This document shows, piece after piece, positions 1 to 64,000 of a stretch of 64,000 nt of DNA. Location: positions 7,100 through 71,099 of the forward strand of contig MGKE01000006.1 of the NCBI GenBank assembly GCA_001794635.1, written 5' to 3'. The position numbers and the translations under genes were made by a program. Source of the DNA: Candidatus Yanofskybacteria bacterium RIFCSPLOWO2_01_FULL_39_28. GTDB taxonomy: Bacteria; Patescibacteriota; Minisyncoccia; 2-02-FULL-40-12; GWA2-44-9. How positions within the stretch are numbered: the first letter of the stretch is position 1; every line of letters begins with the position of its first letter. The notes below the pieces were generated by a model. That model ran no database searches and was not told the DNA's origin. It saw nothing but the letters and a program-made list of their open reading frames with translations.

Positions 1-48
1 ATAATTTACAGGGAATCAAGCAATTATTCCAAGAAATATTAAAATAAT

Positions 49-849
49 ATGCTCTCTATTATCATCGTCAACTTCAAAAATCCGCCATTGTTACGACTCT
101 GTTTAAAGTCACTGAAAAACTCTTTGCCAGCTGACTTTGCTCATGAAATTTTAGTTGTTGACGTTGCCAGTACAATTGAAACAAGAAATGTCGCATCTGA
201 ATTTATTGGGGTAAGACTGGTTAATTTTAAAGAAAACGTCGGTTATACTAAAGGAGTAAATGAGGGGATTAAGGCAAGTATTGGTGACATTGTTTTTGTA
301 ATAAATCCTGATATTATTCCTCTGAAAAAAGGTATTGAAAAAATGACCGAATACATCAAAACAAATCCTGACGTAGGTTTAGTTGGCCCACAGCTTTTGA
401 ATTTTGACGGAAGTATCCAGAATTCGTCTTTTAGTTTTTATGGGCCAATGACCATAATTTATAGAAGAACTTTTTTGGGAAGACTACCTTGGGCCAAGAA
501 AGAATTAAATCGTTTTTTAATCACTAACAGCAATAAGACTCAAACATCTAAAGTTGACTGGGTAATGGGTTCTGCTCTGATGGCGACTAAACAGTCTATC
601 AACAAAGTCGGACTTATGGACGAAAACTTGTTTCTGTATATGAGCGAGGTTGACTGGGCTAAAAGGTTTTGGGAAAATGGCTATAGGGTGATTTATTTCC
701 CGGAAGCCCAAATGTATCATTATCACCGTCGTGGCTCAAAGGGGCGCCTTGATGCTTTTGATATAATTAAAAAAGAAACTCGCTGGCATATCAAAGATGC
801 TATTAAATTTTTCAGAAAACACGGAATCCGAGCCAAAAGTTTTTGTTAA
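49..849 (+). CDS. family 2 glycosyltransferase
   Basis: 266-aa ORF with a GT-A/GT2-like N-terminus (IIIVNFKN, VVDVAS, INPDI). Its stop directly abuts the next gene. Confidence 0.75.
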   Translation: MLSIIIVNFKNPPLLRLCLKSLKNSLPADFAHEILVVDVASTIETRNVASEFIGVRLVNFKENVGYTKGVNEGIKASIGDIVFVINPDIIPLKKGIEKMTEYIKTNPDVGLVGPQLLNFDGSIQNSSFSFYGPMTIIYRRTFLGRLPWAKKELNRFLITNSNKTQTSKVDWVMGSALMATKQSINKVGLMDENLFLYMSEVDWAKRFWENGYRVIYFPEAQMYHYHRRGSKGRLDAFDIIKKETRWHIKDAIKFFRKHGIRAKSFC

Positions 850-850
850 A

Positions 851-2146
851 ATGAATCCCGTTAGAAGTCTCGCTCGCGACAATGTCACGAGTCCACAGGA
901 CCTCGGCGGGGCTACTTCTAACGGGATGAATTCTAACAGCAGAAAAATTATAATCGTCTCAGTTTTTGTATCCCTCATAGTTGGTTTTGGGATCGGTTTT
1001 TGGTTTGCTAGCGGTGAAATAAACAGTAATTTACCGATCGTCAGGGAATTGATAAACCAAAATCTTGGCCAACCAGAAAAATTGGATTTCTCTTTGTTTT
1101 GGGATGTTTGGAACACACTTAGCGCTAAATATGTTGATCCTACCAAATTAGATAATCAGAAAATGCTCTACGGCGCTATAAGTGGTATGGTAGACAGCTT
1201 AGGTGACCCATACACGGTTTTTCTTGAGCCAAAAATAAGCGAAAAATTCCAAGAAGAAATATCCGGAGCTTTTGGCGGAGTGGGTATGGAGATTGGTAAA
1301 AGAAACAATGCCCTAACTGTCATTGCTCCATTGAAAGACACTCCAGCATATCGGGCAGGAATTAAAGCCGGGGACAAAATTCTCAAGATTGACGGTAAGG
1401 TAACCGGGGATTTATCAGTTGAAGAAGCTGTTAATTTAATAAGGGGTAAAAAGGGAACAAAAGTGGTTATTACTATTTCAGATAATGGCAACACAAAAGA
1501 TGTTGAATTAGTGCGTGATGTAATTAAAATTCCGTCTGTAGAATGGAAATTGTTAAATGGAGATGTTGCTTATTTGCAGGTTTATACATTTAACCAAAAT
1601 ATTGATGCTGATTTTCAAAAAGCTGTTGAACAAATACTCAAGTCATCAGCCATCAAACTTGTAGTTGATTTAAGAAATAACCCCGGAGGACTTCTTGATT
1701 CGGCTATTAATTTATCGGGTTGGTTTTTAAATGACGATCAGATTGTTACTATGCAAGAGTTTAGAGACGGCACTAGAGAAGAATTCCGAAGCAAAGGCAA
1801 CAGCGCTTTGAGAATATATAGAACCCTTTTCTTAATAAATGGCGGTTCAGCTTCAGCTTCAGAGATTTTGGCCGGCGCGGTTAATGATAATTTAAACATA
1901 CAATTAGTTGGAGAAAAGAGTTTTGGCAAAGGTTCGGTTCAGCAATTGGAAGAATTTAAAAACGGCTCATCACTTAAAGTCACCATCGCCAAATGGCTTA
2001 CACCAAATGGACGCTCAATCACCGATCTTGGCATTGAACCAAATGTTGAAGTAAAAATGCCAGAGGATCCAGAAGAGGGTGAAATTGAGATTGGGACGCC
2101 GGGGAAGGATCCGCAATTGGATAAGGCGCTTGAATTACTAAAATAA
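851..2146 (+). CDS. S41 carboxy-terminal processing peptidase with PDZ domain
   Basis: The ORF-track ORF starts at 797. ATG at 851 sits right after the upstream stop. It has an N-terminal TM segment, a PDZ-like segment (GIKAGDKILKIDG) and the S41 motif GGSASASEILAGA. Confidence 0.85.
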   Translation: MNPVRSLARDNVTSPQDLGGATSNGMNSNSRKIIIVSVFVSLIVGFGIGFWFASGEINSNLPIVRELINQNLGQPEKLDFSLFWDVWNTLSAKYVDPTKLDNQKMLYGAISGMVDSLGDPYTVFLEPKISEKFQEEISGAFGGVGMEIGKRNNALTVIAPLKDTPAYRAGIKAGDKILKIDGKVTGDLSVEEAVNLIRGKKGTKVVITISDNGNTKDVELVRDVIKIPSVEWKLLNGDVAYLQVYTFNQNIDADFQKAVEQILKSSAIKLVVDLRNNPGGLLDSAINLSGWFLNDDQIVTMQEFRDGTREEFRSKGNSALRIYRTLFLINGGSASASEILAGAVNDNLNIQLVGEKSFGKGSVQQLEEFKNGSSLKVTIAKWLTPNGRSITDLGIEPNVEVKMPEDPEEGEIEIGTPGKDPQLDKALELLK

Positions 2147-2310
2147 AACTCGCTCTCGGCTATTGCCTTTCGGGACACGCTTGCGGCCCCAGCGAGGCCG
2201 CTTCGCTATGTGAAGTTGCCGCCTTTGTCAAGGAAAGACCATTGACAAACCATGCAGTCTGGCAACTTCAAATGTCCCGATAAGACAATAGCCTGCGCTC
2301 ATTTTATTTT
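2141..2310. repeat. GC-rich branched imperfect palindrome (element A)
   Basis: The outer arms pair (aaaataaaa..ggctattg..cgggaca with tgtcccga..caatagcc..ttttatttt). Inner hairpins are gcggcc/ggccgc and gaagttgcc..ttgtcaa/ttgacaa..ggcaacttc. It lies between convergent genes. Confidence 0.6.
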
Positions 2311-2380
2311 TAATAATCGCTCGTTTGTTTTTACAAATAGCCCGCCACTTTTTTATTTGCTCAATAGCCTTCTCTTGTAA

Positions 2381-2414
2381 TTTTTAAAAAATTAAAAGGC
2401 CCGCGTCGGCGGGC
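2381..2414 (-). terminator. intrinsic terminator of the 2431-2706 gene
   Basis: GCCCGC-GTCG-GCGGGC hairpin (2399-2414), followed on the minus strand by a U-rich run (forward A-run 2381-2397). Confidence 0.6.
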
Positions 2415-2430
2415 ATCCGGATTGTAGTAG

Positions 2431-2706
2431 CTAGAGGTGCGTGCCTCTATTGTTAGTGTTTTCGTAAAAGCCACATTCTGGATGAGTGCAAAAAAGAAGT
2501 GGTTTAGACGACCACGTTCTTTTTCTTCTTGTTAAAGCACTTTGGAAGATACCAACGACTTTTACCATGCGGCGACCACAATGCCAATTAATCCAAGATT
2601 TTCCAGTCATCTTAACTCCTCTGAAATTGCGAACATTACCAAAATGTATAATTGCCAGCTCTGTATAATAAGAACTATCAAGCTCATCAATACTTCTTTC
2701 TACCAT
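2431..2706 (-). CDS. hypothetical small Cys/His-containing protein
   Basis: Start moved to ATG 2706, preceded by AAAGGAGAG. The 91-aa product has WHCGRR and CTHPEC motifs. No family recognised. Confidence 0.45.
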   Translation of the reverse strand: MVERSIDELDSSYYTELAIIHFGNVRNFRGVKMTGKSWINWHCGRRMVKVVGIFQSALTRRKRTWSSKPLLFCTHPECGFYENTNNRGTHL

Positions 2707-2814
2707 AATCTCTCCTTTTTGGTGTACTTCGGGCCACCATAACCAAAGCATAAATTATATAACTAAACTTGTCAAGTTGTGAGGAGTAGGTAATTTTAGT
2801 AGAATTATAGGATT

Positions 2815-3270
2815 ATGCGTGTAATACTTCTACAAAATATTAAGGGTGTCGGGAGGATGGGGGATATTAAGAATGTGGCCGATGGCTATGGGCGGAATTT
2901 TTTGATTGGGAGGGGGTTGGCTAAGTTAGCGACCGAGGGGACAATCAAAGAAGCTGATGCTCTCAAGAAAAAAGCAGAAGCAGGAGAAAAAGTTGCTCAC
3001 GACAAAGCCAAAGAAGTTGCCGAAAAAACAAAAGATATTGTTTTGGAATTTACCAAAAAGACCAGTAAGGCCGGCAAGCTTTTTGCTTCAGTTACCAAAG
3101 AAGAAATTGCCGAAGATATCTCCAAAGCTGTTGGCGGTAAAATAGAAGCTGATGCAATTAATCTCCGTGAACATGGAGAGCATATCAAACAAGAAGGGGA
3201 ACACATGATTGAGGTAGAACTCGCACCCGACATCAAAGTTGAACTCAAGGTGATAGTGAAAGGGGAGTAG
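2815..3270 (+). CDS. rplI: 50S ribosomal protein L9
   Basis: MRVILLQNIKGVGRMGDIKNVADGYGRNFL is the typical L9 N-terminus. Lys/Glu-rich linker helix; 151 aa. Confidence 0.9.
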   Translation: MRVILLQNIKGVGRMGDIKNVADGYGRNFLIGRGLAKLATEGTIKEADALKKKAEAGEKVAHDKAKEVAEKTKDIVLEFTKKTSKAGKLFASVTKEEIAEDISKAVGGKIEADAINLREHGEHIKQEGEHMIEVELAPDIKVELKVIVKGE

Positions 3271-3372
3271 TTTTGATCTATTTCCTAACCAATTTATCAT
3301 CCAGTTCGCTTTTTTAACAAATTCATCAATATTTATTATATCATTGCGCTCATATAGGAGCCTCAATGACTA

Positions 3373-3469
3373 TTATTCCTACAAAAATTTAGTGACACCG
3401 TATGCATTAAAAGTTATGATATATCATAACTTTTAATTTTTCAGACTAAATTTTTGTGAATAGGAATAA
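3373..3469. repeat. nested palindrome (97 bp) in a non-coding gap
   Basis: Perfect 32-bp palindrome ATTAAAAGTTATGATA|TATCATAACTTTTAAT (3406-3437). It is nested inside outer arms ttattcctacaaaaatttag / ctaaatttttgtgaataggaataa. Confidence 0.7.
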
Positions 3470-3552
3470 TTTCATAAATATCTTGAATTTGTAGTAAAGC
3501 CGCTCAAAGGATTCAAAATTGGCAAGGAAATAGCTCTTTGCTTGCCTACACT

Positions 3553-3595
3553 AAAAACGAAACGTCCCCACCGCTTTTTAAAGCAAATGGGGACG
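3553..3595 (-). terminator. intrinsic terminator of the 3598-4215 gene
   Basis: CGTCCCCA (3563-3570) pairs with TGGGGACG (3588-3595). On the minus strand a UUUCGUUUUU run follows. Confidence 0.6.
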
Positions 3596-3597
3596 AG

Positions 3598-4215
3598 TTA
3601 TATCCACTCCTTCCAGGGGGCACGAATGTGCCACCGGAAACGTATCATCGGAAATGCAATCACGAGCGGACCGATGACCATCCAGATGGGCAGGATGTAG
3701 TTGGCGGGCGTATGATTGGTAATGGCGAAAATCGCCAAACCGTAGGCAATCGCAAACGCCACCCAGGCAAAAGGACGATCTTTGTCTGGATTTCTCAAAA
3801 CAAACTTGAATGTTGGAATGGCTGAACAGATATCGGCCAAGATGGCCAGATAGAGAGCATATTGCACCAGCTCTTTTACCTGATTCAGTTTCAACCAAAG
3901 TCCAAGTGAAATCACACAGATGGCGATACACACCGCTTCAATCCGGTCCGGTTTGATCCAGCCATTTCTGCCCAGCCGTTTGATGGTAAGCATCATAACA
4001 ATGAAAGGGTTGGTAAACCCAAACACCGCTGGCCAAACATTGGCTTCTGCTCCAGAACTCTTGTAGGTGACCAGGAGCGCGAAACCAATCAGAGCCCAGA
4101 GAACCCAACTGGTGATCTGGGTCTCAATCTTGCCCTGATAAACACGGATCGCGTACGGAATAACACTGACAACTACCAGCGCTCCCGAAAGCATACCGAT
4201 TTGGTTTGCACTCAC
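3598..4215 (-). CDS. multi-pass membrane protein, unknown family
   Basis: 205-aa ORF with a GTG start and 6-7 hydrophobic segments. It has its own TTGATT-17-TATAAT promoter (about 4233-4261, minus strand). Noticeably GC-richer than neighbours: 35/60 GC hand-counted for 3661-3720. Confidence 0.6.
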   Translation of the reverse strand: MSANQIGMLSGALVVVSVIPYAIRVYQGKIETQITSWVLWALIGFALLVTYKSSGAEANVWPAVFGFTNPFIVMMLTIKRLGRNGWIKPDRIEAVCIAICVISLGLWLKLNQVKELVQYALYLAILADICSAIPTFKFVLRNPDKDRPFAWVAFAIAYGLAIFAITNHTPANYILPIWMVIGPLVIAFPMIRFRWHIRAPWKEWI

Positions 4216-4298
4216 TCAGTAGAAAGAAAATCTTTTAATTATAACACATTTATTAAATAAAATCAAATTTTTGATCCAAACTAAAAATACCTGTAAAT

Positions 4299-4328
4299 TT
4301 GACATGTGGATATCGACAATGCTATACT
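4299..4328 (+). promoter_or_regulatory. sigma70-like promoter
   Basis: TTGACA (4299-4304), 18 nt, TATACT (4323-4328). It points into the structured element. Confidence 0.4.
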
Positions 4329-4331
4329 GAT

Positions 4332-4516
4332 AGCAAGGTGGTAAGCCTGCTGTGAACGAGATCGTTCGTAACTCTGAAGAGCTCCCAATTTGGGGGCTTT
4401 TCTGTTTTTAATAATATAATTTACAGAGATGAAGGAATTCCCGAAGGCTTCCGGAGGTTTTAAAGCTATTGTTTGTCTATCCTGGAGCACCGGTTGAAAA
4501 AATGGTGAGGAAAGTG
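4332..4516. ncRNA. unclassified structured element, copy 1 (paralog of 25087-25282)
   Basis: Shares conserved blocks with the second copy: agcaaggtggtaa, a stem-loop with compensatory changes, a 34/35-identical aatttacNgagatgaaggaattcccgaaggcttcc, ttgtct and agcaccgg. Strand and class are unresolved. Confidence 0.35.
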
Positions 4517-4535
4517 GTTTGTGACACTATCGTTT

Positions 4536-4564
4536 TTGACTTTTAATTTAGAATATGTTACAAT
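4536..4564 (+). promoter_or_regulatory. sigma70-like promoter of the 4574 gene
   Basis: TTGACT (4536-4541), 17 nt, TACAAT (4559-4564). The ATG is 9 nt downstream with no SD. Confidence 0.45.
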
Positions 4565-4573
4565 TAAAAGATT

Positions 4574-5365
4574 ATGGAAACTGCGCCTAGTATAGGTAAA
4601 TACTCGGTCTTATTCTTGCTCATTGTGGGTATTTTTTTGGCTTTGTTTCTAATTCCTTCAGATATAGGCCAAGCCCAGCAAACAAGTCCATCCACCTCAG
4701 CCAAACCAGCCAATTTCAGTGATTCTATAGCTGCTAATACGCTTTGTAGCGCCGGTTTGGGATGCGATAAGGTTGGCCAGCAGTCAATATCTCCAATTCC
4801 TGATTTAACCAGTATTTTCAATACCTCTAATGATGGTCCAAACTATGACCCAGTTATCAGTATCGTTAATGTTCCTGGCCAGACGGCAGTTTACAGAATA
4901 ATTAACGGCCACAAACACGCCATTCCAACGGAAGAGATATTTTATAGTTATGGTTTTGATTTGGATATTGTCCAAAAAATTACCAAATCAGAATTAGACA
5001 AATACCCTTTGGCCAGATTGTTTATCGTTGAAGATTCAGGCGAAGAAAATCCCACAGTACATTATTTAACCGAGAGCGGAATGTTGAGGCCGGTTTTAAA
5101 CTATAAAGTATTTTATTCTTATGGCAACAGAAAAGAGGATATAATCACTATCAACCAAAAAGAATTTAATCATTACCCTAAAAACCAATTCGTTTATATT
5201 GAAAGACCTCAAATGAGTCGTGATATTTATCAGATAACCGGCGGAGTTAAGAGGTATTTAACCCCGATTGCTGTTAAAAGGATGAACTTAAAAGAAAAAG
5301 AAATAGCCCCGATTAATCAAGTTGAATTTGATGAGTATCCCGATGGAGAGCCGGTTATATACTAG
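4574..5365 (+). CDS. secreted/membrane-anchored hypothetical protein
   Basis: 263-aa ORF with an N-terminal hydrophobic signal/anchor (LFLLIVGIFLALFLIP). No family recognised. Confidence 0.55.
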   Translation: METAPSIGKYSVLFLLIVGIFLALFLIPSDIGQAQQTSPSTSAKPANFSDSIAANTLCSAGLGCDKVGQQSISPIPDLTSIFNTSNDGPNYDPVISIVNVPGQTAVYRIINGHKHAIPTEEIFYSYGFDLDIVQKITKSELDKYPLARLFIVEDSGEENPTVHYLTESGMLRPVLNYKVFYSYGNRKEDIITINQKEFNHYPKNQFVYIERPQMSRDIYQITGGVKRYLTPIAVKRMNLKEKEIAPINQVEFDEYPDGEPVIY

Positions 5366-5380
5366 AATTTAGCCTGAAGT

Positions 5381-5418
5381 AACACAAATGGCACCTTTGC
5401 AAAGGTGCCATTTGTGTT
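5381..5418 (+). terminator. perfect 38-bp palindrome / terminator-like hairpin
   Basis: AACACAAATGGCACCTTTG|CAAAGGTGCCATTTGTGTT starts 16 nt after the stop of the 4574-5365 gene. There is no clear U-run. Confidence 0.45.
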
Positions 5419-5459
5419 ATAAACTGGGCTAGATCTTTTTAATGAGGTAAAATGGGACA

Positions 5460-6407
5460 ATGATAAAAGAAACAATAATTACCGTTGATATTGGAGCAAG
5501 CAAGGTTCATTTTGCGGTAGTTGAGGGTAATAATCTAATTGAGTATTCAGAAATTCCTCAAGTTGGTTTGGTTAATATTGGATTAGATAACCAAAAACTT
5601 CTTGAAATTATCTCTGGTGGGGTTAAAAAAATAATTTCAATATTAACAAAACAAAAAGAAACGGTTTCAGCGATTAGTATTGGCAGTCCGGGTTCACTTG
5701 ATTCTGCAACCGGAATAATACAAAATCCTCCAAATTTAAAAGGCGTAATAAATTTTCCTATTGTTGACGAACTTAAAAAACTTTTTGACGTGCTAGTTTT
5801 TCTCTTAAATGATGCTGATGCGGCTGCTTTGGGGGAGGGGTGGTTAGGCGCGGGTCAAGGATTCAAGGATATTGTTTATATAACTCTTAGTTCCGGAGTA
5901 GGTAGCGGTATTATTAAAGATGGAAAACTCCAAAACAAAAGAGAACTAGGCCATGAACAATTTGTGGTTAGAGACGAACAACGAACTTGCAGTTGCGGTG
6001 AAAGTAATCATGCCGAAGCGTTTTTGGGTACAAACGGCCTTGCTGAAACTTCCGCCCAAATTATGGGTACAAAATTCAGCGACATGAAAACCGAAGATAG
6101 ATATAAAATATCAATTGAGATGAGAAAGGGAGCGAGTAATGGCGATGAAAAGTGGCTGGCTTTGGAAGATAAATATTCTGAACATTTGGGAATATTTTTA
6201 AATGAAGTAATTACAAACAACCGACCTCAAATAATAATTTTGGGTGGTGGAATAATTCAAGAAAACACCCGACTTCTTAATAAAACCAAACAACACCTCA
6301 AAAAATTTTCAGAAACCGAAGAGGTTCCCATAGTTCTTGCAAAGTTGAAAAATCCTGTTAATCTTGGAGTAGCTAAATATGCTCTTGAACAATTAAAAAG
6401 GAACTAA
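5460..6407 (+). CDS. ROK-family sugar kinase (glucokinase-like)
   Basis: N-terminal ATP-binding motif VDIGASKV; the DADAAALGE motif; a Cys/His cluster CSCGESNHAEAF typical of ROK proteins. Confidence 0.8.
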   Translation: MIKETIITVDIGASKVHFAVVEGNNLIEYSEIPQVGLVNIGLDNQKLLEIISGGVKKIISILTKQKETVSAISIGSPGSLDSATGIIQNPPNLKGVINFPIVDELKKLFDVLVFLLNDADAAALGEGWLGAGQGFKDIVYITLSSGVGSGIIKDGKLQNKRELGHEQFVVRDEQRTCSCGESNHAEAFLGTNGLAETSAQIMGTKFSDMKTEDRYKISIEMRKGASNGDEKWLALEDKYSEHLGIFLNEVITNNRPQIIILGGGIIQENTRLLNKTKQHLKKFSETEEVPIVLAKLKNPVNLGVAKYALEQLKRN

Positions 6408-6533
6408 ATGAATCCTTTGTTAGAGTGGATAATAATCGTATTTCTTTCGGTAATTTTTATCTGGCTCGCTATTAGAAGATTTAATTTTATGAAAAAGAAG
6501 GGGATTAAGGACGATGATAGGTTACTTTGAGAT
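6408..6533 (+). CDS. possible 41-aa single-TM micro-protein
   Basis: ATG directly follows the ROK stop (TAAATG). Product is MNPLLEWIIIVFLSVIFIWLAIRRFNFMKKKGIKDDDRLL. It overlaps the next start by 20 nt and is below the ORF-track length cutoff. Confidence 0.3.
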
Positions 6534-7371
6534 TCTAGGGGCTGTAGCAATATGGGCCTTTTTCAATGGGGTTCTTGTAAGAGGAATTAAGACATCTGGA
6601 GTTGGAGTTGGAATTTGGACAGCTTTAGTTGGACTCGTTACTTTTCTTATTATATTTTTATTTTTTGGCCTAGATCCTCTTAATGGTGTAACCTCAAAAC
6701 AAGCCCTCTATCTTCTCTGGTTGGGTATCTTTGCTGCTCTAAATAATACTTGCTATTACACCGCATTAAAAATATCTATTCCAGTTGCGGCTTTATTTCA
6801 TTATCTTGCCCCATTGATAGTTATTGTTTGGCCGCTGCTGTTCCCGATATTTTATGAACCAATTGAGGTGTCAGATATAATCGCCGCCATGATTGGTTTG
6901 GCTGGGTTTTTCTTTATTGCTAAATCTAGTTTAAAAACTGGTAATCGCACATTATTTTATCTAGGAGCCGGTTCAGCAATTTTTTATAGTTTAGAGATTA
7001 TATTGAGCGGTTATGTTTCAAATAATCTTAGTACACCAGCCGCGGCGGCAACGTTTTTTAAGTTCTTATTTCAAGCTTTGACGATGGTTCTAATGGGTTG
7101 GGTGTTCAGGGAGTCTTTAACTGTTAAAAATAAACTAGATTGGTTAAAAATAACTGCCGGCGGATTACTTTTGTATTTTTCGTTCATGTTATATTTTTAC
7201 GGTTCAGTTAGTGTTTCTTCTCTTGAGCGGGGAGTGTTAGGGTATATTGATAGAATAGGCGCTATTGTTCTGGGGTGTTGGTTTTTTAAAGAAGAGCGAG
7301 CAAAGCTTACAAAAGAAGTTTGGATAGGCGGAGCACTTATCTTGGGAGCGGGATTACTAATACTTGTATAA
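6514..7371 (+). CDS. EamA/DMT-family transporter
   Basis: 285 aa with about 10 TM segments in two similar halves, typical of drug/metabolite transporter permeases. Confidence 0.75.
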   Translation: MIGYFEILGAVAIWAFFNGVLVRGIKTSGVGVGIWTALVGLVTFLIIFLFFGLDPLNGVTSKQALYLLWLGIFAALNNTCYYTALKISIPVAALFHYLAPLIVIVWPLLFPIFYEPIEVSDIIAAMIGLAGFFFIAKSSLKTGNRTLFYLGAGSAIFYSLEIILSGYVSNNLSTPAAAATFFKFLFQALTMVLMGWVFRESLTVKNKLDWLKITAGGLLLYFSFMLYFYGSVSVSSLERGVLGYIDRIGAIVLGCWFFKEERAKLTKEVWIGGALILGAGLLILV

Positions 7372-7372
7372 A

Positions 7373-7404
7373 CCCCCACACTCATACATGTAGGAGTGTG
7401 GGGG
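7373..7404. terminator. bidirectional terminator hairpin
   Basis: CCCCCACACTC / GAGTGTGGGGG, an 11-bp stem between convergent genes. A second hairpin GAGGC/GCCTC plus TTTT lies at 7416-7435. Confidence 0.6.
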
Positions 7405-7433
7405 TAAACAAAAAAGAGGCAAATCGGCCTCTT

Positions 7434-8972
7434 TTAATTTGAAGTCTCTATTTTAGACATTAATTCTTTATGTTTTTCAAGAAGTTCTTTTTTTATAGTT
7501 TTAGTATTTATTATTTCGGCATAAGTAAGAACGCTCGGTCTTAATTTTCTTTCCAGATTATTATTTCGATCAATTTCTATTAGACCCATTTGAGAAAAAA
7601 ATCCATCCCATTCCCATGTATCTGCAAGAGTCCAATACTGATAACCGACAACATTAGCACCATCTTTCATAGCATCATGAATCGCTTTAAGGTGAATAAC
7701 GATAAATTCTTCTCGGAACTTATCGTCAGAATCTTGAATCCCATTCTCAGTAACTACTATTGGTAAGTCGAGATTTTTGAATTTTTTAATCAAGTCATAT
7801 AATCCTTTAGGATAAAATTCTTTTGGCCGATGATTAAGTCTATTCTGTTGAAGTGAAACCCACTCTACGACAAAAGGTCTTTTTGCATCTAGCCAGGGCA
7901 GGACATTATAGGCTAAAGAAATATGAAATTTAAGAAGTGTCCGGCCGTAATAATTAAGACCGATAAAATCCCTATCGGAAGTGCCAAGAGTAAAATCAAA
8001 CATCAAAACGCCAATAAAATTAAACATATTGACACTTAATTGGTCCAGTGGAGATTCAGCATCATTCGGATAAAAAACACCTGGCACAGAAGCAAGGCCA
8101 ACCATAATTTTATTTTTACCAACATGGCCATCCATGGCTTCATGTATGCTTCTATAAGACAATCTATGCGCCTCCATAAGATTATTTATAACCAAAGCGA
8201 GGCGTTGTGTTCCTTCTGTGTCTTGAAGATTATCTATTGTCTTATAGGGTGGCCAGGCCCCTTTAATATACGACTGACCTAGAATTACCTGAGGTTCATT
8301 GAATGTAAGCCACCACTTTATTTTTAGTGGTTTACCGATGGTTTCAGCAACCACTTTAGCATATCGAGCATAGTAAGATTTGAATTCTTTACTTTCATAT
8401 CCGCCTTTTTCAACAACCCAAAGAGGTAAGGCAAAGTGATTTAAACATATCATCGGCTCTATTCCTTTTGTTTTCATATAGCCAAAGATTTCCTTATATT
8501 TTTCTATTGCATTTTTATCCCAACGGCCTTCTTCGGGTTCTATTCTAGACCATTCAAGAGATAGCCGATGGACTTGGATACCAATTTCTCCAGCTAAATC
8601 AAAATCTTCCTTATAACGATTCAGAAAATCTGTTCCTATACCCGGACCCACAAGAGGTGGATTAAAGGTTTGTATATAATTATTCCAGTCGGTTAAACCA
8701 TTACCGCCAGTAGTTTGGAAATCAGATGAAGCTGTTCCAAAAAAGAAATTTTCTGGAAAAATAATATCTTCAAATTTTTCATTTATATAAGTAACTTCCT
8801 TATTTTGTGCTTGATCTTGAGGTGGTGACGGATTGTTTTTGGGGGACGGGATATTTTTATTAAAATATCCCGCTTGAGATGAAAAAAACAAGAATATTCC
8901 AAAAACAATTGGAACAATCAAAATTCTAAGCAAGACCAGATATAAGAGTTTCTTGCCCCTCTCTTTTTTCAT
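7434..8972 (-). CDS. GH1 beta-glucosidase with N-terminal membrane anchor
   Basis: Family 1 glycoside hydrolase signatures LTFNEP (acid/base Glu) and VTENG (nucleophile Glu). N-terminal TM helix. Confidence 0.85.
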   Translation of the reverse strand: MKKERGKKLLYLVLLRILIVPIVFGIFLFFSSQAGYFNKNIPSPKNNPSPPQDQAQNKEVTYINEKFEDIIFPENFFFGTASSDFQTTGGNGLTDWNNYIQTFNPPLVGPGIGTDFLNRYKEDFDLAGEIGIQVHRLSLEWSRIEPEEGRWDKNAIEKYKEIFGYMKTKGIEPMICLNHFALPLWVVEKGGYESKEFKSYYARYAKVVAETIGKPLKIKWWLTFNEPQVILGQSYIKGAWPPYKTIDNLQDTEGTQRLALVINNLMEAHRLSYRSIHEAMDGHVGKNKIMVGLASVPGVFYPNDAESPLDQLSVNMFNFIGVLMFDFTLGTSDRDFIGLNYYGRTLLKFHISLAYNVLPWLDAKRPFVVEWVSLQQNRLNHRPKEFYPKGLYDLIKKFKNLDLPIVVTENGIQDSDDKFREEFIVIHLKAIHDAMKDGANVVGYQYWTLADTWEWDGFFSQMGLIEIDRNNNLERKLRPSVLTYAEIINTKTIKKELLEKHKELMSKIETSN

Positions 8973-8997
8973 GGTTACCCGCTGTTTTTAAAGTGCT

Positions 8998-9954
8998 TTA
9001 TTCCAGCGTTGAGTTAAGAAAATCCGGATGGCCATTGAGAAAAGCTTTGGCATCCATTTCTTTCCCACCCTCAAGCTGGATTTGCTTGAGTATTAAATAG
9101 CATTTTTGGGTAACAACGGCAATATCGTTGTTTAATTTAAAAACAGTCCCAGGATGTTCAACTTCCAAGTTCCTTGGAAGTTGAACATCCAAGTAATCGG
9201 TTTTAATAATATTTAAAATCTTGTTTTGCCAGATAGTCCATGTTCCCGGCTCTGGATTTAAAGCCCTGATTTGATTATATATTTCTTCGGCTGATTTGTT
9301 CCAATCTATTTTCCCATCTTCGCGGGTAATAATTTTTGTAAATGTCGCTTGGCTGTGGTCTTGTTCTCTGGGTTTTATTTCCTCATTTAAATACTTCGGT
9401 ATCGTTTCAATCAACAACTCGGCTCCAAGCCTGGCTAGTTCCTGCTCTGCTTGCGAGTAGTAAGTATTTGGTGGTAAGTAGTAAGATTTTGAAGATAAAA
9501 TAGAACCATGGTCAACTTCCTCGTCAATCTTCATAATAGTAACCCCTGTTTTGGTATCTCCATTGAGTATTGCTGTTTGAATAGGGGAGGGGCCTCGGTA
9601 TTTTGGTAGCAAGGACGGATGGATATTTATAAAGCCGTATTTGGGGAGTTCAATATATTGAGATGGAATTATTTTACCATAAGCGGCAATTAAGCAAATG
9701 TCAGAATTTAAATGTTTGAATTGTTTAAAAAATTCTTCATCTTTTTTCAGAGAATGGGGTTCAAAAACTTTGATATCATATTCAAGCGCAACTTTTTTAA
9801 CTGGACTAGGCAGAATTACCTTTGCTCGACCAACTGGCTTTTCCGGTTGAGTCACAACCGCTTCAATATGATAATCGAAATTTATCAAGCTTTTTAAAGC
9901 CGGGATGGCAAAGTCTGGAGTTCCGAAGAAAACAATTTTCAATTTATTTTTCAT
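8998..9954 (-). CDS. fmt: methionyl-tRNA formyltransferase
   Basis: KIVFFGTPDFA N-terminus and the HPSLLPKYRG motif. Overlaps def, as in the def-fmt operon. Confidence 0.9.
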   Translation of the reverse strand: MKNKLKIVFFGTPDFAIPALKSLINFDYHIEAVVTQPEKPVGRAKVILPSPVKKVALEYDIKVFEPHSLKKDEEFFKQFKHLNSDICLIAAYGKIIPSQYIELPKYGFINIHPSLLPKYRGPSPIQTAILNGDTKTGVTIMKIDEEVDHGSILSSKSYYLPPNTYYSQAEQELARLGAELLIETIPKYLNEEIKPREQDHSQATFTKIITREDGKIDWNKSAEEIYNQIRALNPEPGTWTIWQNKILNIIKTDYLDVQLPRNLEVEHPGTVFKLNNDIAVVTQKCYLILKQIQLEGGKEMDAKAFLNGHPDFLNSTLE

Positions 9955-10405
9955 CAGACCTGTTTTTAATCGTTAGCCCGTTTAGGTGGTCTGTCTCATG
10001 TTGTAACACTCTAGCTGCAAACCCTCTAACTTTTAACTTTATTTTCTCTCCGCTTTCGTTGATAAATTTAATTTTAATTTTCTTTGACCTTTTTATTGGA
10101 ATATAGAATTCGGGAATTGATAGGCATCCTTCTTCCATCTCGTCGTCATCTTTTGAGTATTCTGTTATTTCCGGGTTTATATAAACTTCGGAAATCTCGC
10201 TTTCTTTGGCAACCCTCTCATCAATTACAAAAACAGCCAGATCTTTTCCAATTTGATTAGCCGCTAGACCCACCCCTTGGTTTTCTTTCATGGCCTTTTT
10301 CATATCCAAAAAAAGCGAATTAAACTCGCCATTCTTTACTTTGCTTGGATTCACTATTTCCAACTTTTTAGCTAGTATTTTATCTGGTATTTTCGTAATT
10401 TCCAC
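9944..10405 (-). CDS. def: peptide deformylase
   Basis: Motifs GVGLAANQIG, EGCLS and HETDH. Confidence 0.9.
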   Translation of the reverse strand: MEITKIPDKILAKKLEIVNPSKVKNGEFNSLFLDMKKAMKENQGVGLAANQIGKDLAVFVIDERVAKESEISEVYINPEITEYSKDDDEMEEGCLSIPEFYIPIKRSKKIKIKFINESGEKIKLKVRGFAARVLQHETDHLNGLTIKNRSDEK

Positions 10406-10517
10406 TATTTTATATTAGGATATTTTTATGAGTATTTCAATTCAATTCAATTGCCAACATTAATCAAGTATGGTATAAATTATTTAATCTTTAATCTTTA
10501 ACAATGTGGTATAAATT

Positions 10518-11522
10518 ATGCGAGAAATAAGAATTGCTGGAGCGGGTCCTTCGGGACTTGCGGCGGCTATAGTTTTAGCCCGAAACGGAGCAAATGTTTC
10601 TGTTTTTGAACAAAATTCTTGTGTTGGACGGAGATTTAACGGAGATTTTCAGGGGATAGAAAATTGGACATCAGATGACGACTTTCTGGAGAGAATTAGT
10701 TCACTCGGTTTAGAAACAAGTTTTAGATATATTCCTTTTCATAACTTTACTTTCTATGACGAAGTCTCTAGGCCAACTCTTGTAAAGTCAGAACAACCCA
10801 TCGTTTATTTGATAAAGAGAGGAAAAAGTTCAGACACATTAGATAGCGGGTTACTGAAACAAGCACTAGCTGTAGGAGTACAAGTTAAATTTAATGAAAA
10901 GCTCTCTTTTGGTGAAGCCGATATTATTGCTACAGGCCCCCAAGGAAAACCAGACGGTATTGCAAAAGGTATCACTTTTGACACAAATTATCCTGAATTT
11001 GGATGCGCAACACTTAATCAGCGTTTATCGCCTGGCGGATATACCTATTTTCTTTCGTCTGGAGGTTCTGTTACTTTGGCAACAGTTCTTTTAAGAGATT
11101 TCCCTAGAGCATCGGAATGCTTGAGAGAAACCATTAAGGAATACGAAAAACTTCTGGGTATTAAAATTCCAAATAAAGTCAGAGTTTGGGGTGGAAGAGG
11201 TAATTTCTCTACCCTTTCTACGGGTATTCGACTTGGTAAGTTGTTGGTAGGTGAAGCTGCTGGATTTCAAGATAAACTTTTTGGTTTTGGAATCAGATTT
11301 GCTCTTATTTCCGGAATTTTAGCCGCCACAAGTTTTATAGAAATAAAAAATTACGATGATTTATGGAAGCCGGAGTTTATGCGTTTAATGAAAGTTTCTA
11401 GGGCAAATCGTTTTATATTCGCTAACTTTTCTATTTCAAGACAATTATGTTGTCAAGTTCTTGGCAAATCAAAAGATCCAAGAAGAACACTTAGGACTCT
11501 TTATTCTTGGCAAAGGATTTAA
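10518..11522 (+). CDS. FAD-dependent oxidoreductase (geranylgeranyl-reductase-like)
   Basis: N-terminal dinucleotide-binding motif IAGAGPSGLAAA..FEQ; 334 aa. Confidence 0.65.
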   Translation: MREIRIAGAGPSGLAAAIVLARNGANVSVFEQNSCVGRRFNGDFQGIENWTSDDDFLERISSLGLETSFRYIPFHNFTFYDEVSRPTLVKSEQPIVYLIKRGKSSDTLDSGLLKQALAVGVQVKFNEKLSFGEADIIATGPQGKPDGIAKGITFDTNYPEFGCATLNQRLSPGGYTYFLSSGGSVTLATVLLRDFPRASECLRETIKEYEKLLGIKIPNKVRVWGGRGNFSTLSTGIRLGKLLVGEAAGFQDKLFGFGIRFALISGILAATSFIEIKNYDDLWKPEFMRLMKVSRANRFIFANFSISRQLCCQVLGKSKDPRRTLRTLYSWQRI

Positions 11523-11525
11523 TTC

Positions 11526-11546
11526 AAGGGCTTTTGCCCTTTTTGT
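11526..11546. terminator. bidirectional terminator
   Basis: AAGGGC-TTTT-GCCCTT followed by TTTTGTTT, between convergent genes. Confidence 0.6.
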
Positions 11547-13460
11547 TTACAATATTGACTTTGGTTCCACATCAATCATCCAGTTTGACGGAATAAACTT
11601 GAGGATGTCGCTGATTTTAAAATCAGACATAATTTTTAATATAATATTATAAACATAGAATCCTCTCTGTTTTTCTATGAACGCCGGCGAAGGGTCCATT
11701 AATTTGACGCTATTTTCAAACTTCATCTGAAGAATAGCCATTTTTAATTTCTCACTTAAAATCCTGGCTTCGTATTCGGACTTATTTCTATCTGGCGAAG
11801 CGAAGGATAATTTAATAAGTTTAGCAAAAGGCGGATACCAGAATAATTTTCTGACTTTAAGTTCGTTTTCGTATAGTTTTTCGTAATTGCCTGAAATTAT
11901 TGTTTCAAGAATTTGATTTTTAGTGTGTAAAGTCTGAATAATTATTTTTTGAGGTTTAAAATCCAGTAATTTTTCTATCTGTAAAAATAAAGTTTCTTCA
12001 GCTTTAAAATCAGGAACAGTAACCAGACTGTCTAAGTTCGGGATTCCAACAAGGTCAAAATTAAGGTTAAAACGTTGACCGAATATAGACTGAGTACCGA
12101 TACAGACAAAAGACTCCAGGTCTCTCATTCTGGCCTCAAACTCCTCTTCTTGTTTAATGTTTTTTATTACATAGGAGTCAAAGGTTACAACTTCAGTATT
12201 TGGGAACATAAAATTTAGCTCATCTTTTATCTTCTCGCTTCCGGCAAATCCAGCCGATTTTAATTTGTAGCTGTTACAATTCGGGCAATGATCCGGAATC
12301 TTTTGTATTAGTGAGCATCGGTAGCATATTAGGGAGTCGGCCGGTGACACATGAAGACGCAAGGGTACAGAACATTGAGGGCATTTGAAGATAAAGCGAC
12401 AGTTTTCGCATATTAGCGAAGTGGAGTAACCTTTTCTGGTTGAAAAAATTAGAACCTTCTTTTTTTCTTTTAGGTACTTGTCAATGCTATTTTTAAGTTC
12501 TCGGCTGAAAATAGAGGAGTTACCGCTGCTTATATCGGATAGCATGTTTTCTATTTTAATCTCTGATCTTAAGTCGCGTATTTTATTTTCTAATTTCAGA
12601 GACTCGTTTTTTGAGAGAAGGTATTGGTCAACATCTGGCGCTTGGGAAACAAAAAGAAGCTTGGCCGAATAAATCTTAGCTATTTTTTTAACGAGAGAGA
12701 CCGTATTATATTTCGGTGACATGTCAGATTTATATGCCTCATTACTCGGATCCTCAACGATAATTAAACCTAAGTTGGTAAATGGAGCAAAAAGAGCTTG
12801 GCGGGTGCCGATTATTATTTCTGCATCACCAGAGTTAATTTTGTCCCACGACTGGCGATATTGTTTTTGGTTTATCTTGCTGTGAATTATTACTGTTTCA
12901 TGGTGTTGAGAAAGATGGTTATAGAAATACTTTGCGATAGATATTTCTGGAACAACTAATAAAATTTGTTTTTTGTCTCTTAATGTTTTTTTGATTTCAG
13001 ACGTTATGTTTTTAATAATATTCTTAGCTCTCGATAATAATAGTTTAGAATTTTGAATTTCCTGACCGGACAGGTGGAATTTTGATTTTTCTAAATTCAA
13101 CATTCTAGGTTCCAAATTCTGTTTTAAGAAGAATGGCGGTAAAACTGTTTTTAAACACATGCCAAGAGGGGAAAAATAATTCTGAGACAACCAAAGAGCT
13201 ATTTTGAATTGTGTTTCTGATACTAAAGGAGTTTCGCTGACAATGCTAGAGATTTTTTTAAGCTGGAAAGACGACTTTTTTAATAATATTTTTTGATTTT
13301 CTGCCGGTTCAGAAGAAATGACAACGGCTAAAACTTTTCTGTTTCCTATGACCACCTCAACGATGGCGCCTTTAGGCAGTTCTTTAGAGAAAAAATAACT
13401 CAATAATTGAGGAACTTGAGGTGGGAGATTTGCAATGGGGATAACTTCTAGTATATACAT
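11547..13460 (-). CDS. priA: primosomal protein N' (replication restart helicase)
   Basis: Helicase core plus a Cys-rich zinc-binding insertion (CENC..CPQC..CYRC..CPNC); 637 aa. Confidence 0.85.
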   Translation of the reverse strand: MYILEVIPIANLPPQVPQLLSYFFSKELPKGAIVEVVIGNRKVLAVVISSEPAENQKILLKKSSFQLKKISSIVSETPLVSETQFKIALWLSQNYFSPLGMCLKTVLPPFFLKQNLEPRMLNLEKSKFHLSGQEIQNSKLLLSRAKNIIKNITSEIKKTLRDKKQILLVVPEISIAKYFYNHLSQHHETVIIHSKINQKQYRQSWDKINSGDAEIIIGTRQALFAPFTNLGLIIVEDPSNEAYKSDMSPKYNTVSLVKKIAKIYSAKLLFVSQAPDVDQYLLSKNESLKLENKIRDLRSEIKIENMLSDISSGNSSIFSRELKNSIDKYLKEKKKVLIFSTRKGYSTSLICENCRFIFKCPQCSVPLRLHVSPADSLICYRCSLIQKIPDHCPNCNSYKLKSAGFAGSEKIKDELNFMFPNTEVVTFDSYVIKNIKQEEEFEARMRDLESFVCIGTQSIFGQRFNLNFDLVGIPNLDSLVTVPDFKAEETLFLQIEKLLDFKPQKIIIQTLHTKNQILETIISGNYEKLYENELKVRKLFWYPPFAKLIKLSFASPDRNKSEYEARILSEKLKMAILQMKFENSVKLMDPSPAFIEKQRGFYVYNIILKIMSDFKISDILKFIPSNWMIDVEPKSIL

Positions 13461-13494
13461 CTTTAAATTAATTCTATACCTTAAACAGATAAGC

Positions 13495-13555
13495 TAGAAC
13501 TTGACCTCGTAAATAAATTATTGTTTAAAAATAATTTCCACGGGGTCAAGTTCTA
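13495..13555. repeat. 61-nt near-perfect hairpin in the priA-gltX divergent region
   Basis: TAGAACTTGACC (13495-13506) pairs with GGTCAAGTTCTA (13544-13555). The inner AT-rich arms are also complementary. Confidence 0.6.
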
Positions 13556-13586
13556 ATTTCTAATTAACACATCAGAAGCAGTAATC

Positions 13587-13629
13587 CCCCGCCTTTTTAC
13601 ACGATGTTTGTGGAAAAGGCGGGGTTTTT
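13587..13629 (+). terminator. terminator-like hairpin in the gltX leader (possible attenuator)
   Basis: CCCCGCCTTTT (13587-13597) pairs with AAAAGGCGGGG (13614-13624), followed by TTTTT. It lies about 55 nt upstream of the gltX ATG. Confidence 0.45.
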
Positions 13630-13682
13630 CGTGTTTTACGATGGGGTTTTGAGATTAACTTTAAATCTGTTAAAATTTAATA

Positions 13683-15029
13683 ATGAAAATCAAGGTTAGA
13701 TTTCCACCTTCGCCTACGGGTAATCTACATGTTGGGACAACCCGAACGATGATTTATAATTGGCTGTTTGCCAAGCAAAACAAAGGCGAAATTGTAATGC
13801 GTCTGGAAGATACGGACACAGAACGTTCAAACAAAGAATTTGAGGCGGATATAATGAATTCCTTAAAATGGTTAGGCCTTGATTGGGACGGTCCAGTTTA
13901 TCGCCAAAGTGAAAGAACTAAACTATATCGTAAATACCTGGAAGAATTCTTAGTAAATAAAAAGGCCTTTTGGTGTAACCATTCTAAAGAAGAACTTGAA
14001 GTTGAAAATAAAAATCAAATTGAAGCTAAAGAACCTCCGCGACATGTTTGTAGCCACAAACAAGATAATTTAGAAACCGGAGTGGTAATAAGGGTATCCG
14101 TTGATTCAAATTCTGACAGAACAATATCATTTAACGATAGGGTTAAAGGTAAGATTGAGTTCAAGGAATCTCTTCTTGGTGATTTTGCCATTGCTCGTAA
14201 TTTGGATTCGGCGCTTTATCATTTTGCGGTTGTCATTGACGATATTGATATGGAAATTAGCCACATAATTCGCGGTGATGATCACATTTCAAACACACCC
14301 AAGCACATTTTAATTTATGAGGCTCTAGATAAACCTTTACCAATTTTTGCTCATATTCCATTGGTTCTTGGAACTGACCGTTCTAAACTTTCAAAACGAC
14401 ATGGAGCCACGGCAGTCAGTGCCTACAAAAACGATTATTTGCCAGAAGCTTTGTTTAATTTTTTGGGATTTTTAGGTTATACATTCAGTAAAGACATAAT
14501 TTCTAAGGAAGAAATGGTAGCAGAGTTTGAACTGGAAAAAGTTCACCAATCCGGAGCAGTTTTTGATATAAAAAAGTTAGATTGGATAAATTCGCAATAT
14601 ATTAAAAAGTTGCCTCCCGAAGAGTTTAAAAAACTAGCCAATGTTCCTGAACTACCAGATGAAGCTGTGCTGATTGTGACCGAAAGGTTGGAAAAATTAA
14701 GTGATATTCAAAATTTTAATTATTTATGGGAAAAGCCAAAATATGAAAAGGACGTGCTTCAATGGAAGGAGATGAAACCAGAAGAAATTCAAAACTCACT
14801 TTTGCAATCATCTTTCTGTGCTGGCGTTGAAATAAAAAAACTAGGGTCAAAGCTTGATGAAATAGCTAAAGATAATTTCGGAGGCGATAGGGGAGCGGTA
14901 TACTGGCCACTTAGAGTAGCTCTTTCCGGAAAGAAAAAATCACCAGACCCTATTGAAATTATTAAAATTTTAGGGCCAAAAGAAACCAAGGAAAGAATAA
15001 ATGAAGCAAAGAAAAAATTGGAATCATAA
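13683..15029 (+). CDS. gltX: glutamyl-tRNA synthetase
   Basis: Class I motifs PSPTGNLHVG (HIGH) and KLSKR (KMSKS); 448 aa. Confidence 0.9.
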   Translation: MKIKVRFPPSPTGNLHVGTTRTMIYNWLFAKQNKGEIVMRLEDTDTERSNKEFEADIMNSLKWLGLDWDGPVYRQSERTKLYRKYLEEFLVNKKAFWCNHSKEELEVENKNQIEAKEPPRHVCSHKQDNLETGVVIRVSVDSNSDRTISFNDRVKGKIEFKESLLGDFAIARNLDSALYHFAVVIDDIDMEISHIIRGDDHISNTPKHILIYEALDKPLPIFAHIPLVLGTDRSKLSKRHGATAVSAYKNDYLPEALFNFLGFLGYTFSKDIISKEEMVAEFELEKVHQSGAVFDIKKLDWINSQYIKKLPPEEFKKLANVPELPDEAVLIVTERLEKLSDIQNFNYLWEKPKYEKDVLQWKEMKPEEIQNSLLQSSFCAGVEIKKLGSKLDEIAKDNFGGDRGAVYWPLRVALSGKKKSPDPIEIIKILGPKETKERINEAKKKLES

Positions 15030-16272
15030 AATCATTGTTTCTTTACTACTTACTACCAGCTACTTACTACTAGCTAATGTTTCCGATGCTCAAACTGATA
15101 GCGAGCGTATTGCCGAACTGCAGAAACAGATTGAAGCTCTTGAAAAAGAAGCTGATCTTTATCGGGGCAATATTGCCAGCGAACAGGCCAAAGCTAAATC
15201 TCTTCAGGGCGAAATCAGTATCCTTAATAATCAGATAAGTAAAATTCAGGCCCAAATTAACATAACTTCTAAAAATATAGACAAAACCAGAATTGAAATA
15301 CTCGGTCTTGATAGCGAGATTGTAGATACTCAAAAACGAATTGAATATAAAAAAGATACTATTGGACGCTTATTGTCAGAAGTTTATCGACAGGATAATG
15401 AAAATCTTTTATTAGTTTTGCTTAAAAATTTAAACATCTCTAATTTTTTCATTAAAACTCAAGCCCTAGCCAGCGTTAATACGAGCTTGCTTGGCTTGAT
15501 TGATGAGCTTCGTGGGGAAAAAGATATCTTAGAAACACAAAAATCTGGATCAGAAGTTAAAAAACAAGAACTTGAGGATTTCAACTACAAGCAAAAACTT
15601 CAAAACAACTCCTTAACTCAAACTAAGACTGGCAAAAACCAGCTATTGACCCAGACCAAAGGCCAAGAAGCTCAATATCAGGCGATGTTGGCTGAAGTTG
15701 AAAGAAGGAAATCGTTATTCTTTACCGAGTTAAAAGAAATAGAAACAAAAGTTATCCAGGGCGGTCTTTATCTTCTTCATGTCAAAGCAGAAAACATTCC
15801 TCCTAAAAAAACAAAATTATTTCAATGGCCCGAGGACGATTATAGAATTACTCAAGGCTATGGTTGCACGGCTTATGCCAGATGTAATAGATCCAGAGGA
15901 CCATATGGCGGAGCGCCTCATAATGGTCTAGATATGGCTTCTGGTTATGCCAGTCCGATTAAATCAATAGGGGATGGGGAAATAATCGCCAATGGCAAAA
16001 ACGACGGTTGGGGTAATTGGGTGGCTATTAAACATCCTCCGTATAACCTGGTTAGCCTATATGGCCATATGAGTGCCTTTGAGTTTCTGCAAGTCGGGAC
16101 ACAGGTTAGAGCCGGCCAGATTATCGGCTACGAAGGAGCCACCGGTAATGCCACCGGTTCTCATGTCCATTTAAGTTTATATAAAGAATTTTTTACTTAT
16201 GTTAAAGAAAAAAACGGACAATTATATTTCAACTATTTTGATGGTTCAATTAATCCTTTGGATTATCTTTAA
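15001..16272 (+). CDS. M23 peptidoglycan endopeptidase with coiled-coil N-terminal region
   Basis: Signal/anchor, long coiled coil, and C-terminal M23 motifs HNGLDMA and GSHVHL. Overlaps the gltX end by 29 nt. Confidence 0.8.
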   Translation: MKQRKNWNHKIIVSLLLTTSYLLLANVSDAQTDSERIAELQKQIEALEKEADLYRGNIASEQAKAKSLQGEISILNNQISKIQAQINITSKNIDKTRIEILGLDSEIVDTQKRIEYKKDTIGRLLSEVYRQDNENLLLVLLKNLNISNFFIKTQALASVNTSLLGLIDELRGEKDILETQKSGSEVKKQELEDFNYKQKLQNNSLTQTKTGKNQLLTQTKGQEAQYQAMLAEVERRKSLFFTELKEIETKVIQGGLYLLHVKAENIPPKKTKLFQWPEDDYRITQGYGCTAYARCNRSRGPYGGAPHNGLDMASGYASPIKSIGDGEIIANGKNDGWGNWVAIKHPPYNLVSLYGHMSAFEFLQVGTQVRAGQIIGYEGATGNATGSHVHLSLYKEFFTYVKEKNGQLYFNYFDGSINPLDYL

Positions 16273-16290
16273 TATTTTAAAATTAAACTA

Positions 16291-17535
16291 ATGACTAAAG
16301 TTTTAATTCTCGGCGGCGGTTTCGGAGGTGTTCGTTGCGCCTTGGATCTTAATAAAAAATTAGGCAGAGAATCAGAAATAACCGTAGTTGATAAGAACGG
16401 TTACCATCTTTTCATCCCTGCTTTATATGAAGTTGCTTCAGCATACGGTTTAAAAAGAGATCCTTTTGCAGTTCAACTTCGTCGGACAATTTGTATGCCC
16501 TATGCTGACATCTTTAGCAAAACAAATGTCAATTTTGTTCAAGCAGAAATTTCAGAAATAAATCTAGTTGAAAATAAAGTCAAAACAGAGGGAAACATGA
16601 TTCTGGGCTATGATTATCTGGTTATTGCTTTGGGTAGTGAAACTGCTGATTATGGTATTCCGGGGGTTAAAGAATATGCCCATCAGTTTAAAACACTAGA
16701 AGGAGCTCTTTTTATAAATAAAAAACTGGAAGAAATGTCTCAACAATTTTTGGAAGGAGAAAGAACTGAACTATTCTCATTTCTTGTGTGTGGCGGCGGG
16801 TTTACCGGTATAGAGTTGGCGGCAGAGCTAGGATGCTGTACCAAAGTAATAAGAGAAGAATGTAAAATTAGGGGACGATGTTCAAATATAACTCTATTTG
16901 AAGCCGGTCCCAAAATACTCCCCGCAATTTCCGAAAAAGAAAGGAGGTTAATAAAAAACCGCTTAACTAAACTTGGAATAATTTTGATGGAAAATTCTCC
17001 GATTGAAGAAATTGGTTCTGATTTTGTGAAACTTAAAACCAGCCAAAGCGTAAAAGGGGACTTAATAGTTTGGACGGCGGGGATCAAGCCAGTTGAGTTT
17101 TTAAAATCAATTCACGGCTTACCAACAGGTAATACCGGTAGAATAAAAGTTGATAATTTTCTTAAAGTTGAAGGACACGAAAACGTCTATGCGATAGGGG
17201 ACGCTATTGAGTTTAACGACCCCAAAAACCAGAAACCAATTCCGGCCTTTGCTTATGTTTCTGTTGATCAAGGTAAAATAGCCGCCCAAAATATTTACAA
17301 CTCCATTAAAAATAAAAAATTAAGACAATATGATCCTTTTCATAATGTTTGGATAATACCGATAGGTGGTAAATTTGCTTTGGCTCATCTTGGAGGAGGG
17401 GTTTTAATTAAAGGATTTTTTGGATGGATAATCAGAGAACTGGTGGACTTAAAATATTTGTTATCAATTTTTTCACTTAATAAAGCTTTGGATATATTTT
17501 TTAATGACATAACCATTTTCTCTAAAAATGATTAG
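16291..17535 (+). CDS. type II NADH dehydrogenase-like FAD/NAD(P) oxidoreductase
   Basis: Two dinucleotide-binding motifs (ILGGGFGG, VCGGGFTGIE) and the GD motif AIGDA. Confidence 0.75.
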   Translation: MTKVLILGGGFGGVRCALDLNKKLGRESEITVVDKNGYHLFIPALYEVASAYGLKRDPFAVQLRRTICMPYADIFSKTNVNFVQAEISEINLVENKVKTEGNMILGYDYLVIALGSETADYGIPGVKEYAHQFKTLEGALFINKKLEEMSQQFLEGERTELFSFLVCGGGFTGIELAAELGCCTKVIREECKIRGRCSNITLFEAGPKILPAISEKERRLIKNRLTKLGIILMENSPIEEIGSDFVKLKTSQSVKGDLIVWTAGIKPVEFLKSIHGLPTGNTGRIKVDNFLKVEGHENVYAIGDAIEFNDPKNQKPIPAFAYVSVDQGKIAAQNIYNSIKNKKLRQYDPFHNVWIIPIGGKFALAHLGGGVLIKGFFGWIIRELVDLKYLLSIFSLNKALDIFFNDITIFSKND

Positions 17536-17571
17536 AACACATATTGTCAATATTTGTCAAGGTTATGCGAC

Positions 17572-18078
17572 ATGGCAGGGAAGTGGTATAATAGAAGCAT
17601 CGCATTCATAATAACAAATAAAACCGTTATTTTAGCAGCAATACTTGTCGGACTTGTGTTTCCGTATGTGTCTACTATTGCTCAAACTCAACCTGTCCGG
17701 TCAGGAGATTCAATCCAAAATCCAGTAAATCCATTAATAACGCCAAATATTCAAAACGTTACTAATAGTTTAACAGAAATCAACCAATTGGAAATTATAA
17801 ACGAAGTCACAAAACCACTGAATGATATTATCGGTAACTTTTTAAAAGGTGGCCAGGGTTCTGTTATTCCAAGCATCAAATCCGGCCTGGAAGGCCTTGG
17901 GCAAGGTCAAAACCCTTCAAGCTATCTAACTGGTTCAAATTTACCAAACACCACCATGTCTATAGGAGAAATAATAAGCAAATCAAAAGAAGCTTTTATC
18001 CTGATTGCTCAAATACTCATTGCCGTACTAGAAACGGCGCTATGGGCGCTGAAGAGTATTCTGGGGTTTATAACCTAG
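17572..18078 (+). CDS. hypothetical membrane/secreted protein
   Basis: ATG at 17572 is preferred to the track's alternative start at 17554. N-terminal and C-terminal hydrophobic helices. No family recognised. Confidence 0.45.
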   Translation: MAGKWYNRSIAFIITNKTVILAAILVGLVFPYVSTIAQTQPVRSGDSIQNPVNPLITPNIQNVTNSLTEINQLEIINEVTKPLNDIIGNFLKGGQGSVIPSIKSGLEGLGQGQNPSSYLTGSNLPNTTMSIGEIISKSKEAFILIAQILIAVLETALWALKSILGFIT

Positions 18079-18136
18079 AAGCTTTCAGTTATTTACTAGG
18101 ACGCATAACCTACATTATCGGACGTTCTGGGTAAAA

Positions 18137-18167
18137 TAAAAACCTGCACTTCCTTACAGGTTTCTTA
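18137..18167. terminator. bidirectional terminator
   Basis: AAACCTG (18140-18146) pairs with CAGGTTT (18157-18163). Flanked by A-run and T-run, between convergent genes. Confidence 0.55.
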
Positions 18168-18185
18168 ATTAGATTTTAATTTTTC

Positions 18186-19229
18186 TTAACCACTGACTTT
18201 TTCTATTATAAGACCCCCTTGCATACTCTGTCGATAGAAATTTGAACTTGGTATGATATTGATTTTTCCCGCCTCCTGAAGAACTTCTAAATCGGCCATA
18301 ACTTTTCTTACTAAAACCTTCATAGCTTCATAGTTTGAATTAGCGCCAGGAACCTGTTCCGAAAAATAAGCCCTTGATTCAGGTGAGGAGTCGATCCTAT
18401 CAAATGAGAAATGAAGATCGGCATATCCCCCATTTGCTAGCGCCTTAACAACATTCAATAAGGCCTTATGTTGAAATAGAAAATATCTAAAGGCCATATT
18501 CGAAACTATCAGATGAAACTTCCCTTCAAACTCTAAGGGCATTCTTTCGGCAACAATATAGTGAAAATGATCAGCGTTAAACATTGCCGGTTCTGGTTCC
18601 ATGGTAATACCATGCGTCTCTATATCCGGATCCAGTTCCTTCATATCTTGGAGAGCTTTTCCCATACCGCAACCAGTATCTAAAACTACCAGTTTGGTTA
18701 CTCTTGTTCTTTGCCTCAATTTTTCCAACAGTCCCCTAAATCCCTTTTCGTCACCGAAGTATGCGTCTGAACCCAGCAGATCTCTGTTACCATAGCGGGT
18801 TAGTCCGTTACCAAATCTTGGCATAACTAATCGTTTTTTGTGCCAGATATTTGGGTTAAAAAGCAACTCCACTTTTTGTTTAGGAGACAACGGGTACGGC
18901 GCTTCTTTTCTGCGGGACCAATTTTTCCAATCTTTTTCGCCGCCGTTTATATAAAAGGTTTCTCCGTCATAGAATACTTGTCCACACAAACCTTCTAGGT
19001 TCTCATGGTTTAGCCTGTCATTGAGTTTCTTTACGACAAGTACTAGTAATAACTGTTCTTCCCTTTCGTTCAGAGGCGTTAAGGAAACAAAACCAAAATG
19101 ATTTTTCATGGCAATTTGTTTAATTTCAGTTGGAGATAACGTAAGAAATTTACCAGACATGATTCCGTCAATGAAATGAGAATACACGAACCGTTCTTCT
19201 TTTGAGTTTTGTCCTGGGTTGTCAGGCAC
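18186..19229 (-). CDS. class I SAM-dependent methyltransferase with unknown N-terminal domain
   Basis: Motif I VVLDTGCGMGKA in the C-terminal half. GTG start; 347 aa. Confidence 0.6.
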   Translation of the reverse strand: MPDNPGQNSKEERFVYSHFIDGIMSGKFLTLSPTEIKQIAMKNHFGFVSLTPLNEREEQLLLVLVVKKLNDRLNHENLEGLCGQVFYDGETFYINGGEKDWKNWSRRKEAPYPLSPKQKVELLFNPNIWHKKRLVMPRFGNGLTRYGNRDLLGSDAYFGDEKGFRGLLEKLRQRTRVTKLVVLDTGCGMGKALQDMKELDPDIETHGITMEPEPAMFNADHFHYIVAERMPLEFEGKFHLIVSNMAFRYFLFQHKALLNVVKALANGGYADLHFSFDRIDSSPESRAYFSEQVPGANSNYEAMKVLVRKVMADLEVLQEAGKINIIPSSNFYRQSMQGGLIIEKVSG

Positions 19230-19337
19230 AATAGCCCTTCCCGCGACTTAAATTTTTAAGGAGTATACTATTATAAGATATATTGTTACATGGGTCAAGT
19301 TGTTAAAGATTAATCTGCGCTTTACAATTATATAATA

Positions 19338-20024
19338 ATGCCCCGACTAATTTTCGATATTGAAACAATCGGTGTTGATTTTGATTCTTTGGATGAAAAG
19401 TCTAAAGAATTTATTTTGGAATTCGCCAAATCACCGGAAGAAGAAGAACGAAAGAAAGAAGAACTATGCTTTTCCCCCCTTACGGGGGAAGTGGTAGCAA
19501 TTGGAATTTTGAATCCCGATACTGATAAGGGTGCAGTTTATTTTCGTGACCCTATGGGCAAATTAGAAAAACACTCTGAAAAAGATATTCAATATACTCC
19601 TTGCATATCAGAAAAAGAGATTTTGAAAGAATTTTGGGAAACCGCTCAGCTCTATGACCAGTTCATTACTTTCAGTGGCCATAATTTTGACTGCCCCTAC
19701 TTAACAATCCGTTCAGCAATAAATAAAATAAAGCCGACAAGAAAATTAATGGGCTACAGATTTACTAAAGCCCAGGATTTGCATATTGACCTGTACGACC
19801 AACTTACAAATTTCGGCGCCATAAGAGAAGGAAGAAGAAATTTACATATGTGGTGCCAAGCTTTTAGCATTAAAAGTCCAAAGGATGATGGTGTTACTGG
19901 TGATAATATCGGCCAGCTTTTTAAAGATAAAAAATATTTAAACATTGCCCGATACTGCGCCGGCGATCTGTGGGCAACAAAAGATTTATATGAATATTGG
20001 AATAAATACATCAATATCAAGTAA
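19338..20024 (+). CDS. DEDD-type 3'-5' exonuclease (PolB-exonuclease-like)
   Basis: Exo motifs FDIET, HNFDCPYL and YCAGDLWATKDLY; 228 aa. Confidence 0.65.
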   Translation: MPRLIFDIETIGVDFDSLDEKSKEFILEFAKSPEEEERKKEELCFSPLTGEVVAIGILNPDTDKGAVYFRDPMGKLEKHSEKDIQYTPCISEKEILKEFWETAQLYDQFITFSGHNFDCPYLTIRSAINKIKPTRKLMGYRFTKAQDLHIDLYDQLTNFGAIREGRRNLHMWCQAFSIKSPKDDGVTGDNIGQLFKDKKYLNIARYCAGDLWATKDLYEYWNKYINIK

Positions 20025-20124
20025 AATTTGATATTGAATTAAAAATGTAAAAATCAAAATTAAAAATTTTAAGATTTTAGATTGTAATTTTAAATTTTTA
20101 CTTTTAACTTTTAAATTAACTCCC

Positions 20125-20871
20125 ATGAGTCAGTGGTATAAAAACGCACAATCATTTAAAGATGCCAACGGTTATGAAATAGACGGGATTTGGTATCCAA
20201 GAGTTACTGCTATTGTTGGAATCAAAGCCAAACCGGCTTTATATATGTATTATGCTGGTCTGCCAGATTTTAAAACCGGTGAAGCCATAAAAGCCAAGTC
20301 AGCTGAAGAAGGCACGCTTTTACATGAGACGATAGAAGCTATCCTTCGCCATGATCCGGTTGTTATTCCGGAATCAATCAAGCCAGCAGTTGCTGCTTTC
20401 ATGGATTTTTATACCAACAATAAAGTAGTTGCTCATAAAATAGAAGAGCGTGTGATTTCAAAGAAACATCATTTTGCCGGTACGATGGATGTTTTAGCTG
20501 ATGTAAATGGCAAATTAGGTGTCCTGGATATCAAAACCTCAATAGCTATCTATCGTGACTATTCCATGCAAACCTCGGCTTATATTGAAGCCTTGAGAGA
20601 AGATCCAAATATGCCCGAATTAACTCGTTGGATATTGAGAATTGATCAATCAAAACCATGCTTCAAATGTCCCGCTACCCTTCGTGATAAAGGTGGACGT
20701 GAAAAAATCCGCAATGATAAAGGTAAGTGCCAGCATGAGTGGGGTCCAATGAAAGGAGAGGTTGAAATAAAAGAAATAACAACTTTTGCAGAAGATATAA
20801 AAGCCTTTCTGGCCTGCAAAGATCTCTGGAGTTGGGAGAATGAATTCTGGCTCAAAAAGATTTATAGATAA
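20125..20871 (+). CDS. PD-(D/E)XK nuclease (RecB/Cas4-like fold)
   Basis: GTMDVL..LGVLDIKTS (D..D-x-K) followed by QTSAYIEAL (QxxxY). C-terminal Cys cluster CFKC..C. Confidence 0.65.
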   Translation: MSQWYKNAQSFKDANGYEIDGIWYPRVTAIVGIKAKPALYMYYAGLPDFKTGEAIKAKSAEEGTLLHETIEAILRHDPVVIPESIKPAVAAFMDFYTNNKVVAHKIEERVISKKHHFAGTMDVLADVNGKLGVLDIKTSIAIYRDYSMQTSAYIEALREDPNMPELTRWILRIDQSKPCFKCPATLRDKGGREKIRNDKGKCQHEWGPMKGEVEIKEITTFAEDIKAFLACKDLWSWENEFWLKKIYR

Positions 20872-20886
20872 TTGTATTTCCCGCTC

Positions 20887-21132
20887 TCACCCCGCCTCAT
20901 CTTCATCAAAGGACTGCGCCTCATAGGGTCATTATAGTCGTTCGGACTCATTTTCTCTGACCAATGAATGGGGGTTACCCCCGACCTGGCCAATGCGGTC
21001 TGCCAAAATCCAGACCGAGCCAGGTCACCCCCCATTAGGGTTCCCAGGAAAATATCGTCCTCACTCCTTAATGACCAACTATTCGTTTCATTGATTCAGA
21101 TGAGGCGGGGTTGCGCGGGAAATAAAAAAAGT
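20887..21132. repeat. GC-rich branched imperfect palindrome (element B)
   Basis: Termini tttcccgc..accccgcctcatct pair with agatgaggcggggt..gcgggaaa. Long imperfect arms. Central hairpins GGGGG-TTA-CCCCC, GACCTGGC/GCCAGGTC and GGTCTG/CAGACC. GC is 39/60 for 20981-21040. Confidence 0.6.
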
Positions 21133-21154
21133 ACGAGGAGGTTATCGCACTAAG

Positions 21155-21565
21155 TTAGTCTCTGATTCTTTTAGCTCCCGGCCAAGGGTCATTATTTTCC
21201 ATCGGATGGTTAAACCACAGACGTGCACTGCACACATCACACATATGAGCAGCACAGGCAAGTGGGCCCATGACCCGATGACGATTTGAGTAGTCGTTTA
21301 ATTCACCCTCGGCATACTTCATGCCGTTTTCCTGTTCAGGAGTAAAGACAATGCCGTATGATTTCAGTTTAGCCATTCGGAATTGTTGATGGCCTTCCTT
21401 GGTTTGCATTGATGGCTTGTAGTATAGTTGGCCATCTTCTCTAAGTTCGTACTTCCACGGTTTTTCAATATCGTGGAAATAAACAACCAGAAGTAGGTCT
21501 GATAAAGAAAAAGGCAAAGGACGTATAGAGCTCAATTGGTCATACAACAGAACAGCGATATTCAT
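21155..21565 (-). CDS. HD-domain phosphohydrolase-like protein, apparently 5'-truncated
   Basis: Contains VVYFHDIEKP (the HD dyad). The in-frame sequence just upstream of the first ATG reads WPSGYFDHVQEI (expected first His) but follows a TAG with no start codon. Confidence 0.5.
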   Translation of the reverse strand: MNIAVLLYDQLSSIRPLPFSLSDLLLVVYFHDIEKPWKYELREDGQLYYKPSMQTKEGHQQFRMAKLKSYGIVFTPEQENGMKYAEGELNDYSNRHRVMGPLACAAHMCDVCSARLWFNHPMENNDPWPGAKRIRD

Positions 21566-21713
21566 TATCTCTTGAACATGATCAAAGTATCCGCTTGGCC
21601 AGTTCTAATGGTTATTGGTTGAACCTTGAACTGTCTGAAAAAGTTTACAGTTATCGGACAAGATTTTCTTACAAAAAGCGCCGTACCCCCGTGGGTCGTG
21701 CGCTCGTACTGGA

Positions 21714-22250
21714 CTATGCCAGTAGATCTTGACTGTATTTTGACACTTCTACTTGGGTGAGGCCAATATCAATTGCCGACAAATTGCCCTCACGCATTTC
21801 GGTGAATAGACGTTCCTTGAACCCCTTAAGATGAATATCACTTTCGCGGCCTTCGCGTATGACTGTGGTGTAGAATTTTGCGCTAGCTTTGCACCCTTTA
21901 ATTCGAAGCTTTTGGAGCTCTACTTCGTTGGTGCCGATTTGGGCAAGAGTGAGACCTCCGGCCTCGATGGCCATCCCCAGATTGTCAAAGCCGACTCTGT
22001 AAGATGCTGACACATTACGGATGAATTCCAGCCACGCCTGAGCGCTGGCCAAGTTGTAGATGAACAGAAATTTATCAATCTCATTCTGGCTAGTGCCGAT
22101 TTGAACCAACAGTGATGGCCCCAACAGATCAAGAGCCTTGTCTATCATCCCGAGGTTTATTTGAAAACTAACTTCGTTTATGCGCAGATTGTTGAGCGCC
22201 TCTTTGGCGATCTCGCTCGCTCTCTGTTCATCCCACCTCAGGAAACTCAT
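21714..22250 (-). CDS. hypothetical protein with three internal repeats
   Basis: Start set at ATG 22250 behind AGAGGTG. Three modules of about 55 aa end in IGTSQNEIDKF / IGTNEVELQKL / IGLTQVEVSKY. Confidence 0.5.
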   Translation of the reverse strand: MSFLRWDEQRASEIAKEALNNLRINEVSFQINLGMIDKALDLLGPSLLVQIGTSQNEIDKFLFIYNLASAQAWLEFIRNVSASYRVGFDNLGMAIEAGGLTLAQIGTNEVELQKLRIKGCKASAKFYTTVIREGRESDIHLKGFKERLFTEMREGNLSAIDIGLTQVEVSKYSQDLLA

Positions 22251-22354
22251 GTGACACCTCTTTCTTTGATCTAAACGTGCTGGTAGAATTATAACACATG
22301 TACAGATATAGGTCAACAATTCGTAAGTAAGGAATATACCGCCTTCGGCTGTGT

Positions 22355-24154
22355 TCAGGATGAACGAGAATCCCTTACTCGTTCATTTTCGGTGAGGTAC
22401 TTTTTTCTCAAACGGGTGTTTTTGGGAGTTACTTCTAGATATTCATCTTCGGCCATGATTTCTAATCCCCTCTCCAGGGTTATTTCATAATGAGGAGCGA
22501 GAAGAATGTTTTCGTCAGAACCAGAGGCTCGCATGTTGGTAAGTTTTTTCCCCTTGATTGGATTAACAGTCATATCGTGTCCTTTAGAGACATCGCCAAT
22601 AACCATGCCTTCGTAAACTTCAGTATTTGGGGCAATATAAAGCGTTCCCCTGTCTTGAAGATTAAAAAGAGAATAACCGAGAGCTTTTCCGGTTTCCATT
22701 GAGATCATAGAACCAAGCTGCCTTCTTTTTATTTCTCCGACATGGGGCCTGAATTCAATAAAATGACTAGACAGGATTCCTTCGCCTTTTGTGTCAACCA
22801 TAAACTCATTTCTAAAGCCAAGCAGTCCACGAGTCGGTATCTCAAAAGTAAGCCTGACTTCTCCGTGATGCTGTTCCATCAGCATCATTTTGCCGGAACG
22901 TTTTCCTAGTTTTTGAATAACAACACCGGATAGATTTTCCGGAACATCAACGATAACCTCTTCGAAAGGTTCCATTTTAATTCCATCAACTTCTTTGGTT
23001 ATAACTTGAGGCTGTGAAACTTGCATTTCGTATCCTTCTCGCCTCATATTTTCGAGAAGAATAGCAATATGAAGTTCCCCTCGGCCATATATTTTAAAAT
23101 ACTCCGAAGACGAAAAATCAACTTTTAAACCGATATTAACCTCTAATTCTCTTTCTAGACGTTCTCTTAATTGTCGGCTAGTTACAAACTTGCCGTCTCT
23201 TCCGGCAAAAGGAGAATCATTCACTAAAAAATTAAGAGATATTGTCGGTTCATCAACTTTTATAGCCAAAAGTGGTTCTTGGTCAGAATTGGAACAAACT
23301 GTTTCTCCAATATAAATATCAGGCAAGCCAGCGATCATAACAATATCTCCTGATGTGGCTTCGTTTGTTTCTTTTCTTTCAGTTCCAAGGAAAGTAAATA
23401 ATTTTGTTATTTTGCCGGTTCTAGTTTCAATCTCTTTGGTCAGGTCGTTGATTTTCTTTATAAAAATATTATCCCCAGTTTTAATGGATCCTTCGTAAAT
23501 TCTGCCTATGCCAAGCCGTCCCAAATAATTATCATAAGCCAGGTTAAAAGGCTGAAATCTTAAGGGTAAAGAAATATCTGCTGGAGCGGCAGGAACTTCT
23601 TTAATAATTGTTTCCAGTAAAGGAGTAAGATCTTTTGAATCATCTAATAAATTTAGTTTAGCGATCCCTTCTCGGCCAATAGTATATATAGTTTTGAAAT
23701 CCAGTTGTTCGTTATCAGCGCCTAAATCCATAAATAACTCAAGAACCTTCTCATGTGTTTTATCTGGATCAGCGGCGGGCTTATCTATTTTATTAATAAT
23801 TACAATTGGTTTTAATCCTAGTTCCAAAGATTTTTTAAGAACGAATTTGGTTTGAGGCATCGGTCCCTCTTGAGCATCCACCACAAGAAGAACTGAATCA
23901 ATAGAACGAAGAACTCTTTCTACTTCAGAACCAAAATCAGCGTGGCCAGGAGTATCAACTATGTTTATTTTGGTATCTTTATAGAACAGGGAGGCATTCT
24001 TTGAATAAATAGTAATACCACGCTCTTGTTCAAGCGCGTTTACATCCATGCTAAAATCATCTCCGACCATGCCTGTTTGTTTCATCAAGGCATCAGTAAG
24101 GGTGGTTTTACCATGGTCCACGTGGGCTATAATTGCGATATTCCTAATTTCCAT
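22355..24154 (-). CDS. typA: translational GTPase TypA/BipA
   Basis: Start at ATG 24154 (MEIRNIAIIAHVDHGKTT). G-domain motifs and EF-G-like domains. Own TTGACT-17-TATTAT promoter at 24195-24223. Confidence 0.9.
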   Translation of the reverse strand: MEIRNIAIIAHVDHGKTTLTDALMKQTGMVGDDFSMDVNALEQERGITIYSKNASLFYKDTKINIVDTPGHADFGSEVERVLRSIDSVLLVVDAQEGPMPQTKFVLKKSLELGLKPIVIINKIDKPAADPDKTHEKVLELFMDLGADNEQLDFKTIYTIGREGIAKLNLLDDSKDLTPLLETIIKEVPAAPADISLPLRFQPFNLAYDNYLGRLGIGRIYEGSIKTGDNIFIKKINDLTKEIETRTGKITKLFTFLGTERKETNEATSGDIVMIAGLPDIYIGETVCSNSDQEPLLAIKVDEPTISLNFLVNDSPFAGRDGKFVTSRQLRERLERELEVNIGLKVDFSSSEYFKIYGRGELHIAILLENMRREGYEMQVSQPQVITKEVDGIKMEPFEEVIVDVPENLSGVVIQKLGKRSGKMMLMEQHHGEVRLTFEIPTRGLLGFRNEFMVDTKGEGILSSHFIEFRPHVGEIKRRQLGSMISMETGKALGYSLFNLQDRGTLYIAPNTEVYEGMVIGDVSKGHDMTVNPIKGKKLTNMRASGSDENILLAPHYEITLERGLEIMAEDEYLEVTPKNTRLRKKYLTENERVRDSRSS

Positions 24155-24225
24155 AAAAATAAAATAGGCCCCTTGGCCAAATAAACGTCTATTAATAATA
24201 CTATAAAATTTACCCAGAGTCAATT

Positions 24226-24624
24226 TTACTTAATACAATTCCCCGCTAGAGTATATCCAGCCGCTTCGGCTTCTTTGTCCGAATTAAACCAAAGCTTATT
24301 TTCTTCCTTAATTTTTGAGGCGCTGGCACACCAAGAATAATGATATTTTTTAGAAGTAGAGGTTTTAGAAACAACAACTCTAGTATCAAGTTTTTTGGTT
24401 TCGGTTTGATTTTTCCTCCCTCCTTGAGCTGACGAGTAAATATCCGCTTTTAAATCGGTGTTTATAGTTTTTAAATTTCCACTCTCCCCTACTTTAATCG
24501 GAGATTTTTCAAGGGCATTTATTTTACCCAGATTGAAGCTAATAAATGAAATGAGACCAAAACAAAGCACAAGAAATATAAGATATTGATAGGTCTTGAT
24601 TTTCTCTAGGAGTTTTGGTAGCAT
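24226..24624 (-). CDS. membrane-anchored protein with C-terminal Cys-containing 'sunset'-like domain
   Basis: N-terminal TM helix. C-terminus is KKYHYSWCASASKIKEENKLWFNSDKEAEAAGYTLAGNC. Confidence 0.5.
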   Translation of the reverse strand: MLPKLLEKIKTYQYLIFLVLCFGLISFISFNLGKINALEKSPIKVGESGNLKTINTDLKADIYSSAQGGRKNQTETKKLDTRVVVSKTSTSKKYHYSWCASASKIKEENKLWFNSDKEAEAAGYTLAGNCIK

Positions 24625-24740
24625 ATGTAAATTAAGTTAAAGGTTAAAATTAAAAAGTTAAAATTGCAAGTTAAAATCAGTAAATTTTAGATTTTGAATT
24701 GAAATTTTACATTTTACCTTTTAAATTTTTGAATTAGGTT

Positions 24741-25019
24741 ATGGCACATACAAAGGCAATCGGTTCTACGCAACTAGGACGCGATTCGCAACCAAAATAT
24801 CTGGGAGTCAAACTTCATGACGGCCAAACAGCAAAAATTGGCAATATTATCATACGCCAAAGAGGTTCCAAATACTTAACCGGTAAGGGTGTCCGTAAAG
24901 GTTCTGACGATACTATTTACGCCGTAGTTAACGGCAAGGTTAAATTTACTACCGTCAAAAAGAAAAAATTTGACGGCTCTAGGCGTCTAGTCAAGGTTGT
25001 TCATGTGGTTGTAAACTAA
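24741..25019 (+). CDS. rpmA: 50S ribosomal protein L27
   Basis: MAHTKAIGSTQLGRDSQPKYLGVK..IIIRQRG is typical of L27; 92 aa. Confidence 0.9.
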   Translation: MAHTKAIGSTQLGRDSQPKYLGVKLHDGQTAKIGNIIIRQRGSKYLTGKGVRKGSDDTIYAVVNGKVKFTTVKKKKFDGSRRLVKVVHVVVN

Positions 25020-25024
25020 AAATC

Positions 25025-25055
25025 AAAAAGTCCTGGAGAAATGCCAGGACTTTTT
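25025..25055. terminator. bidirectional terminator after rpmA
   Basis: GTCCTGG (25030-25036) pairs with CCAGGAC (25044-25050). Flanked by AAAAA and TTTTT. Confidence 0.7.
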
Positions 25056-25282
25056 GGTGTGGACCGAGGGGGAGTCAAACCCCTAGAGCAAGGTGGTAAT
25101 CCTACTCCCGAGAATCGCTCGGACTCGGCCCTCTTGTCCACGAAATAGATGTTATCAATAGTGAGCTTACCGAACCATCTAATTTACCGAGATGAAGGAA
25201 TTCCCGAAGGCTTCCCGAAGTTCCCGAGGATTATTTGTCTGGCTCGTAGCACCGGATGAGAAAATGATGTGGTAAGGTGAGC
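25047..25282. ncRNA. unclassified structured element, copy 2, with adjoining T-arm-like/ACCA end on the minus strand
   Basis: 25087-25282 is paralogous to 4332-4516. The minus-strand reading has three UUCG-looped mini-hairpins. It ends GGGGUUUGACUCCCCCUCGGUCCACACCA immediately before the terminator. Confidence 0.35.
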
Positions 25283-25305
25283 TAAATATGTTATTATAAT
25301 TAATC

Positions 25306-26043
25306 ATGGAAACAATCCTCAAGGTGGAAAATTTGGGAGTTAGATTTGGCGAGGACCAGGTTTTGAAGAACTTGGATTTTTCGGTTAATAAAGGTGATGT
25401 GTTGGCTATTGTTGGTCCCAATGGCGCCGGCAAATCGGTATTATTCAGAACACTCCTTGGCCTTCTCCCCTACTCCGGTAAATTTGAATGGGCCAAAGAT
25501 TTAAAGATAAGTTACATTCCCCAAAAATTAGCCATAGACCGCGAACTGCCATTAAGTGTCGGTGAATTTATTAAATTTAAACAAAAAGATAAGGCTAAAA
25601 TAATAAATATCTTAAAATCTGTAGGTATCGGGGCTGAACACCAAAACGATAACGAACATTATTTGCGACACATTGAACAACACGTTCTAAACCAGAGATT
25701 AGGTTGGCTTTCTGGTGGCCAAATTCAGAGAATTCTAATTGCTTGGGCTTTATTGGATAATCCTGACGTACTTTTATTTGATGAGCCAACTGCCGGTATA
25801 GATATTGGCGGAGAAGAAACAATATACAACCTTTTGAAAAAACTGCACACCGAATTAAATTTAACCATATTCCTAATATCTCACGATCTAAATATTGTTT
25901 ATAAATATGCCAATAATGTTTTGTGTGTCAACAAAGAAATGATTTGCTATGGTATTCCGGCAACCGTTCTTGATCCCAATTCACTGGTAAAACTTTACGG
26001 CGGTGAAGCTGGATTTTACCAACACGAAAATCATCATGGATAA
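25306..26043 (+). CDS. metal (Zn/Mn-type) ABC transporter ATP-binding protein
   Basis: Walker A GPNGAGKS, signature LSGGQIQR, Walker B LLLFDEP. Paired with an ABC-3 type permease. Confidence 0.85.
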   Translation: METILKVENLGVRFGEDQVLKNLDFSVNKGDVLAIVGPNGAGKSVLFRTLLGLLPYSGKFEWAKDLKISYIPQKLAIDRELPLSVGEFIKFKQKDKAKIINILKSVGIGAEHQNDNEHYLRHIEQHVLNQRLGWLSGGQIQRILIAWALLDNPDVLLFDEPTAGIDIGGEETIYNLLKKLHTELNLTIFLISHDLNIVYKYANNVLCVNKEMICYGIPATVLDPNSLVKLYGGEAGFYQHENHHG

Positions 26044-26803
26044 TTCATTTATACTACAATTAGCAACCGGCACTTTAGTTGGTCTTGGTGCTGGCTATGT
26101 TGGTTCTTTTATGGTTTTGCGGCGAATGTCTCTCGTCGGTGATGCTTTGTCACATGTTGCCTTGCCAGGTATTGCTGTCTCACTCTTACTCAACATAAAC
26201 CCATTTTTCGGCGCTTTTGCCGCATTGCTTTTGGTAACAATCCTAATTTGGCTTCTTGAAAGAAAGACTGAAATCCCATCTGAAACTTTGGTTGGTATCA
26301 TGTTTACTTTGAGCTTGACCTTGGGTCTTCTTTTAACTCCAGAACCGGAACTTTTAGAAGCTTTGTTTGGTGATATAACTCAAATTCAATACCTTGATTT
26401 TATTATTACTCTTGTTTCCGTTATAGCTATTTTTATAGTAATGAAAAAAATATCCGAAAAATTAATGCTCGGCATTGTTTCCAAAGAAATGGCTCAAGCC
26501 AACAAAATACCAATTAATAAAATTAACTTTGTATTTTTGTTTCTGGTCGCAGTTATTGTAGCTCTTGGTTTGAAAGTTGTTGGGACGCTTCTGATGGGCG
26601 CTCTGGTTATTATCCCGGCTGCTACAGCTAAAAATACATCGGTGAACTTATCTCAATACACCAAACTATCAATGGTTTTTGGTGTTCTATCGGCTTTCCT
26701 AGGCCTCCTTGCCGCCACTTATATCGGCATCACCCCCGGTCCCACAATTGTTCTCACCGCCGGAATCATCTTCATGGTGACACTTTTCTTTAAACGGAAA
26801 TAA
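26036..26803 (+). CDS. metal ABC transporter permease (ABC-3 family)
   Basis: ATG 26036 overlaps the upstream stop (ATGGATAA). About 8 TM segments. No substrate-binding protein gene is adjacent. Confidence 0.8.
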   Translation: MDNSFILQLATGTLVGLGAGYVGSFMVLRRMSLVGDALSHVALPGIAVSLLLNINPFFGAFAALLLVTILIWLLERKTEIPSETLVGIMFTLSLTLGLLLTPEPELLEALFGDITQIQYLDFIITLVSVIAIFIVMKKISEKLMLGIVSKEMAQANKIPINKINFVFLFLVAVIVALGLKVVGTLLMGALVIIPAATAKNTSVNLSQYTKLSMVFGVLSAFLGLLAATYIGITPGPTIVLTAGIIFMVTLFFKRK

Positions 26804-26903
26804 CCGCTTAACACTCCCCCCCCTCTTCATCCACTTCACCCTTATTTTATGAGGGATTTTTCAAAGTCAGTCCCGCGTAAATTAATGTAGGTAGTCTAGT
26901 ATT

Positions 26904-27347
26904 TCAGATTTTGGCAAGCTGGATTCGTGAACTTGGAAGACTTGTTCCTAGTGGCCAATTCATAGTGGCGTCAATAACCCACGATGCGCCCCATATTAGC
27001 GGATCAGTTGTTGAGACACCAATGTAATCTTCTAGAATGCGCTTTGATTCTACGGTTTCTGCTGTTATGCCAAGTGCGTGCATAAGTACCACTGTCCCAT
27101 CAACCAAATCACCTTTTGCCGAAGTGTTTAAAGCAAACCTACCCATTTCTTTTTTAGTAAACTGATCGTTGCTAAAAAACTCGACCAAAATTGTTGAAAC
27201 AGGAACTTTTTGTTCGCGAGCACATCTAATAATATCGAGCCTAAATTTAGCTCTATTTACATTGTGCTCACCCAAAAGATACTCATCCTTCCTCTTCATT
27301 ACAAAAATCTCAACCCGCGATTCAATTGGATTAGTTTCTTGCGACAT
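26904..27347 (-). CDS. hypothetical protein
   Basis: 147-aa ORF in its own intergenic context. No motif recognised. Confidence 0.45.
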   Translation of the reverse strand: MSQETNPIESRVEIFVMKRKDEYLLGEHNVNRAKFRLDIIRCAREQKVPVSTILVEFFSNDQFTKKEMGRFALNTSAKGDLVDGTVVLMHALGITAETVESKRILEDYIGVSTTDPLIWGASWVIDATMNWPLGTSLPSSRIQLAKI

Positions 27348-27489
27348 ATATAAATATAATTACACAGGGAAATATATTTAGCAAGTTCTTATTTCCCCAG
27401 ATCAAGGCTTCGGGAGAAATCAATATGTGTACACCATTACTCCCCCATATCCTTGTAGTTTACCTATTTTTTGCTAAAATAATCAAGTT

Positions 27490-28062
27490 ATGTCACTAGG
27501 TGTTAATCAGCTTAAACAGAAAACATTTTTTATTTATGAGGGACAGCCTTATGTGGTTTTGGAGACCCATCATTTAAAAATGCAGCAGCGCCGGCCAACG
27601 GTGCAGGTTAAAATGCGCAATCTTATTAACGCCAAAATATTAGAGCGGAACTTCGCTCAATCTGACGTATTTGAAGAAGCAGATGTTGAAAAGCAAAAGG
27701 TTAAATACCTTTATGCTCACCGAGACCAATATTGGTTCTGTCAAGAAAGCAACCAATCTCAACGCTTTGAATTAAAACAAGAAATTATTGGCTACTCGGC
27801 TAAATTCTTGAAAGCCAATGTAATCCTTGAAGCCATTGCTTTTGAGGGTAAGATTATCACCGTTGAACTACCGGTTAAAATGGAATTTAAAGTTATAGAA
27901 GCCCCTCCAGCTATTCGGGGCAACACCGCCCAAGGCGGAGTCAAACAAGTCAAAATAGAAACCGGCGCCACTATCAATGTTCCCTTGTTTATTAATCAAG
28001 ACGATGTCGTCCGTATCAACACCGAAACCGGAGAATACGTTGAACGCGTAGAAAAAGGATAA
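27490..28062 (+). CDS. efp: elongation factor P
   Basis: 190 aa with the typical EF-P three-domain length. A TTGTAG / TAAAAT promoter lies upstream. Confidence 0.9.
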   Translation: MSLGVNQLKQKTFFIYEGQPYVVLETHHLKMQQRRPTVQVKMRNLINAKILERNFAQSDVFEEADVEKQKVKYLYAHRDQYWFCQESNQSQRFELKQEIIGYSAKFLKANVILEAIAFEGKIITVELPVKMEFKVIEAPPAIRGNTAQGGVKQVKIETGATINVPLFINQDDVVRINTETGEYVERVEKG

Positions 28063-28086
28063 ATCAAATCTTTTGCCTGCTTCTAT

Positions 28087-28620
28087 CTACTTCCTAATAA
28101 AAGCCAAAACTGGCAGAGGAGCCAAAGCCCAAAGAAAAAGAGCGGTTGGAGTAGCAAAAAATTTATAAAACCCAAACGACCACCTGATGGTCAGTTCTTC
28201 GGGTAATATATTAAAAATTATACTCGCTAAAAAACCGAATTGAAACAAACTCAAAATTAGTATACCCAATAATGAGTATTCACTGGACGACAATCTTTTC
28301 CGAATGAAAGATATATTAAAAATAATGAAAACCAGTAAATAAGCGCTAAAAAATAAAATTAGTCTTATCCAGTGAACCGCCAGTTTTTCATCTAATAAAT
28401 TGCCCAAACTATCCCAATATGGGAAAAGTTTCTCAAAAGTAAAAGCAATATATATACTTAACAGAGAAATAACAGCTTTTGTCCGACCCATACTTAATCC
28501 AAAAAGGGATACGGCCAATGCTCCAAAAGCGCCGAAAAGCCAACCTGGCCCAACACCAGAAAAAGATGGCAGAGAAAAACTACCTAAACTAGCAATTAAT
28601 CTTTCTATAATCTGTGTCAT
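28087..28620 (-). CDS. integral membrane protein (CvpA-like?)
   Basis: 177 aa with 4-5 TM helices. The family assignment is tentative. Confidence 0.45.
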   Translation of the reverse strand: MTQIIERLIASLGSFSLPSFSGVGPGWLFGAFGALAVSLFGLSMGRTKAVISLLSIYIAFTFEKLFPYWDSLGNLLDEKLAVHWIRLILFFSAYLLVFIIFNISFIRKRLSSSEYSLLGILILSLFQFGFLASIIFNILPEELTIRWSFGFYKFFATPTALFLWALAPLPVLAFIRK

Positions 28621-28645
28621 GTGATTAAATCTCTAATTTATTATA

Positions 28646-29464
28646 TCATTTATAATAAATCCGTCCTGGAATACGGGCATCAAGATATTCCACAGCAAAT
28701 CCTTCTTTTTTATCAGCTAAAAATATTTCCAGCGATTCTATCTGTTTACTTATTTCTGAATCAGCACTGAATGTGACGTAATAACCTTTAGCGGTGTAAA
28801 CGTGAAAATCATTTATTGAATCGTTTGGTATTTGGATTTTTCTAATAGCCACACTGATTTTATCAAAACTCAAACTAATCAAATTAAAAGCTTCTTTGAA
28901 TTGGGTCTCCACTGTTTTGGGGTAAAATTCTAAGATTCTTTCATCTTCAACGTTTAAAAATAGCGGGCCAGAAGATTTAAGAGCTTGGCCCCAAAAAATC
29001 CCGTATTTATCAAAATAACGACATTCCCCGCCAGCTAATGAATCAAAACACCAAACACCAATCGGTTCTCTTTCTTTAATACTGACTATTAATTTGTGGG
29101 GGTATTTCTTCTTAATTTCAACTTTTTCAACTACTGGAAAATCCGCAAGTATTTTACCCACAGTAAACTCATTGCTAAAAAAGAATATGTTTCTCTGTGG
29201 CTTTAGTGCTGCTATCCCGAGAGCGATTTGGTTTATTATCGGATCGGTTACAGAGTAGATATCTTCGTTTTTTAAAGTTTTAAGTCCTTCTATATTCTGT
29301 TCGGTTATTTGCAACAAGTTGGAAAAAAACAGGAAATAAATTAATATTCCGCTCAACGTAACAAACCCGCCAAAAATAATTGATAATTTTAGAAAAAAAC
29401 GACGCCGTTTCTTACGCACCAAATTATCGCCGTATTTATTATAGTTATAAATATTTTGACCCAT
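28646..29464 (-). CDS. FtsQ/DivIB-like cell-division protein
   Basis: Basic N-terminus, a single TM helix, and a POTRA-like extracytoplasmic region; 272 aa. Confidence 0.55.
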   Translation of the reverse strand: MGQNIYNYNKYGDNLVRKKRRRFFLKLSIIFGGFVTLSGILIYFLFFSNLLQITEQNIEGLKTLKNEDIYSVTDPIINQIALGIAALKPQRNIFFFSNEFTVGKILADFPVVEKVEIKKKYPHKLIVSIKEREPIGVWCFDSLAGGECRYFDKYGIFWGQALKSSGPLFLNVEDERILEFYPKTVETQFKEAFNLISLSFDKISVAIRKIQIPNDSINDFHVYTAKGYYVTFSADSEISKQIESLEIFLADKKEGFAVEYLDARIPGRIYYK

Positions 29465-29468
29465 TCAC

Positions 29469-30755
29469 CTATTTTATTTCTTTAAAACCGGTGTATTTTT
29501 GAAGGACTTTAGGTATTTTAATCGTCCCCTTTTCGGTTTGATAGTTTTCCATAATAGCCACCACGATACGGCTTAAAGCAAAGGCGGTAGCGTCATTCAT
29601 GTGAACATACTGAGATTCACCACTTACTCTTTTGACTTTTGTATTTAAACGTCTTGCTTGAAAATCAGTCATTAAATCAGAAGTATGGGTTTCACGATAT
29701 TTGTTTTGTCCTGGCATCCATATTTCAATATCAATATGTCTAGCATCTTGCTTGCCCATATCACCTGTGCACATAATTAATACTTGATATGGTAAACCGA
29801 GATCTTGAACCATGTGTTCAATTATAGCAACAATAAAATCCTGCTCTTTTTGAGAGTTTTCTGGTAAAGTAAATGATTCTATTTCTAACTTATCAAATTG
29901 GTGCATTCTTATCAGTCCTTTCACGTCTTTTCCATAGGAACCGGCTTCTCGGCGAAAAGCGGTTGAAAATCCAATATATCTGACCGGCATTTCTTCTTCT
30001 TTTAATGTTTCGTCCATATGCATTGAACCGATAGTGTGTTCGGCACTGCCAATCAAATAAATATCGTCGCTTGGAATATGATATCTCTCTTCTTTTGGTT
30101 CTAGCCGATCCATTTTTTGAAAAACTTCCGGTTTTATCATGACCGGCGGAAAAATCGGTCGGAATGGTTTTGAAGAAATATCAAGCTTGGCCTTTTTTCC
30201 TATTTTTTTAAGTGTATCCTCATTAGTTAAAACTGAAAAAGTATAATTAATTACCGCTAGTTCAAGTAATGGTATAGCCCCTTTTCGGTAGGCAAATCTG
30301 GCTCCAGAAACTTTAGCCGCCCTTTCCATGTCTATAACATCTAACTCCTGACCCAACTCCCAATGTTCTTTGGGTTTAAAATTGAATTGTGTAATTTTAC
30401 CAACTTGACGCAAAACCTTGTTTTCCGACTCATCTTTACCAACTGGGGTGTCTTCGGAGGGAATATTAGGAACCTTAAGAGCTAAATCATTAAATTCTTT
30501 ATCAACTATCTCTAATTCTTTCTCAAGAAGTTTAATTTTTTCCTTCAAACCCCTTGATTCTTCTATGTTTTCCGGTGACTGGGGACCTTTAGATTTTTTA
30601 TTTTGTTCGGATCTTAACTGCTCAAGTTCGGTCATAACATGTCTTTTTCTCTCATCAGCCGCTAATAATTTATCCAAATCTAAATCAATATTCTTGTTTT
30701 GAATGGCCTTTTTAACAATCTCGATATTCTGCCTAATAAATTTAATATCCAGCAT
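29469..30755 (-). CDS. serS: seryl-tRNA synthetase
   Basis: N-terminal coiled-coil arm plus class II core (FRREAGS, TSDLMT..NDATAFA); 428 aa. Confidence 0.9.
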   Translation of the reverse strand: MLDIKFIRQNIEIVKKAIQNKNIDLDLDKLLAADERKRHVMTELEQLRSEQNKKSKGPQSPENIEESRGLKEKIKLLEKELEIVDKEFNDLALKVPNIPSEDTPVGKDESENKVLRQVGKITQFNFKPKEHWELGQELDVIDMERAAKVSGARFAYRKGAIPLLELAVINYTFSVLTNEDTLKKIGKKAKLDISSKPFRPIFPPVMIKPEVFQKMDRLEPKEERYHIPSDDIYLIGSAEHTIGSMHMDETLKEEEMPVRYIGFSTAFRREAGSYGKDVKGLIRMHQFDKLEIESFTLPENSQKEQDFIVAIIEHMVQDLGLPYQVLIMCTGDMGKQDARHIDIEIWMPGQNKYRETHTSDLMTDFQARRLNTKVKRVSGESQYVHMNDATAFALSRIVVAIMENYQTEKGTIKIPKVLQKYTGFKEIK

Positions 30756-30760
30756 AAATT

Positions 30761-32212
30761 TTATTTAGGTCGCATTAACGGAAAAATTTGGGTTTCCCTT
30801 ACTGGTTTATCCATCAAAAAACTGAATAACCGTTCACTGAATCCCTGGCCGGCCGTCGGAGGCATGCCATACTCTAAAGCCTCAACAAAATCATAATCAG
30901 CCATCTGGGCCTCTGTGTCTCCTGATTTTCTCATTTTTTCCTGATCTTCAAAACGCTCCCTTTGATCTATTGGATCATTAAGTTCGCTGTATCCGTTGCA
31001 TAGTTCTGAACCGGCAATTATTATATGAAATCTTTCGGTTACATTGGGATCGTTGGGTGATGTTTTAGATAAAGGCGAAATAATTTTGGGTTCATTGATT
31101 AAAATAGCCGGTCCGCCAATACTTTTACGGCAGTATTTCCAAAGAGAATCAATTAAACGCTCCTTGCTTTCAAAAGCATATTCTACACCAAGCTCATCCA
31201 GCTTTTTCTTTATTTCTTTATCTGTTGCCTTCCAAATATCAAGGCCGGTCTGTTTTTTAATTTCTTCGGCATAGTCTATCAGCGGCCAATCTGCGCCCAG
31301 ATCCACATCAAATCCCCTAATTTGAAAACGTAGTGTTTCAAAAGTCTTTTTGGCAACATATTGAAAACACTCCTGCATAAATTTATACATATCTTTATAA
31401 TCAGCGTAAGCCCAATATGTTTCGCATTGAGTATAGTCTTGTAAATGTTCGGCTGACATGCCCTCATTTCTAAAAATCCTTCCTATTTCAAAAGTCTTAT
31501 CAAATCCGGCTACCATTAATCTCTTCTGCCAAAGTTCTCCGGCTGATATCCGAAGATAGACGTCTATATCAAGTGCGTTGTGATGAGTTTTAAACGGTGT
31601 CGCATCAGCTCCGCCAACCGTAGTTTCTAAAACCGGAGTTTCAACTTCCAAAAAACCATTCTGGACATGAAATTCTCGGACGGCATTCCAAAACATCGCT
31701 CGCTTTTCTATAATTTGTTTTACTTCCGGATTAAAAAGAATGTCCAAATACCTTTTTCTTAACTTTTCTTCCGAATCCTGTATTCCATGCCATTTTTCCG
31801 GTAAAGGTAAGAGAGCTTTAGTTAAGAGTTTATATTTCTGAACTTCTAAAGTTTTTTCTTCCTTTTTGGTTTTGAATAAAGTTCCATAGATTTCTACAAA
31901 ATCACCGATATCAAACAGTTCGTTGAAAGTCTTAAAATCATCCTCACCAACTACATCCTGCTTTAAATACGCTTGTATCTGACCGGTTCCGTCTTTAACA
32001 TCAAAGAATATTGAACCTCCGTGTTCACGTTTTGCCATAATTCGTCCAACCAAAACAAGCTCTGTCTTGTTAGCTGACAAAGAATCAAAAAGCAAAAGTG
32101 CTTGAACTATTTCGTGAGTCCTGCCCGAAGAAGCCGGATATGGATCAACTCCTGCCTTTTTGAGTTTCTCTATTTTCTCTATTTTTGTTTGCCTAATCTC
32201 ATCTAAAGCCAT
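30761..32212 (-). CDS. lysS: lysyl-tRNA synthetase, class II
   Basis: OB-fold anticodon-binding N-domain plus class II motifs (FRNEG, GGxGxGxxR-like GQGFSERL); 483 aa. Confidence 0.9.
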   Translation of the reverse strand: MALDEIRQTKIEKIEKLKKAGVDPYPASSGRTHEIVQALLLFDSLSANKTELVLVGRIMAKREHGGSIFFDVKDGTGQIQAYLKQDVVGEDDFKTFNELFDIGDFVEIYGTLFKTKKEEKTLEVQKYKLLTKALLPLPEKWHGIQDSEEKLRKRYLDILFNPEVKQIIEKRAMFWNAVREFHVQNGFLEVETPVLETTVGGADATPFKTHHNALDIDVYLRISAGELWQKRLMVAGFDKTFEIGRIFRNEGMSAEHLQDYTQCETYWAYADYKDMYKFMQECFQYVAKKTFETLRFQIRGFDVDLGADWPLIDYAEEIKKQTGLDIWKATDKEIKKKLDELGVEYAFESKERLIDSLWKYCRKSIGGPAILINEPKIISPLSKTSPNDPNVTERFHIIIAGSELCNGYSELNDPIDQRERFEDQEKMRKSGDTEAQMADYDFVEALEYGMPPTAGQGFSERLFSFLMDKPVRETQIFPLMRPK

Positions 32213-32247
32213 GGATAAATGATAACAAAAACGGCTAAAATCAAAAA

Positions 32248-32276
32248 CTTGACATTTTTATTTATTTATGATATAC
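32248..32276 (+). promoter_or_regulatory. sigma70-like promoter of the GC-rich ORF
   Basis: TTGACA (32248-32253), 17 nt, TATACT (32271-32276). Confidence 0.5.
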
Positions 32277-32356
32277 TTTAAAAAGTTGCCCAGGCACCCA
32301 AACCCACCACTTCCGTAAACCCGCCTTTTCAGGTGAGGGACGAAGGAGAATTGACA

Positions 32357-32854
32357 ATGGCACAGACACAAATCGCTCACGTTATCAGCCGATACATTCG
32401 GGGCGGAGCCCAAATGGCCATGGTGGTAATCCACCGAGGCGAGGGTTCCAATCGCCGGTCGGAGACCCGCCACATCGCTCTCTCTACCGTCAACGATGGA
32501 GAGAGGGTGCGCCGGACCTGGGTTGGCAACAACCCCGATCCAACGACGGTCAGCCGACGTGAGCAGGCCGCCAGGCTGGTGTCCAACGCCAGCGCCAATC
32601 ACGAACTGATCGCCGGGGAGATCGCCGAGTTTGAGAAGCTCGTCAAGCGTGAGTTGACCGCCGACGAGCTGGAAATATTTCGGCTTCAGGGATTCAGCAC
32701 CCCGGAGAAGATCAAGGAGGTGGTCGAAAAGATCGTCATCCCGGCTCTCAAGACCCAACTGGCCTCGGCCAAGGTGGCCGCCGACACCACCAAAGCCTTC
32801 CAGGCCGAGATCAACGAGGCCTACCCGCTGACGGTTGAATTCGTCGGCCTTTAA
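32357..32854 (+). CDS. hypothetical protein encoded in a GC-rich islet
   Basis: ATG 32357 is preceded by AAGGAG with an 8-nt spacer. 165 aa. GC is 39/60 for 32461-32520, against 11/60 for 32221-32280. Confidence 0.55.
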   Translation: MAQTQIAHVISRYIRGGAQMAMVVIHRGEGSNRRSETRHIALSTVNDGERVRRTWVGNNPDPTTVSRREQAARLVSNASANHELIAGEIAEFEKLVKRELTADELEIFRLQGFSTPEKIKEVVEKIVIPALKTQLASAKVAADTTKAFQAEINEAYPLTVEFVGL

Positions 32855-32940
32855 AAGAGGTCGACCCCAGCCAACACAATAGGAGATGACGTGATGAGTA
32901 TAGTGTAGTCTGCCGGTGCGGCTGGCAGACACGAACAAAC

Positions 32941-32967
32941 AAGCCCCATGGTGTTACCATGGGGCTT
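32941..32967. terminator. bidirectional terminator (greA / GC-rich ORF)
   Basis: AAGCCCCATGG-tgtta-CCATGGGGCTT, an 11-bp stem. A second hairpin GTCTGCC/GGCAGAC lies at 32908-32930. Confidence 0.65.
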
Positions 32968-32971
32968 CATC

Positions 32972-33433
32972 TTATTTAACCTCCAAAATTTTATATTCCA
33001 CTTCCCCTTTCGGAGTTTTGATTTTTAATTTATCACCTTTCTTGTGTCCTATAAAAGCACTGCCCAGAGGCGATTCGTTTGAAATAAAACCTTTAAGCGG
33101 ATCTGATTCGGCGGCACCAACAATAACAAACTCTTGAGTGCCATTCTTGGATTCAACTTTAACCCCAGAACCCACATCAACAGTACTCTTACCAGAACTG
33201 CCTTCAAAAACCTTGGCAGTTTCCAAAGTAATCTTTATCTCCTCTATTCTGCCCTCATTTACCGCCTGGGCCTCTTTGGCCGCATCAAAACCGGCGTTTT
33301 CTGAAATATCACCTTCTTCTTTTGCCTCTTTGAGTCGTTTGGCAATTTCGCCACGCAAAACTTCAGTCCTGTGTTTATATTCTTCTTTTAGTTTTTCTAA
33401 ACCTTCCGGGGTAAAATATTGATTGTCTGCCAT
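32972..33433 (-). CDS. greA: transcription elongation factor GreA
   Basis: 153 aa with an N-terminal coiled coil and a C-terminal globular domain (ISNESPLGSAFIGHKKGD). Confidence 0.9.
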   Translation of the reverse strand: MADNQYFTPEGLEKLKEEYKHRTEVLRGEIAKRLKEAKEEGDISENAGFDAAKEAQAVNEGRIEEIKITLETAKVFEGSSGKSTVDVGSGVKVESKNGTQEFVIVGAAESDPLKGFISNESPLGSAFIGHKKGDKLKIKTPKGEVEYKILEVK

Positions 33434-33503
33434 GGTTGTTTGTTAATAAGAATTGACAAAATTTAACACAATAGAGACAAGAAAGCAAGTTTTTGTGGAT
33501 AAT

Positions 33504-35390
33504 TTATCTGCTAAAGTGCCATTTTAATACATTATAAGCCGATCTAACAGCCAATCCTTGTTGATTTGTTGCTCCCTCAATCAAAATAGTAATTGCTATT
33601 TCCGGGTTATCGTAAGGAGCAAAAGCTGTAAAAAGCGAGTTAACCGTTGACCCTTTTATAACTTCTGCTGTTCCAGTTTTAGCGCCGACTTGAACCGGTA
33701 ACTCTTTAAATATCTGAGCTGTTCCAGATAACACAGTTTCCCTCATGGCATCCCTCATAACACTTATGACCTCTCTTGAAAAAGGCAACGTTTCTAAAAT
33801 TTCAGGTTCTATTTTTTTTGATATTTTGTTTTTATCCCGGATTTCTTTTGCAACCAATGGTTTATATATGGTACCCATGTTGGCTATAGCCGAAACATAG
33901 GTGTTGAGCCAAAGAGGGGTCACCAATAAATCACCCTGGCCAATAGAAATGTTATATGTATCGCCCAAATACCAAGATTCGCCTTTTTCAAGCAGTTTCC
34001 AGCCGGGAGTAGGAATAAAACCTTTTTTTTCTCCGGGTATATCTATGCCCAACCTTGAATCCGCTAAAGACGATTTGAGATATTTGGTTATTCTATCAGC
34101 GCCCAAACCAGAAAAATCATCTCTACCCCCACCAAGAGTAAAGAAATAAATATTACAGGAGTTAGCAATTGATTTTTTCAAATTAAATTGTCCGTATTCG
34201 ATTCGCCAGTTGCCAAAAATATAAGGATTTTTAGAATCATAGGGATTCTGCACAACCAGTTCAATACAATCCTTAATCGTGTAATCTGATGAAATTATTT
34301 TTTCCTCCAAAGCAGTCATCCCAATAAAAGGTTTGATAGTTGACCCGGGATTATACAACCCACTTATAACGCGATTAAAAAGCGGCTTAGCTTGATTTTC
34401 AAAAAGACGTTTATAATCACTCTCGGACACGCCTGAAGAAAAAATATTATTATCAAAACTGGGAAAACTTACAAGCGCCAAAACCGCTCCGGTATTCGGA
34501 TCCTGAATAATACCGGCCGCCCTTGATATTCCAGAGTCACGAAGAACAGAAAAAATCTCATCATATAATTTAATCTGCAAGTCATGATCAAGATTCAAAA
34601 AAACCGCCTGACCCGATTCCGGATTCTTGGCCACATAACCGGATTTTTCCTTAGAAAAAAATATGTTACCGTGTTCACCTCTCAAAAACTCCTCATATTG
34701 GTATTCAACGCCTAACCTACCAACAATATCTGTTGTAAAATAGTACTCGCTGTTTTTCAAGTCATCTTTGTTAACTTTGCCGGTATATCCTATCACCTGA
34801 GAAATTTTAAAACCATCCAAATATTCTCTTTTATGATCTGGAACTACGTAAAAACCAGGAAATTGTAAATATTCAATAGACAGGGCCTGGTCTTTGGTTA
34901 AATCTAAATGAGCAAAGAAAACATTACCGATTTTCATCTGATTTCGTACCAACTCCTTCAGTGTTTTTGAGTCTTGGGAAAGTTTTTCAGCTATTTGTTC
35001 TATTTTGACATCTAAATTTTCAAAGTCATCGTTTAATTCCCTTGTTACGGCCAAGAGGTTAAAGATTGGTATATTTCTAACTAAGGGTTGACCGTTTTTA
35101 TCCAAAATCATGCCTCTTGGCGGAGATAGGGGCAAATTAGCTGATTTATTTTGCAGAGCCAATTTGGCAAAAGCTTCGTGTTCTACTATGGAAATTTTAA
35201 ACAAGAAAATGATTAAAATAACAGTCAGTGAAGAAAATAAAATCAAAAAAAAGCTAAACATATATCCAGGCATAGGTTTTTCTAGGTCTGAATACTGGCT
35301 CCTGGAGTCAAGCAGAGTTTCTTCGGGGGTTACCCAGTCTTCACTTTCAAGCGATACCCAATAATTTTTACTTTTTTTGAAAAACGACAT
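33504..35390 (-). CDS. mrdA: penicillin-binding protein 2 (elongasome transpeptidase)
   Basis: SxxK (STIKP), SxN (SCN) and KTG (KTGTA) motifs. Located directly downstream of mreBCD. Confidence 0.85.
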   Translation of the reverse strand: MSFFKKSKNYWVSLESEDWVTPEETLLDSRSQYSDLEKPMPGYMFSFFLILFSSLTVILIIFLFKISIVEHEAFAKLALQNKSANLPLSPPRGMILDKNGQPLVRNIPIFNLLAVTRELNDDFENLDVKIEQIAEKLSQDSKTLKELVRNQMKIGNVFFAHLDLTKDQALSIEYLQFPGFYVVPDHKREYLDGFKISQVIGYTGKVNKDDLKNSEYYFTTDIVGRLGVEYQYEEFLRGEHGNIFFSKEKSGYVAKNPESGQAVFLNLDHDLQIKLYDEIFSVLRDSGISRAAGIIQDPNTGAVLALVSFPSFDNNIFSSGVSESDYKRLFENQAKPLFNRVISGLYNPGSTIKPFIGMTALEEKIISSDYTIKDCIELVVQNPYDSKNPYIFGNWRIEYGQFNLKKSIANSCNIYFFTLGGGRDDFSGLGADRITKYLKSSLADSRLGIDIPGEKKGFIPTPGWKLLEKGESWYLGDTYNISIGQGDLLVTPLWLNTYVSAIANMGTIYKPLVAKEIRDKNKISKKIEPEILETLPFSREVISVMRDAMRETVLSGTAQIFKELPVQVGAKTGTAEVIKGSTVNSLFTAFAPYDNPEIAITILIEGATNQQGLAVRSAYNVLKWHFSR

Positions 35391-35868
35391 ATTTAAAAAT
35401 AATCACAAAAGCCAAAGCCCAACCGCCAATTTGATAGACCGATGTTTTTATGAGAATTATAACCATTTGCCACGCCTCCAAAAAACTATAGGATAATTGC
35501 AAAAATAAAAATGCGTAAGAAAAAAGAAAAGCCAAAAGAGAAAGAAAAAATGCGCCGCCTAAAAAACTGGCTAAGACGCCGCTTTCTCTCAAGGTTAATT
35601 TTATATCTAGAAAACTATTCGTCCACCAATATAAAGCAATCACTATAAGAAATGGTAAAATCATATCGCCGAATCCGGAGGCAGAGAACATTTCAGTAAT
35701 TATCAAAAACACTATGGCTTGAATTAATCTTAATTTAGTATTATTGCCATAGACAACAATGGCAAAAACAAATAATGGGACTATTAAAAAAGACCTGGGT
35801 CCAACTAAAGCCGGCAGTAATAAATTCTCCAGCAATAAAAACAAAAAAAACAAAAAAGTTACTATCAT
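35368..35868 (-). CDS. mreD: rod shape-determining protein MreD
   Basis: 166-aa polytopic membrane protein between mreC and mrdA, with overlapping stops and starts. Confidence 0.7.
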   Translation of the reverse strand: MIVTFLFFLFLLLENLLLPALVGPRSFLIVPLFVFAIVVYGNNTKLRLIQAIVFLIITEMFSASGFGDMILPFLIVIALYWWTNSFLDIKLTLRESGVLASFLGGAFFLSLLAFLFSYAFLFLQLSYSFLEAWQMVIILIKTSVYQIGGWALAFVIIFKYVVFQKK

Positions 35869-36653
35869 TGTGTCAATATTAATACCCGGTCCAGATTAAT
35901 TTTTTTAAACTCCGGCTCAAGGATGACTTTTTTAAACAAATCGCCGTCGTCAGCAAAAATTATATTACTTACCTTGCCAATCAATAATCCCGGCGGGAAC
36001 ATATCATTGCCATTTGTAATAATTGTGTCGCCTTCGACAATTTGGTCATTTTGAGATATGAAGTCAAGTCGCAAACCTTCATTTAAAAAACCTCGAGCAA
36101 TACCGGTCGTATTTTTACCCAAAACTTTTACTGTAATTTTAGAGCCGGAATTGGTTATCAAACTGGCCCGCGAGAATCCCTCATCAACATTATCAACCAC
36201 TCCCAGCAATATGCCAGTAGATACAACAATAATATCGCCGATTTTAATCCCACTCTCCCCTCCCTTATTTATGAGAAAATGGTGACCTTCAGGAGTAAAT
36301 TGAAAATTAAAAATTCTGGCATCAATAAATTTATGACCGGAAAAAATGTCAAGATCCAACGACTCTCTTAAAAAGTTAATTTGATCCTGAAGCTCATCTT
36401 GAGAAGCCAGTAAAGAAAGTAATTTAGTGTTTTCGTTTTTCAAAAACATGTTTTCTTTCGTTAATTTACTAATTCTCTCTATCTTTGATAAAAACGAACT
36501 GAAAACATTAATTTTTGAAAAAAACGACACTCTAATATTTTTTATGGAAGCAGAGTAATCGCCTAGACGAAAACTTCCGAGAAAAATAAAAAAAACCAGC
36601 AATGCAACTATTAAAAAAATAAAAAATAAACTCCATAATTTTAAACTTTTCAT
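35865..36653 (-). CDS. mreC: rod shape-determining protein MreC
   Basis: TM anchor, coiled coil and beta-rich C-terminal domain. Positioned after mreB. Confidence 0.8.
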   Translation of the reverse strand: MKSLKLWSLFFIFLIVALLVFFIFLGSFRLGDYSASIKNIRVSFFSKINVFSSFLSKIERISKLTKENMFLKNENTKLLSLLASQDELQDQINFLRESLDLDIFSGHKFIDARIFNFQFTPEGHHFLINKGGESGIKIGDIIVVSTGILLGVVDNVDEGFSRASLITNSGSKITVKVLGKNTTGIARGFLNEGLRLDFISQNDQIVEGDTIITNGNDMFPPGLLIGKVSNIIFADDGDLFKKVILEPEFKKINLDRVLILTQ

Positions 36654-36669
36654 TTTTAACTTTTAATTT

Positions 36670-37719
36670 TCAAAAGTATCCTTCTCTGTCAGTTGATACC
36701 AGTAAAGATTTTAATTGATCAACGCTTTCCAGAATAAAACCGCAACCCCTGGCTACAGCGGTTAACGGGTCATCAACTATTTTAACAAATAACTTAGTTT
36801 CTTGAGCTATGGCCTGGTCTAGGTTACGAAGCAAGGCACCTCCACCGGCAAGAAATATGTGACGATTTATCAAATCAGCAATAAGTTCCGGCGGTGTTTC
36901 CTCAATAGTATTTTTAACTGACAAGATAATACTTCGGACCGAACGACCTATTGCTTCCCTTATTTCTTCAGAATTTACTGTTATTTCCTTCGGGAGACCA
37001 GATACCAAATCCCTGCCTCTTACTTTTCCTTCCAGTTCCTCATCTAAGGAGTGGGCGGAACCAAGGGTTATCTTGATATTTTCAGCGCTAGCTTCTCCAA
37101 TTAAAAGATTCTTTTCCTCTCTCATGTAACGAATTATATCTTCGTTTAATTTGTCGCCGGCAATCCTTAAAGAACGAGATGCGATTACTCCCCCCATAGA
37201 AATTACAGCTACCTCAGTCGTTCCCCCGCCAATATCAACAATTACATTAGCAACCGCCTCTTGGACCGGCAAACGGGCGCCGATAGCAGCTGCCATCGGC
37301 TCCTCAACTAAATAAACTTCTCTTGCCCCGGCATTATAGGTTGCATCTTCCACAGCTCTTTTCTCAACTTCGGTTACGCCGGAAGGAACTCCAATAACCA
37401 CTCTTGGTCTGGGAATGAGAGAGAAGTTGTCCTGATGAACTTTGTCAATGAAATATTTAAGCATTTGCTCGGTCACTTCAAAATCTGAAACAACGCCAGA
37501 CACCAAAGGACGGGAAACCATTATATAACCTGGGGTTCTACCAACCATTTTACGAGCCTCATTGCCAATAGCCAGAATTTTGCCAGTCTTCTGGTTAACA
37601 GCTACTATAGACGGCTCATTGATAGTAATACCTTTTCCCCTAACATAAACCAAGGTATTAGCAGTACCCAGATCTATACCAATATCCTTTGACCAGATTC
37701 CGAAAAATTTGTCTAACAA
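36670..37719 (-). CDS. mreB: rod shape-determining protein MreB
   Basis: Actin-fold motifs DIGIDLGTANT and DIGGGTTEVAV. TTG start. Confidence 0.9.
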   Translation of the reverse strand: MLDKFFGIWSKDIGIDLGTANTLVYVRGKGITINEPSIVAVNQKTGKILAIGNEARKMVGRTPGYIMVSRPLVSGVVSDFEVTEQMLKYFIDKVHQDNFSLIPRPRVVIGVPSGVTEVEKRAVEDATYNAGAREVYLVEEPMAAAIGARLPVQEAVANVIVDIGGGTTEVAVISMGGVIASRSLRIAGDKLNEDIIRYMREEKNLLIGEASAENIKITLGSAHSLDEELEGKVRGRDLVSGLPKEITVNSEEIREAIGRSVRSIILSVKNTIEETPPELIADLINRHIFLAGGGALLRNLDQAIAQETKLFVKIVDDPLTAVARGCGFILESVDQLKSLLVSTDREGYF

Positions 37720-37722
37720 GTT

Positions 37723-37757
37723 TAGAATCTAGAATTTAGAATCTAGAATTTAGAATA
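37723..37757. repeat. five tandem heptamers TAGAAT[C/T/A]
   Basis: tagaatc tagaatt tagaatc tagaatt tagaata, starting 4 nt upstream of the mreB start codon. Confidence 0.8.
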
Positions 37758-37934
37758 AAATCCAAAAACTAAATTTAATTTCCAGAATTATCACAATAAT
37801 TTATTAATAATTTTAACCACCTCCGACCTTACTTAGTCTATTATTCTATTGATTTTTGTCAATTAAAAACTTGACATAACTTTAAATTTATTATAATAAC
37901 TATAAGCTATCAGCTACGATCATTGAGACCTAAG

Positions 37935-38642
37935 ATGGATAAACAAAGAGTTCTTTTAAAAATAAGCGGAGAGTCATTGGGTGGAAGTTCATTGACCTAC
38001 AACAGAGACGGAATGGCTTTTATAGGCGAAGAAATCGTGTCGGTTTCTCATACTCATGAATTAGCCATAGTTGTTGGTGGCGGAAACATAATCCGCGGAG
38101 CCACTCTAAAAAAAGACTTGTTTCAAAGAGACACGGTCGTCGCCGATTGGATAGGAATGCAGGCAACTATTATGAATGCGTTGGCTCTTCAAGAATTTCT
38201 GGAAAAAGACTACGGCCTGGATACCAGAGTATTGAGCGCTCTTGAAGTAAATAAGGTTTGTGAACCATATGTGGTGAGAAGGGCATTAAGCCACTTGAGA
38301 AAAGGACGAATTGTTATTTTAGCTGGCGGTATAGGCGCTCCTAATTTCTCTACAGACACAACCATGGTCCAGCGCGCATCAGAACTTGAAACGCCCCTAG
38401 TTCTTAAGGGTACCAAGGTTGATGGCGTTTACAATAAAGATCCTAAATCAAATATAGACGCAGAATTTTTGCCCGAGATAAGCTACATGGACTATTTGAA
38501 CAAAAAATTGAAGATAGTTGATGCCACTGCAGTTACTCAAGCAATGAACCACGGAATAGAGATACGAATATTTAATTTTTTTATCCAAGGCAATCTTCGT
38601 CGGATCCTTACCCAGAAAGATATTGGTTCGGTAATACACTAA
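37935..38642 (+). CDS. pyrH: UMP kinase
   Basis: ATG 37935 (MDKQRVLLKISGE). Typical amino-acid-kinase fold motifs (VVGGGNIIRG). Confidence 0.9.
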   Translation: MDKQRVLLKISGESLGGSSLTYNRDGMAFIGEEIVSVSHTHELAIVVGGGNIIRGATLKKDLFQRDTVVADWIGMQATIMNALALQEFLEKDYGLDTRVLSALEVNKVCEPYVVRRALSHLRKGRIVILAGGIGAPNFSTDTTMVQRASELETPLVLKGTKVDGVYNKDPKSNIDAEFLPEISYMDYLNKKLKIVDATAVTQAMNHGIEIRIFNFFIQGNLRRILTQKDIGSVIH

Positions 38643-38664
38643 ATCCCCCTCTCGGGGATTTTTA

Positions 38665-39927
38665 TTACAATTCTTTGAATACTTCTTTGATCTTAATCAG
38701 CTTCATTTCTTTTTTATTGCGTTTTTTTAATTCCACATTTTCTTTTTCAAGAGTTTTATTGCTAACAACTAAACGAATTGGACAGCCAATTAAATCAGCG
38801 TCGGCAAATTTTTCTCCTGGAGTTTTGTCTTCACGATCATCATATAAAACATTATCCGCTCCGAGTTCTTTGTATATTTCTTCTGCTTCTTTATTTTTTC
38901 CATCAAGAACTATTAGGTTAATCCTAAATGGAGCAATATTTTCCGGCCAAATAATTCCTTTTTCATCGTTATAAACCTCAACTGCCGTAGCCATTACCCT
39001 GCCCAAACCTATACCATAGGCCCCCATGATAACCGGTTTTTTGTTTCCATTATCATCCGCAAATTCAAGTCCAAGCGCTTCTGAATATTTGGTTCCCTGG
39101 TCAAAAATATTTCCAACTTCTATTGATTTCTTCGCTTCTATTTTGCCTGATCCGCACTCAGAACAGTTATCCCCGTCTTTTAATTTTGTTATTTCTTTAT
39201 TCTCCGCATACTCACATTTATCGCAGACATATATAGTATCCTCGCCCACATCAGCTATTACTTGGAACTCATGAGTAAACTTATCCGTAAAAACACCACC
39301 GGCCGCTTTAGTATATACCGCTTTCAAACCGCATCTTTCAAAAATTTTATGATATGCCTCAGCCGCTTTTTTATAAAAATTATCTAAATCTTCTTGGGTT
39401 GTGTGAAAACTATATAAATCTTTCATCATAAATTCCCGCCCACGCAAAAGTCCGGATTTAGCTCTTGGTTCGTGGCGAAACTTTGTTTGAATCTGGTAAG
39501 CTGAAAACGGCAAGTCTTTGTAAGAGTTGATGTATTTGGTAGCAATAGCGGTCAAGACTTCTTCGTGTGACCAACCCAATACAAAAGAATCTTGAATTTT
39601 GAATTTAGAATTTTGAATATAAGAGTCTAAATCAATTTGAGGAATAGCTTTGTAACTTACATCTAAATTCCATCGGCCAGTCGGTTCCATGTATTTCTTC
39701 TCCACCAAGGTCGACATAAGAAGCTCTTGTCCGCCTATAGCATTCATTTCTTCTCTTATAATATTGGCTATTTTGGTCAAAACTCTCCAACCCAAAGGTA
39801 AAAAAGAATAAACCCCGGCAGAATTCTTAAACACAAAACCACCGCGAATTAATAACTTGGCATTCACCGCCTCCTCATCCGCCGGCGCCTCCTTTAGTGT
39901 CTTTGTAAATAACTGAGATAACTTCAT
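38665..39927 (-). CDS. proS: prolyl-tRNA synthetase (short form)
   Basis: Class II motifs (FRHEPRAKSGLLRGREF, GAYGIGLGR) and a Cys cluster CDKC..CSEC; 420 aa. Confidence 0.85.
   Translation of the reverse strand: MKLSQLFTKTLKEAPADEEAVNAKLLIRGGFVFKNSAGVYSFLPLGWRVLTKIANIIREEMNAIGGQELLMSTLVEKKYMEPTGRWNLDVSYKAIPQIDLDSYIQNSKFKIQDSFVLGWSHEEVLTAIATKYINSYKDLPFSAYQIQTKFRHEPRAKSGLLRGREFMMKDLYSFHTTQEDLDNFYKKAAEAYHKIFERCGLKAVYTKAAGGVFTDKFTHEFQVIADVGEDTIYVCDKCEYAENKEITKLKDGDNCSECGSGKIEAKKSIEVGNIFDQGTKYSEALGLEFADDNGNKKPVIMGAYGIGLGRVMATAVEVYNDEKGIIWPENIAPFRINLIVLDGKNKEAEEIYKELGADNVLYDDREDKTPGEKFADADLIGCPIRLVVSNKTLEKENVELKKRNKKEMKLIKIKEVFKEL
39587..39621. repeat. five degenerate tandem heptamers GAATNTN inside proS
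   Basis: gaatctt gaatttt gaattta gaatttt gaatata. On the coding strand these encode YIQNSKFKIQDS. Confidence 0.7.
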
Positions 39928-41012
39928 ATTGAGAAAAACTTAGTCACATCTTTAATTGTAACGTAGATCATGAGCGTAATCAAAAGAGCAAAGCCGACGC
40001 TATTAACGGCTGCCTCTATTCTTTTGTCTATCGGTTTGCCTTTGATTTTCTCCATCAAAAGAAATAGCGCTCTGCCGCCATCAAGAGCCGGAAAGGGCAG
40101 AATGTTTAAAATCGCAAGGTTAATAGATATTAGAGCGACAAATTGCATTAAATAACTAAATCCGACTCTGGCTGCTTGTCCAGTGATGGTTGCAATTCCA
40201 ACTGGACCGGAAACTTCGGCCATAAGTTTACCGTCAGCAAATAAAGTTTTAAACAACATGCCGTAACCATAAACCGTGTTATATGCCAAAATCAAACCAT
40301 CATTAACCCCACGCCAGATTGACTCATACCATGGATAAGAAACGATTCCGGTCAAAGCCATAGCAATACCCATACTGCCTTCGCCTTCAGGCGGATTGAT
40401 TCTTGTTTGAATTTCTTTTGTTTCAAGTTTTCCGTCTTTAACAATCATCTTGACGGTCTTACCCAAATTTTCACTTGTGTAAGATTGAACTTCTTCTATT
40501 GAGTAAACATTTTTTACATTTCCATTGGCTAATTCAAACCCAACTATTTCATCAAGGACGTTAAGTCCAGCTTTTTCGGCCGGACTGCCAGGCACGACTT
40601 GAATAATTTGAATTTTCTTATCGCGGGCGGTTTTAATCATTTCCTCGTCAAATAATCCAATTCTTAATCCAAAAAAATTACCAAACATCAAAAGCAGAAC
40701 AGCAAACAAAAAGTTCATTACTACCCCAGCAACTATTACTTTTAATCTGGCTGAAATAGATTTTGAACCAAAACTTCTTGGTTTCTCCCTATCATCGCCA
40801 TCCTCACCGTAAATTTTCACAAACCCACCAAAAGGTATCCAGTTGATTGAATAAATGGTCTCTCCTCTTTTAACTCCAAATAATCTTGGCGGAAAGCCAA
40901 AACCAAATTCATCCACTCTCATTCCCGATCGTCTGGCCACAATAAAATGCCCCCATTCATGCACAAGGACCAAAACCCCCAACACCGCCATAAAAATTAA
41001 AAATGTAATCAT
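39924..41012 (-). CDS. rseP: RseP-like site-2 (M50) membrane metalloprotease
   Basis: HEWGH zinc motif in TM1, a PDZ domain and C-terminal TM helices; 362 aa. Confidence 0.8.
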   Translation of the reverse strand: MITFLIFMAVLGVLVLVHEWGHFIVARRSGMRVDEFGFGFPPRLFGVKRGETIYSINWIPFGGFVKIYGEDGDDREKPRSFGSKSISARLKVIVAGVVMNFLFAVLLLMFGNFFGLRIGLFDEEMIKTARDKKIQIIQVVPGSPAEKAGLNVLDEIVGFELANGNVKNVYSIEEVQSYTSENLGKTVKMIVKDGKLETKEIQTRINPPEGEGSMGIAMALTGIVSYPWYESIWRGVNDGLILAYNTVYGYGMLFKTLFADGKLMAEVSGPVGIATITGQAARVGFSYLMQFVALISINLAILNILPFPALDGGRALFLLMEKIKGKPIDKRIEAAVNSVGFALLITLMIYVTIKDVTKFFSI

Positions 41013-41020
41013 TGTTTAAA

Positions 41021-41137
41021 AATAGCTCGGCTTCGCCCATTCAGGGCACGACATAAATTCTTGCTAGAATTTTGTCTTTTACTCCCGCCGTCGCGGTCCG
41101 TAAATCCCTTCATGAGCTAAAGCCTCGCTATTTTAGA
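41021..41137. repeat. hairpin-forming element; left boundary of the small cassette
   Basis: AAATAGCTCGGCTT pairs with AAAGCCTCGCTATTT. It contains tccgtaaatcccttcatg (41097-41114), whose inverted copy is at 41572-41589. The region 41044-41110 is homologous to 57961-58028. Confidence 0.6.
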
Positions 41138-41201
41138 AATAATGAATTAAAAAAATAGATTATCCTCTACAATTTTACACTATTTCCATGTATTCCAAAG
41201 A

Positions 41202-41230
41202 TTGACACTGGATTACTTTCATGCTATCTT
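41202..41230 (+). promoter_or_regulatory. sigma70-like promoter of the 41259 ORF
   Basis: TTGACA (41202-41207), 17 nt, TATCTT (41225-41230). SD TAGGAGGTG precedes the ATG. Confidence 0.45.
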
Positions 41231-41258
41231 ATTTTAAGCTCTTTTAGGAGGTGTACCG

Positions 41259-41489
41259 ATGACCGAATCAAAGCGAGTTTTATTCGAAGTGATGGAGGTT
41301 GCTGATAAGTTAGTATCGGGGTATATACGTAAATCAGACGATGAGGTGTATGGAGTTTCTATCCCAAGATTTATGTGTCCGGATATTGATTGTATTCCCG
41401 GTGGTTCTTTCTACATTCAAATAGAAACAGTTGATCCGACAGAAGAACAAAAGGAACTAGCTCGGATATTTAAGAGACTACTGCAATAA
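41259..41489 (+). CDS. hypothetical 76-aa protein (cassette cargo)
   Basis: Strong SD, its own promoter and its own terminator (GCCGA/TCGGC plus T-run, 41498-41525). No family recognised. Confidence 0.5.
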   Translation: MTESKRVLFEVMEVADKLVSGYIRKSDDEVYGVSIPRFMCPDIDCIPGGSFYIQIETVDPTEEQKELARIFKRLLQ

Positions 41490-41552
41490 CTGGCGAAAAG
41501 ATGCCGACTAACCTCGGCTTTTTTCTTACCATCACTTTCCACTAGTTTTTGT

Positions 41553-41627
41553 GGTTAAGCTAGGTTTTACCCATGAAGGGATTTACGGAGGCCGACTGGG
41601 CCTGAGTAGGCGAAACCTAGCTTAACC
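41553..41627. repeat. hairpin element; right boundary of the small cassette
   Basis: GGTTAAGCTAGGTTT (41553-41567) pairs with AAACCTAGCTTAACC (41613-41627), a perfect 15-bp stem. The loop carries catgaagggatttacgga (41572-41589). It abuts the frr stop. Confidence 0.6.
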
Positions 41628-42182
41628 CTAACTCATCAACTCCTGCTCCTTTTTCTTCGCCAACTCGTCAAGTTTTCGGTTAAACCCATCTATTATTCTT
41701 TGAATCTCGTCTTTGGCTTTGCGCAAGTCGTCCTCTCTGGCTGTTTTGGCTTTGACTTCGGCTTGGACTTTTTTGAGAATATCTTCTCTGATTTGCCGGC
41801 TTTTAATCCTCGCTTCTTCTATTTTTTGGCCAAGTAATTTAACCATCTCCTTGCGTCGTTCTTCCATCAAGGGCGGAATAGCGACCCTGACACCATTTGA
41901 ATCAGAAGACGGAGATAATCCAGTGCCATGATCCCTTATTGCTTTTTCAATTAAAGGAATAGCCCCTTTATCCCAAGGTTGAATAGTTATCATCCTTGGC
42001 TCCGGAGTCATAATTGTGGCAAGCTCCTTAATTCTTAGTTTGGAGCCCATATACTCAACCTGAATATCTTCAACCATAGCCGAGTTGGCTCGACCGGTTC
42101 TAATAGACGCAACTTCGCTTCTTGCCCACTCAAAAACAGCATCAAAATCACCCCTGCGTTGTTTAATAATATCTTGATACAT
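41628..42182 (-). CDS. frr: ribosome recycling factor
   Basis: 184 aa with typical RRF length and motifs (RTGRANSAMVEDIQVEYMG). Confidence 0.9.
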   Translation of the reverse strand: MYQDIIKQRRGDFDAVFEWARSEVASIRTGRANSAMVEDIQVEYMGSKLRIKELATIMTPEPRMITIQPWDKGAIPLIEKAIRDHGTGLSPSSDSNGVRVAIPPLMEERRKEMVKLLGQKIEEARIKSRQIREDILKKVQAEVKAKTAREDDLRKAKDEIQRIIDGFNRKLDELAKKKEQELMS

Positions 42183-42397
42183 TAAAACTCGTCAGGATTT
42201 TGTTTTCTTTTTCTTTCTTCCTCCAAAATCTTTTCGCCCTCATCAGCCTGTTCACTGGCTTCAGCCGGTGTAGTATCGGCTGGATCGTCATCGCCTTCGT
42301 CACTTGGTCCAACAAGCCGCTCCTCATTTAAATCTTCTTCTTCGCCTTCCAACTCTTTTTTAATTATTTCTTCGTCTATTGGTATATTGTTAGTCAT
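42182..42397 (-). CDS. hypothetical highly acidic 71-aa protein
   Basis: Asp/Glu-rich ORF. Its TAA stop overlaps the frr ATG (TAATG), suggesting translational coupling. Confidence 0.4.
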   Translation of the reverse strand: MTNNIPIDEEIIKKELEGEEEDLNEERLVGPSDEGDDDPADTTPAEASEQADEGEKILEEERKRKQNPDEF

Positions 42398-42456
42398 GGT
42401 AATTTACATTATATCAATTATTTAAAAAATAAAAAGACCACTTAATTGGTAGTCTT

Positions 42457-42690
42457 TTATCTTTTTTTGAATGATAGAATGTTAGATTTTTCTATCTGAC
42501 GTTCTATCGGGTTATCCATATAGCAGGTTATAAATTTGGCTTTTACTTCCCTGAGTGTCTTACTCACTTTTGTACCGCATCTCAAACATCGTATATAAAT
42601 GTTGTAATGGTCACCAATTCCCCATTCAAGTCTAGTTTCAGAACAACTACAAATTGGATGATCTATATTAAAAGTTATTGAGTTAAACAC
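42457..42690 (-). CDS. hypothetical small zinc-ribbon-like protein
   Basis: GTG start. CxC (CSC) and CxxC (CLRC) pairs; 77 aa. Confidence 0.4.
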   Translation of the reverse strand: MFNSITFNIDHPICSCSETRLEWGIGDHYNIYIRCLRCGTKVSKTLREVKAKFITCYMDNPIERQIEKSNILSFKKR

Positions 42691-42743
42691 TTATCTATCC
42701 TTCTTATTTATTAAAGATGCTTTGCAATATAATAACCGTAAGT

Positions 42744-44480
42744 TTAATAGGTGTCAACCACAGCCCTGATTCTCCTCACTCCGGCTGATACTGCTTCTTC
42801 TTTGGTTATTTTAATTTTGCCAATTTCAGCAGTATGAGATACGTGAGGCCCGCCACATAGCTCTCGGCTAAACGGCTCATCGGATGAGTCGTTTAGCCCA
42901 ATCTTATAAACATTAACTTTTGGCGGATATTTAAGCTTAAAAAAGGCCAAAGCGCCGGATTTGATTGCCTCTTCATAAGACATTTCTTCTTTGGTTACCT
43001 TGTAATCTTTGGTCACGGCTTCATTGGCCAAATCTTCTATTTTTTGTATTTCCTCTGGGGTTAATTTTCGCAGAAACGAGAAATCAAATCTTAATCTTTC
43101 GGCAGTAATATCAGAACCGGCCTGTTTAACTTCCTCGCCCAATACTTTTCTCAAAGAAGCGTGAAGTAAGTGGGTTGCTGTATGTAATTGTGTAGCTTTC
43201 TTTAATTCTTCTTCATTTCCCGCTTTTAATTCGCCGGTATCAAGCAATAATCCATGTCCGCCAAACTTTTTCTCCGCTCCGGCTCTAGATTTTTCTTGAT
43301 GCTTTTTGAATTCTTCATCAAATCCTTCACGAGTTAAATTTTTTGCTCTATCCTTAGCGACATCTTTAATTACTTCAAAGGACAAGCCAAAACTCTCATA
43401 TAATTTAAAAGCTTGAGGAGCATCAACTTTTTCTAAACGCTTTAACTCATTCAGGCCGTTTCTAAGAGTTTTGTTGAATTTGGCAAGTTCACTAGAGTAT
43501 GTTTCTAGTATTTCATTTCTTTTGGCTCTAAGTTCGGGGTATTCATTTTCGTAAACATTGATAACTGAATCTACGATATCTTTAGATATATTAAATGCCA
43601 TAACTCGTCTCATTAACCTCCTCATAACATACCCCTGCTCTTTATTGGATGGAGCCACTCCTTCTGAAGCAAGAAAAACCGTTGCCCTAACATGGTCGGT
43701 TATTATCCTTTTTATTCTTAAGTCTATATGATTAGGCAATGTACTCATTATTGGCTCAAGTAAATCCGTTTCAAAAATATTTTTCTTTCTTTGAACAACC
43801 ATTGCTAAACGCTCAAGACCCATACCCGTATCAATTCCGGCGGTTTTTAGATTTTCAAATTTACTCGGATCAGTTTCTTTTAAAAGCTGTTCCCGATTGC
43901 CCTTATAATAAAATTGATTAAAAACAATGTTCCAAATTTCTACTCCGTTTACATATATTTCCGTCGTCGGTCCACACGGTCCCTCATTTCCAGTCGGACC
44001 CCAGGTATTATCTTCAATGCCCATTTTTTTAATCTTCATGTTTTTATCAACCGTTTTCCATATTTTTTCCGATTCTTCGTCGACGGGCATACCTTTAGTG
44101 CCACCGAAAATAGACACGTAATCAATCTTTAGCCCCATTTCTTTGGTAATAAATTCGTAAGCATAAGCAATGGCCAGTTCTTTCCAATAACCGCCAAAAG
44201 AAAAATTACCCAGCATTTCAAAAAAAGTCAGATGAGACTCGTCACCCACTTCATCAATATCCGAAGTCCGCATTGATTTTTGAATTGAAGCGGTATTAAG
44301 AGACCCAAAATCCTTCACAGCATCAGCTTCGCCAGTGTAATATGGTTTAAACTGCTGCATTCCGGCGGTGGTAAAAAGCACCGACGAATCATCGGGAAGC
44401 AAAGAAGACGAAGGCACTATTGTATGACCTCGTTCTTTGAAAAAGTTTAAAAATTTATTTCTTATTTCTTTATGAGACAT
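42744..44480 (-). CDS. alaS: alanyl-tRNA synthetase, short form lacking a C-terminal extension
   Basis: N-terminal catalytic domain (FTTAGMQQFKP) plus editing-domain motifs HTATHLLH and CGGPHV. Only 578 aa. Confidence 0.85.
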   Translation of the reverse strand: MSHKEIRNKFLNFFKERGHTIVPSSSLLPDDSSVLFTTAGMQQFKPYYTGEADAVKDFGSLNTASIQKSMRTSDIDEVGDESHLTFFEMLGNFSFGGYWKELAIAYAYEFITKEMGLKIDYVSIFGGTKGMPVDEESEKIWKTVDKNMKIKKMGIEDNTWGPTGNEGPCGPTTEIYVNGVEIWNIVFNQFYYKGNREQLLKETDPSKFENLKTAGIDTGMGLERLAMVVQRKKNIFETDLLEPIMSTLPNHIDLRIKRIITDHVRATVFLASEGVAPSNKEQGYVMRRLMRRVMAFNISKDIVDSVINVYENEYPELRAKRNEILETYSSELAKFNKTLRNGLNELKRLEKVDAPQAFKLYESFGLSFEVIKDVAKDRAKNLTREGFDEEFKKHQEKSRAGAEKKFGGHGLLLDTGELKAGNEEELKKATQLHTATHLLHASLRKVLGEEVKQAGSDITAERLRFDFSFLRKLTPEEIQKIEDLANEAVTKDYKVTKEEMSYEEAIKSGALAFFKLKYPPKVNVYKIGLNDSSDEPFSRELCGGPHVSHTAEIGKIKITKEEAVSAGVRRIRAVVDTY

Positions 44481-44521
44481 ACTATGAGAATATCAAAATT
44501 TTTGTAATAAAAAAAGGGGTG

Positions 44522-45250
44522 TTAACCTCTTTGATATTTAGCAAGCCTCTTTTGCCTAGCTTGACTTCGGAAGTTTTCAAACCTATTTCGCAATTCTTCT
44601 AATTGACGCTCCAATGCCTGATTACAGTTAATAAGTCTTTCGTTTTCTTTAAGAAGGAACTGGTTAGCCTGTAGCTGATAATGTAGCCAGCCCCAACGCC
44701 ATCCCCAGCAGATAATGTTATCCTGCCTTTTTCCGATTGGATAGGGATTAAACTTTCTTGCCTCATATGCCATTTTTAGAACTGCTTCCGATGGAGGCAC
44801 TCCCTCTGCTGGTTGTCCGATAGTTCTATTGAATGTTTTTAATTCATCAGAACCCTTAGATTCAATATCCCTCGGAGTTCCAGGACCATGAAAGTATTCT
44901 ATAAAATAAGTCTGCTCATTTAGTACAAGAATGTTGCCAGCGCAAATAGAATCGTCGAGCGTAATTGCCTCGTTACAAAGAGTGTAAAAAGTCTGATTGT
45001 GCTCTAAACAAAACTTAAGAATTACATCAATATCTGTTTGGTCATAAAGAACCGGACACTTAAAGTGGGTTTTTTCGTCATCATGAAAATGACGACAAGA
45101 AATACGACCATGTTTTTTGAGAAAAACTCTTAATTCTTCTTCACGACCGGAAAGTGTGTGAGGCGGAAAACAAAGAAAGTTCGCGACATTGAATCCGGAG
45201 TCGTGAAGTTGCTGAAGACGAATATCTTTTAATGGATATTCTGCTGACAT
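44522..45250 (-). CDS. hypothetical protein: ATP-grasp/PEP-utilising-N-like region plus Trp-rich and coiled-coil C-terminus
   Basis: ATG 45250 behind GGAGAG. LHDSGFNVANFLCFPP and GNILVLN..IEYFHGPGTPRDI resemble PPDK_N-type ATP-grasp. C-terminus has WGWRWGW plus heptad-like helices. Confidence 0.4.
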   Translation of the reverse strand: MSAEYPLKDIRLQQLHDSGFNVANFLCFPPHTLSGREEELRVFLKKHGRISCRHFHDDEKTHFKCPVLYDQTDIDVILKFCLEHNQTFYTLCNEAITLDDSICAGNILVLNEQTYFIEYFHGPGTPRDIESKGSDELKTFNRTIGQPAEGVPPSEAVLKMAYEARKFNPYPIGKRQDNIICWGWRWGWLHYQLQANQFLLKENERLINCNQALERQLEELRNRFENFRSQARQKRLAKYQRG

Positions 45251-45347
45251 CTGACTCTCCGATAGCTTGTAAAGATTCTGCCAAAAGAATATCAATTTAA
45301 ATTATCTTGTCAAATAAAAACAAAAACCAGAGTTAGTCACCCTGGTG

Positions 45348-45524
45348 TTATTTGCTTTGGTTTAAAATTAATAAAGTTTTAAGTCTTTTTACTTCCAGAC
45401 GCTCTATGCGTAATTGACGCTCTAATCTTTCAATGGCTCCTTGAAGTTGAGATTTATCACGCTTCAGTTGTCTTATAGTTTTTCTGTAGGCCAAAGCCCT
45501 TCTGACTAAGAACCATCGCGACAT
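45348..45524 (-). CDS. hypothetical 58-aa basic coiled-coil protein
   Basis: ATG 45524 lies 5 nt after AAGGAGG. Product includes RQLKRDKSQLQGAIERLERQLRIERLEVKRLK. Confidence 0.4.
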   Translation of the reverse strand: MSRWFLVRRALAYRKTIRQLKRDKSQLQGAIERLERQLRIERLEVKRLKTLLILNQSK

Positions 45525-45631
45525 CGCCACCTCCTTGTTTGAAATGGTCAGTAAGAGAAATGAAAACCTTGTTAATTTTATATCATTTTGGTATTTTTGT
45601 CAAAGTATTTTAAAAAGGGAGATGAGTATAT

Positions 45632-46720
45632 ATGCCAGCACCGTATTGTGGAATGGATTGCCTTCTTCATGACCATGCTGATGGAGCTTTTCCTGTAGGA
45701 GCCAAATTAGAGTGGCTTTACATAAAAAATGGGAAGCCCCTACCTCGTCCGGGGATAAACCTTAGAAACATGGTCCGGGCTAAATTTACAGATCCCAATG
45801 GAGATATTGTTGAAGCCTTCTCACATACCACTGGCTTAATGCAAAGCGAAGAAACTATTTTTGAGGTAGCAAAAAACCACGTAATAATCCGCGCTAGACA
45901 AGGTATTCGTTATGACGAGGTAATGCTAGCTCCCCAGTATCATTTATTTGGAGAATTTCAGAAAGAAGCAAAAAATAATCCCGTCAAAGCATTGACCAGA
46001 GTTATAAACGCCGTTGTTATGGGTATAAAAGCCGGCGAAGAAGCATCTCCAAAGATTGAAGCTAATTTTCTAGTAGGTATTGGACGAGAGTTATCTCCAA
46101 GAAAAGCAATTCAAGTTCTTAAAGCGATAGAAAAAAGCGACAGAAACCACGTTGTGGGCGCTAATATTGTCTGTGATAAAAATAAATTCCCGCCAGAAAG
46201 GCATCGCGCGACTTTTGAATATGCTGATACCGCAGAAATAAACTTTGAATTCCATGCCAGTGAATGGATACGACGGCCAAAACAAAACCCGGATTTTCAA
46301 AGAGATTTGCCAATGTTATTGAAGGATTTGAGATTTGTTCTTGAATTATATAAAAAATCACGATCAAAAACTAAAAAGAGAGTTGGCCATGGCATAGCTT
46401 TGCCTTATGACACGGACTTGATGAGAATTGCTTCGGATTATGGAATAGGGATAACCGGTTGCCCTGGTTCTAATTTACAAGGCAAAAATATCCCCGACCT
46501 TGAATCTCTCAAAATTAAAACTATGCTGCTATTGGGTATTCTTTGGTCAATGAATCCCGACGACGATTTTTTCCAGCTGGATATCAACGAAATTTTCCAG
46601 ATGTGTAACGATGTTTATCGTTTTACCCTGGAAGAAAAACAACTGATGAGAATAAGTGCCTGGAAAACAAGATTTGGTAACAGAAAACCTGTACCCTCTG
46701 ATATTTACCCATTTTTATAA
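45632..46720 (+). CDS. adenosine/adenine deaminase-family amidohydrolase
   Basis: Metal-ligand motifs LHDHADG (HxH), FHASE, VGHGIAL and NPDDD; 362 aa. Confidence 0.7.
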   Translation: MPAPYCGMDCLLHDHADGAFPVGAKLEWLYIKNGKPLPRPGINLRNMVRAKFTDPNGDIVEAFSHTTGLMQSEETIFEVAKNHVIIRARQGIRYDEVMLAPQYHLFGEFQKEAKNNPVKALTRVINAVVMGIKAGEEASPKIEANFLVGIGRELSPRKAIQVLKAIEKSDRNHVVGANIVCDKNKFPPERHRATFEYADTAEINFEFHASEWIRRPKQNPDFQRDLPMLLKDLRFVLELYKKSRSKTKKRVGHGIALPYDTDLMRIASDYGIGITGCPGSNLQGKNIPDLESLKIKTMLLLGILWSMNPDDDFFQLDINEIFQMCNDVYRFTLEEKQLMRISAWKTRFGNRKPVPSDIYPFL

Positions 46721-46746
46721 ATTTATAAAAATGGGTTTTTATTTTG

Positions 46747-46819
46747 GGGGACTAGAGAGAGTTGAACTCTCGCCCGCAGTTCCACAAACTGCTGTGCTAA
46801 CCGTTACACCATAGTCCCC
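46747..46819 (-). tRNA. tRNA-His (GUG)
   Basis: Hand-folded cloverleaf. G-1 pairs with C73. Acceptor GGGACTA/TAGTCCC, anticodon loop TTGTGGA, T-arm GAGAG-TTCAACT-CTCTC. Confidence 0.85.
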
Positions 46820-46863
46820 ATATAACTAAGATATTATATCATTATTTAAGCTAAACGTAAATA

Positions 46864-47742
46864 TTATAATTCTTTGAGATCAAAGGTTTTGCCCAAGATA
46901 TTACCCAAAATAAATGTTGCCAAAGCTGTTCCAAGCATGAGAAAAGTTGATTCTAAAAATTCTCTGAAAAACTTACTCTCAAACACAACGGCGCTATAAA
47001 AAGTAAAGGCGGCAATCATTAGAACACCGATGGCAGTAGAAACAAAGAAAGCTAATCCCATGTCTCCGGTCATAAAATATGGCAGAGCCAAAACAGCAAC
47101 CGAAACAATATAAGACACGCCTGTTGTTATAGCTGAAATAAGTGCCGATCTTTCGGTATCACTTTTTGCTTGAAGATAAGCCGCTGAGGCCATTGAGATG
47201 GCCGCCGCAAAACCAACAATTATACCGGAGATACCAGCCACCAGAGTAGAACCGGTAACCCCCAGAAATCCAGCATGCACTCCGGTAATTTCTACAATTG
47301 CATCGGCTAATCCTAAAGCAATAAAACCAATGTAGCCTAAACGTTTTTCTCTGATTTGCAAAATCAGTGACTGCTCATGAGACTCTTCATCATGTATCAT
47401 CTTCTCTAAACTATCTTTGTACTCAGGCGGAATTATGTTAACAAGCTTCTTGTATTCAATAACCACCTTATGTTCATGGAGTTCAAGGAATTTAATTATA
47501 AAAGTCAGGCCAAGAATTTTTCTCATTATCAAAACACAAGGAGCAAAGAAAAAAGATAGATGAGGTTTAAAATCTGGCTCAAGCCGATACCAAAATTCAT
47601 AATGCGCTTTTTCCTGTGAAGAAAGATCCTCCAGCATGTTTTTGTTTTCTGGATTCTTTTCCGTAACACTCAAATGATGATAAATAATTGAATCCGTATA
47701 TTCGCTTTGAGCGTATTTCTTAAAATTTTTGGTTTTATTCAT
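46864..47742 (-). CDS. VIT1/CCC1-family iron/manganese transporter with N-terminal ferritin-like domain
   Basis: N-terminal di-iron-like helices (EKAHYEFW, HDEESHEQ) plus a C-terminal 5-TM VIT1 domain; 292 aa. Confidence 0.75.
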   Translation of the reverse strand: MNKTKNFKKYAQSEYTDSIIYHHLSVTEKNPENKNMLEDLSSQEKAHYEFWYRLEPDFKPHLSFFFAPCVLIMRKILGLTFIIKFLELHEHKVVIEYKKLVNIIPPEYKDSLEKMIHDEESHEQSLILQIREKRLGYIGFIALGLADAIVEITGVHAGFLGVTGSTLVAGISGIIVGFAAAISMASAAYLQAKSDTERSALISAITTGVSYIVSVAVLALPYFMTGDMGLAFFVSTAIGVLMIAAFTFYSAVVFESKFFREFLESTFLMLGTALATFILGNILGKTFDLKEL

Positions 47743-47758
47743 GTTTTATTTCAACTTG

Positions 47759-47829
47759 TCGGAGTGCCGAGATTTGAACTCGGACTAAAACGACCCAAAC
47801 GTCTCGTGCTACCGTTACACTACACTCCG
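47759..47829 (-). tRNA. tRNA-Pro (UGG)
   Basis: Acceptor CGGAGTG/CACTCCG, anticodon loop TTTGGGT, T-arm CCGAG-TTCAAAT-CTCGG, discriminator A. Confidence 0.85.
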
Positions 47830-47833
47830 ATAT

Positions 47834-48214
47834 TTATTTGACCTTATCCAATTCCGCCCAAGGATCAGGTCTTTCTTTGGCAGCTACCAATTCGTCAACA
47901 TTTTCCTGCCAATTCTTAATTTTACTTTCCATATTTTCTTTGGCTGTATTGTTGTCTGAATGCACACCAAGTTCCACATTTTCTTTTCTAAATAATTCCG
48001 GCCTGTTTTCGGACAACCATTTCAAAATTTCCCATCCCTCTTTTTCCCCTTCTCCTAAATCATTATCAAAACTTATTGCTTCTATTTTTTCATTTTTCTG
48101 GTCGGCTTCCTCAATAAGCGCCTTAAATTCATTAAAATTAATAGCTACTCGCCAACCTTCTGGAACCCAGTGTTTTCTGTCTGTATGTCCCAAATCGTCT
48201 AAAAATATTTTCAT
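47834..48214 (-). CDS. receiver-like small protein resembling cyclic-phosphate-processing receiver (cREC) domains
   Basis: MKIFLDD..VPEGW..AISFDNDLGEGEKEGWEILKWL pattern; 126 aa. Sits 2 nt after tRNA-Arg and 4 nt before tRNA-Pro. Confidence 0.55.
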   Translation of the reverse strand: MKIFLDDLGHTDRKHWVPEGWRVAINFNEFKALIEEADQKNEKIEAISFDNDLGEGEKEGWEILKWLSENRPELFRKENVELGVHSDNNTAKENMESKIKNWQENVDELVAAKERPDPWAELDKVK

Positions 48215-48216
48215 AG

Positions 48217-48288
48217 TCTCCCCGCGAGGAATCGAACCTCGATCCGCGGCTTAGAAGGCTGCTGTTCTATCCGTTGAACTACGGGGAG
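48217..48288 (-). tRNA. tRNA-Arg (UCU)
   Basis: Acceptor CTCCCCG/CGGGGAG, anticodon loop CTTCTAA, T-arm CGAGG-TTCGATT-CCTCG. One A-C mismatch in the anticodon stem. Confidence 0.85.
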
Positions 48289-48310
48289 GAAAAAGCAATT
48301 TTATCATACA

Positions 48311-48339
48311 ATTTTACCACAAAAACAATAGTTTGCCAA
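48311..48339 (-). promoter_or_regulatory. sigma70-like promoter upstream of tRNA-Arg
   Basis: On the minus strand: TTGGCA (48339-48334), 17 nt, TAAAAT (48316-48311). Confidence 0.4.
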
Positions 48340-48397
48340 ACATAAAAAATGGTGTAATAATATGTTTCAAACGAACCTTAAAAACAGAGGTTAATGA

Positions 48398-50662
48398 TTG
48401 GATTTTAAGCACCCAAAAGAGAAGGTCTTAAGTTTAATAGAAAAAACCAGAAACGTATTCAAAACAATACTTTCTGGAATAAGAAAAACCAGAAGAATCG
48501 TCTTTTGGATAATTTTTCTTTCTCTAACCGTAGTCGGGGGAAGTTACTTTTATTATGTATATATTGACCGAAAGGACATGCCGGATATCCGGCCCTTCAT
48601 TAGATTTGAGCCTCCGGTTATCGGGCAGATAAAAGATTCAAACGGCCAAACCGTAATTGAGTTGGCCACTGAATATAGGAGAATCGTCAGTTACGATCAA
48701 ATACCGCCCGTTATCCGTGAAGCCATATTGTCAGCCGAAGACAGCAGATTCTTTAGTAACTGGCGGATAGTTCACCATGGTATAGATTATTTTGCGATGT
48801 TGAGAGCGGCAAGCTACAATCTTCCTGATACCGCAAGAGCGACCTATCATAACGATTGGAAAATAACGGTTATAAACTCTCAAGGAGCTTCAACGTTAAC
48901 CCAGCAGATAGTCCGTCTGTATTTTCTTTCTAACCTGACAAGCCGCGAAAATTTGGATCAACTTATAAATGAAGGCCTTATTGCCAGGATATCCGCTTAT
49001 CTGGTCGGCGCAAGAACAACCAATGAATACATACGTAAATTTAGTGAAATAAAATATTCTGTTTGGTTAGAAAAGGAACTGACAAAACATTACGGTTCAA
49101 GAACAGAAGCAAAAAGACAGATTTTCATCCGATTTGCCAATTATACGTATTTTGGAAACGGACGTTATGGAGTTGAAGCGGCTTCTGAATACTACTTCGG
49201 CAAAAGAGCTTCAGAATTAACAAGAGATGATACCGATAAAGCTGCTCTAATGGCCGGAATGATTAAAAATCCTTCTGTCTATGGGCCAAGGCCAAACCAA
49301 TCTGATAAAGCAAGGGAAACACAAAAGAAGCGTAGGAATCAGATTCTTTATCTTATGGCTGAAGAGGGTTATATAAACACTGGACAAAAAGACAGACTGA
49401 TTGAAAAAGAATTAGAGTTATCCTTTAAACGAGAAAGAACAATTGCACCTTCTATTGTGAATGAAACTTTTAATGAGATTAAAAGTGAAAAATTTGAAAT
49501 TCAGAACATTTTTCAAGGCAACATCAATATTCACACGACAGTTGATTTGAGAATACAAAAAATAGTCAATGAATCCTGTGAAAATGGTTTGGCGGAATAT
49601 GAAAAAAGGCATCCGACAAAAGAAGGTCAAGCACAATGTTCTGCTATTGTCTTGAAAAATAATAATGCCGCGATTTTGGCTGAAGTTGGAGGCAGAACAA
49701 TTTATCAGGGTCGGAATTATCAATACAGCGACTTAAATAGAGTCAACCGAGCCCGCCAGACTGGCTCTGCGTTTAAACCATTCGTTTATCTGACTGCTTT
49801 TATGAACGGCCGGAAACCGACTGATATAATTTCTGATTCACCGGTTGCCATATCAATGGGTTACGGCCGAGGCAATCATTGGATACATAATTATGACGGT
49901 AAATATCTCGGCAGTATAAATATGTGCGAAGCACTTTACCGTTCCCGTAACGCCCCAACAGTTAGATTAACACTGGGTTTAGGACAAGGTTCCTTTGACG
50001 AAAGCGGAATGAAAAAGATAGTAGATACCGCCAAACTCTTAGGAGTAAAAAGTCCTTTCCACAGTGATGTTGACCACCTTGGCCGAACAATCTATTATCC
50101 GACATCGGCTCTTGGCGCTTCGGAAATGACGGTTATGGAATTGGCTAACGCTTATCGCGAAATTGCTTCCGGTATATCAGCTGAACCTTATGTAATTGAA
50201 AAAGTGATTGATAGAAATGGAAAAATTTTATTTGAAAAAAAAGAAGACAGACAAATTTCAGAAATATCACCAGAAGCTCTGGATATGGTCCGTTCTTGCC
50301 TACGCAAAGTCGTGACCACTCCCGGTGGAACCGCCTATTCTTTAACCCTTGAAAAGTTACCGGTGCCAATCGCCGGTAAAACCGGGACCACCGATAACTT
50401 CAGAAACGCCCTATTTGCCGGTTGGACTCACGGCATAGAAGGTATTACCGTGGTAGCAAGAGTTGACTTTGACGATAACCGGCCTCTTAATTCTGAAAAC
50501 GATAATATTAAAGAAACCGGCGCCCGTACTGCCTTACCAATATTTAAAGAAATAATTGAAAAAGTATACGAACAAAACTTGGTTGGCCCAGCTCCCCAGT
50601 TTCCCGACGAAATAGAACATCCAGAAAAATATAATAATCTCACACTTGACCCCGTTCAATAA
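48398..50662 (+). CDS. class A penicillin-binding protein (glycosyltransferase + transpeptidase)
   Basis: TTG start. GT51 motif EDSRFF, transpeptidase motifs SAFKP and KTGTT. N-terminal TM anchor; 754 aa. Confidence 0.85.
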   Translation: MDFKHPKEKVLSLIEKTRNVFKTILSGIRKTRRIVFWIIFLSLTVVGGSYFYYVYIDRKDMPDIRPFIRFEPPVIGQIKDSNGQTVIELATEYRRIVSYDQIPPVIREAILSAEDSRFFSNWRIVHHGIDYFAMLRAASYNLPDTARATYHNDWKITVINSQGASTLTQQIVRLYFLSNLTSRENLDQLINEGLIARISAYLVGARTTNEYIRKFSEIKYSVWLEKELTKHYGSRTEAKRQIFIRFANYTYFGNGRYGVEAASEYYFGKRASELTRDDTDKAALMAGMIKNPSVYGPRPNQSDKARETQKKRRNQILYLMAEEGYINTGQKDRLIEKELELSFKRERTIAPSIVNETFNEIKSEKFEIQNIFQGNINIHTTVDLRIQKIVNESCENGLAEYEKRHPTKEGQAQCSAIVLKNNNAAILAEVGGRTIYQGRNYQYSDLNRVNRARQTGSAFKPFVYLTAFMNGRKPTDIISDSPVAISMGYGRGNHWIHNYDGKYLGSINMCEALYRSRNAPTVRLTLGLGQGSFDESGMKKIVDTAKLLGVKSPFHSDVDHLGRTIYYPTSALGASEMTVMELANAYREIASGISAEPYVIEKVIDRNGKILFEKKEDRQISEISPEALDMVRSCLRKVVTTPGGTAYSLTLEKLPVPIAGKTGTTDNFRNALFAGWTHGIEGITVVARVDFDDNRPLNSENDNIKETGARTALPIFKEIIEKVYEQNLVGPAPQFPDEIEHPEKYNNLTLDPVQ

Positions 50663-50686
50663 CAAGACCCCTAATTTACCATGACT

Positions 50687-50712
50687 CCCTAGCGCGATGC
50701 TAGGGATTTTTG
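50687..50712 (+). terminator. intrinsic terminator of the PBP gene
   Basis: CCCTAGC-gcgat-GCTAGGG followed by ATTTTTG. Confidence 0.6.
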
Positions 50713-50801
50713 TTTTAGACGAAGAATTATGATGAAGAGTATATGGATATACTCTGAAGAGTAATTCTGAAGTCTAAAACAAAAATAACAGCACCCCTAA
50801 G

Positions 50802-51804
50802 CTGTGAATTACGAAACTCCCTTTTAATACTAAAACCTAGTAAAATACAAATAGCACCATTAAGGTGCTATTTGTTAAAATGTTTCCGATAATATACCGA
50901 AAACTCAAACAAATTGTTACTCGTATCTCTAAACAACTCAGGCTCTTCGATGAAACGCCAAAGAGCGGTCGTCCCAGTAAGATTAACAAGATTGATGCAG
51001 TCAGTCTAGCTCTCTATCAACATCAAAGCACAAGATCAACTAAGAAATCAATCTATGAAGATTTCAAGGATGTATTAAAATGCTCCTACAAAACATTAGT
51101 CGTCTCCATGAATAAGGTGGCCATGATCTGTCTTCAACTCCTTTTCATTCTGATGGACTTCAACAAACAGCATTCTCATCTTGTAAAATACACCGATGCC
51201 ACTGATATCCCAGTTTGCCTAAAAAAGAACGCTGATGATCACAAAACCATGAGAGAATTGTCAGGTTTTGGAAGATCAACAAAAGGCTGGTTTTATGGGC
51301 TTAAAATGACGATGACCCGAGATTGTGACGGTAAATTACTTGCTCTCAGATTTACTAAACCATCGGCCAATGATCGAGATATATTTAGAGACGTCAACCA
51401 TGACATTTTCGGCATTATCGGTGCTGATGCCGGTTATGTCTCCAAACAGCTTGAAAATGACATGAGCATTGAGCATAAAAGATTGTTGCTGATCCGACCC
51501 TACAAGAATATGAAGAAATTAATGACCCAATGGCAGCTTCGCATTTATCAAGGCCGATTCAAGATTGAGTTTGATTTCAGAAGCCTTAAAATGTTCCACG
51601 GTTTAGTTACCTCCCTGCCAAGATCAGTTAATGGTTATTTAGCTAATTACATTCACGCTCTGACCTCATTTGTTCTTTCTTAAAAAAGTATTTCTTAAAG
51701 CGTTTCAACGAGTAACAATTTGATAGAAATTAAAACAACTCACCGAAGTGAGCTGATTTTGGTTTGATCAGAAATTAAGAGAAAAGGGAGTTTCGTAATT
51801 CACA
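50802..51804 (+). mobile_element. insertion sequence (IS982/IS5-like), about 1.0 kb
   Basis: Perfect 24-bp terminal inverted repeats CTGTGAATTACGAAACTCCCTTTT (50802-50825 and the reverse complement of 51781-51804). Flanked by a direct repeat CCCTAAG (50795-50801 and 51805-51811). Confidence 0.75.
50865..51683 (+). CDS. DDE transposase (IS982-like)
   Basis: 272-aa ORF filling the IS. Motifs YTDATDIPVC, KGWFYGLKM and GADAGYVS match the DDE pattern of the IS982/IS5 group. Confidence 0.7.
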   Translation: MLFVKMFPIIYRKLKQIVTRISKQLRLFDETPKSGRPSKINKIDAVSLALYQHQSTRSTKKSIYEDFKDVLKCSYKTLVVSMNKVAMICLQLLFILMDFNKQHSHLVKYTDATDIPVCLKKNADDHKTMRELSGFGRSTKGWFYGLKMTMTRDCDGKLLALRFTKPSANDRDIFRDVNHDIFGIIGADAGYVSKQLENDMSIEHKRLLLIRPYKNMKKLMTQWQLRIYQGRFKIEFDFRSLKMFHGLVTSLPRSVNGYLANYIHALTSFVLS

Positions 51805-51892
51805 GCCCTAAGGGGTTATTTGATAAAATTGGCAAGATTACACCACTGTTTAAGCACTAGCACAACTTGACTCATAATATAATCTTTTTATT

Positions 51893-52147
51893 ATGAATAA
51901 TATGATAAAAAGGATGACAATAGACAATTTAGCTCGTATGACGCAAGACGAGTTTTCTAGGGTGAATGAGAAGTTTGAAAAACGTTTCGATAAAATTGAT
52001 GGTGATATGGTGGAGGTTAAATCAGCGCTAAAAACTGTTTTAGATGTTGTCTTAGAAATTCCTTCAAAGAAAGCTTTTGAACGACTGGAAAATAAAGTTG
52101 ATAGGATGGACATTGAACTCGTCGCTGTCCAAAGAAAAGTTAAATAA
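51893..52147 (+). CDS. hypothetical 84-aa coiled-coil protein
   Basis: ATG-initiated ORF with heptad-rich sequence. No family recognised. Confidence 0.4.
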   Translation: MNNMIKRMTIDNLARMTQDEFSRVNEKFEKRFDKIDGDMVEVKSALKTVLDVVLEIPSKKAFERLENKVDRMDIELVAVQRKVK

Positions 52148-52252
52148 GACGTTTTTTATGATCGGGTTGGTGGATGCCTGTCTGCCTATGGAGGGACGTT
52201 AGGGGGTCGTCATCTCAAAACACAGGGTAATAAAAAAGCCGGTTAGTGTCGG

Positions 52253-52690
52253 CTATAGTTTTATATTTTTCAAGAGTAATTCAAGCGCTTCCTTGTGGTG
52301 TCGTTCCATTGCTTCATATACTGCAGGAAATGGAAAATCTTCTGCATCAATTTCGATGATATCTCCAGGTCCTTGCATCCACATTCCCAGATGTGTCATA
52401 CCCGCTGGTTCAGGTTTGTTCATCTTATCAACCCGAATAACATAAGTTTCTTTGTCAGTGTATACAACTCCTCTTCCAAGAATCGGAGAATAACGGGCTA
52501 TGGAGCCTTCTCTTATTTCTTCTACTTCTTCGGCATATACCCAGCCTTCTTTACCTGGATGACCAGCGGGGGTAAGGTCAACATCGTAACCACCATGTCT
52601 TTTACATATTACGTTAAACTCTTTGCCCTTGTTCTCTCGAAACCATTGCAGTGTTTTGAGACCAGATTGTTTTACTAATCTTACTTTCAT
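52253..52690 (-). CDS. hypothetical protein
   Basis: 145-aa ORF. A terminator hairpin AGCCG/CGGCT with U-run lies at 52232-52254. No family recognised. Confidence 0.45.
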   Translation of the reverse strand: MKVRLVKQSGLKTLQWFRENKGKEFNVICKRHGGYDVDLTPAGHPGKEGWVYAEEVEEIREGSIARYSPILGRGVVYTDKETYVIRVDKMNKPEPAGMTHLGMWMQGPGDIIEIDAEDFPFPAVYEAMERHHKEALELLLKNIKL

Positions 52691-52838
52691 CTTTTACCTC
52701 CGTGTTTCCCAATGAACTGGCGATATGATACAATAAAAATGACAAGATAGCAATACTATAGATTCGGACCTCTTATGAATAATATAGATACAACCTAACA
52801 AATTCTCACTTTTCATAACTTTTCCCATAAATCAAAAA

Positions 52839-53054
52839 TTACAAGGTTCCGCCATTCTTCCAATATAACTCTCTCTTTATTGTTTCTGAAGAAGTTTAAA
52901 ATTCTTCTGAGAACAGAAGTTTTAGTGGCTGTCTGTACTTCGTAGATTTTACTTGTCCAGAGTTATGTTTCTTTAATCTTTCTTCCAGATTGTTTGTATA
53001 ACCTACACAGGTTCTGCCATCTTTTTTACTCTTCAGAATATAAATATAATACAT
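52839..53054 (-). pseudogene. GIY-YIG nuclease-domain gene interrupted by an in-frame TAA
   Basis: MYYIYILKSKKDGRTCVGYTNNLEERLKKHNSGQVKSTKYRQPLKLLFSEEF, then TAA (52896-52898), then in frame TSSETIKRELYWKNGGTL. The second part continues the conserved GIY-YIG C-terminal pattern. Confidence 0.55.
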
Positions 53055-53058
53055 ACAT

Positions 53059-53208
53059 GAGAGCGGGCAAAGCATCGCTAGATTTTGCCCTGCAAAATAA
53101 GAGCAGGTCGCCCCTTTGGGGCGGACCTCGTTAGACTTGCTTTGCAAGTCAGGAGCGGGCCGCTCATAAAATGAGCGAGCCTCGCTCAAATTTTGTTAAC
53201 AAAATTTG
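53059..53208. repeat. array of six consecutive GC-rich hairpins between the GIY-YIG gene and tRNA-Gly
   Basis: GGGCAAA/TTTGCCC, GGTCGCCCC/GGGGCGGACC, GACTTGC/GCAAGTC, GAGCGG/CCGCTC, GAGCGAG/CTCGCTC, and the 24-bp palindrome TCAAATTTTGTTAACAAAATTTGA. Confidence 0.6.
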
Positions 53209-53279
53209 AGCGGGTACGGGGAATCGAACCCCGGCCGACAGTTTGGAAAACTGCCGTACTACCATTATACGATACCCGC
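53209..53279 (-). tRNA. tRNA-Gly (UCC)
   Basis: Acceptor GCGGGTA/TACCCGC, anticodon loop TTTCCAA, T-arm CGGGG-TTCGATT-CCCCG, discriminator U. Confidence 0.85.
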
Positions 53280-53438
53280 CTTTGCTCGCCATAGCGAGCT
53301 TAGGCGGGTAAACCCGCTAGTCGCAAAGGCGAGATTTTAATCATCTTACCATATTTATTGGGTATAATTCAATTTGCCCATATTTTATATTAATAATATT
53401 CTTTAATAAGCAGACTTGTTCCTTAAAAAGGATAAGTA

Positions 53439-54341
53439 ATGAAATCCGTCACAATCTTGCCTGTTTTGGTATTATTGTCTCTGATACTTTTTGTTTTAAC
53501 TTTTCAAAAATTTGCTATTGGCCAGTCAATATACCCTCTTCCTCCAACAAGTTCCGAGCTTTCAATGGTTAATTATCCAGAAAAAGTTAAAGAATCACTA
53601 AAAAGTGTCGTCGGTATAACAATGGATATGTATTTTAAAAACAATGGTTTGCCTATGTTTTTAGGACATGCAACAAAGGCCACTGGGACAGGTTATATGT
53701 TTAAACCCGGATTATTCATTTCCGCAAGACATATTCTTATAGCTGGCTTTGAAAGAATGTTTGAAAGAATGCGTATCCAACTACCAACATTTAATAAATA
53801 TGGCATACCCTCTAGCAACACTCTGGACTATTTGATAACCGGCACCACCAACATTAATGAAAAAGCTCAAGATTTCAAATTAAACATAATCGGAGCGGGA
53901 GCACCAGATAAATTTGAAGATTTTATAATTCTTCAATCAGATAATTTTCCACCAGAACTGAAATCTATTGAGTATGATGATAAATTTTTAAATGTTGATG
54001 AGATTGTTTATAATGCCGGCTATGTCCATTATTTTATGCCCTTAAATAGCTATCCGGCAAATACACCTGTTCTTTTTGATATAATCCGAACCAGCTTTCA
54101 AGGAAGAATTCATTCTGTAATCAAAGACCTGCCAATAAATAAGCTGGGCGTTTCCGTTCTTTATCGGATAGAAATAAAACTTGAACAAGGTTTTTCCGGT
54201 GGTCCAATATTAAATTCGGAAGGCAAAGTGGTAGCCATAACAATCCTCCGAACTGATAATTTTTTATATGCAATTCCAATTAAAGATATTAACTTATTTA
54301 TTGAAAAACTTAAAAAAGACGGTGTGATCCCGCCCCTTTAG
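53439..54341 (+). CDS. secreted trypsin-like (S1) serine peptidase
   Basis: Signal/anchor. Candidate triad residues in ISARHIL, DFIIL and GFSGGPIL; 300 aa. Confidence 0.65.
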   Translation: MKSVTILPVLVLLSLILFVLTFQKFAIGQSIYPLPPTSSELSMVNYPEKVKESLKSVVGITMDMYFKNNGLPMFLGHATKATGTGYMFKPGLFISARHILIAGFERMFERMRIQLPTFNKYGIPSSNTLDYLITGTTNINEKAQDFKLNIIGAGAPDKFEDFIILQSDNFPPELKSIEYDDKFLNVDEIVYNAGYVHYFMPLNSYPANTPVLFDIIRTSFQGRIHSVIKDLPINKLGVSVLYRIEIKLEQGFSGGPILNSEGKVVAITILRTDNFLYAIPIKDINLFIEKLKKDGVIPPL

Positions 54342-54388
54342 GGCGAGGCTCGCCTCGTCCCAACCTTGTTGGGCGGGCGGCAAATAAC

Positions 54389-54421
54389 AAAGCCCCCTTA
54401 CCTTTAAATGGGGCTTTTAAA
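54389..54421. terminator. bidirectional terminator
   Basis: AAAGCCCC (54389-54396) pairs with GGGGCTTT (54410-54417), between convergent genes. Preceded by small GC palindromes GGCGAG-G-CTCGCC and CCCAAC/GTTGGG. Confidence 0.6.
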
Positions 54422-54423
54422 TT

Positions 54424-55665
54424 TTAACGACCTTTCATGGCAACCTCAACCGCACGATTTATGAGATCCTTGTTTTTGTAAAATGCATCGTAACCGATGT
54501 TTTCGCCGACTCTATTTGATTCTTCATCAAAGTGCCGAAAACTAAACTCCGGTATTTTCTCGGAATCAATAATTACCAAGTTGACCATTTCTTTGCCGTC
54601 GGCATAAAGACGTGACAATTCATCTTCAATTTCTACAATCTTCCCTCCGAGAATAGTTCTGACTTCCGGATCAACATCGTTGATTATCGTTCTCAAATCA
54701 GTCAAAGATTGTCTCATTTTAGAGATGCGTTCCACATCATTATTAACCCTCATGTATCCCCTAATGATTCTGTCTGTTTCATCGTCAGTTTTTATATCCA
54801 TTGAGCGATGCAAAGCCGACATCCATTTTGAATAGTCATGGTCCATGTAACCTTGTCCGGCGTAGTTAAATTTAGCAACGATAATGACATTACATCTATC
54901 TTTTCTGGCCAAACCAATTGGAAAAGCAGTATAAATAATCCCATCTGTATCAGAATGTCCAAGTTCATTTCTATGAGTAGGAAAAAAACCGGTAGGACTG
55001 GCGCCGGTAACTATTCCTCTAACAAATTTCTCTTTGTTACCTATATCTTCCGGACGATAATTGGTAACCGAAGAAAGTCTGACTCTTTTATTGGTTGCTG
55101 GGTCGCCATTGATATCGGCCACGATTATTTCCACTTTTACTTTAGAATTAATCGTTGCTTCGTAGTCAACATATTTCATTAATAAATCAAATAATCTGTC
55201 ATTAGAAAAAACAGCGTCACAGCCAAAAAATTTCTGTATGAATTCGGCCTCAAGACCCAAAACAGAAAGGGAAGCTGTGCCTTTGGCTAAGTATCTTAGC
55301 CAATTTTTTTCTATTACTTCAAAAGGTATGAGTGGAGCCAAGGCGGCTACAGTCTCAAGGAGTCCCCAAAATTCTAAATCCTTATTAAACTCATGAAAAT
55401 CACTGCCTCTAATACCATAGCTTCTTAATTTCCTTATCCTGCTGATCGCCTCGTATCCGGCTTTCATGGTCCATGGAGCAAAAGAACCGGTGACGACACC
55501 GCCAGATGATACGCCATAAATATGTTTTGGAATTGGCACTTCTTCCTTCAAAGAAGATTCCAAAAAACCAAAAGCAAATCCGGCGCTAGCGGCCAGCCGA
55601 ACATAATGCGGACCCAGAAGCAAACCAATTCTCGCCTCTCTGCTTGTATCCATAAAAACACCCAT
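54424..55665 (-). CDS. patatin-like phospholipase domain protein with long C-terminal extension
   Basis: Start set at ATG 55665, downstream of TTGACT-17-TATAAT (55685-55713, minus strand). GxSxG (GVSSG) and a DG(I) Asp motif (TDGIIY). Confidence 0.65.
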   Translation of the reverse strand: MGVFMDTSREARIGLLLGPHYVRLAASAGFAFGFLESSLKEEVPIPKHIYGVSSGGVVTGSFAPWTMKAGYEAISRIRKLRSYGIRGSDFHEFNKDLEFWGLLETVAALAPLIPFEVIEKNWLRYLAKGTASLSVLGLEAEFIQKFFGCDAVFSNDRLFDLLMKYVDYEATINSKVKVEIIVADINGDPATNKRVRLSSVTNYRPEDIGNKEKFVRGIVTGASPTGFFPTHRNELGHSDTDGIIYTAFPIGLARKDRCNVIIVAKFNYAGQGYMDHDYSKWMSALHRSMDIKTDDETDRIIRGYMRVNNDVERISKMRQSLTDLRTIINDVDPEVRTILGGKIVEIEDELSRLYADGKEMVNLVIIDSEKIPEFSFRHFDEESNRVGENIGYDAFYKNKDLINRAVEVAMKGR

Positions 55666-55717
55666 TATCAAAGTTCTTAATTTTATTATATAGATAATTT
55701 TACTAATAGTCAAATAC

Positions 55718-55752
55718 AAAACCCTCTCCACCAGCTGGCGGATGAGGGTTTT
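55718..55752. terminator. terminator after hup
   Basis: AAAACCCTC (55718-55726) pairs with GAGGGTTTT (55744-55752). Confidence 0.6.
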
Positions 55753-55795
55753 ATATTTAGTGTTAAACTATAATATTTCGGATCCAAAATATTAT

Positions 55796-56077
55796 TTACA
55801 TCTTGATTGCTTCTTTGAGAACTTTGCCCGGTGTAAATCGGGGTTTCTTGGAAGCGGCAATGTGGATCTTCTCTCCGGTTTTTGGATTGATTCCTTCTCT
55901 GGCCTTTCGGTCGGCAACTTTGAAAATACCGAAACCGGTGATGTTGACCTTGTCGCCTGATCGTAAAACTTTGGTTATTTCATCTATAAAAGCATCTAAC
56001 CACTCGGCTCCCTGCTTTTTGGTAACACCAAACCTTTCGCCTAGTCTTTGGGCTAATTCAGCTTTTTTTACTGGCAT
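55796..56077 (-). CDS. hup: HU-family DNA-binding protein
   Basis: 93 aa with GFGIFKV..R.GINPKTGEKI, the typical HU/IHF arm. Confidence 0.9.
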   Translation of the reverse strand: MPVKKAELAQRLGERFGVTKKQGAEWLDAFIDEITKVLRSGDKVNITGFGIFKVADRKAREGINPKTGEKIHIAASKKPRFTPGKVLKEAIKM

Positions 56078-56274
56078 GTTTATATAAAACTTTTGCGTGT
56101 CCAGTTCACCGCCTTCGGCGGATTAAGACAATCGCTAAGTTTTCAAGAAAATGTTTAATAAACTGAAATCCTAATCGACCCTCGGCTATAGGATTACCTT
56201 AACCTATACATTTTCTAGGTTTTATGAGGAAAATGCAAGGCCCTTGTGGATAATACCACAAAATACAAAGGTTT

Positions 56275-57807
56275 TTATCTAGCATACTCAATGGCCCTCG
56301 TCTCCCTAATAACATTAACCTTGATTTCTCCCGGATATTTCATTTCCTCCTCAATCTTCTTGGCAATATCCTTGGCCATCTTGAGAGCGCCAAGATCATC
56401 AATTGTGGTTGGGGTGACGAAGATTCGTAGTTCTCTACCCGCTTGAACTGCATAAGATTTCTCAACACCTTCAAATGAACCGGCTATTCTTTCAAGTTCT
56501 TCCAATCTTTTTATATATATCTCAACGGTATCTCTTCGCGCCCCTGGCCTTGAACCGGATATAGAATCGGCTGATTGGACAATTCGTGACTCAAGGGTTG
56601 CATATGGATATTCCTCATGATGAGCCTCCATGGCTTTGACCACCCTGTCTTCCATTCCAAATTTCTGTAAGATTTTGCGCCCAATCTCAACATGAGTCCC
56701 TTGAACTTCATGGTCAACAGCTTTTCCAATATCATGGAATAAAGCACCTCTTTTAGCTATACCAACATCAGCTCCAAGCTCCGCTGCAATCATTCCGGCA
56801 ATATGAGTCATTTCAATTGAGTGAAGTAGGACATTTTGGCCATAACTGGTTCTAAAGGCTAAGCGTCCCAAAAGATAAGTCAAACGCGGATCAACTGGAC
56901 CAATACCGGTTTCAAATAAAGCCGCTTCTCCTGCTTCTTTTATTTTATCGTTTATTTCTTCCTTGGCTTTCTCAACCATTTCCTCTATTTTGGCTGGATG
57001 GATTCTGCCATCGGCAATAAGTTTTTCTAAAGCCATTTTAGCTATCTGACGCCTAACCGGATCAAAACCCGAAATTACCAATGCTTCCGGCGTATCATCA
57101 ATAATAATATCCACACCAGTCATCCTTTCAATTGTTTTGATGTTTCTTCCTTCTTTTCCGATTATTTTGCCCTTGAGCTCATCGGATGGAAGACTGACCA
57201 CCGTACTGACCGCATCGGCAATCTGGGAAGCGGCATAACGCTGAACAGCCAAAGTAACTATTTCTCTGGCTTTTTTGTTAAGTTCTTCTTTGTTTTCCTG
57301 CTCAAGCTTGAGCATTTTTTTATAAAGCTCATCCTTGGACTCTTCTTCAATTTTTCTAAAAAGCTCTGTTTGCGCTTGTTCCTTGCTTAAACTAGCCACT
57401 CTTTCAAGTTCCACTATCTGTTTCTGACGACCTGTTTCAAATTCCACTTTTAAATTAGCCACTTCCTGGGCTTTTGAGATAAGGTTTTCTTTTTCTGTTT
57501 TGAGTTCTTTAGCTCTTGACTCTAGTTCGTTTTCTTTCTTGGTAAGCAGGTTTTCAATCCTAGCTAATTGGGAATTTCTTTCTTTTTCGTCTTTTTTGGC
57601 CTCTTCTAATATTTCTAGGGCTTTATTTTTGGCTTCAAGAAGAATGTCTTGAGCTTTAGATTTTGAGTCAGCTAGAATTTGTTCGGCTCTTGATTCAGCT
57701 TGAGCCGCCTTACGGCTTGAGACTATTTGCCGTATTAAATAACCAATGATTAAACCGGGCAATAACGCCGAAACTGCCGCTATAAGCGGACTTAAATTGG
57801 AAAACAT
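56275..57807 (-). CDS. rny: ribonuclease Y
   Basis: N-terminal TM helix, long coiled coil, KH domain ([12 protein letters not shown]) and HD domain (LFHDIGKA); 510 aa. Confidence 0.9.
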
Positions 57808-57960
57808 TGTTTTGATAAGTTAAGTAATTCTCTTCGTTCATAAATTACTAAACTAAGTTAAAATTAAATCTGATTATATTTTATCAGAAATTATGTTTTT
57901 ATGCAAATTGATGGACGAGCTATGTTGATTACCAGCCAGCCAGTATCATAGATATTTTTC

Positions 57961-58028
57961 GGGCACAGGGTAAATTTCTGCTGAAATTTAGCCTTTTACT
58001 CGGTTCAGCCAACCTCCGTAAATCCCTC
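57961..58028. repeat. third copy of the about 67-nt cassette-flank motif
   Basis: gggcac..taaatttctgctgaaattt..ccttttactc..cctccgtaaatccct aligns at roughly 70% with 41044-41110. Same position relative to a downstream TTGACA promoter. Confidence 0.55.
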
Positions 58029-58078
58029 AAAATATCCATGATACTAGCTGTTACTTGCTTAATGAGCCATGTTTGTTT

Positions 58079-58107
58079 TTGACATAAAATAAAATTAATG
58101 TTAATAT
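58079..58107 (+). promoter_or_regulatory. sigma70-like promoter of the 58146 gene pair
   Basis: TTGACA (58079-58084), 17 nt, TAATAT (58102-58107). Confidence 0.45.
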
Positions 58108-58145
58108 TTGGCACGGTTCGGGTGGTTCGTTTACAAGGAGTTGAA

Positions 58146-58625
58146 ATGCCTGACCAAAACGCTTTCAAAAGTGATGAAGAGTGTCTAGAAGCCATAAGAA
58201 AAAAACAAGAACTCATGAGAGAACCCAAAGGATTTAATTTTGAGCAAATTCTCAAAGAATCTTGGGACAGTTATCATACTGAACGCGAACTAGCTTATGG
58301 TTTTGCTAGAGTAATTATTGGCACAACCCACAGAAAAGACGGTTGGTGGTCACGTTTGAAGATAGAGCGAAGTTTTAGAAATTTGGAAGATGAAATCTCT
58401 CATCTACAGAGTTGTTCTAGATGCAAACGGACTATGATGGATCAGGCACCCAAAGCTTTTGAATATCTAAAAATTGTTCCCCGGGTGGTTACTGTTGACG
58501 ACGGAGAAAAAGCTCTTCGTTCTTTGGCTAAAGCGAATAACATGACCGAGACAGAATTCAGACAGTGGTTTGACAAGATTAGCAAAAAAATCATCAGAGA
58601 AATGAACGGAGAAAAAAATGTCTGA
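58146..58625 (+). CDS. hypothetical protein
   Basis: ATG 58146 behind AAGGAG. 159 aa. The C-terminal helix pair (NMTETEFRQWFDKISKKI) is vaguely HTH-like. No family recognised. Confidence 0.45.
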   Translation: MPDQNAFKSDEECLEAIRKKQELMREPKGFNFEQILKESWDSYHTERELAYGFARVIIGTTHRKDGWWSRLKIERSFRNLEDEISHLQSCSRCKRTMMDQAPKAFEYLKIVPRVVTVDDGEKALRSLAKANNMTETEFRQWFDKISKKIIREMNGEKNV

Positions 58626-58866
58626 AAACAAGAAACGCTGGGAAAAAGAAATTTTGGATAATATTCACAACCTGGATGGCGGAAATCAGAATCCATTTGA
58701 AACTCCGCTTGGTCCGACAAAGGAATGCCTGACCGCTAACCAAGTAGTCGCTTATGTAAAAAATGGGACGAGAGAACCAAAAGTTGTTGAACATATAAGC
58801 AAATGTTCTTTCTGCAATAAACGCATAGATAACTTATCCAATTTAATTAATCACCTAGTTGACTAA
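58618..58866 (+). CDS. small protein with anti-sigma-type zinc-finger (HxxxCxxC) motif
   Basis: Overlaps the upstream stop by 8 nt (ATGTCTGA). ECLTANQVVAYVKNG..VVEHISKCSFC fits the zf-HC2/ZAS pattern. No TM segment. Confidence 0.4.
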   Translation: MSENKKRWEKEILDNIHNLDGGNQNPFETPLGPTKECLTANQVVAYVKNGTREPKVVEHISKCSFCNKRIDNLSNLINHLVD

Positions 58867-58873
58867 CACTTCG

Positions 58874-58904
58874 AACGACTCAGCGCAAGCTAGTCGTTTT
58901 TTTT
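58874..58904 (+). terminator. intrinsic terminator
   Basis: AACGACT (58874-58880) pairs with AGTCGTT (58892-58898), followed by TTTTTT. Confidence 0.65.
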
Positions 58905-58958
58905 GAAAAAAATATCATAGCCCTTAATATTTAATACAAGATACTATATAATGTATTT

Positions 58959-60503
58959 ATGCGACCGGTTGTGCTCACAATTCTTGATGGCTGGGGATAT
59001 TCACCGCAGAAAGTTGGCAATGCTATTGCTAACGCTCACACCCCGAATATGGATTTTGTTTTGGCTAACTATCCAACTCTTTTGCTCCAAGCATCTGGCA
59101 AAGCCGTCGGTATGACTTGGGGAGAATCGGGTAATAGCGAAGTCGGCCATCTTACCATCGGCGCCGGCAGAACAATATTCCAATACCTTAGCCGAATCAA
59201 TAAGGCCATAGAAACAGGAGAATTTTTTAATAACCAGGCCTTGATGGAAGCCGTCAATTTTGTCAAAAAAAATAATTCTAAACTCCATATCGCCGGTCTT
59301 TTAACCTCCGGTTCAGTCCACGCTTATTTTAATCATATTTTAACCCTCTTGGAATTAGCTAACAAAAACAATATCTCTCAAATTAAACTACATCTTTTCA
59401 CAGACGGCAAAGACTCTGGCTTAAAGGAGGGCAGACAGCTATTGATAAAACTGGATGGGTATTTGAAAAACTATCCCAATGTTAAAATAGCTACCTTGAT
59501 AGGAAGAGATTTTGCCATGGACAGAAATGATAACTGGGACCTGACTGAAAAAGCCTACAACCTTATGACCCAAGGACAAGGTGATAAAACCGATAATTTA
59601 ATTCAAAAATTAGACGAAAATTATGCTCAAGAAATTCATGACGGACACATCCCACCCCTTGTTGCTGATTCTGATGGTATTATTGGAGAAAATGATGCAG
59701 TTATATTCTTTAACTTCCGAGAAGATAGTATGCGCCAGATTATTAAGTCTTTTGTTGAAGAAGACATAATTGACTTTGAAAGAAAAGCTATCAATAATCT
59801 GCTTGTAGTCGGTATGACCGAATACATAAAAAAACCTAACTTGTTAGTTGCTTTTCCAATACCTGAAATCAAAAACGGTCTGTCTGAAGTCTTGAGTATT
59901 AACAACAAGAAGCAACTTCATATTGCCGAAACTGATAAATATGCCCATGTCACTTATTTCTTTAATTGTTTACAGAACGAGCCACTTGATGGTGAAACGG
60001 ATATATTCATAAAATCAACTCGGAAACCAGACCAAAACCCAGAAATGATGGCCAATGAAATTCTTGAAAAAGTGCTTGAAGAACTAAAACGTGATTTTTA
60101 TGACTTTATGGTTATTAATTTAGCCAACGCTGACTTGGTGGCCCATTCAGGTAATTTAGAAAAAACAACGCAAGGAGTAGGGATAGCAGATTCATGCATC
60201 GGTAAATTAAAAGACGCTATTTTGGCCAGAGATGGAATCATGATTATAACTTCTGACCATGGTAACGCTGAGGCCCTGGCTTATCACGGCGGAGAAGCTG
60301 AAACTCGCCACAACATAAGCCCCGTTCCGTTTCATATAGTAGTCAAAGAATACGAGCGCCAAAAGACAGAAGAAGAAATAATCGCCTCCCTTTCAGAAAC
60401 AAGGGGCATTATCGCCGACATTGCCCCGACAATACTTGAGATTTTAGGTATTACAAAGCCAGTTGAAATGACCGGCGAGAGTCTCTTTAAGCTTTTAAGC
60501 TGA
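58959..60503 (+). CDS. gpmI: 2,3-bisphosphoglycerate-independent phosphoglycerate mutase
   Basis: LTILDGWG N-terminus, the SEVGHLTIGAGR motif and the C-terminal TSDHGNAE motif; 514 aa. Confidence 0.9.
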   Translation: MRPVVLTILDGWGYSPQKVGNAIANAHTPNMDFVLANYPTLLLQASGKAVGMTWGESGNSEVGHLTIGAGRTIFQYLSRINKAIETGEFFNNQALMEAVNFVKKNNSKLHIAGLLTSGSVHAYFNHILTLLELANKNNISQIKLHLFTDGKDSGLKEGRQLLIKLDGYLKNYPNVKIATLIGRDFAMDRNDNWDLTEKAYNLMTQGQGDKTDNLIQKLDENYAQEIHDGHIPPLVADSDGIIGENDAVIFFNFREDSMRQIIKSFVEEDIIDFERKAINNLLVVGMTEYIKKPNLLVAFPIPEIKNGLSEVLSINNKKQLHIAETDKYAHVTYFFNCLQNEPLDGETDIFIKSTRKPDQNPEMMANEILEKVLEELKRDFYDFMVINLANADLVAHSGNLEKTTQGVGIADSCIGKLKDAILARDGIMIITSDHGNAEALAYHGGEAETRHNISPVPFHIVVKEYERQKTEEEIIASLSETRGIIADIAPTILEILGITKPVEMTGESLFKLLS

Positions 60504-60523
60504 TTAGCTTATAAGCTGGTAAG

Positions 60524-61648
60524 CTATTGAATTATTCCTCCTCCAAGCATTTCTTCTCCTCTATAAAACACTGCTGATTGGCCGGGAGTAACTGATTTAA
60601 GCTGGTAAGCTGGTAAGCTGGTAAGCTGGTAAGCTGAATTACGAAGACTAATAATGACTGGAATTGACTCGGAACGATAACGAATTTTGACTTCTAATTT
60701 GACCGATAATTTGGGTCTTTCCCCAACCCAATTTACTTTTTTAACTATCATGCTTGTCGCTTGTCGCTTGTCGCTTGTCGCCTTATTGGAAACATAGATT
60801 ATGTTCTTTTTTATATCTTTTCCGGTGACAAAATAGGGTCCCTGGCCGTTGCCGATGTTTAAACCATGTCTCTGACCGATAGTGTAATAAGAAGCCCCGT
60901 CATGAGTGCCAACCTGTTTACCTGCTAAATCAATTATTTTGCCCGCCCTTGACTTGATATATTTTTTTAAAAACTCTTTCATGTCTAGTTGGCCGATAAA
61001 ACACACTCCTTGACTGTCTTTTTTATCATGATTGGACAAACCGAACTTCTTGGCCATTTTTCTAACTTCCGGCTTAGTATACCTTCCGATTGGAAATAAG
61101 CAGTGTTTTAACTGCTTCTGGGTTAAAGTCCACAAAAAGTAACTCTGATCCTTATTTAAGTATTTGGCTTTAAATAATCGGTAAATATTTTTAAATTTTG
61201 ATTTGTTATTTTGATTTTTGATTTTTGATTTTTTAATTTTTATATAATGTCCTGTGGCGATAAAATCAGCCCCTTCTTTCAAAGCCATTTTTAAAAACAA
61301 ACCGAACTTTATTTCTTTATTACACATCACGTCTGGGTTTGGTGTTCTGCCAGCTTTGTATTCCCGAATCATATAATCCCCCACCTCCTTCTTATACTCT
61401 CTGGAAAAATCCCAGGTCAAAAGAGGTATTCCCAACACCGCCGCCGCGCGCATAGCATCTTCCCGATCCTGTCTCCAAAGACAAAAACTTGTCTCTTGTC
61501 TCTTGTCTCTTGTCTCTATTACTGGACTCCACGGCTTCATAAACACTCCGACCACATCATATCCTTGTTTTTTGAGTAGCGCTGCAGCAACAGAAGAATC
61601 TACTCCCCCGCTCATTGCCACATAAATTGTCTTGATTTGACTTTTCAT
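60524..61648 (-). CDS. mnmA: tRNA 2-thiouridine(34) synthase MnmA
   Basis: PP-loop SGGVDSS, NPDVMCNKEIKF, KDQSYFL, CFIG and C-terminal TPGQSAVFY..GGGII. Contains four tandem-repeat tracts (listed separately). Confidence 0.85.
   Translation of the reverse strand: MKSQIKTIYVAMSGGVDSSVAAALLKKQGYDVVGVFMKPWSPVIETRDKRQETSFCLWRQDREDAMRAAAVLGIPLLTWDFSREYKKEVGDYMIREYKAGRTPNPDVMCNKEIKFGLFLKMALKEGADFIATGHYIKIKKSKIKNQNNKSKFKNIYRLFKAKYLNKDQSYFLWTLTQKQLKHCLFPIGRYTKPEVRKMAKKFGLSNHDKKDSQGVCFIGQLDMKEFLKKYIKSRAGKIIDLAGKQVGTHDGASYYTIGQRHGLNIGNGQGPYFVTGKDIKKNIIYVSNKATSDKRQATSMIVKKVNWVGERPKLSVKLEVKIRYRSESIPVIISLRNSAYQLTSLPAYQLKSVTPGQSAVFYRGEEMLGGGIIQ
60599..60636. repeat. 8-nt tandem repeat AAGCTGGT x4.75 inside mnmA
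   Basis: aagctggt x4 then aagctg. Encodes SAYQLTSLPAYQLKS on the coding strand. Confidence 0.9.
60752..60779. repeat. 7-nt tandem repeat GCTTGTC x4 inside mnmA
   Basis: Four exact units. The coding strand reads GACAAGC repeats, encoding ATSDKRQATS. Confidence 0.9.
61196..61234. repeat. AT-rich heptamer repeat (GATTTTT x3 plus degenerate units) inside mnmA
   Basis: ttttgatttgttattttgatttttgatttttgattttt. Encodes the Lys/Asn-rich KSKIKNQNNKSKF segment. Confidence 0.8.
61487..61517. repeat. 7-nt tandem repeat TCTTGTC x3 (plus partial units) inside mnmA
   Basis: cttgtc tcttgtc tcttgtc tcttgtc tct. The coding strand reads GACAAGA repeats, encoding ETRDKRQETS. Confidence 0.9.
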
Positions 61649-61816
61649 CAGTTTAATATTGTAACATTAGATTTTATTATCCACAAATTGTTTTGAATTT
61701 AATTTGAATCATTTAAAATAGTTATTAGCTAATAAAAATTTAATCTAGAGTTTTAGTGGCAGCTGAATTGATTAAAATAACAATTTTGCTTTTAATCGCT
61801 AATTCTCTTAGACAAA

Positions 61817-61996
61817 ATGGACGACCATAAATGTAAAACCTGCGGAAAGGGCATGAAAGGCCACTGTGCTGACTGCCAGTCAGAAGAACAGGCCGAAGGC
61901 AAGTGTGTTGACTGTGGCGGCGAAAACCGCGCAATGAAATGCGAGGGTTGCGACGACATAGAAGAAAACTGCACCTGCCCGCCCGACGAAAGTTAA
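61817..61996 (+). CDS. 59-aa Cys-rich protein (four CxxC pairs), not in the ORF track
   Basis: MDDHKCKTCGKGMKGHCADCQSEEQAEGKCVDCGGENRAMKCEGCDDIEENCTCPPDES. A plus-strand terminator follows at 62010-62036. Locally GC-rich. Confidence 0.5.
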   Translation: MDDHKCKTCGKGMKGHCADCQSEEQAEGKCVDCGGENRAMKCEGCDDIEENCTCPPDES

Positions 61997-62009
61997 GGCC
62001 CGCAATTAA

Positions 62010-62036
62010 AAGCCGACCTCTATGGGTCGGTTTTTA
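62010..62036. terminator. bidirectional terminator
   Basis: CCGACC (62013-62018) pairs with GGTCGG (62025-62030). Flanked by AAAAG and TTTTT. Confidence 0.6.
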
Positions 62037-62049
62037 ATTAAATAGTGTA

Positions 62050-63345
62050 TTATTGGGTAAATAATTTCAAGTAACTGATTACTCTATATTTTTCAATAAA
62101 CATCTTGGTTTCGTTATAACCCTTTACTCTGGTTTTAAGACCACCGGTAGATAGATTATATTTGCTCGCCCCGCCATTATATCCCATCGCCCTAACTTCG
62201 TTTAATTGATTCTCCGTTAAACTTTCAAAAACTTTTATAGCCCGAGACCCGGAACTATAAACATTCTGTTTAACTTGGCGTATTTTATCGTCAAAAACTA
62301 GAATTTGAGCTTTAATTGCATTAACTGGATCAACTCTGCCAAATTTAGAGTCTTTTATTAAATTTGCCTTAGGATACAACTCAAGTATCCCCTCCTTTTT
62401 TTTAGGAAGAGTATAGGTAGTCTGCATTATTTGAGCCAATCCAAGAGCTCCAGCGCTTGATACAGTATATCTAAATGATTTATCTCCGTTAAGGCCGTAG
62501 CGTAAGAGAACCTTTTCAGCAACTCGCCTTTTTTCTTCGTCAGTTTTGGCTCTATTCAAAATTGCATCTGGATCAGTTTGTTCAACCAATAAAATATCTT
62601 TCACAAACTTTTTGGAAATAGTATCTACAACTAATTCTCCGGGAAAAGCACGAGACGTTACTTGAAGATCTCTTAATTCTTCAAAAACCGTGTCAACTTT
62701 ATTGTCAACATATTCCTTGCCGTTAACCACTAAGTCTTGGTCATGTAGTGCTTCGGATGGCGGTGAAAAAATAATATCCGAATATTTTGCACCAGTTTTG
62801 TCTTCCGGATAAATTATATACGAATTAGGAACGGAGTATTTATCTGCTACAACGATATAAATGTCACTGCTGTTTGAAGCAATTTTTTCAACTCCCCAAT
62901 CCGAAGCCCAACCATTCCACCAGTTATTAACTACTTCAAAATCTTCATTAGGATCAACTGGTGTAAATCTTGGCAAATCAGGATTACCTTTATAAACTCT
63001 CCTGGCGCTATTGGCTGAATTTATGTCTTTATTTTCTAACCAATACCTTTTCAAAAACACCTCGCCAGTTTCTATATTAAGAATTGCCAACTCAATTTGC
63101 TTTCTTATTATCTGACGATTTTTTTCAACAAACTGTAGAGGTGGAGAATTTTTTAACAATTCCTTACCCTCCTCAACCTTATCTAAAAGATTCCATTGCT
63201 GTACATTGACCAAAGAGGCAAGACTAGCTCTTTGAACCTTTATGCTCCGACCAGATAAAAGTTGTTTGCCATCAAGCTGAATAGCAAAAATCAAAAAAAG
63301 CACAAATAAAAGAAAGAAATTTAATCTGATTCTGTTCTTTGACAT
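62050..63345 (-). CDS. secreted protein with lytic-transglycosylase-like motif
   Basis: Signal/anchor. SSAGALGLAQIMQTTY resembles the SLT-domain S-x-AGA-x-GLMQ signature; 431 aa. Confidence 0.45.
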   Translation of the reverse strand: MSKNRIRLNFFLLFVLFLIFAIQLDGKQLLSGRSIKVQRASLASLVNVQQWNLLDKVEEGKELLKNSPPLQFVEKNRQIIRKQIELAILNIETGEVFLKRYWLENKDINSANSARRVYKGNPDLPRFTPVDPNEDFEVVNNWWNGWASDWGVEKIASNSSDIYIVVADKYSVPNSYIIYPEDKTGAKYSDIIFSPPSEALHDQDLVVNGKEYVDNKVDTVFEELRDLQVTSRAFPGELVVDTISKKFVKDILLVEQTDPDAILNRAKTDEEKRRVAEKVLLRYGLNGDKSFRYTVSSAGALGLAQIMQTTYTLPKKKEGILELYPKANLIKDSKFGRVDPVNAIKAQILVFDDKIRQVKQNVYSSGSRAIKVFESLTENQLNEVRAMGYNGGASKYNLSTGGLKTRVKGYNETKMFIEKYRVISYLKLFTQ

Positions 63346-63416
63346 GATTTCCCTATCTTACTACAAATTTTCAAAAGTCTAAACGAAATGTAGCACTTTA
63401 GATATTTGTTTTCAAA

Positions 63417-63648
63417 CCCTCGCTCTTGTCACACCCCCCTGTTCATCATGGTTCCTCATCTTCATTACCAGATTCGGTATAGCAAGTATTGGTTAGCTAA
63501 AATAACAGGTAACCCTCACTTGCCTCCTCGCGGCCGCTCTCGGGCTCGCTGCTCGGCGTTCGACCTATTATTTTAGAACCAACATCTTGCCAACCTCATC
63601 TAGTGACTTGACTCGTCAAATGATTCACAGAGGGTGTGACTACGCGAT
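63417..63648. repeat. GC-rich branched imperfect palindrome (element C)
   Basis: GTCACACCC (63428-63436) pairs with GGGTGTGAC (63632-63640). A roughly 28-bp inner pairing joins agcaagtattggttagctaaaataacaggt with acctattattttagaaccaacatcttgc. The core is GC-rich and contains GCGGCCGC. Confidence 0.6.
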
Positions 63649-63690
63649 TAATACAACAAAAAGATGACCTTCTTTCAACAGAATAAAAAA

Positions 63691-63719
63691 TTGACTTGTT
63701 GTTGTAAAAGTTGTATATT
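63691..63719 (+). promoter_or_regulatory. sigma70-like promoter
   Basis: TTGACT (63691-63696), 17 nt, TATATT (63714-63719). Confidence 0.45.
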
Positions 63720-63746
63720 ATAAGTAATAAGAAAGGAGGTGGGGGC

Positions 63747-63992
63747 GTGGAGCAAATCCAACCAAGATCAGTCAGAGAAATTAGAATTATTGAAGAGGGG
63801 GAACCATGCTGCGGTCTACATCCTGATCATCGCACCAACGCTCTTTTATATAATGAAAGTGGTCAAATAATCGCTGTTGGCAAAGGTGATAATTGGTTAA
63901 CTGCTATTGGCCGTTTAATTAATGGTCATCCTGAACAGTTTAATGTTTCCATAAAAACTATTAAACCACAAAGCTCAAGAAAAGCCTTGTGA
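63747..63992 (+). CDS. hypothetical 81-aa protein
   Basis: GTG 63747 lies 5-6 nt after AAAGGAGGTG. The track's TTG start at 63711 lies inside the promoter. No family recognised. Confidence 0.4.
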   Translation: MEQIQPRSVREIRIIEEGEPCCGLHPDHRTNALLYNESGQIIAVGKGDNWLTAIGRLINGHPEQFNVSIKTIKPQSSRKAL

Positions 63993-64000
63993 TTATTTGT

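Follow-up and report, generated by a model that had tools for sequence, protein, structure and literature searches.

Half-copies of a conserved rod-shaped RNA gene flank an inverted chromosomal segment in a Candidatus Yanofskybacteria genome

Introduction

The genome of Candidatus Yanofskybacteria bacterium RIFCSPLOWO2_01_FULL_39_28 contains two similar non-coding regions about 20 kb apart, and the question addressed here is what these regions are, on which strand they should be read and how they came to lie where they do. The stretch of DNA analysed (the window) comprises 64,000 nt of contig MGKE01000006.1 (positions 7,100-71,099 of the forward strand); all positions given below are window positions unless stated otherwise. 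Copy 1 is the region around 4332-4516 and copy 2 the region around 25057-25322, the latter placed between rpmA and a metal ABC transporter gene. An earlier note had interpreted copy 2 as a structured RNA of no recognizable class, transcribed from the minus strand and ending in a tRNA-like manner, with copy 1 as its paralog. We find that the sequence features on which this interpretation was built are real, but that the interpretation itself mostly does not hold, so that the earlier proposal is only partly supported.

Results

The two regions share several blocks in the same order and orientation. A 13-nt block (AGCAAGGTGGTAA) is located at 4332-4344 and 25087-25099, and a block identical at 34 of 35 positions at 4418-4452 and 25181-25215, after which both copies contain TTGTCT, AGCACCGG and GA[AG]AAAATG. 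In a BLASTN comparison the copies are 79% identical over 101 nt, with a separate 20-nt block of 90% identity, and a search of the 64 kb for a 22-mer taken from them (GAAGGAATTCCCGAAGGCTTCC), tolerating up to 3 mismatches, finds these two sites and no others, the expectation from 100 shuffles being zero. The proposed paralogy is thus confirmed, and the features listed for both copies are all present where they had been placed. The two copies are direct repeats. Another shared motif, GGTGGTAA, was considered as a marker of further copies or targets (6 sites in place of 1.1 expected) and was rejected, the other four sites being ordinary coding contexts.

No family of the catalogue searched accounts for either copy. 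Rfam 15, applied to the window and nine loci at the gathering threshold, returned tRNAs only, and with E values up to 10 it gave only noise on copy 2, on a full-length member of the family described below from the Candidate Phyla Radiation (CPR; Patescibacteria) and on a Nitrospira-type member. The 6S, SRP, RNase P and tmRNA models gave no match (E up to 10) on full-length members. Searches of full-text literature by keyword and by sequence string retrieved nothing on this family, and among publications on CPR non-coding RNA only the unrelated TIGR-Tas paper surfaced. The suggestion that a structured RNA outside the Rfam 15 families is involved was borne out, in a form different from that first envisaged.

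Scans of public genomes and metagenomes with patterns taken from the conserved core identified 8 loci in genomes and about 30 in metagenomes, all of which carry an intact core by construction; both patterns lie in the 3' half, so that relics retaining the 5' half alone are not findable in this way. Four scans of viral contigs yielded chance coding matches only. Contig L044 (ERZ27254756 k141_2495096) would be either a chimera of the assembly or a genuine recombinant at the core. The loci define a family of rod-shaped RNAs of approximately 175-245 nt, present in Patescibacteria and in contigs that are labelled Nitrospiraceae or are similarly GC-rich. The RNA is a long irregular hairpin, encoded on the strand that corresponds to the plus strand of the window, and is composed of a closing helix (P1), a long helix (P2), an invariant apical core and a variable apical hairpin (P3). 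GGAAAGCGGGAACUGACUGA forms the 5' strand of the core and GAUGAAGGAAUUCCCGAAGGCUUCC its 3' strand; GGAA:UUCC, CGGGAA:UUCCCG and two tandem G.A/A.G steps are predicted to form between them, and since the CGGGAA:UUCCCG pairs never vary, their pairing is predicted, not proven.

Covariation across the family is strong. For 10 CPR members, RNAalifold predicted 71 pairs, 25 of which show compensatory (double-sided) changes; in a controlled count 96% of the cells were paired, none of 500 shuffles performed as well, and controls in which the sequences were slid reached 36-52%. The same architecture was obtained from 10 Nitrospira-type members (57 pairs, 14 with double-sided changes), and the core, over 22-27 nt, is identical between the Patescibacteria and the Nitrospira-type contigs. 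The choice of strand is equally consistent: folding favours the plus sense in 28 of 29 members, with a mean advantage of 13 kcal/mol, G:U outnumbers A.C in the predicted pairs (40:9 and 49:20), and a plus-sense terminator follows the gene at locus L008. The minus-strand reading of the earlier note is thus reversed for the conserved part of both copies. The full-length genes lie next to unrelated neighbours (fusA, relA, gyrB/pheS, mreB/proS), and one close relative (locus L053) encodes two paralogs.

Two observations that seemed to point elsewhere were discarded. Four loci (L002, L019, L034 and L036) that had been taken for truncations are orthologous Nitrospira-type loci in which the 5' half has diverged while an apical block of 43 nt is invariant, and so do not compare with the truncated copies. 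Likewise, the SRP-like motifs visible in the minus sense (GUCAGUUCC and CCCGCAA) were dismissed, as the family is read in the plus sense and matches no covariance model. We also considered whether the family might represent MITEs or insertion sequences. One to three copies were seen per genome, the copies are diverged, the location of the gene varies among relatives, and the L023 copy adjoins transposase-like ORFs; divergence accompanied by compensatory changes and a strand-specific excess of G:U argues for selection at the RNA level.

A full-length member is present in the same genome, approximately 103 nt beyond the end of the window (window-equivalent positions 64103-64338, plus strand; 9008-9243 on the minus strand of locus L051), in the same orientation as the two copies. 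Copy 1 is 92.4% identical to the 3' half of this intact gene over 105 nt (BLASTN); copy 2 is 77% identical to the same half and 79% identical to copy 1. We infer that the two copies descend from separate paralog lineages, that of copy 1 lying near the intact gene and that of copy 2 being another subtype.

In both cases only the 3' half of the family RNA is retained. An nhmmer profile of this half matches copy 1 at 4424-4516 of the plus strand (E 1.3e-27, profile positions 1-93), and in copy 2, where the 3' half extends over 25188-25280 (plus strand), it matches 25188-25277 (E 1.2e-23, positions 2-92 of 93). The latter contains the invariant core GAGATGAAGGAATTCCCGAAGGCTTCC, the 3' strand of P2, AGCACCGG and the 3' strand of P1, and its nearest relatives, full-length or partial, are those of L008 (82.6%) and L023 (86%). 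Both copies therefore carry on the plus strand the 3' strand of the core (GAUGAAGGAAUUCCCGAAGGCUUCC), the 3' strands of P2 and P1 and AGCACCGG, and both lack the 5' strand of the core (GGAAAGCGGGAACUGACUGA) together with the 5' strands of P1 and P2. A profile of the 5' half has no true match anywhere in the 64-kb window, and the 24-mer of the 5' core is absent from it even when 3 mismatches are allowed; these searches dispose of a split gene whose 5' half lies elsewhere in the window. Nor are the copies reverse-complemented 5' halves, since the 3'-half profile scores 91.5 bits compared with 12.7 for the 5'-half profile on the other strand. With the 5' half absent, the copies are fragments of family genes and not complete members, and the self-contained RNA that had been proposed is in each case a half whose pairing partners are missing. 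Minimum free energy folds of both units leave the 3' strands of P1 and P2 without a partner and are unremarkable (z -1.7 and -1.9).

Each unit starts at or near P3 and runs to the normal 3' end of the family RNA, and all family-invariant nucleotides of the 3' half are retained in both, which fits either a recent truncation or continued selection. In copy 2 the P3 hairpin itself, read from the sequence as gaaatagatg ... catctaattt, is preserved (25141-25189, plus strand), with a loop and a 3' arm almost the same as those of the full-length L008 gene. A strain variant of copy 2 (L045) shows two A-to-G differences in the 5' arm of P3, both opposite U and hence giving G:U on the plus strand only; each of the three differences from this variant is an A-to-G change facing U on the plus strand, which hints that a plus-strand structure is maintained in the 5' part of copy 2.

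The three TTCG motifs described for copy 2 as UUCG-capped mini-hairpins do occur on its minus strand, but only one of them is common to copy 1. The conserved CCUUCGGG is not a hairpin of this kind; in full-length members its plus-strand form, UUCCCG, is predicted to pair with CGGGAA of the 5' half.

Upstream of its 3' half, each copy possesses a further module. In copy 2 this is an 85-nt self-complementary unit of unassigned strand (25057-25141), whose arms (GTGGAC..GAGGG..GAGTC and GACTC..CCCTC..GTCCAC) enclose hairpins B (25087-25106) and A (25108-25122). It folds at -35.5 kcal/mol on the plus strand (z -2.5) and -39.9 kcal/mol on the minus strand (z -3.3), and the inverted pair GTGGAC..GAGGG occurs within the window in this module only. 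The corresponding module of copy 1 (4299-4410, plus strand; -33.6 kcal/mol, z -4.5) is composed of a promoter-like TTGACA-18-TATACT (4299-4328, 11 of 12 consensus positions, with a TG motif), hairpins B (4332-4351) and A (4355-4368), and a hairpin resembling an intrinsic terminator (4376-4402, 12-bp stem, followed by a T run). The two modules have in common the 13/13 block AGCAAGGTGGTAA and hairpin A. BLAST revealed no similarity of the copy 2 module to any other locus; among 74 fetched loci the 5' module was found in same-species assemblies only, apart from one chance coding match in L010.

Hairpin A is the stem for which compensatory change had been reported. At equivalent positions after the first block it reads ccgag-aatcg-ctcgg in copy 2 (25108-25122) and gaacg-agat-cgttc in copy 1 (4355-4368), so the exchange is real at the sequence level, but it is a comparison of two sequences, with no homologue at the other fetched loci. 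The tRNA-like appearance with its ...ACCA end results from reading the copy 2 module on the minus strand. The terminal GGGGTTTGACTCCCCCTCGGTCCACACCA is indeed located beside the rpmA terminator; the supposed T-arm plus ACCA is confined to copy 2, and it is neither called by ARAGORN nor matched by the Rfam tRNA model. A minus-strand TTGAGG-18-TATAAT (25322-25293) was likewise found, agreeing with the consensus at 10 of 12 positions, but its role as a promoter is unsupported; its -10 hexamer falls on the AT-rich extended -10 from which the ABC gene is read on the plus strand, a sequence conserved in relatives.

A comparison of gene order in the window with five loci (L053-L057) from four related genomes shows that positions 4517-25056 constitute a lineage-specific inversion. 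The inverted segment (approximately 20.5-20.7 kb) extends from a gene for a 263-aa protein through gltX and typA to rpmA. One half-copy flanks it at each junction, each abutting an ancestral promoter, and both junctions recur in independent assemblies. At junction J1 the ancestral sequence resumes after copy 1 with the promoter of the 263-aa gene (TTGACT-17-TACAAT, 4536-4564, plus strand), an AGTCAA...TGTTA(A/C)AAT region being found upstream of the orthologue in L053, L054 and L056. On the other side of this junction is a gene for a 205-aa membrane protein (3598-4215, minus strand) of atypical GC content (0.46-0.52, compared with approximately 0.33-0.42 nearby). L057 has no such gene between rplI and rpmA, and the Pfam match of the protein is weak and below threshold. 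At junction J2 the left edge is the bidirectional intrinsic terminator of rpmA (25024-25056, a 13-bp stem followed by a T run), and the ancestral sequence resumes after copy 2 with the extended -10 of the ABC ATPase gene (TGtTATTATAAT, 25289-25300, plus strand), kept as aTGaTATTAT upstream of this gene in L053, L054 and L056. The corresponding sites in the relatives have neither the inversion nor such an element, and at the ABC site four relatives have only 77-369 nt, without it.

Discussion

We consider it somewhat more probable than its opposite that both copies are relics of paralogous genes of the rod RNA family, truncated at the 5' end, associated with the rearrangement and each left with the 3' half of the family RNA. 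As all the pairing partners of this half are missing, neither copy can adopt the family fold in cis; most probably, therefore, they are relics and not independent elements of a riboswitch-like or tRNA-like kind, although some residual function is possible. The half-copies could have arisen when these palindrome-like RNA genes broke or recombined. The four truncated copies found in CPR bacteria all have their break around the apical P3, two of them being those at the inversion junctions. At a third locus (L035) the 5' half has been deleted at a site where L009 has the full gene, with the sequence upstream of the RNA start retained, and the fourth (L023) adjoins ORF fragments that appear transposase-like from their translations. 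Simple recombination between the two copies cannot have produced the inversion, because they are direct repeats, and of several one- and two-step inversion histories that we tried, none explains both the direct orientation of the repeats at the two junctions and the 5' module that they share. Two paralogs truncated independently would not be expected to have such a module in common; it counts against the relic reading, as would the near-consensus promoter of copy 1 and its predicted pairing in trans with the intact 5' half.

It is these last features that would be accommodated if the units, composed of 5' module, P3 and 3' half, were transcribed from the plus strand and used as functional short forms, which we think unlikely. 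Such forms might present the 3' strand of the core to a partner, or copy 1 might anneal in trans, as a competitor or as part of a two-piece RNA: its predicted cofold with the 5' half of the intact gene (-68.0 kcal/mol) nearly equals that of the cognate 3' half (-69.8; shuffles approximately -40), and the CTTACCGAACCAT of the P3 loop of copy 2 is complementary to ATGATGTGGTAAG at its 3' end and could form a new closing helix. The complete retention of family invariants, the 5' module common to both copies, the promoter at 4299-4328, the three strain differences that keep plus-strand pairs as G:U and the upstream sequence kept by L035 are all in accordance with this proposal. It is opposed by the strong terminator-like hairpin of copy 1 (4376-4410), which stands between the promoter and the 3' half, by the failure of the copy 2 3' half to pair with the intact 5' half (-52 kcal/mol compared with -46.7 +/- 4 for shuffled sequences), by the unremarkable folds of the whole units, and by the absence of the 5' module from every other fetched genome and of the units from the same sites in four relatives. 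If the duplicated 3' parts were instead att-type remnants of integrative elements that target the RNA gene, the 5' module would be an arm of such an element. Duplication limited to 3' parts, all in the orientation of the intact gene, a shared non-genic module directly 5' of both fragments, the compositionally foreign gene beside copy 1, the transposase-like ORFs beside the L023 fragment and the deviating subtype of copy 2, as expected for an imported 3' part, would suit this origin; yet no integrase or recombinase gene is present near either copy, the fragments lie upstream of the intact gene where the model requires downstream, the DNA between and around them is syntenic core (fmt, def, priA, gltX, typA, rpmA) and no island, and the blocks of identity are far longer than typical crossover cores. 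We therefore regard it as improbable.

Slightly less probable still is the model originally proposed, in which copy 2 specifies a minus-strand RNA of approximately 230 nt, transcribed from TTGAGG-18-TATAAT and ending in a tRNA-like ACCA, with copy 1 as a paralog. The promoter-like site and the rpmA terminator do exist, and what would be the 3' domain of this RNA is more stable as a minus-strand fold (-39.9 kcal/mol, z -3.3, compared with -35.5); hairpin B, as read from the sequence, has G:U pairs on that strand only in both copies, and it is possible to draw a cloverleaf-like fold whose acceptor stem is G3:U70-like, accompanied by a weak match to tRNA-Sec. This match, the best in Rfam, scores 18 bits (E 0.81), below the cut-off of 47, ARAGORN finds four true tRNAs only and no tmRNA, and no Rfam tmRNA match appears with E up to 10. 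By the standard of canonical tRNAs, C56 is missing from the T-loop (UUUGACU) and GG from the D-like loop; copy 1 has neither the T-arm nor ACCA; the strain differences would become C.A mismatches on the minus strand or affect a U8-like base; the whole minus-strand fold has a z of only -1.0; and the -10 hexamer overlaps a conserved plus-strand promoter and the ABC start codon. Moreover, the family that includes the conserved two-thirds of this element is a plus-strand one. A peptide-like ORF shared by the copies (..EAFGNSFISVN), examined by eye as a tmRNA-style tag frame, overlaps the start of the ABC gene and has no support. Finally, both units are placed directly upstream of plus-strand genes, as would befit cis-regulatory leaders, for instance riboswitches, of the metal ABC transporter (copy 2) and of the secreted 263-aa protein (copy 1). 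We consider this highly improbable: the conserved promoters of both genes lie after the units, which are therefore not in the leaders, the orthologous genes in four relatives (L053-L056 loci) lack the element, the neighbours of the family members are unrelated, and no Rfam riboswitch matches.

The half-copies and their family find parallels, each incomplete, in known systems. Like the partial duplicates of tRNA and tmRNA genes found at junctions of rearrangement or integration, the copies are 3'-only fragments in the orientation of an intact copy on the same replicon, beside rearranged or foreign DNA; unlike them, they are accompanied by no integrase, lie upstream of the intact gene, flank an inverted core block and not an island, and, at approximately 90-130 nt, break at the apical hairpin and not at a short crossover core. 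Fragility, with breakage at the centre (processing of the SbcCD type), is known of long DNA palindromes and of hairpin-forming genes. The rod RNA gene is an imperfect palindrome of approximately 230 bp, and the truncated CPR copies break near its centre, P3; here, too, the shared 5' module is not predicted, and the design of the search allows 3' halves alone to be recovered. The family itself resembles 6S and SRP RNA in being largely double-stranded, of approximately 180-250 nt, with conserved internal loops and a free-standing gene. 6S and SRP RNAs sometimes have two paralogs per genome, as does the rod family in L053; the rod family, however, lacks a large central bubble, its invariant region is apical and its motifs are unrelated. 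As with two-piece tmRNA and split tRNA, a separate half could anneal, copy 1 being able to pair with the intact 5' half; unlike those systems, this genome has an intact one-piece gene, no separate 5'-half gene was found, and the resident 5' half is no pairing partner for copy 2.

One outcome of this analysis is a lead on a new RNA family: a strongly covarying RNA of approximately 200 nt that is absent from Rfam 15, and whose irregular core does not vary even between phyla so far apart as the Patescibacteria and the Nitrospira-type bacteria. Conservation of such depth usually signifies an RNA that binds a universal partner, and the invariant irregular core suggests a candidate binding site for a conserved partner. 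The half-copies also serve as a caution, since fragments of hairpin RNA genes can mimic novel riboswitch-like or tRNA-like elements, even on the wrong strand. In a broader scenario, to which we attach a low probability, the rod RNA would be not only undescribed and widespread but encoded by palindromic genes acting as recombination hot spots, with half-genes that are expressed and that pair or compete with the intact RNA. The presence of fragments of a structured RNA gene at both breakpoints of an inversion bears on how the small genomes of CPR bacteria are rearranged.

Results

A conserved RNA family behind the repeated blocks

The shared blocks, stems, TTCG motifs, promoter-like match and end sequence that the earlier note had listed for the two copies were all located in the window sequence. 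The AGCAAGGTGGTAA block lies at 4332-4344 (copy 1) and 25087-25099 (copy 2), and the block with 34 of 35 identical positions at 4418-4452 and 25181-25215; the latter is followed in both copies by TTGTCT, AGCACCGG and GA[AG]AAAATG, in identical order and on the same strand. Both small stems were confirmed as sequence. The 22-mer GAAGGAATTCCCGAAGGCTTCC occurs twice in the 64 kb, and still twice when three mismatches are tolerated, where no occurrence is expected. A shorter motif, GGTGGTAA, was found at six sites, all on the plus strand (4337, 9470, 17365, 25092, 32422 and 44367; 1.1 expected, 0/100 shuffles); the four outside the copies are in ordinary coding contexts.

At gathering thresholds, Rfam 15 identified four tRNAs and nothing else in the whole window, and at E values up to 10 it returned only noise in the element region, so that no family explains the copies. 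The top tRNA-type match there, to tRNA-Sec, reached 18 bits, where the cut-off is 47. ARAGORN found neither a tmRNA nor an additional tRNA in the window.

We scanned species-representative genomes with the 22-mer (9 loci) and metagenomes with a 20-mer (31 loci); both patterns lie within the 3' half of the element, and the core is therefore intact in every match by construction. One genome match, L005, was dropped as a coding-sequence coincidence. In most of the remaining loci conservation extends much further, over an element of about 175-245 nt, the rod RNA. One group of members is carried by AT-rich contigs, the organism-labelled ones being from Patescibacteria (CPR; Saccharibacteria and Yanofskybacteria), the other by GC-rich contigs, the organism-labelled ones being from Nitrospiraceae. 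The rod RNA takes the form of a long irregular hairpin, in which a closing helix (P1) is followed by a long helix (P2) and an invariant apical core (5' strand GGAAAGCGGGAACUGACUGA, 3' strand GAUGAAGGAAUUCCCGAAGGCUUCC); a further, variable apical hairpin (P3) is present in CPR members.

The structure of the family is well supported. RNAalifold assigned 71 pairs to ten CPR members, with compensatory changes in 25; in a controlled count 96% of cells were paired, a value equalled in 0 of 500 shuffles and falling to 36-52% when partners were slid. Ten Nitrospira-type members have a matching architecture of 57 pairs, with double-sided changes in 14. The core pairs (GGAA:UUCC and CGGGAA:UUCCCG, with two tandem G.A/A.G steps) are invariant, and hence predicted, not proven.

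The conserved part had previously been read on the minus strand. However, the window-plus sense gives the more stable fold in 28 of 29 members (mean difference 13 kcal/mol), G:U outnumbers A.C in the predicted pairs (40:9 in CPR, 49:20 in Nitrospira-type members), and locus L008 has a plus-sense intrinsic terminator 3' of the gene; the minus-strand reading is therefore wrong for this part. The minus-strand TTGAGG-18-TATAAT match is present. Three minus-strand TTCG motifs are present too, but CCUUCGGG is no UUCG mini-hairpin: it corresponds to the 3' core strand in reverse complement.

Full-length members gave no match to Rfam 15 at E values up to 10, including to 6S, SRP, RNase P and tmRNA, and keyword and sequence-string full-text searches of the literature returned nothing on the family. 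The neighbouring genes vary between genomes (fusA, relA, gyrB/pheS, mreB/proS), and the rod RNA is therefore a free-standing RNA gene rather than a leader.

Four GC-rich, Nitrospira-type loci (L002, L019, L034 and L036) were considered as truncations and rejected, since they are orthologous loci in which the 5' half has diverged. They represent a variant class at the standard gene's locus, whose diverged half contains ..GAGAAUAACGGGAGGCCUUACUGAAUAGG..; these four orthologues share an invariant 43-nt apical block and elsewhere differ by about 15%.

The window copies are 3' halves

With separate HMMs for the two halves, built from the CPR alignment, the 3'-half profile matched over its whole length at 4424-4516 (+) in copy 1 (E 1.3e-27) and 25188-25277 (+) in copy 2 (E 1.2e-23). 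The 5'-half profile had no genuine match across the window, nor was the 24-mer of the 5' core found there with up to three mismatches. All family-invariant 3'-half positions are retained in both copies, and neither has a cis partner for its P1 and P2 strands. Three parts make up element 25047-25322: an 85-nt module, a retained apical hairpin and, from a plus-strand RNA gene, the 3' half. The P3 loop of copy 2, CTTACCGAACCAT (25166-25178), and the 3'-terminal stretch of this half-copy, ATGATGTGGTAAG (25264-25276), are complementary; both depart from the family consensus so that this pairing arises.

Upstream of P3, both copies carry AGCAAGGTGGTAAnCCTnCT, 1-3 nt and then a 5-bp stem of entirely different sequence in the two, a module not found in any other genome fetched. 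In copy 1 it lies between a promoter, TTGACA-18-TATACT with TG (4299-4328, +; score 11/12), and a strong intrinsic-terminator-like hairpin (4376-4410, +). With this near-consensus promoter, two small hairpins and the terminator-like hairpin, 4299-4410 (+) resembles an independent small RNA gene (about 75 nt) immediately 5' of the 3' half. In copy 2 the module is enclosed in an 85-nt self-complementary unit (25057-25141), which read on the minus strand has a tRNA-like look and an ACCA end. The fold of this unit is slightly more stable on the minus strand, the only strand on which hairpin B (4332-4351 and 25087-25106) has G:U pairs. A strain variant (L045) has three differences within 25057-25190; each puts G in place of an A that faces U on the plus strand, so that the pair becomes G:U on that strand and C.A on the other.

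The window also corresponds to positions 7071-71070 of contig MGJN01000007.1 (assembly GCA_001794285.1), from which DNA past its right end was fetched. A full-length gene starts about 103 nt beyond that end (locus L051, 9008-9243 (-); window-equivalent 64103-64338, +), in the orientation of both half-copies; a small ORF and its terminator precede it. Copy 1 shares 92% identity with this gene's 3' half, whereas copy 2 shares 77% with the gene and 79% with copy 1, the closest matches of copy 2 being from other species (L023, 86%; L008, 83%). The two copies thus appear to derive from different sublineages. L053, from the closest relative examined (ABC ATPase 88% identical), has two full-length paralogs (4456-4678, -; 18119-18361, +) at positions other than the window's, and the window genome lacks a gene at these sites. 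One of these paralogs has an additional 20-nt hairpin inserted into the AAGGC loop of the core.

Partial genes also occur at two other CPR loci. Locus L035 has only a 3' half, located 3' of proS where L009 carries the full gene; its deletion removed the 5' half up to the P3 loop and left the sequence upstream of the RNA start. L023 likewise has only a 3' half, with a full gene elsewhere on its contig (L040). In each of the four truncated CPR copies the break falls at or close to the apical hairpin, 5'-half-only relics being undetectable with the scan patterns used. One gene upstream of the L023 half-copy are three adjacent ORFs (2430-3596, -) which, judging from their translations, may be frameshifted fragments of a putative DDE (rve-type) transposase. 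In one contig (L044 1-330; ERZ27254756 k141_2495096), the sequence lying upstream of L023, which is the partial copy of another organism, is joined within the shared core (GGAGATGAAGGAATTCCCGAAGGCTTCCCGAAGTT) to copy 2 and the ABC gene of the window species; the first ~200 nt match the L023 flank exactly by eye. This contig represents an assembly chimera or else a genuine recombinant.

Half-copies at the junctions of an inversion

In a related genome represented by one contig (L057 and L056), the order is CtpA, rplI (+), rpmA (-), typA, ... Ndh, M23 peptidase, gltX, priA, def, fmt, GH1, a 263-aa gene (-), ABC ATPase (+), permease and efp. L053, L054 and L055 agree where covered; EamA lies between GH1 and the 263-aa gene in L053 and L054, with ROK also in L054. 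The divergent 263-aa/ABC gap is 77-106 nt in three relatives and 369 nt in the fourth, and 25 nt separate rplI from rpmA in L057. Compared with the Yanofskybacteria-like relatives covering it, all of window 4574-25019, from the 263-aa gene through rpmA, is inverted. The inverted core-gene segment (fmt, def, priA, gltX ... typA, rpmA) spans 20.5 kb (4517-25056), with breakpoints at rplI|rpmA and 263-aa|ABC, and ancestral sequence restarts directly after the half-copy at either junction: after copy 1 comes the 263-aa gene's conserved promoter (TTGACT-17-TACAAT, 4536-4564), and after copy 2 the ABC gene's conserved extended -10. Copy 2 is thus at one junction of a lineage-specific inversion and its counterpart, copy 1, at the second. 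Independent assemblies contain both junctions, which are therefore not the product of a single misassembly.

The half-copies form direct repeats, whose recombination cannot account for the inversion; we sought a simple history covering the inversion, the direct repeats and the shared 5' module, and derived none. The copy 1 junction also carries a gene for a 205-aa multi-pass membrane protein (3598-4215, -; GC 0.46-0.52 versus about 0.33-0.42 nearby; only a sub-threshold Pfam match, DUF6350). It is missing between rplI and rpmA in L057 and was probably acquired at this junction. A 39-nt inverted repeat (4229-4267/4535-4573, 74% complementary) brackets the entire copy 1 unit, with one arm in the promoter and leader of the membrane gene and the other in the corresponding region of the 263-aa gene; a promoter duplication could account for it, as could AT-rich promoter features that the two simply have in common.

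Discussion

The earlier note had viewed 25047-25322 as an unclassified structured element. It does belong to a structured RNA family without an Rfam match, but the copies hold only the 3' half, on the plus strand, and the element is not a self-contained minus-strand RNA. Nor is it a tRNA-like element: the end ...CCACACCA adjoins the rpmA terminator, as had been described, but neither ARAGORN nor Rfam makes a tRNA call. It is not an ABC-transporter leader either, for the 263-aa/ABC intergenic region of the relatives contains no family sequence.

Most likely, though far from certainly, 25047-25322 is a 5'-truncated paralog relic. Its live rival, a residual plus-strand function of the half-copies, seems rather improbable; in its favour, copy 1 could pair with the 5' half of the intact gene at a predicted -68.0 kcal/mol, compared with -69.8 for the cognate 3' half.

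The rod-RNA family itself is a more interesting outcome than the window copies. Its invariant irregular core suggests a putative binding site for a conserved partner.
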